A stretch of DNA of 64,000 nt. Source: Chlorokybus atmophyticus. Its lineage: Eukaryota; Plantae; Mesostigma and Chlorokybus algae. The translations under genes were made by a program, and so were the position numbers. Position 1 is the stretch's first letter. Every line of letters begins with the position of its first letter. Of the stretch, positions 1 to 64,000 are shown piece after piece. The DNA lies in the NCBI GenBank assembly GCA_009103225.1, contig RHPI01001292.1:287243-351242 (forward strand), read 5' to 3'. The notes beneath the pieces are model-generated. The model was given only the letters and a program-made list of their open reading frames with translations. It ran no database searches and had not been told where the DNA came from.

Positions 1-3000
1 GTATTAATGAACGTTTTGTCCACCAAAAGATCACGCACATGTGCCACATGCGCATGAAAAACAAAAATACAGTAGCATAGCAAATCTCAATTGTCGACAA
101 ACTACAGAGATGAACCGAGCCTCAACAAGACCTTGTGGTATTCAAATATTTTTTATAGTATGTTTTTTTAGTTTTTGGTTAGTTAGCCTCAACAAGCAGA
201 CGTTAAAATGCAATTAAATATGGTTTGAATCAACCAAGTTGCTAATGCAAAATGTGTGCAGTGACTTTAATGATCGTTATTTTTAATTCTTATCTTTTTT
301 AACCTTGTTGCAGATTTAGACGCGTTTAGCGAGGTAGCCAAAGTGCGCGTTGAGTGCGCAGCCGCGCTGACGCTCATATGAGCCTTCTGGCCCTTTGTAC
401 CTATTTTTGATGGCTAAGTTATTGCCAATAGAGTTGTGGCCTTGATCATGTTGGTGTGGTGCCTGGTTAATGAGGTGAAAGTGTATATTAAATAGAAGCA
501 CAAGTGTACATTACACATAAGCACAAGGCCCTGACACATAAGAGCATTGCAACTTACCGGTTGACATGTAACAAATATGCGATACAAGAGTTAATTAATG
601 CTTTCCAAGTTAACAAGGCCTTGCATATGCTATATATGCTTGCACTGGTTGGTTGGTTGAAGCCGTACAGACGCATTTTGAAGTACAGTCTTTGCGGCAA
701 CATACGCTAAATTTCATCCACTCTTCAGTGATGCCGTTGTTGCACTGACCGAGATGGAGTATATATTGTGTTGGAACGCCGCAATCTTCAGCTATCTCCT
801 TCTTGCCCCATTGGTGAAATGCATGATGACCTTATACTTAGCACAAAAGTTGTGAGCCCAAGCTTAACGCCATGGGGTCTAATGCGACTTATGCTAAAAG
901 CCTTGCAAACTTGTAGTTAGCAAGGAGGCAGCAATTAAATATCATGCTTCATGCATTTTTACCTTTTCTTTCGTACAAGCTTAAGCTTTCTTTTGTACAA
1001 GCTTATACAAGAATGGATTGGTGCCAGGCGCGCAGGCTGATGCCGGGTTGCCGTATCCAAGGTGAGTGGCAAGTTGCCACTGGCAACCTGTGCAAGGGCA
1101 CGAAGATAGTCCTTCGCGTATAAAGGCAAGGCTTATAATCTCAACTTTAAGGGTAGCAGTTGCAAACTGTTTAAATGGCATTGTCGAAGATGTGCACTGC
1201 CGCAGTTAAGGGAACGTTCCGAACCACCATCATATTGTTCTAATCGATGTAGGGTACTCTATCAATATTTCAGTTACTTCTTGATATGGGTGCATTTGCA
1301 CCCAACTGTTATTATAAAGGTCTATCATTCGCGCCTAGGCTTGTGGTGATAATAATGAGAATGCACCGTTGGAGCACATCACGCGAGTCCAGACTTTTAG
1401 ATAAAGGTACACTTAAGCTGCACTATGAAGTCCCCACGCAATGCACACTACTTGTATTTGTTTATAAGCTTGCGCACAAGCTTCAAATATCATATTATGT
1501 GTCAAGCTTTGGCAATCATTATATTGTGACACTGGGCAAGTACAACATCGTAACGCTTGACATCACAAGAAAATCACAAACACTTATATCATGATATCAC
1601 ATGATTCTGTAAAATACGCTTTATAGACAAAACCCATTGACGTGCGGATTCACGTATTGTAAATGCTGACTCGTTACTCATTATGTATGTTAACAAGTGC
1701 GGTTGGTGCGCAGCCAATGCCTATTGCCTGATAATAATGTTAACCAGGTTATATATTTGCTAAAAGATATGACTAAATTATATTACATAAGTGTATTCTA
1801 TAAGCGCTTGAGCATGGCAATGCTATTTGAATGAAATGTTGCGCTCTCACCCGTATCATAAAAAGTATGCGTTAATTGCACTTTCCCGACCGTGCATGCA
1901 TGTGGGACATGCGCAGCACATGCAATTTTATGTAAAAAGCTTGTGGCATGTGGGCCACATGCTATGATATGGCTTTACCAACATGCGATCGCGGCACAAT
2001 AACATTGCCACTTTATTTAGCTTGCATTACTTTGCAGGGAGTATACTTTTTAAAAATTATCTTTGTTGATATGAGTAATATCAACAACGTGACGTATTAT
2101 GTATTATGCAAAAGTTGCACATTACAGCACCGCAACGTGACAGACATCATATTCTTAATTACGCCAATACCTTACTATAATGTAAACGTTGAGCTGTACT
2201 CACATGAGAATTGGGCAAGGCGCATTAATATATTATACGAGCATTGGTATGCTACGATACATCGCTACATGGGTCATGCCTAATTATGCAAGCATGGAAG
2301 CAACGTAACTATTACAACCTATTCATTAAGACACATTAACATTTGCAGTAACGATTGTGAGACAATAAACATAGTAATGATGACAATGCATGTGCATGTG
2401 AGCCATAATTGCGGATTGTTAATATTTATTCATGACAATTGATGCTTTTCATATTGTTCGTACAACGTTGTATGTATGTTAACTTGATCATGGCGTGTAC
2501 ACCGACATTTACTCGTGTATTATTTATGTCACGCGGTTCACAATCCATTGTTCGAATACAATAGTAACACATCGATTACGATGTCACAAATTGCTCTTTT
2601 TCGTCGAATAATTGATTAATGCTAATGTAGCCACCATTTATTATCGGTGTCAGAAGTGGAAATGCAAATATCATGATAAAGCGCCAAATGATATGTAGCA
2701 ATGCCCATGTTTACAACTAGTATGATTGTATATACAGCAGCACAAGTGATTGCGTAACCCACCAGTCAATTTTTGATTATATAGGAAATGACGATTGGGC
2801 CTATACTGTTGACCCGACAAGAAACCTCTGACAAGGTTTAGACCCTTCCACGTCATGTGGACCACATGCCGAGACTTGCTGCTTGATATGCATTCACAAA
2901 GACAATCTGTGTTGTACAGGATATGCTGGCAGTAGTTGGAAACATGCATGACCTCACTCACAGCATGCCAAACAACAACATGCAAGCACATTACAACACA
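1..3000. other. AT-rich intergenic block, probably decayed repeat/transposon DNA
   Basis: Visibly more AT-rich than the genic regions. Only short ORFs with no recognisable family, and frames are broken by frequent TAA/TAG/TGA. Confidence 0.4.
610..834 (-). pseudogene. Possible SWIM zinc-finger remnant (MULE/Mutator-like transposase fragment)
   Basis: Minus strand reads GHHAFHQWGKKEIAEDCGVPTQYILHLGQCNNGITEEWMKFSVCCRKDCTSKCVCTASTNQ. After a frameshift in a (CAAC)n run it reads QCKHI, giving a CxC...CKHI SWIM-like pattern. Stops flank the segment. Confidence 0.25.
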
Positions 3001-5008
3001 ACCACTGGGCTATACACACTGTTTGTTCCTCATTACACTACACTAGTCTAGACCTCCCCATTAGACATGCATACATGCGTATTAGTAGCGCATTACATGC
3101 CCACACGGGCTCTGTCAGCTGGTGTTGGCAAAGGCAGCAGTAGCAGCAGCAGCACATCATGACGACTCCCTCCCTTCCGCCTGCTCTCCCTCTCCCCCCG
3201 CCACCCACTCGGCCACGCAGTTTCTGCTGCTGCGTCTTTCACTACCCTAACCCTTCTCGCGCAGTGCCAACGTCAGCACTGCCGCATGCAGGGCCACTGT
3301 GTCACTGGCGGTTAGGTCTGGTCGGTAGGGTTGGGTTGTGGGGTTGGCTGGGTTTGTCTGTGGCACGGGCACCCTGCGTTACTAGGCTGTTTGCTCCCCG
3401 CGCATCATTACAGTGCACCACACTGCATGGTGAGCGCTGCGTTTGCGCGCCGGTGCTTCTGCAGCGCCTGGTCCACCGTCTTATACAGTAGAGCTGGGGG
3501 CGTGCAGTACGCATATGCGTTGTCACGTATCATGTGTTGCCTCAAAGTCGCCAACATCCGCTTCACAGAGTGTCCCTGCATATACCTGATAGGCTATGCC
3601 ACACATGCGCCAACATGCTGATGCATCTCCACGCCAAAACCAAGCTAGCCAACAAGCCACACAATATAATCTTATACACGAAAGAGGGCTAGCTGGTGGC
3701 CTAATGCAAAATGCATGAAGGCAATGGCTGTGGACAGTGTGGTTGCACAATTAGCACCACAACTTGTAACCACACAAGCAAAACAATGGCTGACCTGAAC
3801 CTCTACATGCATCACAGCATAGGAGTTGCAATATAGCAAGCTTTTTCGCAAAGGGGTCAAATGCAAGCAACACAACAGCATGACTTGACATGGGGGCCAA
3901 GGCAGCGCTAAGCACATCACCTAACACAAACCAAGACACGACTAGGACCTTAAGCTAAGACCCTTAGGCAGCAACACGAGTGTACGCAGCAGGCAGCAAT
4001 GGGAGGAGCAGTAGTGTGGCAGCTGATGTAAGGACAACCTGCAGAGCGCAGGCGGGCATGCATAATATATAGGACGCAGGGGTTGTGGCAAGAGAGTGTG
4101 AGGCATGCACCGCAAACCACAGCACTCAGCACTTACATTCACCACCGGGCGCTCCACCTACTCATGTGTGACGGACACGAATTTGGACACAAGGCTACGC
4201 AAGGCGAGGTGGTAGCGGCTGCTCCAAGCAGCGAGCAGTAAGGCCCACCTCCACAACGAGCGCCACAGTCAGCAACCCCAAAGTGGACAGCTGTGGCCGC
4301 CAGTGAGTTTCCGACCGCAAATTGGCTGCAGCAGTAGTGGACACAAGCACTGTCGGGGCTGGGGTTGCCCTGTATAATACCGGGTACGTTTTTTGATATA
4401 ACAGAGATACAGCCGGGTACCAGCTTGTACTCAGCATCAGTAAAGAAGGTCACATGCAACGGCAGGAGAGTTCAACAAGCAGCAATGCAACACGCCATCA
4501 ACAGAGTCTGGTTTGGTGTCCTGCATGCGCAACCATTGCACATTAAGAAATGCGGGGAGGTATGCATACTTGCATATGCACAAAACGACATGCCTATCAA
4601 AACTGCAACAAGGCAAGCTCTACTGTGCCGGAGGAGTTGAACAACAAGCAACGAGCTGGTAACAACCAATTCGTCTACAGGCCAACACAGAGCTTGTTTG
4701 TACTGAGCAAACCAACGCGCTAGTGGCTTAGCTTGCTAGCAATGGCCAAGTTGAACAGGCACATGCTCAATCCCTAAGCGCCATTCTACTTGAGACAATG
4801 TATGCGCCGCACACCAAGGCTGTCTTCTCAGATGGCAGAATCAACAGCTGCTATCTCCTCCGCGTCTCAGCCAAATCGTGCAGTAGTGGAGTGTAGCACA
4901 GGTGCAGTTGCGTAAACCTTATACCTTTGCGCAAGGCGTCTTGTCACAGCCTGCATGCTGCATGCCAGGTGGCCAGGCCGGGGAAAGAGGCTGGCAGACC
5001 GCTGCCGC

Positions 5009-5251
5009 TCAGAGTATAGACACAAGCTGGGTCCAGGAAGGTCTGGGCTCCGTGCGCATGCCAAGGAAGATGATGAGGGGGATGAGGCCGTACCTGGCGA
5101 CCTCCTTGCCGTGCTGGAGCACCCACGTGGGGCCCTGCTTGACAACCACCGCCGCTGCCTCCGTCCACGTCCTGTCTGCTTGACCCCGCCCTCCTGGTCC
5201 GCTCGCACCAGGCCTGTCCTTCCTGTCCTCAAGCAACGCCGGCGGCGCCAT
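5009..5251 (-). CDS. TOM7: Mitochondrial outer-membrane translocase subunit TOM7 (intronless, 80 aa)
   Basis: MAPPALLEDRK...WVLQHGKEVARYGLIPLIIFLGMRTEPRPSWTQLVSIL matches the plant TOM7 signature (HYGFIPLIIIIGMNSDPKP). ATG at 5251, TGA at 5009-5011. Confidence 0.9.
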   Translation of the reverse strand: MAPPALLEDRKDRPGASGPGGRGQADRTWTEAAAVVVKQGPTWVLQHGKEVARYGLIPLIIFLGMRTEPRPSWTQLVSIL

Positions 5252-5360
5252 CTCTCCGGCAACAACAACGCCTGTAATGCCTACCCGACTGCCAAGCATG
5301 CCAACAAGAATGCAGTGTCGCGCATTGTGCCGCAAGCTAGTTTGCACAGCTGGGCAGCGG

Positions 5361-5370
5361 TTTAGGGTTT
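5361..5370. promoter_or_regulatory. Telo-box (TTTAGGGTTT / AAACCCTAAA) in the TOM7-mS23 bidirectional promoter
   Basis: Exact motif within the 228 nt between the two start codons. Telo-boxes are established elements of plant ribosomal-protein promoters. Confidence 0.6.
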
Positions 5371-5479
5371 GTTTTCGCTGCCTGAGCGCAAGGTGTTGCT
5401 GGCAGTAGCTGCGGCACAGGCGGCGGTATTGGCGGTGGTGTCGGTGGCGTGGTGCCAGCCTGGGGTGTAAGGAATCAGC

Positions 5480-6947
5480 ATGAACAGGAACAAAAATTTG
5501 CTCGTACGCATGCGACACCTGCTCAAGAGCAACGCATTCGTAAAGCCGCCATGGTTTGACGCTGTGGAGAGGTGTGCGCAACCCAATTGCATGCTTGCAG
5601 GTTTAACAGATAAGCACGGTATTCTTCTGGTAGAATTTAAACACATCGTTGTGAGGAGCTCAGTAAAAGTCACTGTGTGTGGAGCGCTGGCGCTGTCTTT
5701 GGGTTTTTGCATAGACGTTACATACTGAATTGTGTCTTTCACTTTTGTCCATATTGGAGGTCGCACATGTAGCTGTTTCCATACCATATCATACTACTTT
5801 TGGTGATGCGCTGCTATAGCTATAAGGTTTTCAGCTACAGGTAGGCTGACCTGCAGCAGTGTCTCAGCATCGTTACGGAACTGAAGGACTACACTGGCAA
5901 TGCTTGATTGCATGCACAGCACTTGCTAATACTAGGCTTTTTGTTTGTTGCATCAACCAGCTAGCAACCACAGCTCCTCCATCAAGAACAAATGAAGTAT
6001 GTGGTTAACAATACAAGACATTGTGCCTTGGAAATGTGTATGTTCAAACTATGTCAACTATGCAGTGAATGATGGGTGGTTCTCATGCAGAGTCCCGCCT
6101 GCTCCGCGACCGCTGTGGTGCCCACGTCCCGTGAACATAGTATACCCGGAAGACCGATTCATCCGAAGATTCGTGGCCATGCATCCTTATGTCACGTTCC
6201 AGATGCCCATAGAGTAAGGCCAGCTCACCGCACAAAAGGCATGCACTGTCATCCCAATGTGCCGCTTTGTGTAGTTGACCCCATCACATTCAGCGTGCTG
6301 TTTGCAGCTTGAAGTCTGAGACACCCCACTTTTTGCGCTACTTTGGGTGGCGGTGTCTTGAGCTTATGGACGATGGGCACACGCCACAGAAAGCTTACAG
6401 GATTGCTGAGGTCAGATTGATTAATGATAATGCGCTACAGCTTACTGCTGGCACAGGGTTGCCATGGCTGATAGCATCACGCTCGTTGTTGTGTATCTCT
6501 TGCTTGTTTGGCCCAATGTATTATGTGTTGTGCGCATTGGGCGCTGCATAGGCTTCTGCCTTGGCCTTGTCACATGTGCGCGAGGTGTACGGGGCAACTC
6601 CTCCTTGTTTGCATGCTATGTCCACCGCTGTGTGTCTGACTGGTGTTTGTTCATGGTCGCCACAGGCAGAGGCTGTCAAAGCATTGAGCAAACTGCCAGT
6701 AGAGCCAGGCGCAGAACCCGGTGAAGATATAATGGAGATCATACAGCGGGAGGAGGCGGAGCAGTACAGACTAGGTAAGAGTGGTGCTTCAGAGGTTTCG
6801 CTGTGTCTTCTGTTTTCTTGTTGGTCTTATACCATTGCACATGGTTGTTGTTGTTGCTCTTTTTTCCATGTACTTGAGGGGAAATGACACGTGTGTGCAG
6901 GAATGGAGGCTAAGTCAATGGCATCAGAGGATGATGATCAGCGGTAA
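5480..6947 (+). CDS. mS23: Mitochondrial ribosomal protein mS23 (Rsm25/MRP-S25 family), 5 exons
   Basis: Exons 5480-5571, 6091-6213, 6308-6410, 6666-6774, 6901-6947, all GT-AG and phase-consistent. Protein MNRNKNLLVRMRHLLKSNAFVKPPWFDAVERVPP...IVYPEDRFIRRFVAMHP...FGWRCLELMDDG resembles plant mS23 and yeast Rsm25. Confidence 0.8.
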
Positions 6948-8018
6948 TGCTTACTCTTTGGCACAAGGACATGTTGTTGTGTTACTTTTGTGCGTAAAAG
7001 CAAGCACACCTACTCCTTGACTGCGCTCATTGTGTAACAATATTGCGGTGGTTCATTTTCTACAGAGACGTGCAGAGCAGTGCAGACGACGTGGAAGCCG
7101 ACAATGTGGGCGCTGCTGAGGACTTGCGTCAGCCGCCAGCTTGACATCATGATCGCAGCTACGGTGAAGCACAGTTGCAGTTTCGGTTGGTGTGCTTGTT
7201 ACGGTGGGACTTAGTGGCAACTGACTAGGGTTATAGGTTGTAGCGGATGCATTGTAGGTGCACGCCTTGTGCACTGCATCTTGCAGCGTAGTAGGGTCGG
7301 ATAATTGTTTTGGTGAGGCTTCTGGTAGATTGTAGCCAGCATGTTGTTCTGCAAGCATTACATAGGTCAGTTCGTTCGAAGTGAAGAATCTCTCCAACAC
7401 CCATATACACACCTCCATTCGTGCACTTGCCTCAAGCGCAGCAACACCCTCGGCAAGGCGAGTTTCTGGTCTTCACATGCAATAAGCGGGTGCCCCATGC
7501 AAAGCACTAAGATGCTGTTAAGTTAACGTGCCTATTATAACGCACCCATGTCTACATGATGCAGTACGACGGCACTGCGTGTGTCGGCTGCAAGTACCAT
7601 ACTCATGTCCAATTGAACCTGGACAAGCATGTGTGCGAGTACCCCTTTGCATCTTTGGTACGCAACGAATAGCACGGCCATCACGCTGTGGCCACGCTCA
7701 CATAAAAGCAAAATATTGCAGAACGAATGCACAGTCACACACACGGTTGCATTACAATAGATTTGGGTGGGGGCCCAGACAGCGCTTACAACACGACCAA
7801 CCACATGACCTAGGACCCTACAACCGCACTAGGCAACCAACATCACCAACACAATACACTTTGACATGTTTGCCAGTGGTCACTGCATCACCACGCATGG
7901 TGCATACGACATGTCACACGAGTCTTTCAACAGTCCGTGGCAACAACGGACAAGTCACCGAGTGTCAATTGTCATCACTCCAGTTGCAAAACGCTGCCTA
8001 TCAGCAGCGGGACAGCGC

Positions 8019-9489
8019 ATGGCTCCCCGCCGTGCCGCCGGCGCCGGCGGGCGAGGAGCCAAGCGCCAGAAGGCAGGAGAAGGTGGTGCAGCGGTGGACG
8101 TAGTTGCCGGGTCGCTGTGGAGCAGCAGCGACCTGGCACGGTGGTCGGCGGCGCTGGCGGCATACGACAGCCGTCTCAAGGTAAGGTAGGACAAGACAGG
8201 GCAGGCAAGACAAGCCAGGACAGACTCAACCAAACCTCTGTAGGCGCATGTTGTTGCCAAGTGTAGAAGCACTGTACACATGCACAGTACTCGTGCATGC
8301 GGACTGCATTACAGCGTGATGCGTACTGGCACGCCATGGTGTAGTGCGGCAAGTGCAGATTTGTTGTCAGAGCACGCAGAGCCATGCCTTGCAGCCTCAG
8401 CATGGGCTCTGGGTAGTAGCAACATTGCGTCGTGCCAGCAGCCAGTAGCTTGCAAGCAAGCCAGTCGTGTCACCAAACAAAACAATATGAGATGGTTAGC
8501 TTAACACACTAAGCTTGACAACCTGTCTGACCTGCAGGCTCTGAACAAGCCTCGGCTTGTGGGGCTTGAGGCCGCGTATCGTAAGTCGGGCGAGGATGCC
8601 AGGCGCCAAGGGTTTATGACGCATGATGAGCTCGTGGGCGTGGTGGAGTGGAAGCTCAGCAGAGGCAAGTTCAGGTAACCACAAGCATCGTGTAACATTA
8701 TGCGCTTCCATGTCACCGGACTGGTGTGTATGCAGACTGTTTGTATGTCGCATGCATGCAATGCGCATGCGCACAAGCACTCACAGGAGCATGTGCGCAT
8801 GCTTGTGTGCACTTGTGCGTATTACATGCACACAACATGCGCATACACACGTGCACGTGTGTGTGCGCATATTTGTGACTGCATGGTTACACTTCTTCTT
8901 TTTCCTCTTCTGCACATGGCATGTGCGGCCATCGCATGTTGACATGCATGCTTGTTACATTGTTAGGCCTCAGTTATTGGGCTTCGCAAGGTCCTTATCA
9001 GTACATGAGGTTGAGGACGCGACGAGGCGTGCCTTTGCCGCATTACCCAAAGTAGATGTAGCGCTTGCAGCATTGACAGAGCTGAAAGGTATCGGGCCGG
9101 CGACTGCCTCAGCAATCCTGAGTGTTTACGATGACAGCGTGCCCTTCATGTCGGACGAGGCAATGGCGGCGGCGCTGCCGGGCAGGTCCATCAAATACAC
9201 AGTCAAGGAGTATCAAGAGTTCATACGCGCTGTAAGGGCAAAGGCGGAGGCGCTGTCGAGTGTGAAAGGTGGTGAGAGCTTGTCTGCGTGCGATGTTGAG
9301 CGCGCACTGTGGTCGGAGGCTATGCGAATCAAGCAACCGATCCATCAGATAGTCAATCAGTTTGGCATTAAAGACAAAAAAGACGATGATGATATTGAGG
9401 AGAATGCTGATGACGATGGGGACGCCGCTGCTTCTCAACCTGCAAAAGCTGCCAGAAGCAAGGCCACAGGCTCAAAGCGCAAGCGCTAA
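8019..9489 (+). CDS. Conserved uncharacterised helix-hairpin-helix protein (At3g12210-like), 3 exons
   Basis: Exons 8019-8180, 8538-8674, 8967-9489. Motifs LVGVVEWKLSRGKFRPQL, HhH LTELKGIGPATASAILS, PFMSDEA, Y...EY and VERALWS. Basic NLS-like ends (KRQK, KRKR). Confidence 0.8.
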
Positions 9490-9874
9490 TGCTCTTAATA
9501 TGAGCACGGGTTGTCATCTTGGATCGCAGGCCCTTTGTAGTTATGTGTGAGTATGCTACTATGTACAATTCCATATGTATACAATGCCTACCTAGCTTGT
9601 TAGCAAATAAAGAGATGTTTCGCACCCAATGTGCAGTGATAATTACTATCTGTCGCGACTGCACATCTGTTGCACTGTCATACACAATAGCCACAGCTAT
9701 TACAAGAGCCCGAAAGTGCCTGTATGCTGCCATGCATGTGACATGTAGTAATGGAACCTGCTTATGCCTGCCATGTTTGCGCAAAAACACCATATGAGCA
9801 CCAGCGCGCCTGACACCCGTCACATACACTTGCAAAGACACTTGCACGAGAAGCGAGCTATGCATGGTCCCTGC

Positions 9875-14137
<4,263 letters not shown>

Positions 14138-15146
14138 TCATCAACAGTCCTCAACGGTCAACGCCGCCGAGAGCACCTGCTTGATGTGGCCCAACTCATT
14201 GTCAGCGCATAGCGCACCGTAGTCGACGCCTGACTTGCACCGACATAAGCCTTGTCGACGCAGTGCCACCCCAATGCGTCATCGAGTTACGGCGTAACTT
14301 GAGCCGCGTCCATCTGACGGGAAAAAGGCCTGATAGACTTTCTGACTGGCTGCAGCAAAACAGCCACGTGCACATGACAGCCGTGCAAGGGTGTGTGCCC
14401 TCAGGTGAGGGTCCCCTCACACGCTGGTAGATGCTCTAACCGCACTTCAGGACCGTTAGCCGTTTACTCTGTTGCTGCAAGCTGACTGCCTGGAAATGGC
14501 GCCGTTTGCAGTCCGGGGTTTGCTGATAGAGTGCTGACTTCAGACAGAATGGCCGCATACACGGGTGCGCTAACAGGAACAGTTGACCCCAAAAACCTTC
14601 ATGAGATGGCGTCGCCGTTGCCGTTTGTAATGGCAAAAGCATTTGCATCACAAGATGACGTGCCATTTCATTGTGACGAGATACACTGTCATGAATCTCT
14701 TGCACACTTTTTCCGCGACGTAGAGACTTTATGCGCCAGATTCTGGCGCGCGTTGTAGACTTCGCGCCCCGCTGCCCGTGTTCGGATACGCTAAGGACGC
14801 CACGTAGGCGTGACTTCCGCCCCCAAAATGGCAGCCGGGTGTGTCCGCTGCTGCGGAGCATGCCTCGCGCAGTCAGCATTTCTCCGTCAATCTCAACCTA
14901 GTCTAGCTGATATCTGCCAAGGAGCTGCAGTTTTGGGCTTGATCAAGATAAACAGCCAGTACGGTAGATATGGGTGGGTTTGCGGTTAGAAGGGTTGGTA
15001 TTGAACCAGTGTGGTTAGTTGTGGGCGGCCGGCAAGCTGCGGGCGGGCAGCGGCGGCGTTGGTGTTGGCGTTGGTGGTGTGGCCGGTATTGTGTGAGTGT
15101 GAGGGCAGGTCAGGGGCGTGGATGGATGCAATGCGGGATAGCAGTC

Positions 15147-18100
15147 ATGTCTACTAGAACAGCTGCTTGTTGCTCGACGTCTTTGGCCTGGCCCGCAGCT
15201 GCTCTTCCCCCGAGGCTGAGGGGCCGACCAAGCCTGAGCTGCTCCCCCCGCCGCCTTCCGGCTGTGCTGTGTTCAGGCGACCCTCGTTGCAATGCTGGAA
15301 GGCGCGTTGGGTCTGTTGCTGCTGGCGCAGCTGTAGCGCTGGTTGCTTGGCCGTTGGTGGTAAGCAGTAGCTGCTTGCCTTTTTTCAGTCATCTCAAATG
15401 CTCTAGGCAAGTAGGAGAGGGCCTGGCCACAAGACTTGTTTGCCATGTGCATGACCTTCTAGTTCGCAGTAAGAAGTTACAATGCACTGTGCGTTTCAAG
15501 TGCAACACAAGATGGCCCTACAGATAAGAAGGCCTACACACCGTTGCGACTCAAGTGAAGAGTCAGTTCTTTCTTCAGGCGCAGTCGTCACCCGCATTTG
15601 GGGCGTGCATTGCAGCTATATTGGACATACACAGCGCAGCAAGCTGCAAGAGGAGACAGCATGTATTTGTAGTGTTGTTGCAATTCCTCAACAGGCATGC
15701 TTGACAGTCGTAAAGCAGCGAGGTTTTGCCGTAATGAGTGCTATGCTCTCGCTTGTTTATATTGGTAACACCTAGACTGCACACACTGTCATCCAAGCGC
15801 ACGAACTTCCATGAATGCAAGTATACAACTGGAAAGAAACTGTTCTTGGGACCCTCTCCCTTGCATGCTCGCGCACTATAAATGCTACATTCAAGAGCTT
15901 GCACTCTGTCTTCATCGCGTCTCAAGTGTGGCAGCGCTCAAACATTGGCACACCGATGGCAGGGCACCGATGGTGTGAGCGCACACGAGTGGAGTGCATC
16001 CACGAGCAGCGAGCCTGAAAACCTCATTGCCCAATTTGCTTTCGCCCGCTCCTTCACTGTGTTTGATGCTTCACAATCGCTGATCGCTCCAGAGCTCACT
16101 GTTCGACGAGCTTCACAGCCACTGCTGATTGGGCGGCCTACAGCAACTGTAGCACATGCTGATGGTGATCACCTCCTAGCATCCAGCAGCCTGCCCAGCA
16201 ACGCGGATGATGCTTGCGAACCTGAGCGTGCGCTCGCCGACGAGTTGATTCAATACCGCGACGCCGCCGTGCCAAGAGGCACCATGCATCCGCACACAGC
16301 GTACCACCCGCATTGTAAACAGACACCTGGTGGCCAAGAGGTTGACACTAACTTGCTAAGGCTGCCAATCGGCAGCGTCAAGTTTTGGGAGCTCAGCAGC
16401 TGTTGTATAGGTCAGTCTCTGCATGTATTTGCTTTAATATGCCAATGTCTGCTGCAGAAAAAAAAATCTCATGCCTTTGGCCTGGTCCAGGAGTGGTGCT
16501 TTTTGCGGGATTGATGTCAGGCCTTACGCTCGGTCTCATGTCGTTGAGTGTTGTGGACTTAGAGGTAAGGCTCTTTGATGTGTAGGCCACAGTGTGTTTC
16601 CAATGTATTGTATTTGGCTTGTATTGGTGCTGAGCTGTACACTTGCGTGGCCAGGTGTTGAGGCGCTCCGGCACTCCTCAGCAAAGACTAGATGCCGCCA
16701 AGGTCCTGCCCTTGGTCAAGGTGAGCACTGGTAGACTTGTGCATGTGATGGTTTTCCTTTGATGGCGTCATAGTCACAGCCCCTTGTCTACGCAGAATCA
16801 GCACTATCTGTTGGTGACGTTGCTGCTATGCAATGCGGTTGCTATGGAGGCGCTGCCATTGTTCTTGGACGAGCTTGTCCATGAAGTGGTGGCGCTCGTG
16901 CTGTCCGTCACAGTGGTGCTTTTTGTCGGAGAAATCATACCCCAAGTATGCCTTGCTGCTGCTTCTGTTGCATGTGCCTGCCGTCAACAAGTATGTCAGT
17001 AGTTGCTATCTCGCAGGCTGTGTGCAAGCATTATGGCGTTGCTGTTGGGGCCAGGGCGGCAGGCTTTGTGCGTGGTTTGATGACGTTGGCGTATCCTATA
17101 GCCTATCCCGTCAGTAAGGTACAACAATAACTTGTGTATTCGTGGTGGACGGTGCTCACTTTCTGTACACCCATTGATCCTTGTATGTGCAAACCTTGGC
17201 AATGTGTGCGCCGTCTGGTGAAGGACGTTTCAATCCCTTGTGCTTCATGTGCTGATGTCCTGCAACATGGCAGCTGCTGGATGCAACACTTGGCAGCGAC
17301 CACTGCCACACCATGCGCAGGTGCGTGAGTACCGTGCATAGTTGTAGCAATCATGTTGATGGAATTGGTCTTACCTTACCTTGGTGCAGGGCGGAGCTGA
17401 AGGCTTTGGTGCTTCTACACGATGCGCACGAGGGCATTGGTGGAGAGTTGACGACTGATGAGGCAACCATAATTTCCGGCATCCTTGACCTTAAGGTGAG
17501 CATGTTGGTTCTCAATCAATGAAGGATTTTAAGATGATTGCCACTGATCAAGCATACTACTAACACACACTCATCCGCAGGAGAAAAGCGTGCGAACAAA
17601 GATGACCCCCTTGGATCAAGTATTCATGCTATCAGACGACAGCGTCTTGGACATGGAGACTCTTGGCGCAGTAATCGCTGCTGGACACTCCCGTATACCT
17701 GTCTTCAGGGTACGAGTTGGGTGTGTGCTGCAAAATGGAGGCTTGTTGGTTAGCGTTGTTGGTCTCACCCTCATGCTGCGCACGTTGTCCCCAGGAAGGT
17801 ATGAAGAACCACATCCGTGGCTTTCTGAGCGTCAAGAATATGATAATGCTGGATGCACAGGTATACCCACGTATGCATGACATGTGCACAGCGTTGGGTG
17901 CCTTTTGTTTCAGGTATTGGTTGCATTTGGTCTCATTGTGGATGTTTGCATACTAGGCACAGGTTGCTATTTTGTCCATGCCGCTGCGAAGGCCACCCCG
18001 CGTTAGCGCGGACATGCCAATGAGCGAGATGATGGAGGTTTTCCACAAAGCCAAGGCGCAGATGGCTATTGTGGTGGATGTGCCAGTCAACTTATCAAAA

Positions 18101-18775
18101 CTGTTGTCGAAAATAGAGGTAAGTTGTCAGGAGTACTGTCCGCTTTGTCATCGCTTTAGCCATGCTTCGACCTGATTAATAGCAGAAAATTATCATGTGA
18201 CATACAACTGTTATTGGCAGCTGGAAGATGCTCCAGCACTTGGGATCATTACGCTTTCAGACGTTGTTGAAGCACTTGTACAGAAGGAGTTGTATGACGG
18301 AGTTGATCACGAAATTGACGAGGATGTGCGATACCTCAACCGTCTGGTCAGTCTTAAACCATAAGCACAGGGTCTTATCCTAGGCAGTTGCGCAACATGC
18401 ATGCTGCGGAGGCGATGTGCAATGCAAGTCTTGAACTCCTCATCTGGCTTGCAGGTCAATGATGCAAGGAGGAAGCTGTCGCTTGTTGCTCATGTTGTGC
18501 AAACACCCGACACAACACTGTCGGCGGCAATCGAGTTGGCAAAGCTTACAAACACGACATCGGAGCAGCTGAGCGGCCGGTTGAGTCCCCGTTTGATGGC
18601 ATCGTCAGGACGGCTGAGTCCTGCATCCTTGCATGTCCGCAATGGCATTGCTACTGGCAGGTTCCATGACCTCCGCAGCAGAGATCCTCCCGGCGATAAT
18701 AGCTCCGATGAGGAAGAAGATGAGCGCGCTAATGACAAGACTAAGCTTCTTGCAAGCAAAGTGCGCAAGTCGTAG
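15147..18775 (+). CDS. DUF21/CNNM transmembrane plus CBS-pair metal (Mg2+) transporter-like protein with long N-terminal extension
   Basis: Spliced exons give [101 protein letters not shown] and [12 protein letters not shown]. Stop at 18775. The 5' start (ATG 15147, transit-peptide-like exon) is tentative. Confidence 0.85.
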
Positions 18776-19671
18776 CGTTGAGAGCGAGTAGTCAACTGGC
18801 AGAATACACCCCCACACCCCCAATAAGGACAGCTTTTGCTAAGAAGTTGTATATGGGCGACATACACCTGTACTTGTACCCGGAGCGGTCAGTTGTGTGT
18901 AACATGTTGTAGTGTTGCCTACATGTTCCGTTAACCTGTAGCAATGCGCGAGCACACTGCAGATCATATGGCACGCATGTTTCTTGGCAATATTGTAAAA
19001 CCCAGTAACAGTGCAAACTCAAGCATGGTAACTTTATATTGCACTGTGTGTCATTACTGTTGTACCAGTGTTTCACAATTGTTGTACCAGCGGAGTCTCA
19101 ATGGATGTATTTGTCCAAGTTCGTGTCCAACTCCCACAACCCCACCCTTCGCAGCATAGTCAATTAGCGCGTTGCACGTGACAAAGCATCAATCCTTCGT
19201 GCTTGGTGCATCACAGCGCAGCTAGAGATACCTGGGCAATGCGAGTGGTAGCATTGCTAGTACTTGCGGTGTAGTTGTGCTTGGCGCGGATCGTGGATAC
19301 ATTGATCGCTACAGTGCTTGTTGTGCGTATAGGAAGCAGTCCTCGCAGCTGGACAGCATTAAGCATTCAGCATGCCTGTTCTGTTTGACCTGATGCCTGT
19401 GTAGTGTTTATTGTACTGTCGGCGTTAACCACCAAAGCTCTTCGCATTCACAACTTACTTACTGCCAACCCTCAGGCAGCACAACAACAGCTACACGGTC
19501 ATGTGCAAGCATAACGTAGGGGTGTAGTCCCAATCATTCCAAAGCAACATCCATAAGAACAAGAACGCAACAGCTACAAGGCATACTGAAGACAATCTGA
19601 TTGACATCATACAAGGCTTCATAGCTTCGCGCTCAAGCCCTTACTAGACTACTCCCATACAAACAATGCGA

Positions 19672-22600
19672 TTACAACTCTCTGGTCTTGCGCCGCAGCT
19701 CTTCCAGCTCCTGATCAATTGCTGATGGCACAGGCCGTCCAGGAGGAAGCTCCGGTGTCTGCCACAAGCAAGAACATGTCAACTTGCATGCATGGATAAA
19801 GTATGCAGCTGTGGTCACTGATGCATACGAGGTCGTACTGTCACCTGCCCAATCTTGCTAACTGCATTTGCAAAAGATCACAAACGGGGTGCGTATGCAC
19901 ATCTACATTTGCACAATTGCATATGCGCGTGCATTCAGCTGCGCAACTATAAACGCAGATCACACAGTACATGCGCAGCAAACCATACCTTTTTGCTGCT
20001 GGTGTCTGCAAGCATGCCCTTCTTCATTTTTGCAAGCTCGTCCTCAACATCATTGCTTTCAAGAAGCAGGAACTGGACAGATCACACATCAACAAGCAGC
20101 ACACCATAGCAATAAAACTGCACTGTTGACATCAATAGAAAGGCTCGCGCTACAGCAGAGTCAATCAACCAGCAAGCTCACCTTGGAGGAGAGGTCGTCA
20201 GTAGTCAGCTGAGCAACAGACTCAGCCTCTGCCTCCATAGCCAGCACTATCACAAGCAATCAAAGTCAGACGTCACCAAACCAATGACACCGCAAGGAGC
20301 GTGACTCAGTAGGTTGAGATTACCTTTCTCCTCCATGCGGTCAAAAGCGGCCAAGGCGTTGCTGCTGTTCATGTTGCCAACCATCTCCTGCACCTTCTGG
20401 CTTGTCCTGCGGTAGGTAGCACTCATCAGTTGGGCTTGCAAGAGTCCAGGAGTGCACTCGGTAGTACTCATATTTGCCACCAGTTGCAAGGTACGGGTTT
20501 CAGCAACAGATTTACTTTGCAGACTGAGCCCGCGCCTTGAGGGTATCCTTCTTGGACCTTGCTTCAGCCATCTTGCTCTCCAACATCTGTGAATGTGGAT
20601 GTGGATGTGAATCAGAAAGGCATCAGCAAATTGAACGGTGACAAAAGCTTCTGCATATCAAAGCACAACAACAGGAAACAACATACCCGGGTGCTGCTGA
20701 TCAGCTTCTCAACAGCCCCCTGCTGAGCTGTCAGCTGTGACTTCAGGGACTCGGCATTTTCCTGCAAGAAGTTGTCAATCACACTTTAGTACCCACACTC
20801 TGATGACTCATGTCGCAGCAATCACTAACACACCACTGCCTCGCGACTACAGCACTGCTTGTGGCTAATATACCAAGTAGCTCTTCCTTCGCTTCAACGC
20901 CTCCTTTGCCAGCTCATCATCACCCTTCTGGATGGCCAACTGTGCACGACGATACCTGTAAACAGTTGCACGAATTGCAATTGAGATCAAGTAAAATAAA
21001 ATAAGATAAAGGAGTGGGGAATTGCATACCAAGTGTGCAATTGCAACGCTCAGAAAACAATCAGTAACAGATTGAGGGTACTGTACCAGTCGTCCGCTGT
21101 TGCAGCGGCCTGCTTGTATTTATTTTCTAATTGCTTGGAGCTTGCCATGACTTGCGCAGAGGCTTGCCGCATCTTTATCAGATCCTCGTTCATTTCTTGC
21201 ACTGTCTGTTCCAAAATCTTCTCCGGGTCCTCCGCGGCGGACACGATGGCATTTGCATAAGACTGCACATATACCATGACTGAGAGGATAGCGCAAGACT
21301 GACATAGGCACACACGTTGACAGAAAAGTGTAGTGTCTTGACACCAATACTACTGCTAAACTTCCAGTGTGTGGCGGCTTGGACGCCATGTCTCACACCA
21401 AGTTACAATTTACCTTCACAACCCGGACAACACGCGAGAAAAGGTTCATCTGGGTCGTCAGTGGACCACCATACTGATGGGCGCCATCAGTTGACTCACT
21501 GTAGCTGCAACTGGTAGCTTGCTGCGTCACAGCTGAGAAAGCATTCCCTGCAAGATACACCTGTATCAGCACAGGTACCATAGCACACAGCAGACTACCA
21601 AGATTTGTAGCGAGTATTCTGTTCAAGTGACAACTTGTTAATGAACAACACAGCGAGCACACAACCCCTTTGCTTGTCAGAACAACAAAACACGCCCACC
21701 AACAAGTTGCAATTGAGTTGTAATAGCTCTGTGATTAAGATATACAACAAAGCTGTGGAATTTGAGCAGGGTGCGCACGCAAAAACCGATACATGGATAG
21801 TTGTGTGCATATAAGTGCATAATTAACTGCTGCATGAAGGCTAGTTGAATGACGTGATGCATGGTGCAGACGACTCTGAAAGGTCACACACAACAGCAGA
21901 CTTGCATGCATCTGTGCCTGTGGTGCCAAATGTGCAGCAGATGCGACTTCTGATCTGGTGATGGCTACTGTCAACCTCTCCAGCCCGAAGTCTACGATGC
22001 ACACATGGGCCATGAGGTTGGCCCCGACACAAGCAGCCAACTTGATTGCTGAGTGCAACGTGCGCTGCGTAAATAGCTTCAGTGCCGGCCAGGACAGGGA
22101 GAGAGCTGCAGCTGACAGGAGTAATCTGTAAACGTCGCACGAATAGACACAACTTCATTCGCCAAGCAAGGTATGCTTGTGACACTGTTTGCAAAAAGAA
22201 ACGCCATATGACAGCAAGAGCTCCTCAAGGGCTTGTGCGTGTGTGACCATGTGTGGGTCTGTCCACAACAGACTGTAGAAACGTGCGACCAACAGCAACC
22301 GTCGGTCTCCCCCCGTTCGGCGCCACCACCTCCGTGTGGGGTCCCCAACAGTTGCATGCAAGCGAAGGCACAACTATGGTGCAACCACACAACAAGCTTC
22401 AACCCACCTCCATCAAAGAAGCTGGACTGCAAGGAAGACCGCAAGAAGGAGCTCCTGGGCGGCACGGCAGCAACCCTCCGACGAGGTGCAGCCTGGGCGC
22501 AAGGCGCCCCGGCCTGGCCCGACCTGGTTGCGGTCACCCGCAGACCGGCCGGGAGGGAGCGCGGCGCCACGACGGCGGACATGCCCACAACCTGCGCCAT
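19672..22600 (-). CDS. VIPP1: Vesicle-inducing protein in plastids 1 (PspA/IM30, ESCRT-III family) with plastid transit peptide
   Basis: Spliced: [11 protein letters not shown] (transit peptide)...[40 protein letters not shown]...[23 protein letters not shown]...[16 protein letters not shown]...[20 protein letters not shown]...PELPPGRP...[15 protein letters not shown]-stop. Confidence 0.95.
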
Positions 22601-22710
22601 ATGCGATGACGTGGAGCCCCTCAACCTCAGCAGCAGCAGCAGCGGCGGCGGCGATAGCCACCTGAAGACTTCGGCTGACGAGCTGCCAGCTGGCACCAAA
22701 GTCACCAATA

Positions 22711-22719
22711 TTAGGGTTT
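22711..22719 (-). promoter_or_regulatory. Telo-box AAACCCTAA upstream of VIPP1
   Basis: Exact motif about 110 nt upstream of the VIPP1 ATG. Confidence 0.5.
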
Positions 22720-24320
22720 GAAACTGACGCGGAGCAATGTGGATTTCAATGGTTGGCCGACGTGGACGCTCCGCGTTGCAAGCTGTTCATCAGCATGTTG
22801 TGATTGATCTACATACATGTATCAAGCACCTTGCGAAGGCCCGTTTCAATTGGTGACTCACAGTTTGTCAGGTCTGTTTCCTGGCCATCCAGTCACGGGA
22901 GTATGCTTATTCATTGGCCAGCCGCAAGCTCCATCGGCAATGATGTATAAGCACCGTATAAGCATTCTGTCAGACAAGCCCAACAGATAAACAGTGCCCT
23001 GGAAAATTAGCAGTCAAGTTATAGATTTTCAACCTTCGAACCTTGACTTGAACTGCTGATTGGCCGGTAGGCTGGCCACTGCGTGTGGCATGTACGGGTA
23101 GAGGCTATGTACGGCTACAGAGACCAATAGACTGCTTACCAGCAGCACAGTATGGATCAATTACATTAGTCCATTACTATCACTGCAGTGCATGATTATG
23201 TATATACGGCGCGAGTTTGGGCTATTGTTATCGGTAACACTTGCGAGCAAGCAAGTGATGTCAGAATTGCATGCTCTATGAGTGTAGCATCCGTTTTACA
23301 AAGTGCGTATGATTTGTATGAATAATGCATTTATTGATACGGCATAACACGTAAATTGATGTTACTTATTGACGATTTACAAGGAATTGCCAATGGTCTA
23401 ACCTGATGTGCATTTGTTTGTAGTTGTTGTTATGCTAGAGACCTCCGGGATGCACATATATGTCGTGTGTTATTATTGTCGCATAAATTCATATATTTTT
23501 CTCAACCATTAGCGCCTTTGGCTGATGTGGCACAGGGCACGTGAAATACTATCGTTCCGTAGCATCATGCATCAGTAAAAGCAACATGCCTAAATATCCA
23601 TACAATAGAGTTGCCATTAATACAATGAATACTCAATATATCCATTTCGCCGCCAAAAATGATGTGTTACAATGGCAAGTTGCGGCAATTATTATGGTGC
23701 TGCTGCTTTTGGTGAGGCGCTTCTATTTGCTTTATAACCTGCCTTATTGAGTGCGTTGTTGTGGGGCTTAATGCACTACTTCTTTGAAGGAAGTTCATTG
23801 CTGTTGTTATCGCTGTCAGCTGTGTGCTCCAAAACAAAAATGCACATGTTTGCAAACCAAAATGACAAGTAGTGGACATATAACTTTCCCTTGCAGCATG
23901 CACTATTTGAAGGCAGTTTTAGTGGGGAAATGAGGGGAAACACGTTGAGGGGCCAACCAAGCATAGTAATGGTATCTTAAAATTGGGATTGCAATTTGCA
24001 TATTGTTTTTACTAGTTCACCTCGTTGTTTTTCAAGCCGCAACCTTTGCCCTCTACTTAGAATGTTATATATCCTCAAACTGGCTTTTGATTTTCATAAA
24101 ATGTGATTTGTGCAACCACCGCCACACCTGCACCCTCTACTATACTAGTTAACATATGGTCAACGAAGATGGTGCTAATGTTGTTGTCAGTGTATGTTTG
24201 TGTAGCGCCGTGCCAATGTCACTTTCTGAAATTTAGCCTTATCATTATTGCATATACATGCCACAACGAGTAAGATGTAGCTATTGTTTATGATCAACTT
24301 TACGATTAGGCATTGCTTGC

Positions 24321-24686
24321 ATAATATGTATATACATATATATATATGTATATATTTATATGTATATTATATATGTGCTTTTTTGCTTGGCGCGTTTAAT
24401 GTCTGAATTGCAATATGTTCATACTTTTACAACCGGGATGGTTTAGCTGATTACTTGATTGCAGTTGTTGTACATATTCTTATCAAACTCGTTGCTTATT
24501 TTTGCAGTGCATGAGATATCTTGGGCTTGACAAGTACTTCTTGTGTATGTATATATGTATATATACGTATCTATACATATACATATATACATTAAAATGT
24601 ATATATATACATATATGTACATACATATGTATACGTATATATATAAATATATATATACATATATATGTATGTATATGCATATATAT
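24321..24686. repeat. Degenerate (TA)n/(TATG)n microsatellite tracts (24321-24375 and 24543-24686)
   Basis: Directly visible TA/CATA-rich low-complexity runs. Confidence 0.85.
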
Positions 24687-25341
24687 TGCATATCGTGTTC
24701 GTGTGAATACAACCCCCTTTTACAAATGAAGGCCCCTCATTAAATATTTTAGATGTGCATGCAGTTGATGGCTGAACAGTTTGGCTTTCCGCTCCTGAAG
24801 TGCTAATCGAGTTGGTTTGCGAATGGACATATTGTTGCACTACAGTATCATCATTGCTGCAATCTATTATTAATGAGTGTCATCATGAAATGAGTATGGT
24901 TTCAATGCATGTATACCCACGTCACACTGTAATCTACACTATCATATCAATGCATTTCAGATGCACTTGAGTTAAGTGCATAAATTAACGCGTGTGTTCA
25001 ATCCGGAAAGCCTAACTCTGTGGCAGCATTGCACGTCAATAATAAGCACCACAACATTACACATTACACAACATTACACATATGCATCTGTCCAATGCGA
25101 CCAAAGCATGTAGAAGTATACTACCGTAGTAGACATACCAGTGGTATTTGAAGCGGTGTACCTTCAGTACATGTGGGGCACTTATGGTTGCCTTCGCAAC
25201 TTGTGGACTTCACACGTATTGGCCAAGGTGTCACTGAAAGTGGGACAGTGACGTTGTCACATCTAAAAATGTGTCACTTGGTGGCTGCAACTTGCGGGTA
25301 AGCCCTAAATTCAAGCTGTTTGAACGTAGCTAGCAGGCGCA

Positions 25342-25343
25342 AT

Positions 25344-25374
<31 letters not shown>

Positions 25375-27661
25375 ACGTCGGCCTCGTCGTCGGCATTGTC
25401 CAGGACGTCGGCAAGCAGCGGGAGTGCGAGGCCTTGGGCTGCAAGACAGACGCTACCCCCAGCGAAGCCGGAACGGCGGAGACGTTGCCTGTCCAATGCA
25501 CGGCCGGCGGTGCGGGCGGAGGCCTCTGTGTCCCCCTCCTCCGCCGCCGTCAGGAGGGAGCCGTCGGTGGTGGCGGAGCAGGTTACCGCCTTCGCTCCCG
25601 CTACCATTGCCAATCTTGGCCCTGGCTTTGACTTCCTTGGGGTTGCGGTTGAAGGAGGCGGCGATGAGGTGAGCGGCTACTGGTATGTGCGTGAAATAGG
25701 TTTGCTTTTTACAGGATGCGCCTGCCGGATTTAAGCGTGGCTTGCATGCTGCTGTTCTTATTCTCGCACATTGCTGTGATGCACACGAATGCTGGATTTT
25801 ATGCTTTGTATCTTTTGGTGTTGTTGATGCGTTGTGGCCATTGTGTTTGACATGCTGGTCGCATCACGACCATGCACGTTGCCTCTGGAATGCATGCTCG
25901 GTCCTGCAAGCTTCTACACACACATCGTGTTTATGGCACCCGCACCTGCACAGGCACACCAACAAGCATACGCACGAGCACATGCGCACACGCTCATACA
26001 CGCGCGCACGCTCATACACACGCGCGTCCACCTGCACCTGCGCAGGCACACGCTCATGTACCCACGTGTCCACCTGCATGGCCGTATGCACAACACTTTG
26101 GCTGCTGTCAGTGGAGACGCTACACATTCTTGTCACTGACTACGTGCCCCTGCCTTTGCAACAGCTTATATGGCATGCCTGCAGGTGGACGCGCGGGCGC
26201 TGCCGGACAGGCCCGGGGAGGTTGTAATCGAGTCCGTGAGTGGTGACGGCGGGCGCTTGTCGTTGGACCCACTGGACAACTGCGCGGGCGTGGCGGCAGC
26301 GGCCGTGCTGAGGCGGTTGATGAGTGATGGTAGTAGTGCGGTTGTTCCCGGCGTCGCGCTCACCCTCCGCAAAGGCCTCCCACTCGGCAGCGGCATGGGC
26401 TCATCCGCGGCCTCTGCTGCTGCTGCTGCGTGGGCGGTCAATGCCCTGCTCGGGGAACCACTCAGCAAAGAGGTGAGTATGTAGTTCTCTTGAGTTATAC
26501 GACATGCACACACGGGCCTTGTCTCACACAGCTTTAAATGCACGCTCGTATGCACGCACACATGCGAGCGAGATGCATGGAGAGGGTGCTTGCGTGCATG
26601 TTTACGCACGCGTGTGGACATGTGCATGTGCATGTGGATTGCCGTGTGTCTGTTGTAAGAATACATCAGCATAAGAGTATTGCTTAAACAGATGCCGTGG
26701 TGTTAGGACCTTGTGCCGGCGGGATTGGAGGCCGAAGCAGCTGTCTCAGGCTATCATGCCGATAACGTCGGCCCCGCCATCATGGGCGGGTTCCTCCTCA
26801 TCCGCAGCTACGACCCTCTTGAGCTCATACGGCTCCCTTACGGCGGCAACTCACTCTGGTACTGCATGCTTGAGTAAAGTAGTTGAGATAAAGCTCAGCT
26901 GTGCGTTGTCATGGCGTTGATGGCATGAATCCCAACACAGGTTTGTTCTCGTCACACCCGACTTTGAAGCGCCAACGAAGCAGATGCGTGCTGTCCTGGC
27001 GAAGGAGGTTTCCATGCACACGCACGTAGTGAACGCTGCGCAGGGCGCCGCCCTCACCAATGCCATACTCACTGGCAACGCCGCATTGCTGGGCTCGTGC
27101 CTGGGTAAGTTTTGGTTTGTACGACGCGGCAATTCTCTCAGTGAATCTGTCTGCTATGCATGTGTTCGTAATGCATATAGCTGCGACTCGACCTTATCAC
27201 ATGTGTACATATGCACGCACGCAAGTGTGCATGCGCACATGCACGCACGCATGCACATGTATAGGCTTACTTGCACGCGCATACACAGGCACACGCACAC
27301 ACGCATACGCGCACACGCGCAAGCAAGTCCATGAGCACAAGCGCACGCACACGCGCGCACACATGTATTTGAACTGACTATCACTGCTGCAGATTCGGAC
27401 ACCATTGTGCAGCCGGTGCGGGAGCCTCTCATACCCGGTTTTGCGGAGGTGCGGGTTGCGGCGTTGAAGGCGGGTGCGTACGGGTGTGCGATAAGCGGGG
27501 CGGGGCCGACGGCGGTGGCTGTGGTGGACGACGAGGGGACGGGACGGAGGGCCGCAGCTGCCATGGTCGACGCCTTCCGCACGCACGGGGGACTCGACGC
27601 CAAAGGCAGTGTTGGCAGACTGGACAGTGTTGGCGCGCGCACTGTCAAAGTGCACAGATAG
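25342..27661 (+). CDS. HSK: Homoserine kinase, plastid-targeted (GHMP kinase), 5 exons
   Basis: Motifs FAPATIANLGPGFDFLG, KGLPLGSGMGSSAASAAA, SGYHADNVGPAIMGG and GCAISGAGPT. Exons start at 25342, 26185, 26707, about 26941 and about 27393. Ala/Ser-rich transit peptide. Stop at 27661. Confidence 0.96.
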
Positions 27662-28630
27662 TGACACACGTGCTTGACTGGTGTTTTTATATTTCAGCTT
27701 TGTCTACAACGTGTGTCGTTGCGCTGCTCGTGTTTGATGCACAGTTCGCTCCACAGAACGTGCTCGCGCCGTGGACATGCGCTGCAGCTATGTGGCAACA
27801 ACATACAAGTTGTGGTTTGCACAGCAAACCTCAAAGCATGCATTTCATACAGTATTTCATTAAGGACCCCTCACCTGCTCCCCTTTGCGCGCTGCATTGC
27901 TGGTGAACAGTTGACATGAGCCTCACCTTTGAGCATAATTGAATCCCTTGGCACGTGCTTGCGGTCACACGTTGCGCACTATTCTTCCTGATTGAGTAAA
28001 GGCCAGACATTGTCAACACACATGCATTGACATGTACAAAGCTAGACAATGCAATATGCAATGTGCTAGTCAATAAAGAACACGGCAAGGCATAGATTTT
28101 CCCAATAATTTGGGGGCCAGACCAGCGCTCAAACTAATAGAATAACTAGACCAGCTAGCCCTGACTGCTAAACAAAACTCTAGACTCTAACTAGAGTTTA
28201 GAGTCTCGGACAGCAGGCAGGGCAAGGCAAAGCAGCTAGATGTATGCGCATGCAACCTGTTCGCCAATGTGACTCTGCACCAACCAATCCCAACAAGTCG
28301 CAATCAGGTTTGAACACTGTTGTCTGCCTTGGACAGCAACAAGTTGGGGCTGGTTCCCTAAAACTACTGTCATGCAAAGTCCTGTACTGATGTGCAATTG
28401 TGTAATGAGAACTCGCAGCTGTCATACCGTACTGCATACTGCACAGTAGTGTCCAGAATGTACCAGCGCAATGTGGGATGTGGAATTGCTTAATAGAACG
28501 CCATGCTCGCTTGCGTTCAGCAGTTCTTTGTTCAGAAGCAGAGCTTGCACAGCCCCATGAATGAAAACGGCCAGCAGCTGAAATTGTATCAGACCTTTGT
28601 ACACACAATATGGACTGGAATGGCTTCAGA

Positions 28631-31600
28631 TCACGTCTTATTTTGCATCTGGTACCAGCTCCAAACCTGCAAATCAACCCCGTACTGGTTGAGAAAGGAC
28701 ATCCAACTATTGGCTTGCAGTAATTTGCCATTATGTCTTGAAGATCCCATCACCTCATTGAGAGAGCGGAGTTTGCGTGGAGGGCCAAACTTGGCAGGCG
28801 TGACATAGTAGTGGTCAACATGATTGCGGGGATTCTTGCGCGTGATGTTCTCCACGTGCCATTTGTCCAACCGCACCTGCATTGGGACACAACGATTAGG
28901 CAATGGCACACACTCATGCAATGCTGCATGAATACTACGCAACGGCCATGTGATAACCACGATTGTCGCTACTACGAATGGTTGCTTTATCATGCAGTAG
29001 CCGCAGCATTACGTGTAAATGCAGCAACTCGCTACATATCAAGCAATGTTGCAAGGAATGCCAACCTTTTCTGACGCCCAATCGCGCTGAGCTTGTGTTG
29101 GACGGTACTTATGAAGAGCAGGATGCCTCTGAACGTGCCGAGCAGAAGGCTTTCGTCTGTTGCCATCATCCTGCATGGCGAGGTATCTGTGCATCTGGTG
29201 AGCAAAGCATGAAAGCGTTGCCATTAGAATGCATCAAGCATGATAGCATCAATATGCCAAAAGCCATTCTTCAGAGCCGCACCGATTCAAGGCTCTTGAA
29301 CTTTACGCCCTCAGGTGATATGTAATATCTATCTATGCGGTTGCAGTTAGACTTCCTTGCTTTCTGCAAAACCACCAAAGTAATAAATCAGACATGTATT
29401 GCGGGTGACAGTCTTGGCGTGTTTCGAAGGTCACTTACCTCTGCAGGCGACGCGTACACCAGCACAACAAGCAAGCAAAACACATGTAATTGTCAGCAGT
29501 TTGGTGGCATGCGCTTGCTGCACTACTACATAATTGAATAACATTACATACCCAACAAGGTCCAGCCCTCCGGCATAGGGTACTTGTAGAATTTGATGGC
29601 ATCTCTGAATCCTTGTGTATCACCCCCAAACATGGCATCCAGCTGGGTCAACAGCTTCTCGACCTGCACAGTAAACAATGCACATACATAACATGACAAC
29701 CTCTCTTTGGCCATACTCATTGTCTCTCAGGGCCCAGCCGCAGGGTACTCACCGCTTGCAAGCTATAAACAGCCTCATTGTCCCCTTGTTCTTCTTCTTC
29801 TTCTTCTTCTTCTTCTGCTTTTTTCCTCCGCAGCCGAGTCCTGAATTTGCTCTGTGCAAAGCGCTGGAATATTATGTTTGTGGCCTCTGGCTGGGCCGCG
29901 TCTTGGAAAGTAGCTACCGGCCCGCACACATTCTTGACCATCTGGAGAAGGTCATCATGGTCGATGATGCATTTGACACGGTGGGTGCGACGATAGATTG
30001 TTGGCTTACTGTAAGCAGGGTGGACACTTGCTCTGGAGTCCAGAAGGCCGGCAAGCTCTGCTGTTGAGTGGGTCTGTTTGCTGCGTATGCATTGCTTGCC
30101 TGTTGAGAGAGATGTGATGGTATCAATGAAGTCCAGCAATGCAGCAAATGAGAGGCTTACAACCAGATACAAATGTCAGTCATGAGCCACTGCTGTTCTC
30201 ACTATGTTGAAAAATAACAAGGCCTTGTGAAGAAAAGCCGGCCGCCACTTCTGGTTGTTGTTTTGGTCGTTGTCTTCACTTGCAGAGAACACTGCAAAGA
30301 CAAAAGCCAACCGCCGATTCGTATGCAACATGATATGCACAAAAGCTAGCACATGCTTACTGCATCATTACCAGACTGTAGAAATGCCAGCTGTTGTTGT
30401 ACTTCGGCCTCATCTACGAGCCGCATGTTCGGAGGCTCGCCAACCCTGTTGAGGCCCGCGACCTGCGTGTTCACAGCACCCAAGGCACACATGACAGTCA
30501 GATAAATCTATTGCAGCTCCCAGCAGCTTACAGCAAGCAAACAGCCAAGCAGAAGAAATGTTGTCAATGAGGATGATGTGTCATGTGCACTCACAATCTT
30601 GCGTAGTAGGACTTTTGTATTGGGTTTGAAGAGCTCCCCGACAGCCAGTAGGTCAGCGTGAACATGTTCGAAAATGGTGGTGATGCGTACAAGCTCGCCC
30701 CAGTTCTGGAAGGTCCAATCAAAGCTTGGAGTGAAGGTCGTGTTGGCATCCTTGCCTTTCATAAGCAGGTTCATGTGATCACGCAGGCAAATGGCAGCCT
30801 GGTGGCCCCGCATCCTGTGGAGATACACGCAGCGTGACATTGATGCGTGCACACAGTTGCAACTGTGTGCACGGAGTGTGCATGTTTGTACACACAGAGG
30901 TGTGCAAGCAAATGCGCGAAACAAGCACACGTGACGATGGAACCAGCTTGTTGCACCACGAGTGGTAGCAGTTATCGACAGTACGCTAACCTGGCATGCA
31001 GCTGTCCATTCTGCATCATAGCATCAATACCGCGAGCAGCAAAGTTGAAGTCACGCAGCGCAGCATGGTGTGCGCGAACAAGGGCGTCCGCCTCGCGCGC
31101 CACCTTGTCGATCTGCAGCGCCACATGCTCTGCAAGAGGAAAGAAAGAAAACAGACAGAGAGAGACATGTCGGCTGCCTGGTCTACTGGATGTATCATAC
31201 CACTTGTATCTGCTTGGATGACATATCAACAGGTTACGCAAGTCTGTGTGCATCTGTAAAGATGCATCACCGGCTACCAAAACCAAGAAGCTCAAGCATG
31301 CACATGTTATCAAACGCTTGCGGGCAGTGCAGTGATACATGTATATGCATGCCAGCGCCCATGCGTGCATGCATGTATGTCATACCTACAAATGGCATGA
31401 CAAAGGCTGCTTCGCAGGCGTCCAGCAGTTTCGGCAGCTTCGTCTCAGCAGTCACTAAGTTTCTCTGGTAGCTCTGTCGGCCTCGCTTAAGAGTTTCCAG
31501 CAGCTCCGCGCAAAACCGTGCCGCGGCATCAACGTTAGCCTGAAGAAAAGACATGTTGGACTCATGCAGTTATGAGGTTGTAAAAGAGCGCCAACAAGCG

Positions 31601-34600
31601 ATCATGACCGACTTTGCCTATGTGTGTATCTCTCGCACTTACGCTCTCGTATTTGTCCCACACGCCAGCCTCACGCACACTGAAGAGTTTCTGAATGAGC
31701 CGCTTTGCATCCTCCAACAGGTGCCGGGACTGGCTTGACATGATGGTTTGGCACCTGAAAGCGAAGCTCAGTAACATCGGTAAGAATCCCAATCCCATAT
31801 AGTTTCACGCAAACATAATGACGGAAGTATGCACACAACCTTCGGGCCAGTTTGGAGTTGTCCTTTAGCAGACCTTCTGATGGCGCCACGCTCGCTTTGT
31901 GTATGGCAACATACAAAACGTAAAGAGGGCTCAGGTCATCATCAACTTGCACGAGCTCCGGATTATCGAGCCAACTGAAAAGGGTATGCGCACAGCAGAC
32001 ACATTACAATTGTACTGAGCATGATCACATTGCAAGCACACATGCTATAGTGGCAGAACCATCCAACTGTGCCTCCGTAGCTTTCTCAAATGCAATCAGC
32101 AGACAAGTAGTGGACTATGATTTACCCGAAGCAGAGAGATGCAGGAAATTCCCAACCGGTTCCATCTGAGAAAGTTGACATCAAAACCCATCCCAGCCAG
32201 TTGTTATGCCAGACACACACTATGACTTAACGATTAAGTCAAGCAATGATGGCAATTGGAGTGTTAGTTACCAAAGAGGGGGTTGGCCATGACGTTCCAC
32301 AGCTTGTAGCCTACCATATACGGGACACACATCAGAACAGTAAGCAAGGAACAGTTGTGCATGCGCAGATGAATGTACCATTGACTTCCCCATCGCGCAG
32401 CAGAGACTGGATGTCCGGCCAAACCGGCGTGATCATGGCCTTGTTCCAGGAAGAAGGCCGAGACTTCCAGGCCGGTGTGACACGCTCTTGGCCATCTTCT
32501 GTGACGCCAGAAAGTTGCCACCCAAACTGCCATGTGTGTACTTAGCGGTCGTCGAGTCAACACAGCGTGTTGAACAATAATCAAGACAAGTACTGCTGCA
32601 GAGTACCTCTTCCACTGTACATAGCTTTCTCCCAACCTCGAACACCTTGTTCATCTCCTGCTGCACTACCTGCTTGAACTTCTCCTTCCAGCGCTCCAGT
32701 CTGCCAAATCACACCAGATTGCTCTTGACTTATTCAACTGCAAAGCAAAGCAAGCACTTGGTGTATCTGGAGGAGACAGTGCCTGACAATGTGGGTGCGC
32801 GCATCTGTGCGTGTGCGCCAGAGTAAGTGTAAACTCAGTGCTCGCAAGCATTCTGCACAGACACACCACCACTCACGGGAAGCTGTCCCACGCTTTGATG
32901 GCCTGCGGTGCAGCCTTGCGGAGGCGTTGACGTGCGAGCTCCTGCATGTTCCCGCCGCCTCCACCTGAGCTGGACAGGGCCACACGCAGGTTAAACAGCT
33001 CCTCCTGCAGAGCTGCAAACTGCGCCACGATGGCGGACGCGCTCCTGAGCAGCCTGCAAGCTTCATCCTAATATGCAAAGAGAGGTTCAGCCAGTCATTT
33101 GCTTTCAGCATTCTGATAATGGTGCGTGCCTAGTCAAAACCTTCACCGACTGTTATGTACAAACCAATGTATGTGCCAATCAGTAGCACAATGGCCACAT
33201 CCGCGCACAAACGCACGCGCGCGCGCATTTACACAAGCACAGGCGCTCACGCGCGCGCGCGCATGAACATGTACACGCATTTACTCTTGACGGCTATATG
33301 CAGGCACACTGCATTCCGTGTATACCTTGAGGCGTGCAGCACCCAGGGTGACGGCCTCTTGCAGGAAGCTCTTGAGCTCCGGCAGTCTTGAGCTCTCAAC
33401 CGACAGTTGCTCTTTGTGCATCGAGTCAAAAAAGAGCCGCGGGTACAATGCTATGGTTCGCACCTGCTCCTCTACTGTAGCCGCTGCGGCCCTCTCTGTG
33501 ACATGCAAGTTTGCCAGTGAGAAGTTGCAAGTAAAAAACTTGCACAAAGCAACACACTTTCTCGTCAAGCGCACCAGCTGCAACATGTGCTACGCCGTGT
33601 TGGCGAATGAGCATTTCTGCTACACACGCCTTCAGCGTGCTCTTGTGACCAGCAAACACGTCCGCCTCCTTCTTCATCAGCCTCTCACGCTCTAGCAAGA
33701 CACAACATGTCACGAACGACACAATTATGTCGATGCAACTTGATGCCATTGCCTCCAACCACACCTTGCGTGGGTCTGCCATTCAGCAGCGCCGTGCAGT
33801 TGAGACCCTTTTGGCTGTAAGGAAAGCATTTGTCGCCGAGCATGACGAGTGCCAACGCGTGGCGTTCGGCACGAGTCAGTGTCGCTGAGTTTGGAAGCGC
33901 CTTCTGCTTGGACTTGACCAACGGGGATGAGGCCACATCCTGGGAGGTGCGTACCACACGTGCGAGCGCGGCCAACGCAAGCTGCTGCAAACAACCGGAC
34001 TCCCGGCATGCCACTTTCACATCCCTGAACAGTTTCAAGCACGAACGAGACACTGAGACACTTGTGCGTTGCGAGACAATTGTGTTCGCAACAGGCAATA
34101 ATGCCCTTGGGGATAGTAAGAGCAATGCAAAGGTGCGATGTATAAGAGATGCATGTGGCTAACAGGAAGCTGCCAGCAACATGATACGTGATGCTTAACA
34201 TCTTGCCATCGTCTGTTGATTACCCATCAATCTTGCGGTTATCGACGAGGAGAAGCGTGCCCGAAGCTTCTCTTACGGCTCTATCAAGGCTTCTTGTGCG
34301 CGCGTAATCTTGATGTCCTGCCCCGGGCGCATCCACCAGATCCATGCCACCACCCACCACCTCCCAAGGACTGCAAAGTGGTGCATGCGTGGACACAAGG
34401 TGCAAGTACATACAAGTCATGCCAATCCTGCTTCAGTCCATGTAACACACGCGCGTACGTGCAGGGGCACATATACAAACAGTACTACACTGTACCCTTT
34501 TATGACCACCAGCTTAATCAGTCGCCACCAGGGATTGCAAGATTTTGTGGTGTGCCATGCAATGAAGTCTCGGACCTGCTGCATGGCCTGCATACGTGTT

Positions 34601-37600
34601 ATAGATGTTGTATAAGTGACGAACATAGCATAGAAAGGCATGGTGCGTGCACTTTGATTGCTACTGTGTATCTGGCAATGAAAGTTCAATTCAAGTCATA
34701 GGATACCAGAGTGTAACCCACCTGAGACCAGTTGCCAGAAGAGGGCGTGTACACCAGCTTATGTCCCAATCGATCCTTATAAACGGCTGGAAGCTACGGA
34801 GCCAGTAGTTTACACAAGTGCATGCATGTGCGTCTGTTGGTGTGTACGCAATTGCTGAATAGCACATGTCAGTCCACTCCCCACCTTGAGCTTGGCGACG
34901 TCAATCTCGTTGAGAGGCTGTTTGGGGTCAAGTCCAAACATGGCCTTTGCAGTGTCCAGCTCACGTGCATCAAGCATGCTACGCTGTTCACCATTCCCAT
35001 TGCGGTGGTCATCATCACCATCATCATCATCACCACCAGCGTCATAATTCTTGTCAACAGCAGCTTCTTCCTCCACACGCTGCCGCTTTTTCCGCTGGCC
35101 ACCTTTCTTTTTCACTATCTCGCGCAAAGCCGCTTTGCGTAAAGCAGTCTCTGCAGCTTGCTGGCATGCAAAGGTGGTGACAGGTTGTGAGCGTTAGGTG
35201 GTGGTTGTGTAACGTGTGATGGCTTCGCGTGTGTATGTGCTGGAGAAGCACATTCACGAGGCGTTATCATGCACGCACACATTGAGAAAGTACTTACCAA
35301 TTCTTTATCCGCTGCTGTGATTGCAAGCGTGAGGTCACGAGCCGCTTTGCCAACCGCCTCAACGCTCTCGTAATAAAGAACCACTTGAAGTCTGACACCT
35401 GCAACAAGAAGGGTTGGCTTCCTGCGCTCCAAGTTGTCCTGTATGGGGGTATGTGTGCTACTACAGAGTCTAATGCTTACCTTTTGTCATGTAGCAGGCG
35501 ACACACGTCGTGTCCATGACATCCCCTGCACTCAACAGATTAGATCGTTAACAAACACAAGGCTGGTAGCGCATGTGCACAACACACGTACGCAAGTTAG
35601 CACTTGCCTTCCGGGAGAAGGTAATAGTCTAACTCATCCATGTTATCAACCATTCTCAGATGCTGGTTGTCACCATTATTGACTCCCTCTTCAAACCGCA
35701 CGTCGTACTTATACCGGTGCCTGGCTTCCCTTAACTCCACATCGTGTTCATCCACCTCCTCCATGTCTGGGACCCAAACAGAAACTGTTCAACAATGTGC
35801 ATGCATGGGGGCTTGCATGTGTGCTTGTGGTCATGTGTGCGTGACTCCGTGTGTGTGTGTGTGTGTGTAAGCATCAAACCTGCGACAAATTGAACTGATC
35901 GAAGCTTTCTTTTGCCCGCTGCATCAATTGCGATCACCCTCGCTTCATACCACGCATTATCTTCCACGCAGTACTCCTATGATGAGATGCAAACAAGAGT
36001 CAGTTGTGTTTCGCACACCACAGGTGGTTGTTAGCATCTCACGCATACACGAACCTCAACAAGTGCGCCAACCGGGGCATCGCGTATCAGCTCCACCTGT
36101 GTAAGCAACATTGAGGGCACTTTGCACGTAGTGCGCGCACGTGCATGCGCGTGCGTGGGTGGCTGTGTGCAAGCCATAAGGTAGCCAACAACCTGACAGC
36201 ATTGGGTTACACACTCTACTTACAGGGCTGCTTATTGTCTTCACGAAGGGATCGTGCATCTCCGAAGCAACAACCTCCATCTCGGGTTTGAAACCATCTT
36301 CTTGTACCGCAGCTTTGTACGCAGCTGACAGGTAAACGATAGAGCAACATCAATGTACAGACTCTTTTACCATCATTTATCAATGGGCAGCAATTGAGAT
36401 GATGCATTGATGCTGTGGTTGTAATCCCCCAACACATACCATGGTTGGGCTCACTGGCTTGTAGTATGTAATTGAGCTGCCAAAGCAACAGTCAGTACAC
36501 AAGTCCAGAGGTCGACCTTGCAAACTGATGCAATGACACTCACTGTGCTGGATTTGCCCATTCCCGAGCGTGCAACAGCAACCGTCGATGCTGCCACAAG
36601 TAAGCCAAGTTACAGCATTGTGCTTCACATTCTTCTGTTTGTTTCGAACAAGTAGTCCTTAGCATTGCCTGTTAATGTTTGGGCACTTACCGCGAAGACC
36701 TTTGAGCTGGTCCATGATCTCAAGCAAAGAGGTCTCAATGTTGCGTATGCGCTCCGCGTCTGGCAGGGCACCACCCTGTCCGGCAATGAGTAGTAGGCAC
36801 TATCAGTTGGTGTTGTATAATAAACACGCACACGGGCGCGTGCACTTGCCATGTATACAATGGTAGGATAAAGACTTAGATATTCAGACAGTCTAGGACT
36901 GTTCAGTAGCGACAGCAATGGAGTAACCGTATGTTCAAATCCAGCACGGGGTGCAGTGCAGCAGGGGAGTAGTAAATTTGTTGTGTGCACAAGCGTGTGT
37001 GCACGCACGCGCGCACACACCAATTGTCACACATATATTGTTCAATGATAGGATGACGTAGTACAGCACTCCACACCTGTTGTGTCCGTATATCCTTGCA
37101 TGTCGCGACCATGCCGCCCATCTCCGGCAGGATGGCCGCGATATTGTTCTGCCAGCTGGACGTCCCACCATCGCAAAGCCTCCACCATTCGCCTGTGTAC
37201 CAGGCAGTTTGTAATCTTGCAACATACCAAGACTCAGAAACTATGCATTGATGTGCGCACATGGACATGTGTGTTCGGATGAGTCCTACACTGTTTCACA
37301 CATGCTTATAGAGCATGTACTGCATGCATGGCCAGTGTAAGAGTAAAACAAGCAGCCCAGAGCCTGACCAACAGCATCTGATCTGATGTGACATGTTGTG
37401 ATGTTGTCAAGTGGGGATAGTGTAATGCACTCCTGCTCACACACACCTTTCCCTGGGACCACTTCATTGTCGTCATCTTTATCGTCCGGCACACCATCAG
37501 TGTCGTAGCCGTCTTCTTCCTCCAGGTCAACGTCACTGAGCGCCTCCAGCTCCAGAGTGAACTCTCCTCCTTCTGCCTGCTGTTGCAAGAGAGGACTTTG

Positions 37601-37931
37601 CGCATGGGCATTAGCCTAAGCATACAACTGCAATGCTCAAGTGTCATGTCATGTGCTGAGCTCAAGCCAGAAGCCTCAGCAACTGCACAAGCAACAGCAC
37701 ACCTGTAAGCACAAGCACAAGCATGTGTACCATAAGCACAGGATCAAGCAAAAGCATGAGCGTCAACATGAGCATAAGCATGAGCGTGAGCACGAGCATA
37801 AGTATGAGCACGGAGACAGGCATGTTCATGAGCATGGGCATAGGCATGTAAGCGTGCATTGCAGCAGATCTGACTGCCATCTTTCAATACCATGGCGTAG
37901 ACTGTTATCCAACCTGCGCGTGCGTGCTCAT
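28631..37931 (-). CDS. Large multi-exon protein: dynamin-like (SLIP-GC/NUGGC-like) GTPase with internal Tudor-like domain and two C-terminal MBD-like domains
   Basis: About 38 phase-consistent exons traced by hand, roughly 1,450 aa. G1-like VAVARSGMGKSSTLNYIL (36590-36440), Tudor-like VGALVEEYCVEDNAWYEARVIAID...YKYDVRFEEG (36096-35680), G2-like LLPEGDVMDTTCVAC (35620-35481), G3 GMDLVDAPGAG (about 34345-34315). MBD1 is PMPEGWTLLEKARKSNCNRIDRYYISPEGVKFKSLESMHRYL. MBD2 is LDKWHVENITRKNPRNHVDHYYVTPAKFGPPRKLRSLNEVWSWY. The start codon is uncertain. Confidence 0.75.
37690..37850. repeat. Intronic degenerate hexamer array (AAGCAC/GAGCAT)n
   Basis: Visible tandem aagcac/aagcat/gagcat units in the first intron of the GTPase gene. 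Confidence 0.75.
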
Positions 37932-38791
37932 CTCTCCAGCCAACGTCACCACAGCGACAGCTGCTTGCTTGGCAACAAGACTTTTACGGAAGCAAGGTGC
38001 CTTGGGTCCAGCTGTCACTAGTCAGAGGCATGCATGCTCGGGTGCGTTAGCTAGCCTCTCCTGCTCCTCGTCATCGTCCTCCTCCTGCTCCTCCGCAGCC
38101 GAAGTCGCCACCTCCACCAAAGCTCTCCCGCACAACCCAATGCACATCAATGCACAGAGCTCAGCAACGGTCCCATTGGGAACTTCTGTGATGGTTGCGG
38201 CGGCGGCGGCGTGGTTGGCAGGGTCGTCGGCGCTGTTGTCCTCGTCAAGGGTTTCGTTGCCGTCGTTGTTTGCCCAACGGCGTGCCCCCAGGCTGAGGCG
38301 CTGTCCTCCTCACCGCCCAGGCGCAGCAGCTGCCGCTGCCTCGCCCAGCGCTGCGGCTGAAAGCATGGCCAGCGTTGTGGACGGTGAGCGATGCGTAGCT
38401 TAGCCCTTTTCTGGCCTGGTCTACTCTTGCTTGCTCACTTGCAATGCACGCAAGCAGGGGCGTGCTGCAATGTGTGCGATTGTGTGCTCAGATCAGGTGG
38501 CAATGTCAGCTCGTGCTTCTTAAGCTGGTCACTGCGCTTTGATTGCACAATAAATCATATTGTTGTTGTTATTCACCCTCCCTGCCTCCTGCGCAGCTGG
38601 AATTCTGGTTTTCCCAAATCTAGACACGCACACTGCGCACTCCCTTGGTAGTGTACACACCACCACAATATCGCTTAAAACACTCTGTAGTTGTTGTCCT
38701 ACAAACCTATCTCAAGGGCTGTCGTACTACAAACATGGTTGACTGTACTATCATGGCTATCATGGTTCAAACTGTGTGGGCTGCCACAGAT

Positions 38792-40314
38792 ATGCGGCTG
38801 CTGTCTGGCAAAGGGTTGACTGCCACCGCTGCAGAGATCAGAAATGTGAGTTGTGTTGTCTGTGCACAACTGTGCGTGCCAGCTTTCTCATTATAAGTAA
38901 ACCGCAGTTGGCTTTTGGCAGTTCACTGTGGGGGAGATGCCAGGCCCGTCACGATTTGTGAAGCCGCGCTCCGTCACATTCACGCAGGATGGAATGGTGC
39001 GCACCTGATGCAATACAAGGCTGAATGGTAACTCATGAATCCTTGCATATACACTGACTTACAAAGCCACACGCGGTCACATGACCCCTCCCTGCCCTCC
39101 CNNNNNNNNNNNNNNNNNNNNNNNNNNNNNNNNNNNNNNNNNNNNNNNNNNNNNNNNNNNNNNNNNNNNNNNNNNNNNNNNNNNNNNNNNNNNNNNNNNN
39201 NNNNNNNNNNNNNNNNNNNNNNNNNNNNNNNNNNNNNNNNNNNNNNNNNNNNNNNNNNNNNNNNNNNNNNNNNNNNNNNNNNNNNNNNNNNNNNNNNNNN
39301 NNNNNNNNNNNNNNNNNNNTGTCTCCCCCCTTTCTTGGCGCGCAATACAGCACGCATACACGCACTCAACGCACGCGTCCGCATACGCACATGTAAGCAG
39401 AGACACGCACCCACGCAGCCATGCACTCGCACACGCATGCACGCACGCACGCGTAAACGCATGCACGCACAGATAGACACGCATGCATCATGAGTGTATG
39501 TGTGCTGTCACGCACTTGCGTGCACACACACGGGCGCAGACACACATGCACGCAAGCAAGCAAACACAATGTCCCACCTTGAAGCTAGTACAAGCCACCA
39601 TGTACATTGCTGTCAAATCATCCAAAACATCCTTTGTTACATCAAGCCACTGCCTGCTATTCACACATCTCTCATTCCACGTGCAGAAGCGGCGTTGGGA
39701 CATGGTGCTCTCGCATCCATCTGTCGCCATCGTGTTGTACCACACCGGCTTGGATGCAGTCATACTGGTGAAAGAGCTGGGTGTTGGTGACCCAACTGTC
39801 CTCTTGCAGCGTTGTGTACTCATCATGTAAACCAACTTTGCAGGTGAGGCAGTTCAGGCCGGCGGTGTATGCGAGCGCATTGCGGGCGGCTTCAAGCGCG
39901 ACAACGGACAACGATGATATTGTTTCCTCAGATGTGTCACTGCCATTGAGCGTGGGCTTTGCATACGAGCTTTGCGCGGGCATCGTCGATAAGGCCGACA
40001 GGTCCCTTGCGGAGATAGCCAAAGAGGAGGTGTTGGAAGAATGTGGATTTGACGTGCCCGCGACCGCATTCAAGAAACTCACCTCTTTCGTGAGCTCGGT
40101 GGGGATATCCGGCCCGCGCCAGACCCTGTTCTTCGCCAAAATCGACGACACCATGCGTATCGCTGATGGCGGCGGTGGCGTTGATGGCGAGGCCATTGAT
40201 GTCGTGGCTTTGCCTGTATCCGCCATTGATCGTTTTGTGTTTGACGCCGACCTGCCCAAGAGCTCAGGTTGCATGTGGGGCGTCACATGGCTCAAGATGC
40301 ATCTCGGTAGGTGA
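38792..40314 (+). CDS. NUDT14: NUDT14-like Nudix hydrolase (UDP-sugar/ADP-sugar pyrophosphatase), 4 exons
   Basis: Exons 38792-38845, 38922-38996, 39687-39767, 39844-40314 are in phase. SRFVKPRSVTFTQDGMKRRWDM, VRQFRPAVY, YELCAGIVDK...EIAKEEVLEECGF (Nudix box), SSVGISGPRQTLFF and GGGVDGEAIDVV parallel animal NUDT14. In-frame upstream ATGs could extend the N-terminus. Confidence 0.85.
39102..39319. other. Assembly gap (218 N) inside NUDT14-like intron 2
   Basis: Run of N flanked by C-rich tracts. Confidence 0.99.
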
Positions 40315-41785
40315 CTACTGTTTTGCCATGCCTTGTGTACATCGTCCTTGGTAACGATTCAATGTTTGACAGACGCCTAGTGGGTAGCACCATGTTGACA
40401 TTGGGACAGAATGTTGTAACTGTGTTAGGTGCTTATGGCGTGTTACTTGCATCTTTGTGACATGTGCCACTGTTCGCACCGCCGGTACTACGACTTCTAA
40501 GTGCGCAACACATGCGTGCACGCAAAGCAATAGACTGCCTCTGCAACAGATGACACGCATTGGGGGGCAGTAGTGATAGGGGTAGAGGTAGCGGGTAGAT
40601 AGCATGCAAGCGCATGCCTTAGCCCAGTGGTCAAACACTATTCACATTACCCACTTGTCCAACAACACATACACGGTGCCCATGCCTACCACAACACCAA
40701 CACTAGCAACACAGTTAACAGCAACACTGACACGCTGCCAACGACTACACTGCCGGCTCAAGCTGACCCAACAATCGCCACATCCGCCTCCAATGTTGGC
40801 CTCGTTGCCTGCAGCAGCGCCCAGCCCGGAGTCGCTGCCACTGCCGCCGCACCCCTCTTGAGCAGGGCCATGCCCTGCGCCCTCTACAGCGCGCAGGCCA
40901 TGCGCTGCCGAAACAAAGTGGTCAAGTAGGTGAGTGGTTGTGATGGGGTTGTGGCATGGCATGTTCACGTAGATTTGCATGTGCGAGTTGCACCTTGCAT
41001 CTTATGTACACAACTGCAGCAGATCCTGGTAGGCTTTTGCCACATTGCCACACAAAACAGTTTCCTGCGAGACGAATCAATGAATAGCCTATCAATTGGC
41101 ACACTGTACAACAAGGCCAATTTTGCTTTGTGTGAAGCAGAATACGAGTCGAGGCGAACTACGTCAACCATACTGCATGTGCGCATCAAATGTTCATGTC
41201 GTCATGCATTGTGAGTGCAAAATGCGCAAATAGTCTTCGCTACTAGCTTCTAGCATCTCTGTGGCAGTTGCACTCACATCACCACGGCCCACATCTAATT
41301 TTGTGTACTCCATGTGTAAGAAATTGGAAAAAATGCTGCACGACTACACATGTGGGCACAAAGCAACGATGCCTTTGTACTGCATGCCGTGTGCCTCATG
41401 TCTGAGGATGCTATGTGGTCAAGTCATATGGCATACTACTTCATGCACCCAAACAACTATGTGTGTGGAGTTGCTACACTGGTGCGCTAACACCGAGCCT
41501 ATCTCTTGCCCTACCATGTGCAAGCAGGCTAATTCTTTAAACTGCGTCTTGCTGTTGCGTTTCAACCACAGAGGCTCAGAGTCTGTCTCACAAGCCATTC
41601 CTACTTTCTTGAGCGGACCCCGCGGTGTATCTCCACTGCTTTCAACCTTTCCCTCAAACTCGGCTGCAAAACTGTGCCTGTGTACTGCTGCTAAGCTGCT
41701 ATCGCTGGAAAAAATCTGCTGTTCTGTTGCTGCAAAATTGGTCACCACTCTAGCCTGTTGAAGCCCACTGAGAGAAGACTGGGGA

Positions 41786-44161
41786 TCAAGCGCAGATTGA
41801 CCGCAGCTGCTGCACACTGTTGACAGAGGGCGGGTGTTGCGGTTGGACATCATTGAGCAAATCGAGCCACAACGCAGAGTCCTCCGGCTCGCAGATGTCC
41901 TGCTCACCAACTGTGGTGTCGGTGATGCAGTTAATATCCATCTCAAAGTCACTCACACTTCCTTGGCATGCTTTGATGTCAGCAGCAGCAGGAGTGCTGA
42001 TATTGCCTGCAGGGGTGCTCATGTTGCGCCCATCCGGTGCCGCAATGAGCTCCTGCAGCTGCTGCTGAAGCGATGCCAACATTGCTTCGCTGCAGAGCGT
42101 GCCGGGCTTTGCCAACGGGGTGCCAACAGTTCCGTCATGGGATGCGGTTGAAGATGCTGTCATCAGTGCCTGATGAGGCGGCAGCAGCTGCGGCAGCAAC
42201 AGCGAGTTCATTAAGCTGGATGCGCACGGTGGGGTTCCCGTGGCGAGCGCGTCGTGCAGCACTCCCGGGAGCTGCACGTCTGTCTCCGCAAGTTTCTTTG
42301 CAAGCCTGCATGCATATATGCGTGAGGCAAAACCATACACCAGCACAGTGAAAGTAACACCACAGGCACAACACAACATGTACGCACACTGCATGTCTGC
42401 GCACATGCATGTGCACATGTGTGCGTGCGTGCGTCACAGTTGTTTGTTTAAATAAAAATGCACGTTTATGCAGGCGTCACACAACTGTACGAGACAACAG
42501 ACCTGTCCCAGTCTCGCTCGAGCTGCACACGGATACGCGTGCGGAGGCTGCGCTCCGCTTCGGCTCTAGCCAAGGCCGCTTCCATCTCTGCCACACGTGC
42601 CGCTGCCGCTGCGTTCGCCGCCCTCAATGCATCCACCTGCAAGCACTGCATGTCACGCACAAACATCGGCTTCTAGGGACTTGAGTTCTGCTCGGTTGCA
42701 AGTACTCGGCCTATTGTGATGTGTTGTGTTAAGAACGCAACATCCGTCAACCTGAGAGTCTTTTTCGTGCATTGTGTGGGCAACGAAGACAGTATCGACG
42801 GGGCAAAGGGGGCCGCTGGGGTTGGACTCTCTACGCCAAGCTTGCAGACTACATAACACACATCTCTCGCAGCAACCTTGACACCCAGCTTCTCTCCTGC
42901 AACTCAACACTGGTACTTAACAACCAAGCAGCTTTGGGAACTCGAGGTGGCGTGGATGCTCGTGCGCATGCATGTGGACATGCCTTCAACTGAGAGTACG
43001 CTCTTTATTTCATGCACGCTCAACTTTCGATAACGCCTTTGCAAGCCTAGCAGACAAATGCATGCTGTGAGGGTTCGCATGAGGTTGTCCAGATGGTACT
43101 AAACTCTCGAATGAAGCGGGAGAACTCTCTTATATGTCTACCGGAGTGATTCACCATAAGCTGTTCGAGCTGATCCCCTACAGAGCTGTTACAGCCCCTC
43201 CCCCCAACAAGAGTAAAACCCACTATGCTGCATCAACAAACCCACCTGGTTTTCGAGGTACGACAGCTGCTGGCGCTTGCGCATGCGCGACCGCCGTGCC
43301 GACTCCCGATTCGCCGCCACCCTGAGGCAAGGGCCGCCAATATCAATAACAATGCTGACAGTGGTTGTATCAACATAAGACTACACCAAGAGCAAGCAGA
43401 ACAGCCCCATCCATTGCACTCACTGCACCTTCTCATGCGCTTGAACTGCTGCTGCGAACATCCGCACCTCCCGCAGTCCCTCTTGCCTCCGTCTGCTCCA
43501 CCCGCATCCGAACCCGTGTGTTCGCCGCCTGATGATCAGTCCGACAACATCAACAACATTGCATCGGTCAACTGCATAACGAAGCGAACAGAAGCCAAAA
43601 GCACAGTAGCCAATCCTGATACCAGCATGCACTGACCTCACACTCGATCATGGTAACCAATGCACCAGACGCCAATATTTGCACCCACACATCAAATCAG
43701 GCAAACATACGCATTGAGACTAGACACGGCTGCAACTAAATCTAATCTGGACTTGTTGGTCTGAGCCAGGCCAGGCCAGACGGGAGCCAGACCCAGGCCT
43801 AGTTTGACTAATGACAGCAGCTAACTGGTCCAGAATACAACTTGAACGAGAACTGGCTGGATGGCTGCATGCAGTTGAGCTGCGTTGAGGGTCTGGTCAA
43901 GCGTACTGGCAAAACTCACAGACGGATGTGGCAGAGTGCATCACCTTCAGGCTGGCTGGCCTCAGGGCTGCGATCAGGGCTGCTGGTCGGGGATGAAGAA
44001 GCGGAGCAGAGAGGACGCGCATGAGAAGGCAACCTGATGCAGCTTTTCCTTTTGTTGTTGTTGTTGTTGTGACTGTCTCCAGCGTGGGCGGCATGGTCAA
44101 TGCTGCCAGCGCTGTGATGGTGATGGTGCTGGACGTCGACCGTGCCGCTCAGCTTGGCCAT
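41786..44161 (-). CDS. bZIP transcription factor (group C/S-like basic region), about 5 exons
   Basis: Spliced QQQFKRMRR/VAANRESARRSRMRKRQQLSYLENQ/VDALRAANAAAAARVAEMEAALARAEAE gives a basic region plus zipper. N-terminus MAKLSGTVDVQHHHHH. The 3' end at 41786 may extend further. Confidence 0.85.
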
Positions 44162-45483
44162 GCCAACAACAACGAGGAGGATGGCGACGACAGCCACAAG
44201 CAGAAGAACAGGCAGACACTTGTCTTCAGCAATGGCTGCACGCATGCATGCACATAGCCTAAGCATGAGAGAGACAACCCTCAATCCAGCCCTGAGCCTT
44301 TATGTGCGCCAACTGCGGATTCTGATTATTCCCTGCTTGTTTTATCCTGATATAGTTACACATCAACAGCTGTCAGCAGGCCCTGTACTGCGGAGGAGAA
44401 ATTCCAAACACTGAGCGTAACCGTCACAGTGCTTGACAGTGCGTTCCATTAAAGCTTGATACACTCATCGACACAGTAAACGGATGCCATGCCTTGGGAG
44501 CAACGCTCACTGCTTGCATGACAACACATTGCGTTGCGTAGCAGACGCCACCTATGGGCAAACACACGCGGTACCTAGCAGCACAAGGGGCGACCTTCTC
44601 CATGCATCAAGTGTTACGGAGGGACGCGTAACAGCAGGCGCCCGTGTCTGCTTGACAACCTTTAAGCTAGAGAAATCAGAGGAATTTCACAAAACACAAC
44701 GTCCCATCAAGGTCATGACGGCCAGCTTTCTGCGCTGATAGCGCACGTAGATGCGACCAGAAGGATACAGGGATTCCTGCGGTTACGGTGGAGAACATTA
44801 CGGCGCATCAGAATCAGTAGCGGTGGTGGCATTGGCCGCAATGGCTGGTTGTGAGATCTGAGGTCCAAGAAGTGCGAGGAGCGTACGCAGCAGGCTGGGA
44901 AAGGACGCGGCTCAAAAGCGGTGGATTGTGCATGGTTTTCGAGGCAGGGACAGAGATGTCTGCCTGCCTGCCTGCGGCGGTGCGCACAGAACTGCGCGCA
45001 CAATGACCGGCTGTTACTGCGGGAGTGCATGGTTACTTTGGATTTGTCGAAGTCCGCTTTCCAGCTGCGCGGAAGAAGATGCCGGCAGCTACAGCAAATG
45101 CCTCCATCTGCTGCGTGTGTTACAGAGACAGTGTGGGCGCCCGCAAGTGCATCGGCAGGTGCAGCCGCTGCTGTGTGTTGCTGTCAAAACAGTGAGTGAG
45201 TAAAGCAGCAATGTCTGCCATGAGCAACACACCTGCCTTGGCAGTCTCGCCCCATTATGAAGTTCATATGCTCCGAGATGTTGCAGGGCACGGTTCTCCT
45301 GCACTGGTGGAGTCGAGCTGCTCTGGGTGACTTCATGCATTATTATGAGGTAAGATACGATATGCAACAGAACGCAGTGGCGTGTACATAAGGCATGCCA
45401 CTCATACTTCTTTCTACAATTGCGGCAAAGATGAAGCGCCTGCTGTCAAATGTCACTACAGCACGCAGTAGCAACTAAGACAC

Positions 45484-48400
45484 CTAGCGTGCCAACTTGA
45501 GTTTCACAGCAGAAGGTGTGCGCAGCTTCGTAACCGTTGGAATGCGCGACGGGGTGTTGTTGGCGCGAGGGGAACCTGATTCTGAGCCCTTCTCGCTACC
45601 AAGCGGTGATCCAAGCCCATTGATCAATCCATTCTCGGATGACACTTTGGGGATGTTGCTAGTCGTTTCAACATGCTTCTTTGCAGGGCCTGTCTCAACT
45701 CCACGCGCTCGGACAGCGAATGCAAGCGAGCACAGTGTTTCTGCCAACGATGACAGAAAGTAAGCATGCGTGTGCAATGCTGTCAGCAACGAGTAGTTTC
45801 CCATTGAACGCCAATACTGAACTCTTGACGCTTGCCCTCACCTGTTGCATTGAAAGCTGCTGGGCTAACTTGAACAACCATCAAAGTTTTTCCATCTCCA
45901 CCCAAAGAGTCCTGCATCACACATGAGGTGAGTTCAGATGTGGTTTATAACAAGCTATCATGCGATGCGCACCTGTAGTAGGTAGGTAAGGGTGCTATTG
46001 CGGTATGGCACATGTCTGTTTTTGGAAGCCAGCGCTTGTACAACATCTCCCAGGGCAGACAAAGACTTGTTGATGTGCTGTGCTTCCTTCAAACGCTCTC
46101 CCGTTGCCTGACAAATGCGAAGGGTCAACTCACCTAACCAACTACTACTGGGCACACAACATGTTCGATGTTGAGCAGCAGCGCAACAATGCAACACTGA
46201 CCTCTGACTTTGATAAACGCTCACTGCCTGCCAAGTCGACTAGCACCAACTTGCCGCTCAACCTTGTGTTGGACACCTGCACCGGCCTTCGTTGTCAACA
46301 TTGGCCTTCATTACGGTGAGCGCAGTTTGCTGCTTGACAACCACCTCAAGGACCACTTACCAGGTTATCACCCTTCACTGTCACTGAAAGCAGGCAATGC
46401 GACCGACTACTATGGTCGTTCATGCTGCAACGCAAGGGCACAGTATGAGAGAAGTACTGCATTCATCATGCACTGCAGCTCCCAACACAGCATATATGTT
46501 GTAACTGGTGGATATGCTTGCAGTAGCCTCAGTACGACAGTATGTACAACACTCACTTGGTGGCACCAGTTGAACGGTTTTTTCTGCCACGATCCAGCAC
46601 TGCAAGCGCCTCTTCCAAGCTGACATTTGCATACGGGTGTCAAAGCGCTTCACAACCTATATGCCTTACCTGACATGTTTACCTTGTTATTGCAACAGTC
46701 GTGCATCCTGGGACGTATACGCCGTCTGGACCTTGACGGACTTCCAGCCTCGGAGGACCAGCTGTGGATACGGACGAATTCCAACTATCACGAACAGATG
46801 CCTCAGGTTCCGCAAGCAGGTCCCGAACCTGTGTTGTGAAATGGGACATCAGCACGTGTTACCAGCATGTCGAAACAACATCAGTACTGCATTCGGGTTT
46901 CAATTCGTCACCTGTTCATTGTAGATCTCCATAACAGACACTGCTACAGAGTACTCAAAGTCCTGCTTGCGTTCAGCGACGCCTTCAAACAGAGCGTTCA
47001 GCGTGCGCAGATTGATACCCCAATTGCCAGCTGTGCCATCCATTGTGTATGTCTTTCCGCTGCCTGTCTGCACATCGGAATGCACGCAAACTCAGTGACA
47101 CAGTGTACCTAGTACTACACTGATGCAACCAAACATCCAGGAACAAAAGCCTACCTGTCCGTATGCAAAGATGCACACATGGTAGCCATCCAACACGGAA
47201 GTGAGAAGGGGCTCCACCTCATCAAATACAGTGGCCTGTATGCGCACATTAAGTTTCACGCCACCACAACCAAAAAACCTGTAGTGGCATGTATGTCGTG
47301 CATGATTTATAATCTGCCAGTCATGTCTCACTTCGCTGTTGACCCATCAATGTTCCTTTCCATTCATTATAGGTAACCTTATTACTATCTCCATGGGCGC
47401 TTTTCTGATTCAGTGCATTGTATGAACTGTTGTCCAAAACCAAACAGCACATGCTTAATACGGCATACCCACCTGCTCAGAGTTTGGTCCAAAGGTATTG
47501 TCAAACTCAAATGCTTGTGCCCTCCCAGTAGCAGGATGCATGACTTCGACCTGCACAATTGTGGTCATAGTTGACATCACAAGATGCTCCAGATGTGCAC
47601 TGCTTCCGGAGTTCTGCAACATAATCGCCACATCACATACGCAAGCATGCAGACTTACCTGTCCTTCTTCAGGGAAGGAGGTGATGGAGTGCTGATGCAT
47701 GGCGTCTTCTTCACTCGTTAGTGGACGAACACGACAGAATACCCTAACATTCCCTCGCAAGTCTTGCAACTGCCCAACAAAAGGTTCAGCATAACCACTG
47801 TGCAGGTTGCTTATGAAAGGTTGGGATATACTCGAACCTGGTTAAATATGCGGCGGCGTTCCTTCATCTCAGCCCGGAACTTATCGCGCCAGAGTGCAAC
47901 CTCAGCCTGAGCCTTTTCTTGTTCCTTAGCAACTTCAAGCTGCACAGTCTGCAGAGCGAGCTCCTTCTCTCGCTGTGCAGCCTGCAGAGCCTGTTCTGCA
48001 ACAAGCAGCTTCTCTTGCAGTGCACGGAGACCATTTGATTGGTGACGAAGCTCTTCGTTCTCTCTGGCAGCACTCCGCTGGGCATCCTGTAAACTGAGCA
48101 AACCACTTGTGTGTCAACTTGCGTCATCCAGCGCCCATAGGTGACTGAATATAACCATGTAATGTGAGGGTCGCACACTTTGCTGCTGCTCTGCCAACAC
48201 TCCTACCTGCTGCGTTCAAGTAAAGCAGCATCTCTCTCCTGCACCAGTGTCACAGACAGCTCTTGCGCAAGAGTTACACGCTGCGTCAGCTGCAGGACCT
48301 GATGCTCCATCTCGTTGTTGGCTGCTGCCATGGCATCTGCATGTGCGGCCACAGCAACAACAAGGCGTCCACCAAGGCGTGATATATCCTGAGCCATCTC

Positions 48401-50071
48401 TGCGATTTGCCCTGCAGCATGCTGTCGTATGTGCTTGAGATCCGCAGCCAAGTATTGCACCTGTGACAGCATCAGTGAGTTCTCATTGTCAAAAGCGTGC
48501 CAGCGGGACGCGCTGTTAGAGGACTGTAGCACACTGGAAAGCAAAGAGTTGCCTAACAAGGACAGTGCAACATTGGATTATGCACCTTCTGCTGATGGCT
48601 GCGCAGGTAAGCCAACAGCTTTCGCTTTGCAAGGTCGTCCCGAAGCTTTACCTCTGGGCTTGGCAGCAGGGACTCCCCTTGTTTTCCCCGTGGAATGCCT
48701 GCCAGCAGACACACCTGTCAAGTTTGCACAGCTGGCAATACATGCTGAGAGCCGCATGCCGGTGACGAAAGGTCATACTTGGAACAGGGGTAGCACTGCG
48801 GACTTGTCCTTGCTCTGGAGCCATGTAATGCAGACGCATCTGTTCATCTTTCAGCATCACCTGCGACACCTCCCTCAGTTTTAGCACTGGTAACATGCAT
48901 TGTGTACATGCTGGCGTCATATCACAACACAATTCCACTGACCTCGCGCAAGGACGTGTGGCAGTTGCGAAGGTTTTCATTGGATTTTTGCAAGGCAGCA
49001 CTAAGGGAAGCCACCTACTCAAGATACTTGAGTTGGTACGTCAGTGAAGTTGAGCTGCAGGACTTTATTCTAATTCTGATTCTAAGTGTTAGTACTACAA
49101 CAAAGCACTGACCTGTTCTGGTAGGGAAATAAGTCGACTATGGAGAGTTTGCCTCTCCGCTGAGAGAATCCTGGAGGGTGAGGTGAGCTTGGAGAAGGAA
49201 CTGCTCATGGGAGAGGGTGTTTGAATGGTGGGGCTTGTGCTTCCAACATCAAGCCTGGACGGTGTCAACCCATGCTCTTCGCCATTGGCAACTGGTTTAC
49301 GCCTGCGCATCTCGCCAAACCCAAGATTGACATCACCGTTTGGTGTGCCAGTAACTCCACTATCGGCGGATCCATCTGAGCTATCCATGAGCTGCCAGTG
49401 TGCCTGCATGCATGACAAAGGGTCTGCTACATTTAACTAACACAAGCGAGATCTGCCATAACGTCTATGAGACACTGAACAATAAACTTGCTGGGTCATC
49501 ACACGTCACGGAGTGACCACAGTCCATCACCCACCTTGCTGTGAACAGTGCTGCATGTGTGTGTTCATATCGCAACCCACAACTGCATAAGTAATGTACG
49601 TGCCATGCTGCGATGACATGTACATAACATAGTAGAAAGTGAATTCAGTGTTGCTGCCAGGCTGGAGTCGTTGTTGCTGGCGCACATAGGTCTGCTAAGG
49701 TTGATGAATGACTTTTACATGTCAACACCATGCCTAAATATCAATACACACCCAAGAACAGATCGCCGCAGAGTGCCCAGCCCAACAACAGTAATACTGT
49801 GCGATGTGCAACCACTGGACAGATGGAAGGTGCTGACTAAGAGGAGACGATATGTATTAATTTAACGCGAATGTACATATGGATAGAGCAGGGCCTGTAT
49901 GCGCAACCTTTCATAGCCATAATATAATCAGTTAGCAACCGTGGCATCACTAAGCCGCACAATGCAAGCCTCCCGCACCATTTGGCTGTGAGTCTCCTTG
50001 CCCTGCTCATCAATGATCATCGCTGTCGCAGACCCTCCAGCGGCCTCAGGCGGCCAGAACGGCGCCGGCAT
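45484..50071 (-). CDS. Kinesin-14 family C-terminal motor protein with N-terminal coiled coil
   Basis: Neck [25 protein letters not shown]-loop [21 protein letters not shown], switch I NDHSSRSH, switch [40 protein letters not shown]. The first exon (ATG 50071) is tentative. Confidence 0.92.
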
Positions 50072-50519
50072 CACCCACCAACAGCAGCAGGAGCAACCAC
50101 TGCAGCAACTGCTGCCCTCAAACTAGCTGAGCTGCAGCGCCCAGCGCACACTGAGCAAGCTCAAACCTCCTCCCCTGGCTCACGCATCAACCCAAGCAGG
50201 CGATCCTACACGTAATACTTCCACACCTCTTCCCCGACAGGCCCGCCGCCCAACCCCACCACACAGACAGCCGTCGCCGCCGCCCGCCTCCTCCTTCAAG
50301 CTGTTGACCAGGCCAGCATGTTCAAAAGCGCTCTCTGTCTTTGTGGCTTGCATTCAAAACACGCTTCTGGTTTTCGCCACGCCGAAAAGCGGGGAGAATT
50401 TATGCAATGCAATGCGCTTCCCGCGTTGAGTGACTTGACCGCCAGGACACGCTGAGGCTCCGACCACAGCACGGTCCCAGACGCAGTCTTGAGTTTGAGA
50501 GTGGTTGGGATTGAGATAG

Positions 50520-50528
50520 TTAGGGTTT
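50520..50528. promoter_or_regulatory. Telo-box (TTAGGGTTT) upstream of SDH6
   Basis: Exact motif about 63 nt upstream of the SDH6 ATG, in the kinesin/SDH6 divergent promoter. Confidence 0.5.
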
Positions 50529-50590
50529 CGGTGGTTTGGCTGAGTCAAGGACTCTGATAAGGGTTGGCTGGGGGGACAGCAGCGGCGGCA

Positions 50591-51507
50591 ATGGCGGGGG
50601 CGGAGGCGGAGGCGGAGGAGAAGAAAGTTCCGTGGTGGGGCGTGGACAAGGCTGCTTGGAGGCGCAGGCTTGCTGTCGTCGAACAGGCATGTGCTTTCAA
50701 TGTGTTGTTGAGCGTTTGCCTTTGTGTTGTAAAAGCCACGTGTTGGCCAGCTTGCATGGTTTTCCTTCTGCTGCCTGGAATTTCGCCACCAACTGTCTAC
50801 ACATTGTTTCATGCTTAACCACAGAACTAGCAGTTGTCATTTGGGATGCATGTGCATGCTGCAGCTGCTTGAATGGACGATAGCGCTGGTTGACCCATTG
50901 CTGCATGACATGATGATTGCTGGCTTGAGAGCACGTGCATTGGCATGTTCAGGTTGACACCATATTTGAGGGACCGCGACTGCCGCCTTGGTCTGACACA
51001 GATGTTGAGGAATTCAAACGTGAAGACCCCGAGCATGGCGCTCAGGTCAGGGTTCAAGCTGTCACTCTGTGCGCACCGCTGCATTGCGTTTGCCTGCTGC
51101 TTGGCACTTTGCATTAGGTCACGCTTGACCGGTGCAGTACCAACGTCGCAGCTTACACAGCTGATTCCTTGCAAGTATATCAACAAGCAGTGGTTTGCAC
51201 TGTTTAACAAAGTTGCTGCTCGGTTGGTCATGGCGCTGCAAACCTCCAGGTCCAAGCGCTGAGGACTGCTGGGAACATCTGCTTGGGGGGTGCTGCAGCT
51301 GGAGGTGTGGCATTCGCTGCAATTGCTGCTCGCCACAGCAGGTCGGCGATTGGCGCCGGTCTGGCGCTCGCGGCTGGTGGTCTGGTGGGGTATGTTGTCA
51401 CGGAAGAAGCTGCCAACTGGAGCCTGGGTCTCTACAAGTTCGACCAGTTGCAGGCCAATGTCAAGTTTCTGGACTGGTGGAAGTCGAAGAACGGTATCAG
51501 GAGCTAA
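50591..51507 (+). CDS. SDH6: Plant-specific succinate dehydrogenase subunit 6, 3 exons (first intron GC-AG)
   Basis: Exons 50591-50686, 50953-51045, 51250-51507. LPPWSDTDVEEFKREDPEHG, EEAANWSLGLYKFD and ANVKFLDWWKSK match plant SDH6 (LPPWSSSDVEEFIASDPVHG, EVANHTLQLYKLD, AQVKFMEWW). Confidence 0.88.
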
Positions 51508-52500
51508 AACGAATGCATGTCTGTACGTTGGCAATTGTGCCCTTGATGACATATTAGTGCTGATGGTGTCTGTATAGTAGAGTAATGTGTGAGTGTACCT
51601 GTTGCTGGATGTGGTCGTAAGTGAATGGCGCGCCTAGAACTTGTGCATCTGCATCATGGTGGGCAATATAGCAAAATTCTATAATTCTGTCCAACCGACA
51701 TGTGTGAGTTGACGTATGCTAGTGACCTTGCCGCTTAGCATAGCGATATCATCTTCGAGTTTTCTGTTGTTGCAATGCAACAGTTTGCAACTCGAGTGTG
51801 TACCAGTTGTATGCTGAGTTGGAAATTGGTTGTTACGGTAATTGAGCTGCACACGTACGGGGAATCAACAGCGGCCGAGTGTACGAACAAACGCAAACAC
51901 GTGGATCAAATGCACAACTTCAACATGTGTAATTATGCACAAACATGGACGTAGTGTTAGCCAGAATTGCAACAAGATCAATGCTGTTGCATTGATTTAA
52001 CAATAGCTAATCCGCACAGTCCCACCCCACCCACCCTTGCCGTATATGTTCGTGCGCATGCTTCTTGCATTGTGACTCTTAGGTCTCAATAGGCGGCGCC
52101 ATTTGTGGCTTCCTCATGTTTAAGCTTAGCATAGTTCAACTAGAGCGGATACAACTCAAGCGCTTGTGTCTAGACCTGCGTCCGTGGCATACGCATCATA
52201 TGCACCAACTACGTCATATATAGTAAACAAGTGATGACTCATACGACTCATATAAACTGTATACACTAGTATATACTGACGTTTAATAAATATGTTATGG
52301 TCATGGATGTCTATAATGAGACGATGCTGACTTGATTTGTGCTTCAGCTTGTGATCATCATGTCAATATGAATGTTCACATTGAGTGCATGTGCACTAAT
52401 GTAATTGTATATATTCATTGGTTGATGTGACCAGAGACAAATGCCCCACATATCACAGTAACATCCTCATTATAATTATATACAACTTACAAAAGGTATA

Positions 52501-52557
52501 TCAAGCGATTGTACTTATGTAATGAATGAATCGAGCGATTGTACTTATGTAATGAAT
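52501..52557. repeat. Tandem duplication with a 30-nt period (AGCGATTGTACTTATGTAATGAAT x2)
   Basis: Two identical 24-nt cores at 52504 and 52534 in an AT-rich block. Confidence 0.9.
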
Positions 52558-53585
52558 TATATATGCTTGCATGTATGCTGATCATCATTTCTTGTAAGCA
52601 CTCTATATGTTAAAGTATTGCAATAAATGCGTCACAAGTTTCAGGTGGTATTTGTCGCAAAATGAAACCACAAATCGTTCACATAAAGTATGTTTGCCGT
52701 TGCAAAAAATATTACAATGAGCAAAATGGTTAAGCATTTGCGAAATGATGACAAAGCTTGCTCCCACCGGTGGAGTGCTTAAATGTGCTGTTGTTAATGT
52801 ACGTGCATGTTTCGAGATGGCATATGCATGAATGATATTTCAATAAGTATAATAATTGTTGTCAAAGCGCAATATATTTTTATGTTTATATGAATACGTA
52901 ACTTGTTGTAACACATGGTTTGCTCAAGCATAACTGTATAAGTCTAGTACAATACTTACTCCAATTGTTTACATAACAGGCCTTTTAAGCGTATCGTTTC
53001 CATTTCAGCATGTTACTCAAAGTGAAAGACATTTTATGCCAAGCTTCATGTCATTGGAACTTGGGGGGGATTGAAAGCCCTTTCGTGACAAGCTTTCAGT
53101 GCAGAAGCTTCTGCGGTGAGGCTCTCCGCTGGGCGTGTGCCGCAGGAGCGCTTTCGTGTGCAAAGATCCGGACGTCAGCCCCCTGCCGCGTGCCTAGCAC
53201 ACGCCCTTGGTTACGGGCGCGGCGCCATCGCCGCACGCCACGTCGCACCACCGAACCACCACGGCGGGGCATCGTGCCGCCCGCTGCCCCTCCCCTCGCT
53301 ACGTCACGCCCGTGCGCGCCTTAGCCGAACTCGAGATCCCCTCTGGACACCCGTCGGTGCGATATCAGCTCCTGCTACCGCTAGCTTGGCGGGGGAACTT
53401 CTGCACTGTGCTCGATATCGGCTGCGAGGATCTACCAGGGTTCTTCGTGACATCTGGGCTTGTGGCGGCGGAGAGGTTGTGGTCGCGGTTGCTGGTGAGG
53501 AGGTTGGCCGAATTGGCGGGCGGATTAGTAACAGAGCTTTAACCTTTACGTCTATCAGTAGGTGGTCTGTTTGCAGTTTGGTAGT

Positions 53586-54961
53586 ATGGCGGCGGTCACG
53601 GCGATGAAGGTGGTGGCGGTTGCGGCGGTGCAGACCGGGTCCACGGCGTCCTCCTCCTTGAGGGGGGTGCCACTGGTGGCGAAGCCCAAGCAGGCAGCGG
53701 GAGTGCTGCGCAGCAAGGCTTCGAGGTCGACGGGTGTGAAGGCTGAGGCGGCCTCCGAGACCGGCCTCACAGGCGTAGTGTTTCAGCCGTTCGCCGAGGT
53801 CCAGGCCGAGCTTGCTGCTGTGAGCCAGGCCGAGCGCAAGGCCGGAGCCTCGCTCGCTCGTCAGAGATTTAACGAGCGCGCTGAGGCTGGCATCAACGAG
53901 CAGATCAAGTGAGTGACACAAGTCATAAACAGATAAGTAGCAGTCAACTTTGTTGGCCCATGACACATGCATGCACAAGTGCATTTGTCATGGGCCACTG
54001 CTACCTAAAGCTGGTGTTGCCTTGGTTTCCGTGGTCTCTGTTTCTCGGCATGCTTGTAGCAACGTCCCCAACGCATGTCTTGATCTTTTATGCGGGCTGC
54101 TGATACACGTTGTGGTGGTGTCGCAGTGTGGAGTACAACGTGTCGTATGTGTATCATGCCCTGTACGCCTACTTTGACCGCGACACGGTGGCGCTGCCCG
54201 GCCTCGCCAAGTGAGTGCTGCTTGCATGCGTGTTTGCCATGTGGCCTGGCTGTTTGGCATACGCATGGTCTTTGCCACGCTAGTGCCTATGTTGACTGCG
54301 GTGGCTCCAGGTACTTCAAGGCGAATAGCGAGGAGGAGCGCGAGCATGCAGAGAGCTTCATTGACTACCAGGTGTGTTGCAGTGCGTTATTTGGGGTTAG
54401 GGAAGCGTTGTCTACATGATTATTGAGTGTCATGTCAATATTTGTCAGAACATGCGCGGTGGACGAGTAAAGTTGCAGTCCATTATGCTGCCAGAGATGG
54501 AGTTTGACCACCCTGAAAAGGGTGACGCGCTGTACGCCATGGAGCTGACACTGTCACTGGAGAAGCTTGTCAATGAGAAACTGCTCAACTTGCACAAGGT
54601 GAGGTCTCGTTGCCTTTGTCATCTATTTGACAAGGTTCTGCTGTACTTCGTGTGTTGTAGTCTCAGCGCGTATACAGTGAAGTTTCAACACCGTGTTTGT
54701 TGTTCGTGGATTGTGGCAAACCTCTGTTAGTCCATTTGCCATCAGGTGTATCTCGCCATGGTGACTAAGTATTGTGTTTCTTTGCAGGTTGCTGAGGAGG
54801 TGGATGATCCACAGCTTCAGGATTTCATTGAGGGCAAGTATTTGGCTGAGCAGGTGGAGACCATCAAGAAGGTGTCAGACTATGTGGCGCAGCTGCAGCG
54901 CGTGGGCAAGGGTCATGGTGTCTGGCACTGGGACCAGAGGTTCCTGGAGGGCGAAATCTAA
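53586..54961 (+). CDS. FER: Plastid ferritin, 5 exons
   Basis: Exons 53586-53908, 54127-54210, 54311-54371, 54449-54598, 54788-54961. Transit peptide, plant extension peptide [11 protein letters not shown], then [55 protein letters not shown] and [16 protein letters not shown]. Confidence 0.97.
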
Positions 54962-57287
54962 GTGCGCAATTTGTGATACAGTGGAGCAGCAGGCTGCACC
55001 TTGTACAGTCTGGTGAAAGTTATTTTGGGCTGCTGCGGGGTCATGTGCACACAAGTGTGGTACGTTCCATGACTGTCAGTGCAGTTGTAGTCAGGAGTAC
55101 ATATTGTGTTGGGGACTCAACAGCTTTGTTGGGGTTGGAAATATTGAAGCTGGCTTGTTCTGGAGTGCTTTCTGCCAAAAATGCAATTTGGCAGAATGGC
55201 AAATGCTTGGTAATAAATTCATGTCTGGCGCACACGCGCTGTGCAAACGCGGGAGGGTTATAGTGCTGCGGTATGCATGGCTCGATGGTGGTTGTGCAAC
55301 GCTCTTGGGTTGAGAAGAGTTCTGTTACAGATACTGCGAATGTCTTTGTTACCTCCGTGCGCTGCACTACACCCAACCATGCCTAGCAATTGCAAGTAGC
55401 AGTCATATTATGGTAGCTCCAGGTTGGGTTTAATGTTGATATGGCATGATCATGTATGTATATAACAGCTGCATCCTCGCACACACCACATCCTAGTGGT
55501 CTCTTGGGGCCAAGCCCATATCGGAGGTAAGTTGGATTAGCTTTGCTGTTGCAGCGAGCGTCTGGCTAACCTATGCTACGGCACAGCCTATGCCACATAG
55601 GTAGATTGCTGAGTGTATGCATGTTTGCGTGTATGACAAATAGCTGGTTCTTAATCGAGCGTACCGTGCATGCCTAGGTGTAGGGTAGATGATTAGCATG
55701 CTTAGTGCTCGCCATGTTGCCCATGCATGGCAGTGCTATCTTTGTCAATGATGTTAAGTACATGGGGAGCAGTTCCAACTGCCCGTGTGACGGCGGAAGG
55801 AGTATACGCCATTCTCATACAGCACCTGTACATGCATGGCGTACATGCATGCGAGCATTCACAAATATAAAGTGTGCAATGGAGTAAATAATGGTGGAGT
55901 GGCGGCGGTCGTGGAGAGCGGGAAGGTGGAATTCATGAGTCATTTACTACTGTTGCCACTGCAACCGTAAAGGCTGGCCGCTAACCATAATCGCTGTGCA
56001 CGTGACTGCCACTGCCGTTACTGTAGGCATGCATATTAACATGGGGGTGTAGGAGTAGAAGTAGAGTAGACATTACTACTGAATACTAGCCCGGTGATTG
56101 TATATAGCAGAATGTAGGCGTGTGTAGCATGCAATGTGATGCATGATGTGAACATGTATAGTACACCTCAGATGGATTGGGGCTAACTAGTTAAGGCAGC
56201 AAGCACACAACACATTCAAGCTTGATAACACAGCACAAGCAAGGGCAAGACAACGGGGTGGGGAGCCCCACTAAGCTATAGCTAAGTGCACTGGTGCACT
56301 ATAGCTAGTTAGCTTTAGACTGGGGAAGAGGTGGGAGTAGAGGGAAGGGGTAGCAAGCAGCAAAGGAAGCACATGCAGAGCATCGCGGAGGAGGGAGAAG
56401 TCAGCACCGCCACTCACGACGACCAAGACTTGTGCGACTGCTAATGCCCCCTAGGTTTTGAGCGGCTGTCCGTGCCCTTACACCGTGCACGATACTCATA
56501 ACGGGTGTATCATTAGTGCGCACTGCGAAGTAGCCGCCAAGTGCACAACAGGGCATGCACACAGTGTACAAGCCATGAACAGTCATTTTCATAGTGTAGA
56601 AGTAGATAGTTATGCATAGTTAATTGCATAGTGTGCAAGCAGATAGGCATGGGTTATGTATGTACATAACAGCTGCATGCTTATCCTGTACACTTTCGCT
56701 AAATTGGTCATGAGAGAGAGTGTGGAAAGACTTGGTTTGTAAGCAGCTACCAGGCAATAAGAACTTGGAATAGGGTATTATCAACTACGAGATATGAGTA
56801 ACAATAAGGTGGCTAGCGGCATGCTAAGCTAGGTTGAACTGCTCACAAATGCTTGTAATCCTATCTTTTTGTGCGTGCATACACTCTTGAGATGAGTGCG
56901 TATTCAACAGGCAAGAATGTAGCCTGCCAACTAATGGTGTGCCATACATTATGCTCAATACGTGCATGTGAGAAACTCTCATACTAGATGCATACACCCA
57001 GTGATCGACTTTATGTAATACAACTGGCATACAATTTTGCTCATTTGTTACATGTTGGGTAGTGAGGTTTCTTTTCCCCTCCTTTTTCAAACAATTGCCA
57101 ATACAGCTTATTGTGATGGTGGGGCACTTACATAAAATATGGCTATACCAGAATTTTATTAAAAAAAAAAAAAGAAGACACGAAAAAAAAACAGCTTCAA
57201 TACCTACCAGTACAATAATTTCGCTATGCGTGTTGTTGCTGTTTGCCGAACACTACACATCAGCCTTCCTCAGTGTCAATATTTAAG

Positions 57288-57471
57288 ATCCGCACCTCCC
57301 TTGCCCCTCCCCTACCGTACTATTATCGCAATCCTGCCGGGCACAATTGATAGATGTGTTATCCACTTGAGTAGCAATATCTAAAATCCGCACTAATACA
57401 GCCCCTCACCTACCGTTAACCACTTCGCAATCCGGGCGGGCAAATTTTGTAGACGTGTTATCCACTTGAGT
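57288..57471. repeat. Two imperfect tandem units with a 98-nt period, each ending GTGTTATCCACTTGAGT
   Basis: Units 57288-57372 and 57386-57471 share atccgcac...gcccctc.cctaccgt...tcgcaatcc...cgggca.aatt...taga.gtgttatccacttgagt. Confidence 0.8.
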
Positions 57472-58548
57472 TGAAGTGTAGTTGTCAGCGATTGCATCTT
57501 AATTAGCAACACCTGCAACAACATCGAGGTTATGTTACTATTGCCAATCTCAGCCGATTATGTTGATTCGGGGTAATCGTGCACGCTGTTTCCTCAATGC
57601 GTTCATTAAAACAAAAATCTGCGCCATTACTCTGATTAATAAGATCGGTTGCAAGCAGCAATAACGACTTATGTTATTATTTATACACCGGCTGTCAATG
57701 TGCACATCGATTGTGGACATCTTTGATCAGTGATTCCCCCCCTCCCCAACATAATCGCCACATCACATACGNTCCTCGCTGATGAGCAACGTGTCTGGGC
57801 AAATGGTGCGGGCTATGTCGCATTGGCTATAGGGTCTGTTATGTATGCAGACGTGGTTTACCGGCATCCATGCCGGCGAGTGCCTGTTAGTGAGAAACTG
57901 TGCATGCCACATTGCCAATGCTATGGCATAACACGACGTATTGAAGCTTATGGCAACACGTTCTGCTTGTTGCACGCATACATATACTGCATATGCACTA
58001 CCGCTCTTTGCTGGCCTTATGTGTGCAAACACATAAACATCAAACCCGTCTGGTTTGATACTTAGCAAATAATATATATATAAATAGATATCAAGGATAA
58101 TTTTCGCATTATACAATTTTTGAAGATAGTTTGGGTGAGTGTAAAGAGAAACAATGAGGGCTGGTGTTTATAAACACGCGTTACAACGATATATATTTGT
58201 AAAGTAACTTTAAACTATAATATGCAGGAACCGTTCCAAATGAAGACCATCCTAACAGATAGTGGCAAGATAACTTTCCCTGCATCATGCAGTTTTTCAT
58301 GCGGTTTTCGATGGGGAAGCGAGTGTCACGCCCACAGGGCAGGCACAAAGCACGAAAGTCATTCTCTGTCCCTTACTTATGCTATAAGTGAGATGAGACC
58401 AAGTGGGGACCCACACTACGCAAGCGTGTGTAGTGCTTGTGGGTGTGCTCTCATGTAGGTCTGCTCTAGAGCCTGTGCGGCCTTGAGCATGATGAACTAC
58501 ACAAGGCATGATGGCAAGCACAGGGCTGATCATAGCCGATGAGACATC

Positions 58549-58745
58549 ATGTGATGTACAGAGACATATGTGTGCATATGTCCGCATGAGTATGCATGTG
58601 TTTGCATATGTGTGCACATGTACGCATATGCGTGCATATGCGTGCATGAGAGGTATGTATTAGATGTATGCATGTATATGCATGCATGCGCATATGTGTG
58701 CATATGCGCGCATATGTATGCATAAGGATGCATATGTATGCATGA
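58549..58745. repeat. Low-complexity (TGCATA/TGCGCA)-type satellite
   Basis: Visible degenerate gcatat/gcatgt repeats. Similar CA/TG-rich tracts fill many introns (for example 8740-8880, 25920-26090, 27200-27365, 39350-39560). Confidence 0.7.
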
Positions 58746-58748
58746 GTA

Positions 58749-58915
58749 TGATGTCCTAGGCTGATGTGACCAGCCAAGGACGTTCACAACGTCCAAGGAT
58801 GATGTGTGTGATGTCCTAGGCTGATGTGACCAGCCTAGGGACGTTTACAATGTCCGAGGCTGATGTGTGATCAGTCTTGGGCGTTGAAAGAGGTCCAAGG
58901 GCTGATGTGGCAGCC
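58749..58915. repeat. Tandem repeat with a period of about 60 nt (TGATGTCCTAGGCTGATGTGACCAGCC...), two copies plus a degenerate third
   Basis: Units at 58749 and 58809 are nearly identical. It lies upstream of the retrotransposon ORFs and may belong to its LTR or leader. Confidence 0.8.
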
Positions 58916-59703
58916 CTAGACATGAGTTGTGGTAAACGCAGCCATGACAAGGCATGTGGCCTTGGACTTGGATGTTCTAGGTCGGAGAGCAGCAAAGAGA
59001 GGGTATATGAACGGCCTCAACATGTGTTGAGGCAGCTCAGCATGTGCATACTCGACTCTTGTGTGTGGGGTGCCTCGTTTAGTTGTTCAAGGGGCTCTCC
59101 CTCTCATCCCATGTGGGGTGTGATGTCCGTGGCAGCTTTGCACATGTGTGTGAGGTGTGCTTGAGTGTGTGAGTGTGTGGGAGCTGAGTAGAGAGGTTGG
59201 TGTCATCCTCTCCTTCCTTGGTGCGGTGCTGTGACTTCCTCTGCAAGGTACTGCACCAGTGACGCTGGTAGGGCTTCCAGTAGTAAGTCCTTGTGCTTGT
59301 GCATAAGTTTGCCAAGCCGCCCAGCAAGTAAGTGAGTGGTATCGTTGCATTGGACTCGGAGCTTGCATTCCAAGCCTTGCATGCTTGCCCATCAGCTCAT
59401 GCACTTGCTGCACCGTGCGTGCGTTGCATTCTTTGCTTGCACGCACTACATGGCAGGGTTTTGAGCTGATTGTGCATGCTAGTTGGTGCGTCCAGCTGCG
59501 TGCACACTTGCATGCACGGTGTGGGTCGTCTACACGCTGATTTGAGCATTGGTTGTGTGTTCTTGCTGCACATACACAGCATTACACACGCATTGGCTTG
59601 TTGCTGCACCAGCTGCGCGTGTGCGCGTGTGTGCGCGCGTGTGCGCGTGAGTGCATCTGTTATAGGGACCTCACCTTGTGGTGTTGGCCCTAGCCTTTGT
59701 GGC

Positions 59704-62700
59704 AATGGCTGAGCAAGAGCATACAGCAAGAGAGGAGGTATCTTGGGGCAATGATGTTGCTAAAACCACACGACAGCTTACCACTTTGGTTGCCACGTTG
59801 TATGAGCAGGTAACAGAGTTACAGCAACAACACGAGGCCAACATAGCTCAATGGCAACGGTCAAGTGACATCGTTGACTGTGCAATCCCAAGTAAGGGAC
59901 ATGTTGGTGCATCTGTTGATGCAAGTGTACAGAATCACCGAGAGCGTAAGCGTAGCCGTGAAGCACAGCTCTGTGAAGCTGAAGCTGATGCTGCTCGGGG
60001 CCTTGCTCTCATGTATGAGGGACATGAAGAGAGCAAGAAGCCATGTATACAATAGGGATTGCCAATGGCTAGCTGCTCTGTGGACGCTGATACGCAATGT
60101 GCTTTCGGTGACTTGATGTCACGCCATGCAATGTCGCTGTGTGGGAGAACGAGTTGGGTGTACAGGTAGATACTCAATTCATGCAGCACGACTGTGCGGG
60201 CAAGTGTGTTAGGCTCAATCATTGAGCAAGACATGATGCACCTGTTGACGAGTTGTCAAACATGCTCAAGCACTATGTGGATTGCAAGCGCAAGAGTGCG
60301 CACGACACAAGTGCATGCGTAGTTGTACCCAAGCGTCCTGGGTTGTGGACCCGCTTTGTTAAAGGCATGCAGGTCCTGGGAGAGGTCAAGCTAGGTAAGG
60401 GGCAGATGCGTGTGTTGTATGACCCCCCTGCCATCCATGAGGTAAGTACTCTGTACTTGACTTAGTTGTACAAGGCTTCTGTTGCGCATGTGCCGTGCAT
60501 CTTGATGATAGACACGGGCACACCTGAGAACTTCGTGAGTGAATCTCTTGTGCTACGCTTAGGCATTCGTGTCAACAAGTGTGATGACACGGTTGTTGCC
60601 TTGAACAAGCTTGAGATCCCCATGCGGGGAGTTGTACGCTTGTCTATGCGTGTCCAAGGCTATCATGCTCAGCTCAAGTTCTTGATCATCCTAGTAGAGG
60701 TGCCAGGCGTGGATGTCATTGTTGGCAGCCACTGGGAGCAAGCATGTGGCTTGCACACAGACGCGGACACAAAACTTTGTAATGTACGCAAAGGTCGTAT
60801 GACCTTGCATGCAGATGGGCACAATGTTGCGCCCACTGTTAGCTCTGTTGATGATGCATCAAGTACAGACGTCTTATGTTCTTTGTTGAGTGCCATGCTG
60901 GTGAAGAGGGCTGTTCGCCATGGAGCTCAACCTCTTACAGTGCTCGTCCGACCAGTCGGCAACGACGACACTTCCACCTCAGTTAGTGAGACCGGTGGCA
61001 AGCCACCAGACACGGCCCTTGAAGGTCTGTTGCCTGAAGTTTCTGATGTGTTTCAAGCTGAACTGCCTGCATTGCTATCTGAGAGGGACGTCTGGCATAC
61101 GTTCCATATAAAGTCTGATGCGCAGCCTCCGTTCAGACTTGTGTATAGGCTGAGTCCAGCTAAGTATGCGGACATGGAGGGGCAGATTAAGGCCTTGCTT
61201 GAAAAGGGATTTATTGAGCCAGATAGTCTCTCCTTTCGAGGCACCCATTCTTTTCGTACCTAACAGGGACGGCAGGCTACGCATGTGCGTAGACTATAGA
61301 GCCTTGAACAAGCTGACCATCAAGAACAGGTATCCGCTGCCAAGGATAGATGATTTGCTTGATCAACTGAGCGGTGCCTCAGTGTTCAGCTCCTTGGATC
61401 TCATCAGTGGGTACCATCAGAATCGGAGCACACCGGAAGATGTGCCCAAGATAGCGTTCAGAACGCCTGTGGGACACTTTACAAAGTGCTGCCTTTTGGT
61501 CTGACGAATTCGCCAGCCACCTTTCAAGCTATGATGAACCGTGTGTTTCACAAGCTGATCGGGAAGACAGTGCTTGTATATCTTGATAATATACTTGTGT
61601 TTAGCAAGGATGCTAACATGCACGTCGCGCAAGTGCGCGAGGTGTTGGAAACGCTGCGTGCGCACCGTTTCTATGCTTACATGCCCAAGTGCGAGTTTGG
61701 CAAGAAGGAACTAGAGTTCCTCGGGCACATTGTGAGCAAGGAGGGCGTGCGCCCTGACCCAAAAAAGGTTGCCAAGGTCAAGGATTGGCCTAGTCCCAAG
61801 AATGTGCACGAGCTGCGCGCATTCTTGGGCTTGAGCAACTACTTCCGCAAGTACATTCTGGGTTACTCATCGCGTGTTGCCCCTCTCACTAATCTGTTGC
61901 GTGACAAGGTCGTGTGGAGGTGGTCACAGAGGCAGCAAGAAGCCTTTGCGTCCATCAAAGAGGCTTTGGTGACAGCGCCTGTGTTGCAGCTGCTGGACTT
62001 TACAAGCCCTTTGAGGTAAACTGTGATGCATCTGTTGAAGGCACTGGTGCTGTGTTGCTCCAGAGTGGGCACCCCCTTGCTTATGCTAGCAAGAAGTTCT
62101 CTCATACTGAGAGGAACTATACAACAGCTGAGCAAGAGTTGTTGGGGGTAGTCCATGCGCTACAAGAGTGGCGTTGCTATCTAGAGGGGGTGGAAGACGG
62201 GTTTAGCGTGATCACGGACCGCAACCCCCTTGTTTTCTTTCAGACCCAACCAACCTTGTTGAGAAGACAAGCGAGGTGGGCTGAGTACTTGTCTAGATTC
62301 AACTTTACCTGGGTTTACAGACCAGGGAGAGTGAATGTGGCAGACCCTTTGAGCCGTTTACCATTGCTGTTGGCAATGACAACACGTGCACGTGCACGAA
62401 GCCAAGGGTGGGCACGAGCAAGTGATGCTACTGCCAATACTTTTGAGTTGCCATCTGTGCATGAGCAAGCTGTCAATGAGACACCAGTGGCAACAGAGAC
62501 CAGCGAGATGCCAACTGAGCTCGAGAGAGCAGACAGTGAAGCACCGTTGGTAGTGCACGAGCCAAGTGGGGAGGACCCAATGGCCGTTGATGTGGAAGAC
62601 ATCATACAGCATTTGCCTAGTGCTTATGCACTTGACACATGGTTTGTTGAGTTGCTAAAGCAGGCAGACGACAAGATCACTTCTCACAAGGGCCGCTGGT

Positions 62701-64000
62701 ACCGTGAGGGCAAGTTGATAGTGCCAAATGCACTCGGCTTGAGGCATGAGTGTCTGTTTGAGGCACACAATTCCGTGTACAGTGGGCACATGGGAATGGC
62801 AAAGACCATCAAGCAGCTGCAGAGACAGTATTGGTGGCCGAGCTTGGGTGCTGATGCATTTAAATATGTCGCGTGTTGTGACACTTGTCAAAGAGACAAG
62901 GCCTCGCACAGGAAGCCAGCAGGGTTGCTGAAGCCCTTGGCTATTCCCATCTATCAATGGGAGAGTGTGAGCATGGATCTGATTACAGATCTACCTGTGA
63001 CAAAGAAGGGACACACTGCTGTCATTGTCTTTGTTGATCGCTTGACAAAGATGGTCAGATTTGAGCCCTGTCGCACAGACATTGATGCGCAAGAGTTTGC
63101 GTTTGTCTTTGTAAACTCGGTGTTTTGATCACACGGTGTACCCAAAGAGTTTATGTCTGACCGTGACCCCAAGTTTGTGAGCCAGTTCTGGCAGGCTGTG
63201 TGCCGGTACTTAGGGACTAAGCAAAGCTTGAGCACTGCTTAGTCCACCGTTTACAGAGTGACGGACAGACTGAGCGCGTCAATCAGGTGTTGGAAGATGT
63301 GCTACGCCACTACACGTCACCTAGGTTCGATGATTGGGATGTGTACCTGCCACTTGCTGAGTTCGCTGTGAACAATGCATGGCATGAGTCGCTATGAAGC
63401 ATTCCTTGCTATCTGAACTACGGTCGTCATGTGTTGACACCCATGTCTCTGAATGTCGAGCCATTCAGCAAAGTGCCGATGGCTAGACTTCACAGAGAGC
63501 ATGCACGCCTCGTTGGCACATGCAAAAGACTGCTTGAGAGCAGCACAAGACAGGCAAAAGATGTATGCCAACATGCAACGTAGGCCTGGAGATGAGCTCC
63601 AAGTTGGAGATCAAGTGTTGTTGAGCTTGAAGAACATTCGACTCAAAACAAGCGGGGTACGCAAGTTGCTACCAAGATGGCTGGGTCCATTCCGCATCAC
63701 CGACAGTGTTGGTGACCGTGCCTTTTGGCTTGACTTGCCGAAGAGCATGCGAGTACATGATGTGTTTCATGTAGCACTGCTGAAACAGTTCAAGAGTGAC
63801 GTTCCAGTGCAACCCCCTCCCCCTCCAGTTGAGGGCGATCACGAGTATGAGGTCGAGGCCATTGTTGGCAAACGGTTCAGAAAGTACAAGAAGAACTTTC
63901 GGATCCAATACTTGGTGAAGTGGCTTGGTTATGGCGAAGAGCATAACACTTAGGAGCCGAAAACCAACTTGGCAAACTGTGCTGCCTTGTTGAAGGAGTT
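59704..64000 (+). mobile_element. Decayed Ty3/gypsy LTR retrotransposon of chromovirus type (PR-RT-RH-INT-chromodomain), running past the window end
   Basis: Protease ILMIDTGTPENFVS (about 60500). [47 protein letters not shown]. RNase H CDASVEGTGAVL, EQELLGVV, TDRNPL. Integrase HNSVYSGH...CDTC, VSMDLI, SDRDPKF, GPFRI. Chromodomain YEVEAIV...YLVKWLGY. Several frameshifts and stops. LTRs not identified. Confidence 0.93.
60466..64000 (+). pseudogene. Disrupted pol polyprotein of the chromovirus
   Basis: Frameshifts near 61235, 61485, 62010 and 63240. Stops at 63126-63128 and 63951-63953 (HNT*EP in the chromodomain). The RT catalytic YxDD reads YLDN. Confidence 0.9.

Follow-up and report, generated by a model that had tools for sequence, protein, structure and literature searches.

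GTPases of the dynamin family are known chiefly as membrane remodellers, with CrfC, which acts at replication forks, as a precedent for a family member that works on DNA and not on membranes. A nucleotide-driven dimerising engine joined to a chromatin-reader module is found in the MORC-type GHKL ATPases, which silence methylated DNA and transposable elements (TEs); with respect to the protein described below these are a functional analogy only, their fold being unrelated and their nucleotide ATP, and homology is not expected. In MeCP2's methyl-CpG-binding domain (MBD) the contacts to mCpG are made by two arginine fingers together with an Asp and a Tyr (R111, D121, Y123 and R133). In plants, MBD5/6 act downstream of DNA methylation to silence TEs (PMC10651127, PMC9770095). 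The closest named relatives of the GTPase considered here are SLIP-GC/NUGGC proteins, and SLIP-GC is summarised in PMC12107551, which cites Richter 2009 and 2012, as a nuclear GTPase with an enhancing effect on genome stability.

We analysed a window of 64,000 nucleotides from the streptophyte alga Chlorokybus atmophyticus, for which an earlier note had proposed a hidden gene fusing a dynamin-like GTPase to Tudor and tandem MBD domains. The locus appears to combine a divergent GTPase domain of the SLIP-GC type, a long helical region and two C-terminal MBD-type units.

Gene structure and transcript support

A single expressed gene, with 38 exons and an additional 2-nt micro-exon, lies on the minus strand of 28631-37931 and amounts to ~1,437-1,441 codons (Table 1). 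In RNA contigs from two runs (X1 and X2), 15 GT..AG joints are listed in 28450-34440 and more are implied by the coordinates of the contig pieces. With the reported cut shifts these joints give an unbroken 968-codon frame that begins in the G3 exon, takes in both MBD-like units and ends at the stop, and a loose contig end at 34371 runs on into the WWRLIKLVVIKG exon. RNA mapping, which the earlier note had suggested as a check, confirms 23 exons at the 3' end, beginning with the G3 exon and closing with the stop, as one open frame, and spliced contigs in both runs bear out its claim of one gene. Of the sampled words of the whole locus a share of 0.34 is present in X1; the expected share is 0.38 if all exons and zero introns are represented, or ~0.34 once corrected for the 3' UTR outside the query. 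All words of exon 10 are present (16/16, share 1.00).

A splice-aware model, for which the RNA-confirmed introns served as the training set, recovered a 38-exon chain of 1,440-1,441 codons from ATG 37931 to TGA 28633-28631, whereas chaining exons for maximal length led to read-through of introns, and that chain was dropped. The chain of ~38 exons proposed earlier is thereby reproduced and the motifs quoted for it were all found on the minus strand; its splice sites are not all canonical, as they include a GC-AG intron and either a 2-nt micro-exon or a GT..GC intron. An RNA-spliced, stop-free chain of 1,440 codons cannot have originated by chance.

Table 1. Features of the Chlorokybus gene (positions in the window)
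Feature	Position	Strand	Basis and remarks
Coding span, limits of the earlier note	28631..37931	-	ATG 37931 to stop TGA 28633-28631; gene models, RNA, partial public model P0001
First coding exon, candidates	37731..37931	-	ATG 37893-37891 right before donor gtattg; ATG 37931 with donor after 37914 (earlier note); the public model's ATG 37823, donor after 37731
G1/P-loop ARSGMGKSS (Walker A, AxxxxGKS form)	36547..36573	-	aligned with family GNTGAGKSS, K and S invariant; weak RsgA/AIG1 P-loop matches
130-residue insert (aa 142-271), helix alpha1 to switch I, with "Tudor-like" VGALVEEYCVEDNAWYEARVIAID...	35627..36449	-	absent from aligned relatives; exon 10 fully transcribed
Switch I/G2, LLPEG/DVMDTTCVACY	35491..35620	-	spans GC-AG intron 35607..35526; splice scores favour GC-AG
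Basic cluster KKKGGQRKKRQR (NLS-like), then acidic run	35077..35112	-	sequence
Family signature block WWRLIKLVVIKGPW...MDLVDAPG (G3 DxxG)	34322..34530	-	split by intron 34495..34371; junction in RNA
RNA-confirmed part, 23 exons (G3 exon to stop) and junction to upstream WWRLIK exon	28631..34587	-	RNA joints, pieces, loose end; one open 968-codon frame
G4-like TSQD	33937..33948	-	alignments; relatives have SKTD/TQTD
Mostly helical middle region ("stalk"), ~680 residues	29756..33792	-	RNA-confirmed exons
MBD1 (aa ~1306-1352), ...YPMPEGWTLL/E/KARKSNCNRIDRYYISPEGVKFKSLES...	29177..29591	-	Pfam, PDB matches, RNA junctions
2-nt micro-exon AG, context tgcag/AG/gtaagt	29439..29440	-	keeps MBD1 in frame; alternative is a GT..GC intron
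MBD2 (aa ~1390-1436), VRLDKWHVENITRKNPRNHVDHYYVTPAKFGPPRKLRSLNE/VWSWYQ	28649..28876	-	likeness to MBD1, two-row profile, RNA junctions
3' UTR, approximate end	28235..28630	-	X1 contig 1 (941 nt) reaches ~215 nt below 28450

The GTPase domain

Profile and pairwise comparisons support the assignment of the G domain to a divergent dynamin-family type, that of SLIP-GC/NUGGC, as its motifs had earlier suggested. A sub-family HMM built from 42 relatives, each certified by Pfam as Dynamin_N at 53-65 bits, scores the G domain at 31.5 bits (E=6e-12 for a single target), with 27 bits for the signature-block domain; the best of 200 shuffled controls reached 3.2 bits and the reversed sequence 1.0. Word-indexed protein searches yielded no full-length relative and one weak, useful match, P0005, which was the sole scored non-self protein and whose Pfam Dynamin_N domain aligns with the pre-G3/G3 block at 40% over 57 aa (E=3e-8, BLASTP). 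The atlas result was 0.91/176, all Dynamin_N.

The protein resembles both the mammalian SLIP-GC/NUGGC and the SLIP-GC-type Dynamin_N proteins found in fungi and in other eukaryotes (P0005 and loci L001-L080) in the GxGKSS of G1, the LxPT.C..AC of switch I, the signature W-P/R-L-I-K-x-V ... L-V-D-x-P-G with its following Arg, and the place of a G4-like motif. ARSGMGKSS satisfies the P-loop pattern [AG]xxxxGK[ST]. When compared with the family sequence LVPTNCMRACT, switch I conserves T, C, A and C, with a conserved Thr present; its LLP was recovered only when the RNA-supported exon 10 was included. The WWRLIKLVVIKGPW...LVDAPG block corresponds to WPLIKVVkIY...LVDLPG of the family, and the D, P and G of LVDAPG are invariant columns of the alignment. 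TSQD is placed no more than one column away from the SKTD/TQTD of the family and retains the Asp, with Ser in place of Lys; given that this degenerate G4 lacks the Lys, nucleotide specificity is uncertain.

There are also differences from SLIP-GC/NUGGC. The Chlorokybus sequence is too divergent for Pfam Dynamin_N (PF00350), which was found neither in the public automatic model P0001 nor in its G3 block, the only Pfam matches at G1 being weak ones to the RsgA/AIG1 P-loop. It further carries the long insert between alpha1 and switch I, extra low-complexity inserts and a C-terminal region without detectable homology to these relatives. The fold models are poor: an AlphaFold model of the G region has a pLDDT of 49.5 (core 60-80), a single-sequence model (pLDDT 39) having been discarded. 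Foldseek ranked mouse and human SLIP-GC first (probability 1.00), with TM values of only 0.2-0.3, so that this check, also proposed in the earlier note, agrees in its ranking and is limited by the low pLDDT and TM. Bacterial dynamin-like proteins (DLP1/2, DynA, BDLP, IniA and SynDLP) come next, and CrfC, named "Clamp-binding protein" in Swiss-Prot, is among the fold matches. The likeness to these does not extend beyond the G domain and has a low TM; most of them are membrane-remodelling proteins, and none has a chromatin-reader domain.

The insert and the helical middle region

The lineage-specific 130-aa insert interrupts the G domain and is missing in 24/24 aligned relatives. A Tudor domain had been placed here, and this claim found no profile, PDB or fold support, the place being occupied by what is a real insert. 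Pfam and PDB sequence searches with exons 9 and 10, P0001:195-262 and the whole of P0001 gave no Tudor/Agenet match, and the atlas returned low scores (~0.5) for the Tudor-like stretch, some of them to Tudor_3/Agenet/Tudor_5 clusters. AlphaFold predicted a low-confidence beta-hairpin at GALVEEY/AWYEARVI; since the query, P0001, is short by 9+22 residues of the insert, this was an unfair test for a barrel. A Tudor fold in the insert is thus unconfirmed.

The long helical region said to follow the G domain is present. It ends in a run of poly-Glu for which (GAA)n at 29785-29820 codes, has no Pfam match, and a profile of the downstream regions of the relatives gave no significant match to it. The N-terminus of the protein is acidic, and the NLS-like basic cluster KKKGGQRKKRQR may direct nuclear import.

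Tandem MBD-type units at the C-terminus

The presence of two tandem MBD-type units with a basic linker between them, as earlier proposed, is supported at a sub-threshold level. With Pfam applied to the MBD and Tudor parts exon by exon or in pieces of P0001, the 27-aa exon of MBD1 matched PF01429 over positions 22-46 of the 77 in the profile with E=0.0047 and 17 bits, below the gathering score of 21 bits. Of the suggested HMMER/Pfam checks this is the one that gave a match, there being none for PF00350 or Tudor/Agenet. All 11 of the 11 PDB matches of this exon are to MBD4, MBD2 or MBD1 (best E=0.011). The MBD2 exon alone was not recognised by Pfam, PDB search or the atlas. It is a significant internal duplicate of MBD1, with a Smith-Waterman score of 58 that was equalled in 0/2000 shuffles (22.4 +/- 4.8), and 10 of the 12 PDB matches of a two-row MBD1+MBD2 profile are MBDs, AtMBD6 (over positions 6-38) being one of them.

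Both units share with the MBD family (MeCP2, MBD1-4 and Arabidopsis MBD5/6/7) a core of R-K, D-x-Y-Y, P-x-G and K-x-(R/K)-S. MBD1 has R-K, D-R-Y-Y and K-F-K-S where MBD4 has K-F-R-S, a Lys thus replacing the second finger Arg, and begins with a PEGWT identical to that of MeCP2. MBD2 has R-K, D-H-Y-Y and K-L-R-S, aligned to R-K-F-R-S of AtMBD6, and keeps both arginine-finger positions. It differs from the family in having KW for GW, an insertion of 3-4 residues (GPP) before K-L-R-S, and truncation to ~11 residues after the core. The tandem arrangement at the C-terminus of a GTPase is likewise unlike that of other MBD proteins.

Distribution of the architecture

No full-length relative was found among 5.8 billion proteins. 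An exhaustive search with the 86-aa exon recovered only the gene's own model and repeat-protein noise, a PDB sequence search with P0001 returned nothing, and a pattern search of prokaryotic genomes with a two-row G3 block did not yield a relative that could be confirmed. Judged from these sequence searches the protein is apparently an orphan of a single species, no orthologue having been found. The earlier note had known of no description of the combination of GTPase and MBD, and in agreement with this it was found in no other protein searched and in no paper; the alignment of relatives covered the G-domain block.

Functional implications and alternative explanations

We consider it probable that the protein is a nuclear-type SLIP-GC-like GTPase with tandem MBDs, which is tethered to (methylated) DNA and acts by GTP-driven assembly. 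Basic clusters would bring it into the nucleus, and the MBD pair would anchor it on DNA, methylated CG sites being the likely target because in MBD2 the two arginine-finger positions are retained together with the Asp-x-Tyr core. The G domain and the helical region might then undergo GTP-dependent dimerisation or oligomerisation on DNA in the manner of dynamin-family proteins. The assembled protein could bridge, compact or remodel methylated chromatin, as in TE or heterochromatin silencing, or its outcome might instead be the protection of genome stability, as with mammalian SLIP-GC. If the insert should form a Tudor/Agenet-like barrel, it would add a second chromatin contact. Recruitment of a nuclear GTPase to methylated chromatin for silencing is a plausible version of this scheme.

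The mechanism of the nuclear SLIP-GC branch is barely understood, and a natural fusion to MBD-type domains is a direct, testable hint that GTPases of this branch can act on chromatin or DNA, and suggests what SLIP-GC-like proteins may recognise. In its most far-reaching form, the proposal would define a new class of chromatin effector, a dynamin-type, oligomerising GTP-driven mechanoenzyme that sits on methylated DNA via tandem MBDs, possibly on methylated histones via an inserted Tudor-like barrel, and compacts or tethers methylated chromatin. This is unlikely as a whole; if true, the mechanics of dynamin-family proteins would reach beyond membranes into epigenetic silencing, at the base of the streptophytes.

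A different view of the same domains is that of a SLIP-GC-like genome-stability or replication GTPase with no link to epigenetic silencing, whose degenerate MBD-like units are general DNA- or protein-binding modules and not readers of 5-methylcytosine. The closest named relatives are SLIP-GC, a genome-stability factor (PMC12107551), CrfC is among the fold matches, the scores of the MBD units stay below threshold, Lys takes the second finger position in MBD1, and there are MBDs that do not bind methylated DNA (PMC11077058). However, the R, D-x-Y and second R of MBD2 are in register with AtMBD6 and MBD4, and a tandem pair of units suggests selection for DNA reading; we hold this view to be unlikely. 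A more conjectural idea, that of an innate-defence or conflict GTPase in which the MBDs sense methylated foreign DNA (giant-virus or transposon) and GTP-driven assembly provides the response, would fit a lineage-specific, fast-evolving protein without orthologues, and SLIP-GC-like genes are handled as immune genes in fishes (PMC12107551). Against this, Pfam detected no effector domain such as a nuclease, protease or TIR, and we regard a defence role as very unlikely.

The fusion itself might be questioned as an exon-chaining artefact, with two or more adjacent genes present or the MBD exons residing in a separate shorter transcript. The contigs are interrupted at the (GAA)n repeat (29779-29831) and close to 31896-32126, their depth climbs toward the 3' end (22, 35, 67), and the junction 32126|31974 is inferred, being absent among the directly listed joints. 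Yet both breaks fall within the open reading frame; the repeat break sits in a single 189-nt exon for which both flanking junctions were seen, repeats are skipped in contig building, and an independent public model covers the same exon. There is moreover no in-frame stop ahead of 28631, and the depth gradient matches the 3' bias of poly-A libraries. An artefact of this sort appears very improbable, and the single-gene reading is retained.

Splice junctions and the public gene model

Among the candidate first exons, the donor at 37891 scores 6.4, that at 37914 (the choice of the earlier note) 3.6 and that at 37731 6.2. Confirmed donors range from 4.2 to 7.7, and 3.6 is under all 22 of them. The ATG 37823 exon of the public model passes through a hexamer repeat, the tandem repeat being at 37747-37849. 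At the junction of exons 10 and 11, a GT-AG version (LLPEGNAGDV) was replaced on splice scores by the GC-AG intron 35607..35526. For intron 29551..29366 the micro-exon was preferred to a GT..GC reading, the mRNA carrying the extra AG in both X1 and X2 and the micro-exon scoring 8.7 at its donor and 9.8 at the downstream acceptor, compared with -8.7 for the non-canonical acceptor.

The gene had been described as invisible; P0001 (1,308 aa) is in fact a public automatic model of it, which ends before the MBDs. As in the RNA, the stalk and the first MBD exon are connected in it, and 9+22 residues of the insert are missing from it. At the micro-exon site P0001 runs on into the intron and for this reason lacks both MBDs. 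A 2-nt micro-exon has thus cost an automatic gene model two reader domains, and similar architectures may therefore be under-counted in algal genomes.

Transcript structure and the public gene model

The GTPase domain and the two C-terminal MBD-type units (MBD1, residues ~1306-1352, and MBD2, residues ~1390-1436) are encoded on one transcript. In X1, an RNA run from the same organism, 0.34 of the sampled words of the gene are present; the share computed for all exons and no introns is 0.38, or ~0.34 once corrected for the 3'UTR outside the query, so the observed value equals the expectation for every exon present and no intron. Contigs of four public runs (X1-X4) were examined over 28450-34440 (5,991 nt), and those of the RNA runs X1 and X2 are spliced with CT..AC joints, equivalent to GT..AG introns on the minus strand. 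With cut shifts applied, the exons joined by RNA form a single uninterrupted frame of 968 codons, from PWEVVGGGMDLVDAPG to ...VWSWYQMQNKT and the stop, and a loose contig end at 34371 runs into the exon coding WWRLIKLVVIKG. The contigs break twice, each time within the open frame. One break is a (GAA)n run, a region skipped by the contig-building tool, which lies inside one 189-nt exon with junctions on both sides observed in RNA; at the other the junction is deduced from the splice consensus, the reading frame and the public gene model. RNA mapping, which the earlier note had proposed as a check on its exon chain, yields a continuous frame from the G3 exon to the stop, and the motifs quoted there are all found on the minus strand in short stop-free pieces.

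An exhaustive search of 1.8 billion representatives with the 86-residue exon that follows G3 returned one true match, at 100% identity: P0001, a public automatic model of 1,308 residues, which a word-indexed search traced to eukprot jgi/Chlat1/.../Chrsp115S01690 of Chlorokybus atmophyticus. P0001 lacks 9 and 22 residues of exons 9 and 10, as well as six residues (VMPFVE) confirmed by RNA. It terminates in ...PEGWTLLGM by reading into the intron at the site of a micro-exon, and both MBD units are missing. The gene is therefore annotated while its architecture is hidden.

Features of the gene and its surroundings
Feature	Position	Strand	Remarks
Gene	28631-37931	minus	model of 38 exons, 1,440 codons
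Stop codon	28633-28631	minus	TGA
Probable micro-exon, 2 nt (AG)	29439-29440	minus	context tgcag|AG|gtaagt; extra AG in mRNA of two runs
(GAA)n run	29779-29831		first contig break
Second contig break	near 31896-32126		inferred junction 32126|31974
Probable GC-AG intron	35526-35607	minus	exons 10/11; textbook donor GAAG|GCAAGT; assigned by splice scores only
Tandem repeat	37747-37849		hexamer/24-mer, AGCATG-like
Assembly gap	39102-39319		218 N, ~1.2 kb upstream of the gene

The MBD units and a probable micro-exon

At the junction within MBD1, the mRNA contigs of X1 and X2 carry two extra letters, AG, which the aligner reads as a GT..GC intron. The contig sequence is identical under this reading and with a 2-nt micro-exon. 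The micro-exon donor (8.7) exceeds every confirmed donor, and the downstream canonical acceptor scores 9.8 versus -8.7 for the non-canonical one. With the micro-exon all four splice sites are canonical, and the introns measure 111 and 75 nt. A plain canonical acceptor without the AG leads to a stop four codons later. The micro-exon is the best reading of the extra letters, and it is exactly here that the public model fails, so that both MBDs are lost from the annotation.

The exon before the MBD1 core ends in PMPEGWTLL. The 27-residue core exon alone matches the Pfam MBD family at E=0.0047, its 17 bits falling under the cutoff of 21, and all 11 of its 11 PDB matches are MBD4, MBD2 and MBD1 proteins. 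The MBD2 exon alone is unrecognised by Pfam, PDB and a language-model atlas; aligned in register with MBD1 it scores 58, against 22.4 +/- 4.8 for shuffled sequences, none of 2000 reaching this value. A two-row profile of both units retrieves MBDs in 10 of 12 PDB matches, and its alignment to Arabidopsis MBD6 spans the W-x-V-E...R-K strand of MBD2 itself. Sequence comparison supports, below the Pfam cutoff, the two units that the earlier note had called MBD-like. MBD2 retains both arginine-finger positions, while MBD1 has a lysine at the second.

The GTPase domain, the insert and the helical region

The GTPase, earlier assigned to the SLIP-GC type, is placed there by profile and fold comparisons, although Pfam finds no Dynamin_N. 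P0001 matched no family in Pfam or NCBIfam and no PDB sequence, and pieces of it gave only weak P-loop GTPase matches to Pfam, at G1. In the atlas, the top-ranking clusters are all Dynamin_N (0.91, with 176 features in common). When the pre-G3/G3 block alone was searched, one non-self protein scored: P0005, a metagenomic protein with a Pfam Dynamin_N domain (1472-1714, E=3e-20) containing the block aligned to WPLIKVVKMSGPW...LVDAPG (40% identity over 57 residues, pairwise E=3e-8). Its G domain as query recovered 80 metagenomic loci, mostly as uninterrupted matches, and sampled relatives score 53-65 bits against Dynamin_N. An HMM of 42 relatives gives 31.5 bits with the spliced protein, compared to 3.2 for the best of 200 shuffles and 1.0 for the reversed sequence. 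In a 25-row alignment of the spliced protein and relatives, the family residues retained are the P-loop K and S, the switch-I T-x-C...A-C, W...LIK.V, and G..VD.PG with the next Arg, whereas G4 is TSQD in place of the SKTD of relatives. AlphaFold with this alignment gave pLDDT 60-80 in the core (mean 49.5). The top Foldseek matches were mouse and then human Nuclear GTPase SLIP-GC (E=6.5e-6 and 1.2e-4), followed by bacterial DLP1, DynA, IniA and CrfC; against the PDB they were bacterial dynamin pairs, SynDLP, BDLP, IniA, EHD4 and mitofusin. Given the low TM-scores, this supports family placement only. Judged by these motifs and profiles, the domain is of the SLIP-GC type with G1-G3 intact.

P0005, to which the G3 block is closest among scored relatives, is a protein of 2,002 residues from an ENA metagenome contig of 9.6 kb; its Dynamin_N lies in the far C-terminal part, and for the ~1,450 N-terminal residues Pfam returns nothing at E<0.01.

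The Chlorokybus protein has an insert of 130 residues (142-271 in the correctly spliced model), placed between alpha1 and switch I, that is absent in every aligned relative. The insert is real and its position exact; the earlier note had proposed a Tudor domain in this protein. No profile, PDB-sequence or model support for a Tudor fold was obtained, in a comparison biased against a match, since P0001, the sole usable query, lacks part of the insert. The atlas returned weak Tudor/Agenet leads only, and the stretch VGALVEEYCVEDNAWYEARVIAID looks like the two opening strands of an SMN-type Tudor domain, a lead and not a test. The long helical region reported earlier is recovered as a middle region of ~680 residues, helical in predicted models and without a Pfam match; comparing it with what follows the G domain in relatives gave nothing significant.

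Novelty and a possible function

No full-length relative was found in the 1.8 billion representatives searched with the exon query or among 5.8 billion proteins, and the literature searched held no description of a dynamin-family GTPase with an MBD, in line with the earlier impression that the architecture is undescribed. The constituent parts belong to known families; new are the way they are combined, the insert, and the fact that the architecture was hidden.

The basic clusters KKKGGQRKKRQR and RLRRKK look like nuclear import signals, by which the protein may enter the nucleus. There the MBD pair could tether it to DNA, probably at methylated CG, and the G domain with the helical region might undergo GTP-dependent self-assembly on chromatin, the outcome being silencing or compaction, or a genome protection like that of SLIP-GC. 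In B cells, genome stability is enhanced by SLIP-GC (PMC12107551), and plant MBD5/6 act in TE silencing downstream of methylation (PMC10651127, PMC9770095); methyl-DNA binding is not common to all MBDs (PMC11077058).

The 5' exons and additional observations

Chaining exons by length maximisation alone was discarded as useless, and a self-trained gene model recovered most exons. From exon 37576-37447 downward, the previously proposed chain of ~38 exons is reproduced by codon and splice models for which the 22 confirmed introns served as the training set. Exon 10 is trimmed in P0001; all 16 words sampled from 35604-35766 occur in X1, indicating that the full exon is transcribed. The splice sites, described earlier as canonical, are mostly GT..AG, the exon 10/11 junction being best read as the GC-AG form already proposed (LLPEG|DVMDTTCV); a 12-nt alternative acceptor (±AMQQ) is also compatible with splice scoring. 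The first-exon donor proposed at 37914 scores only 3.6, under all confirmed donors, compared to 6.4 for the candidate ccATG|gtattg at 37891 and 6.2 for that of the public model at 37731, whose reading, however, passes through the hexamer repeat. The domains are unaffected by the first-exon and ±AMQQ alternatives.

The assembly gap limits statements on the promoter and on the neighbour upstream of the gene. In P0001 the tandem repeat is translated into a hydrophobic N-terminus, MLVLTLMLMLML...; the repeat probably belongs to the UTR or an intron and not to the coding sequence. Over 28450-34440, X4 (organism B) yields short, unspliced contigs of low depth on exons and introns alike, as would DNA. 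One X4 contig of 378 nt matches 32108-32174 only, with unrelated flanks on both sides, and may represent a repeat or a related locus of another strain.
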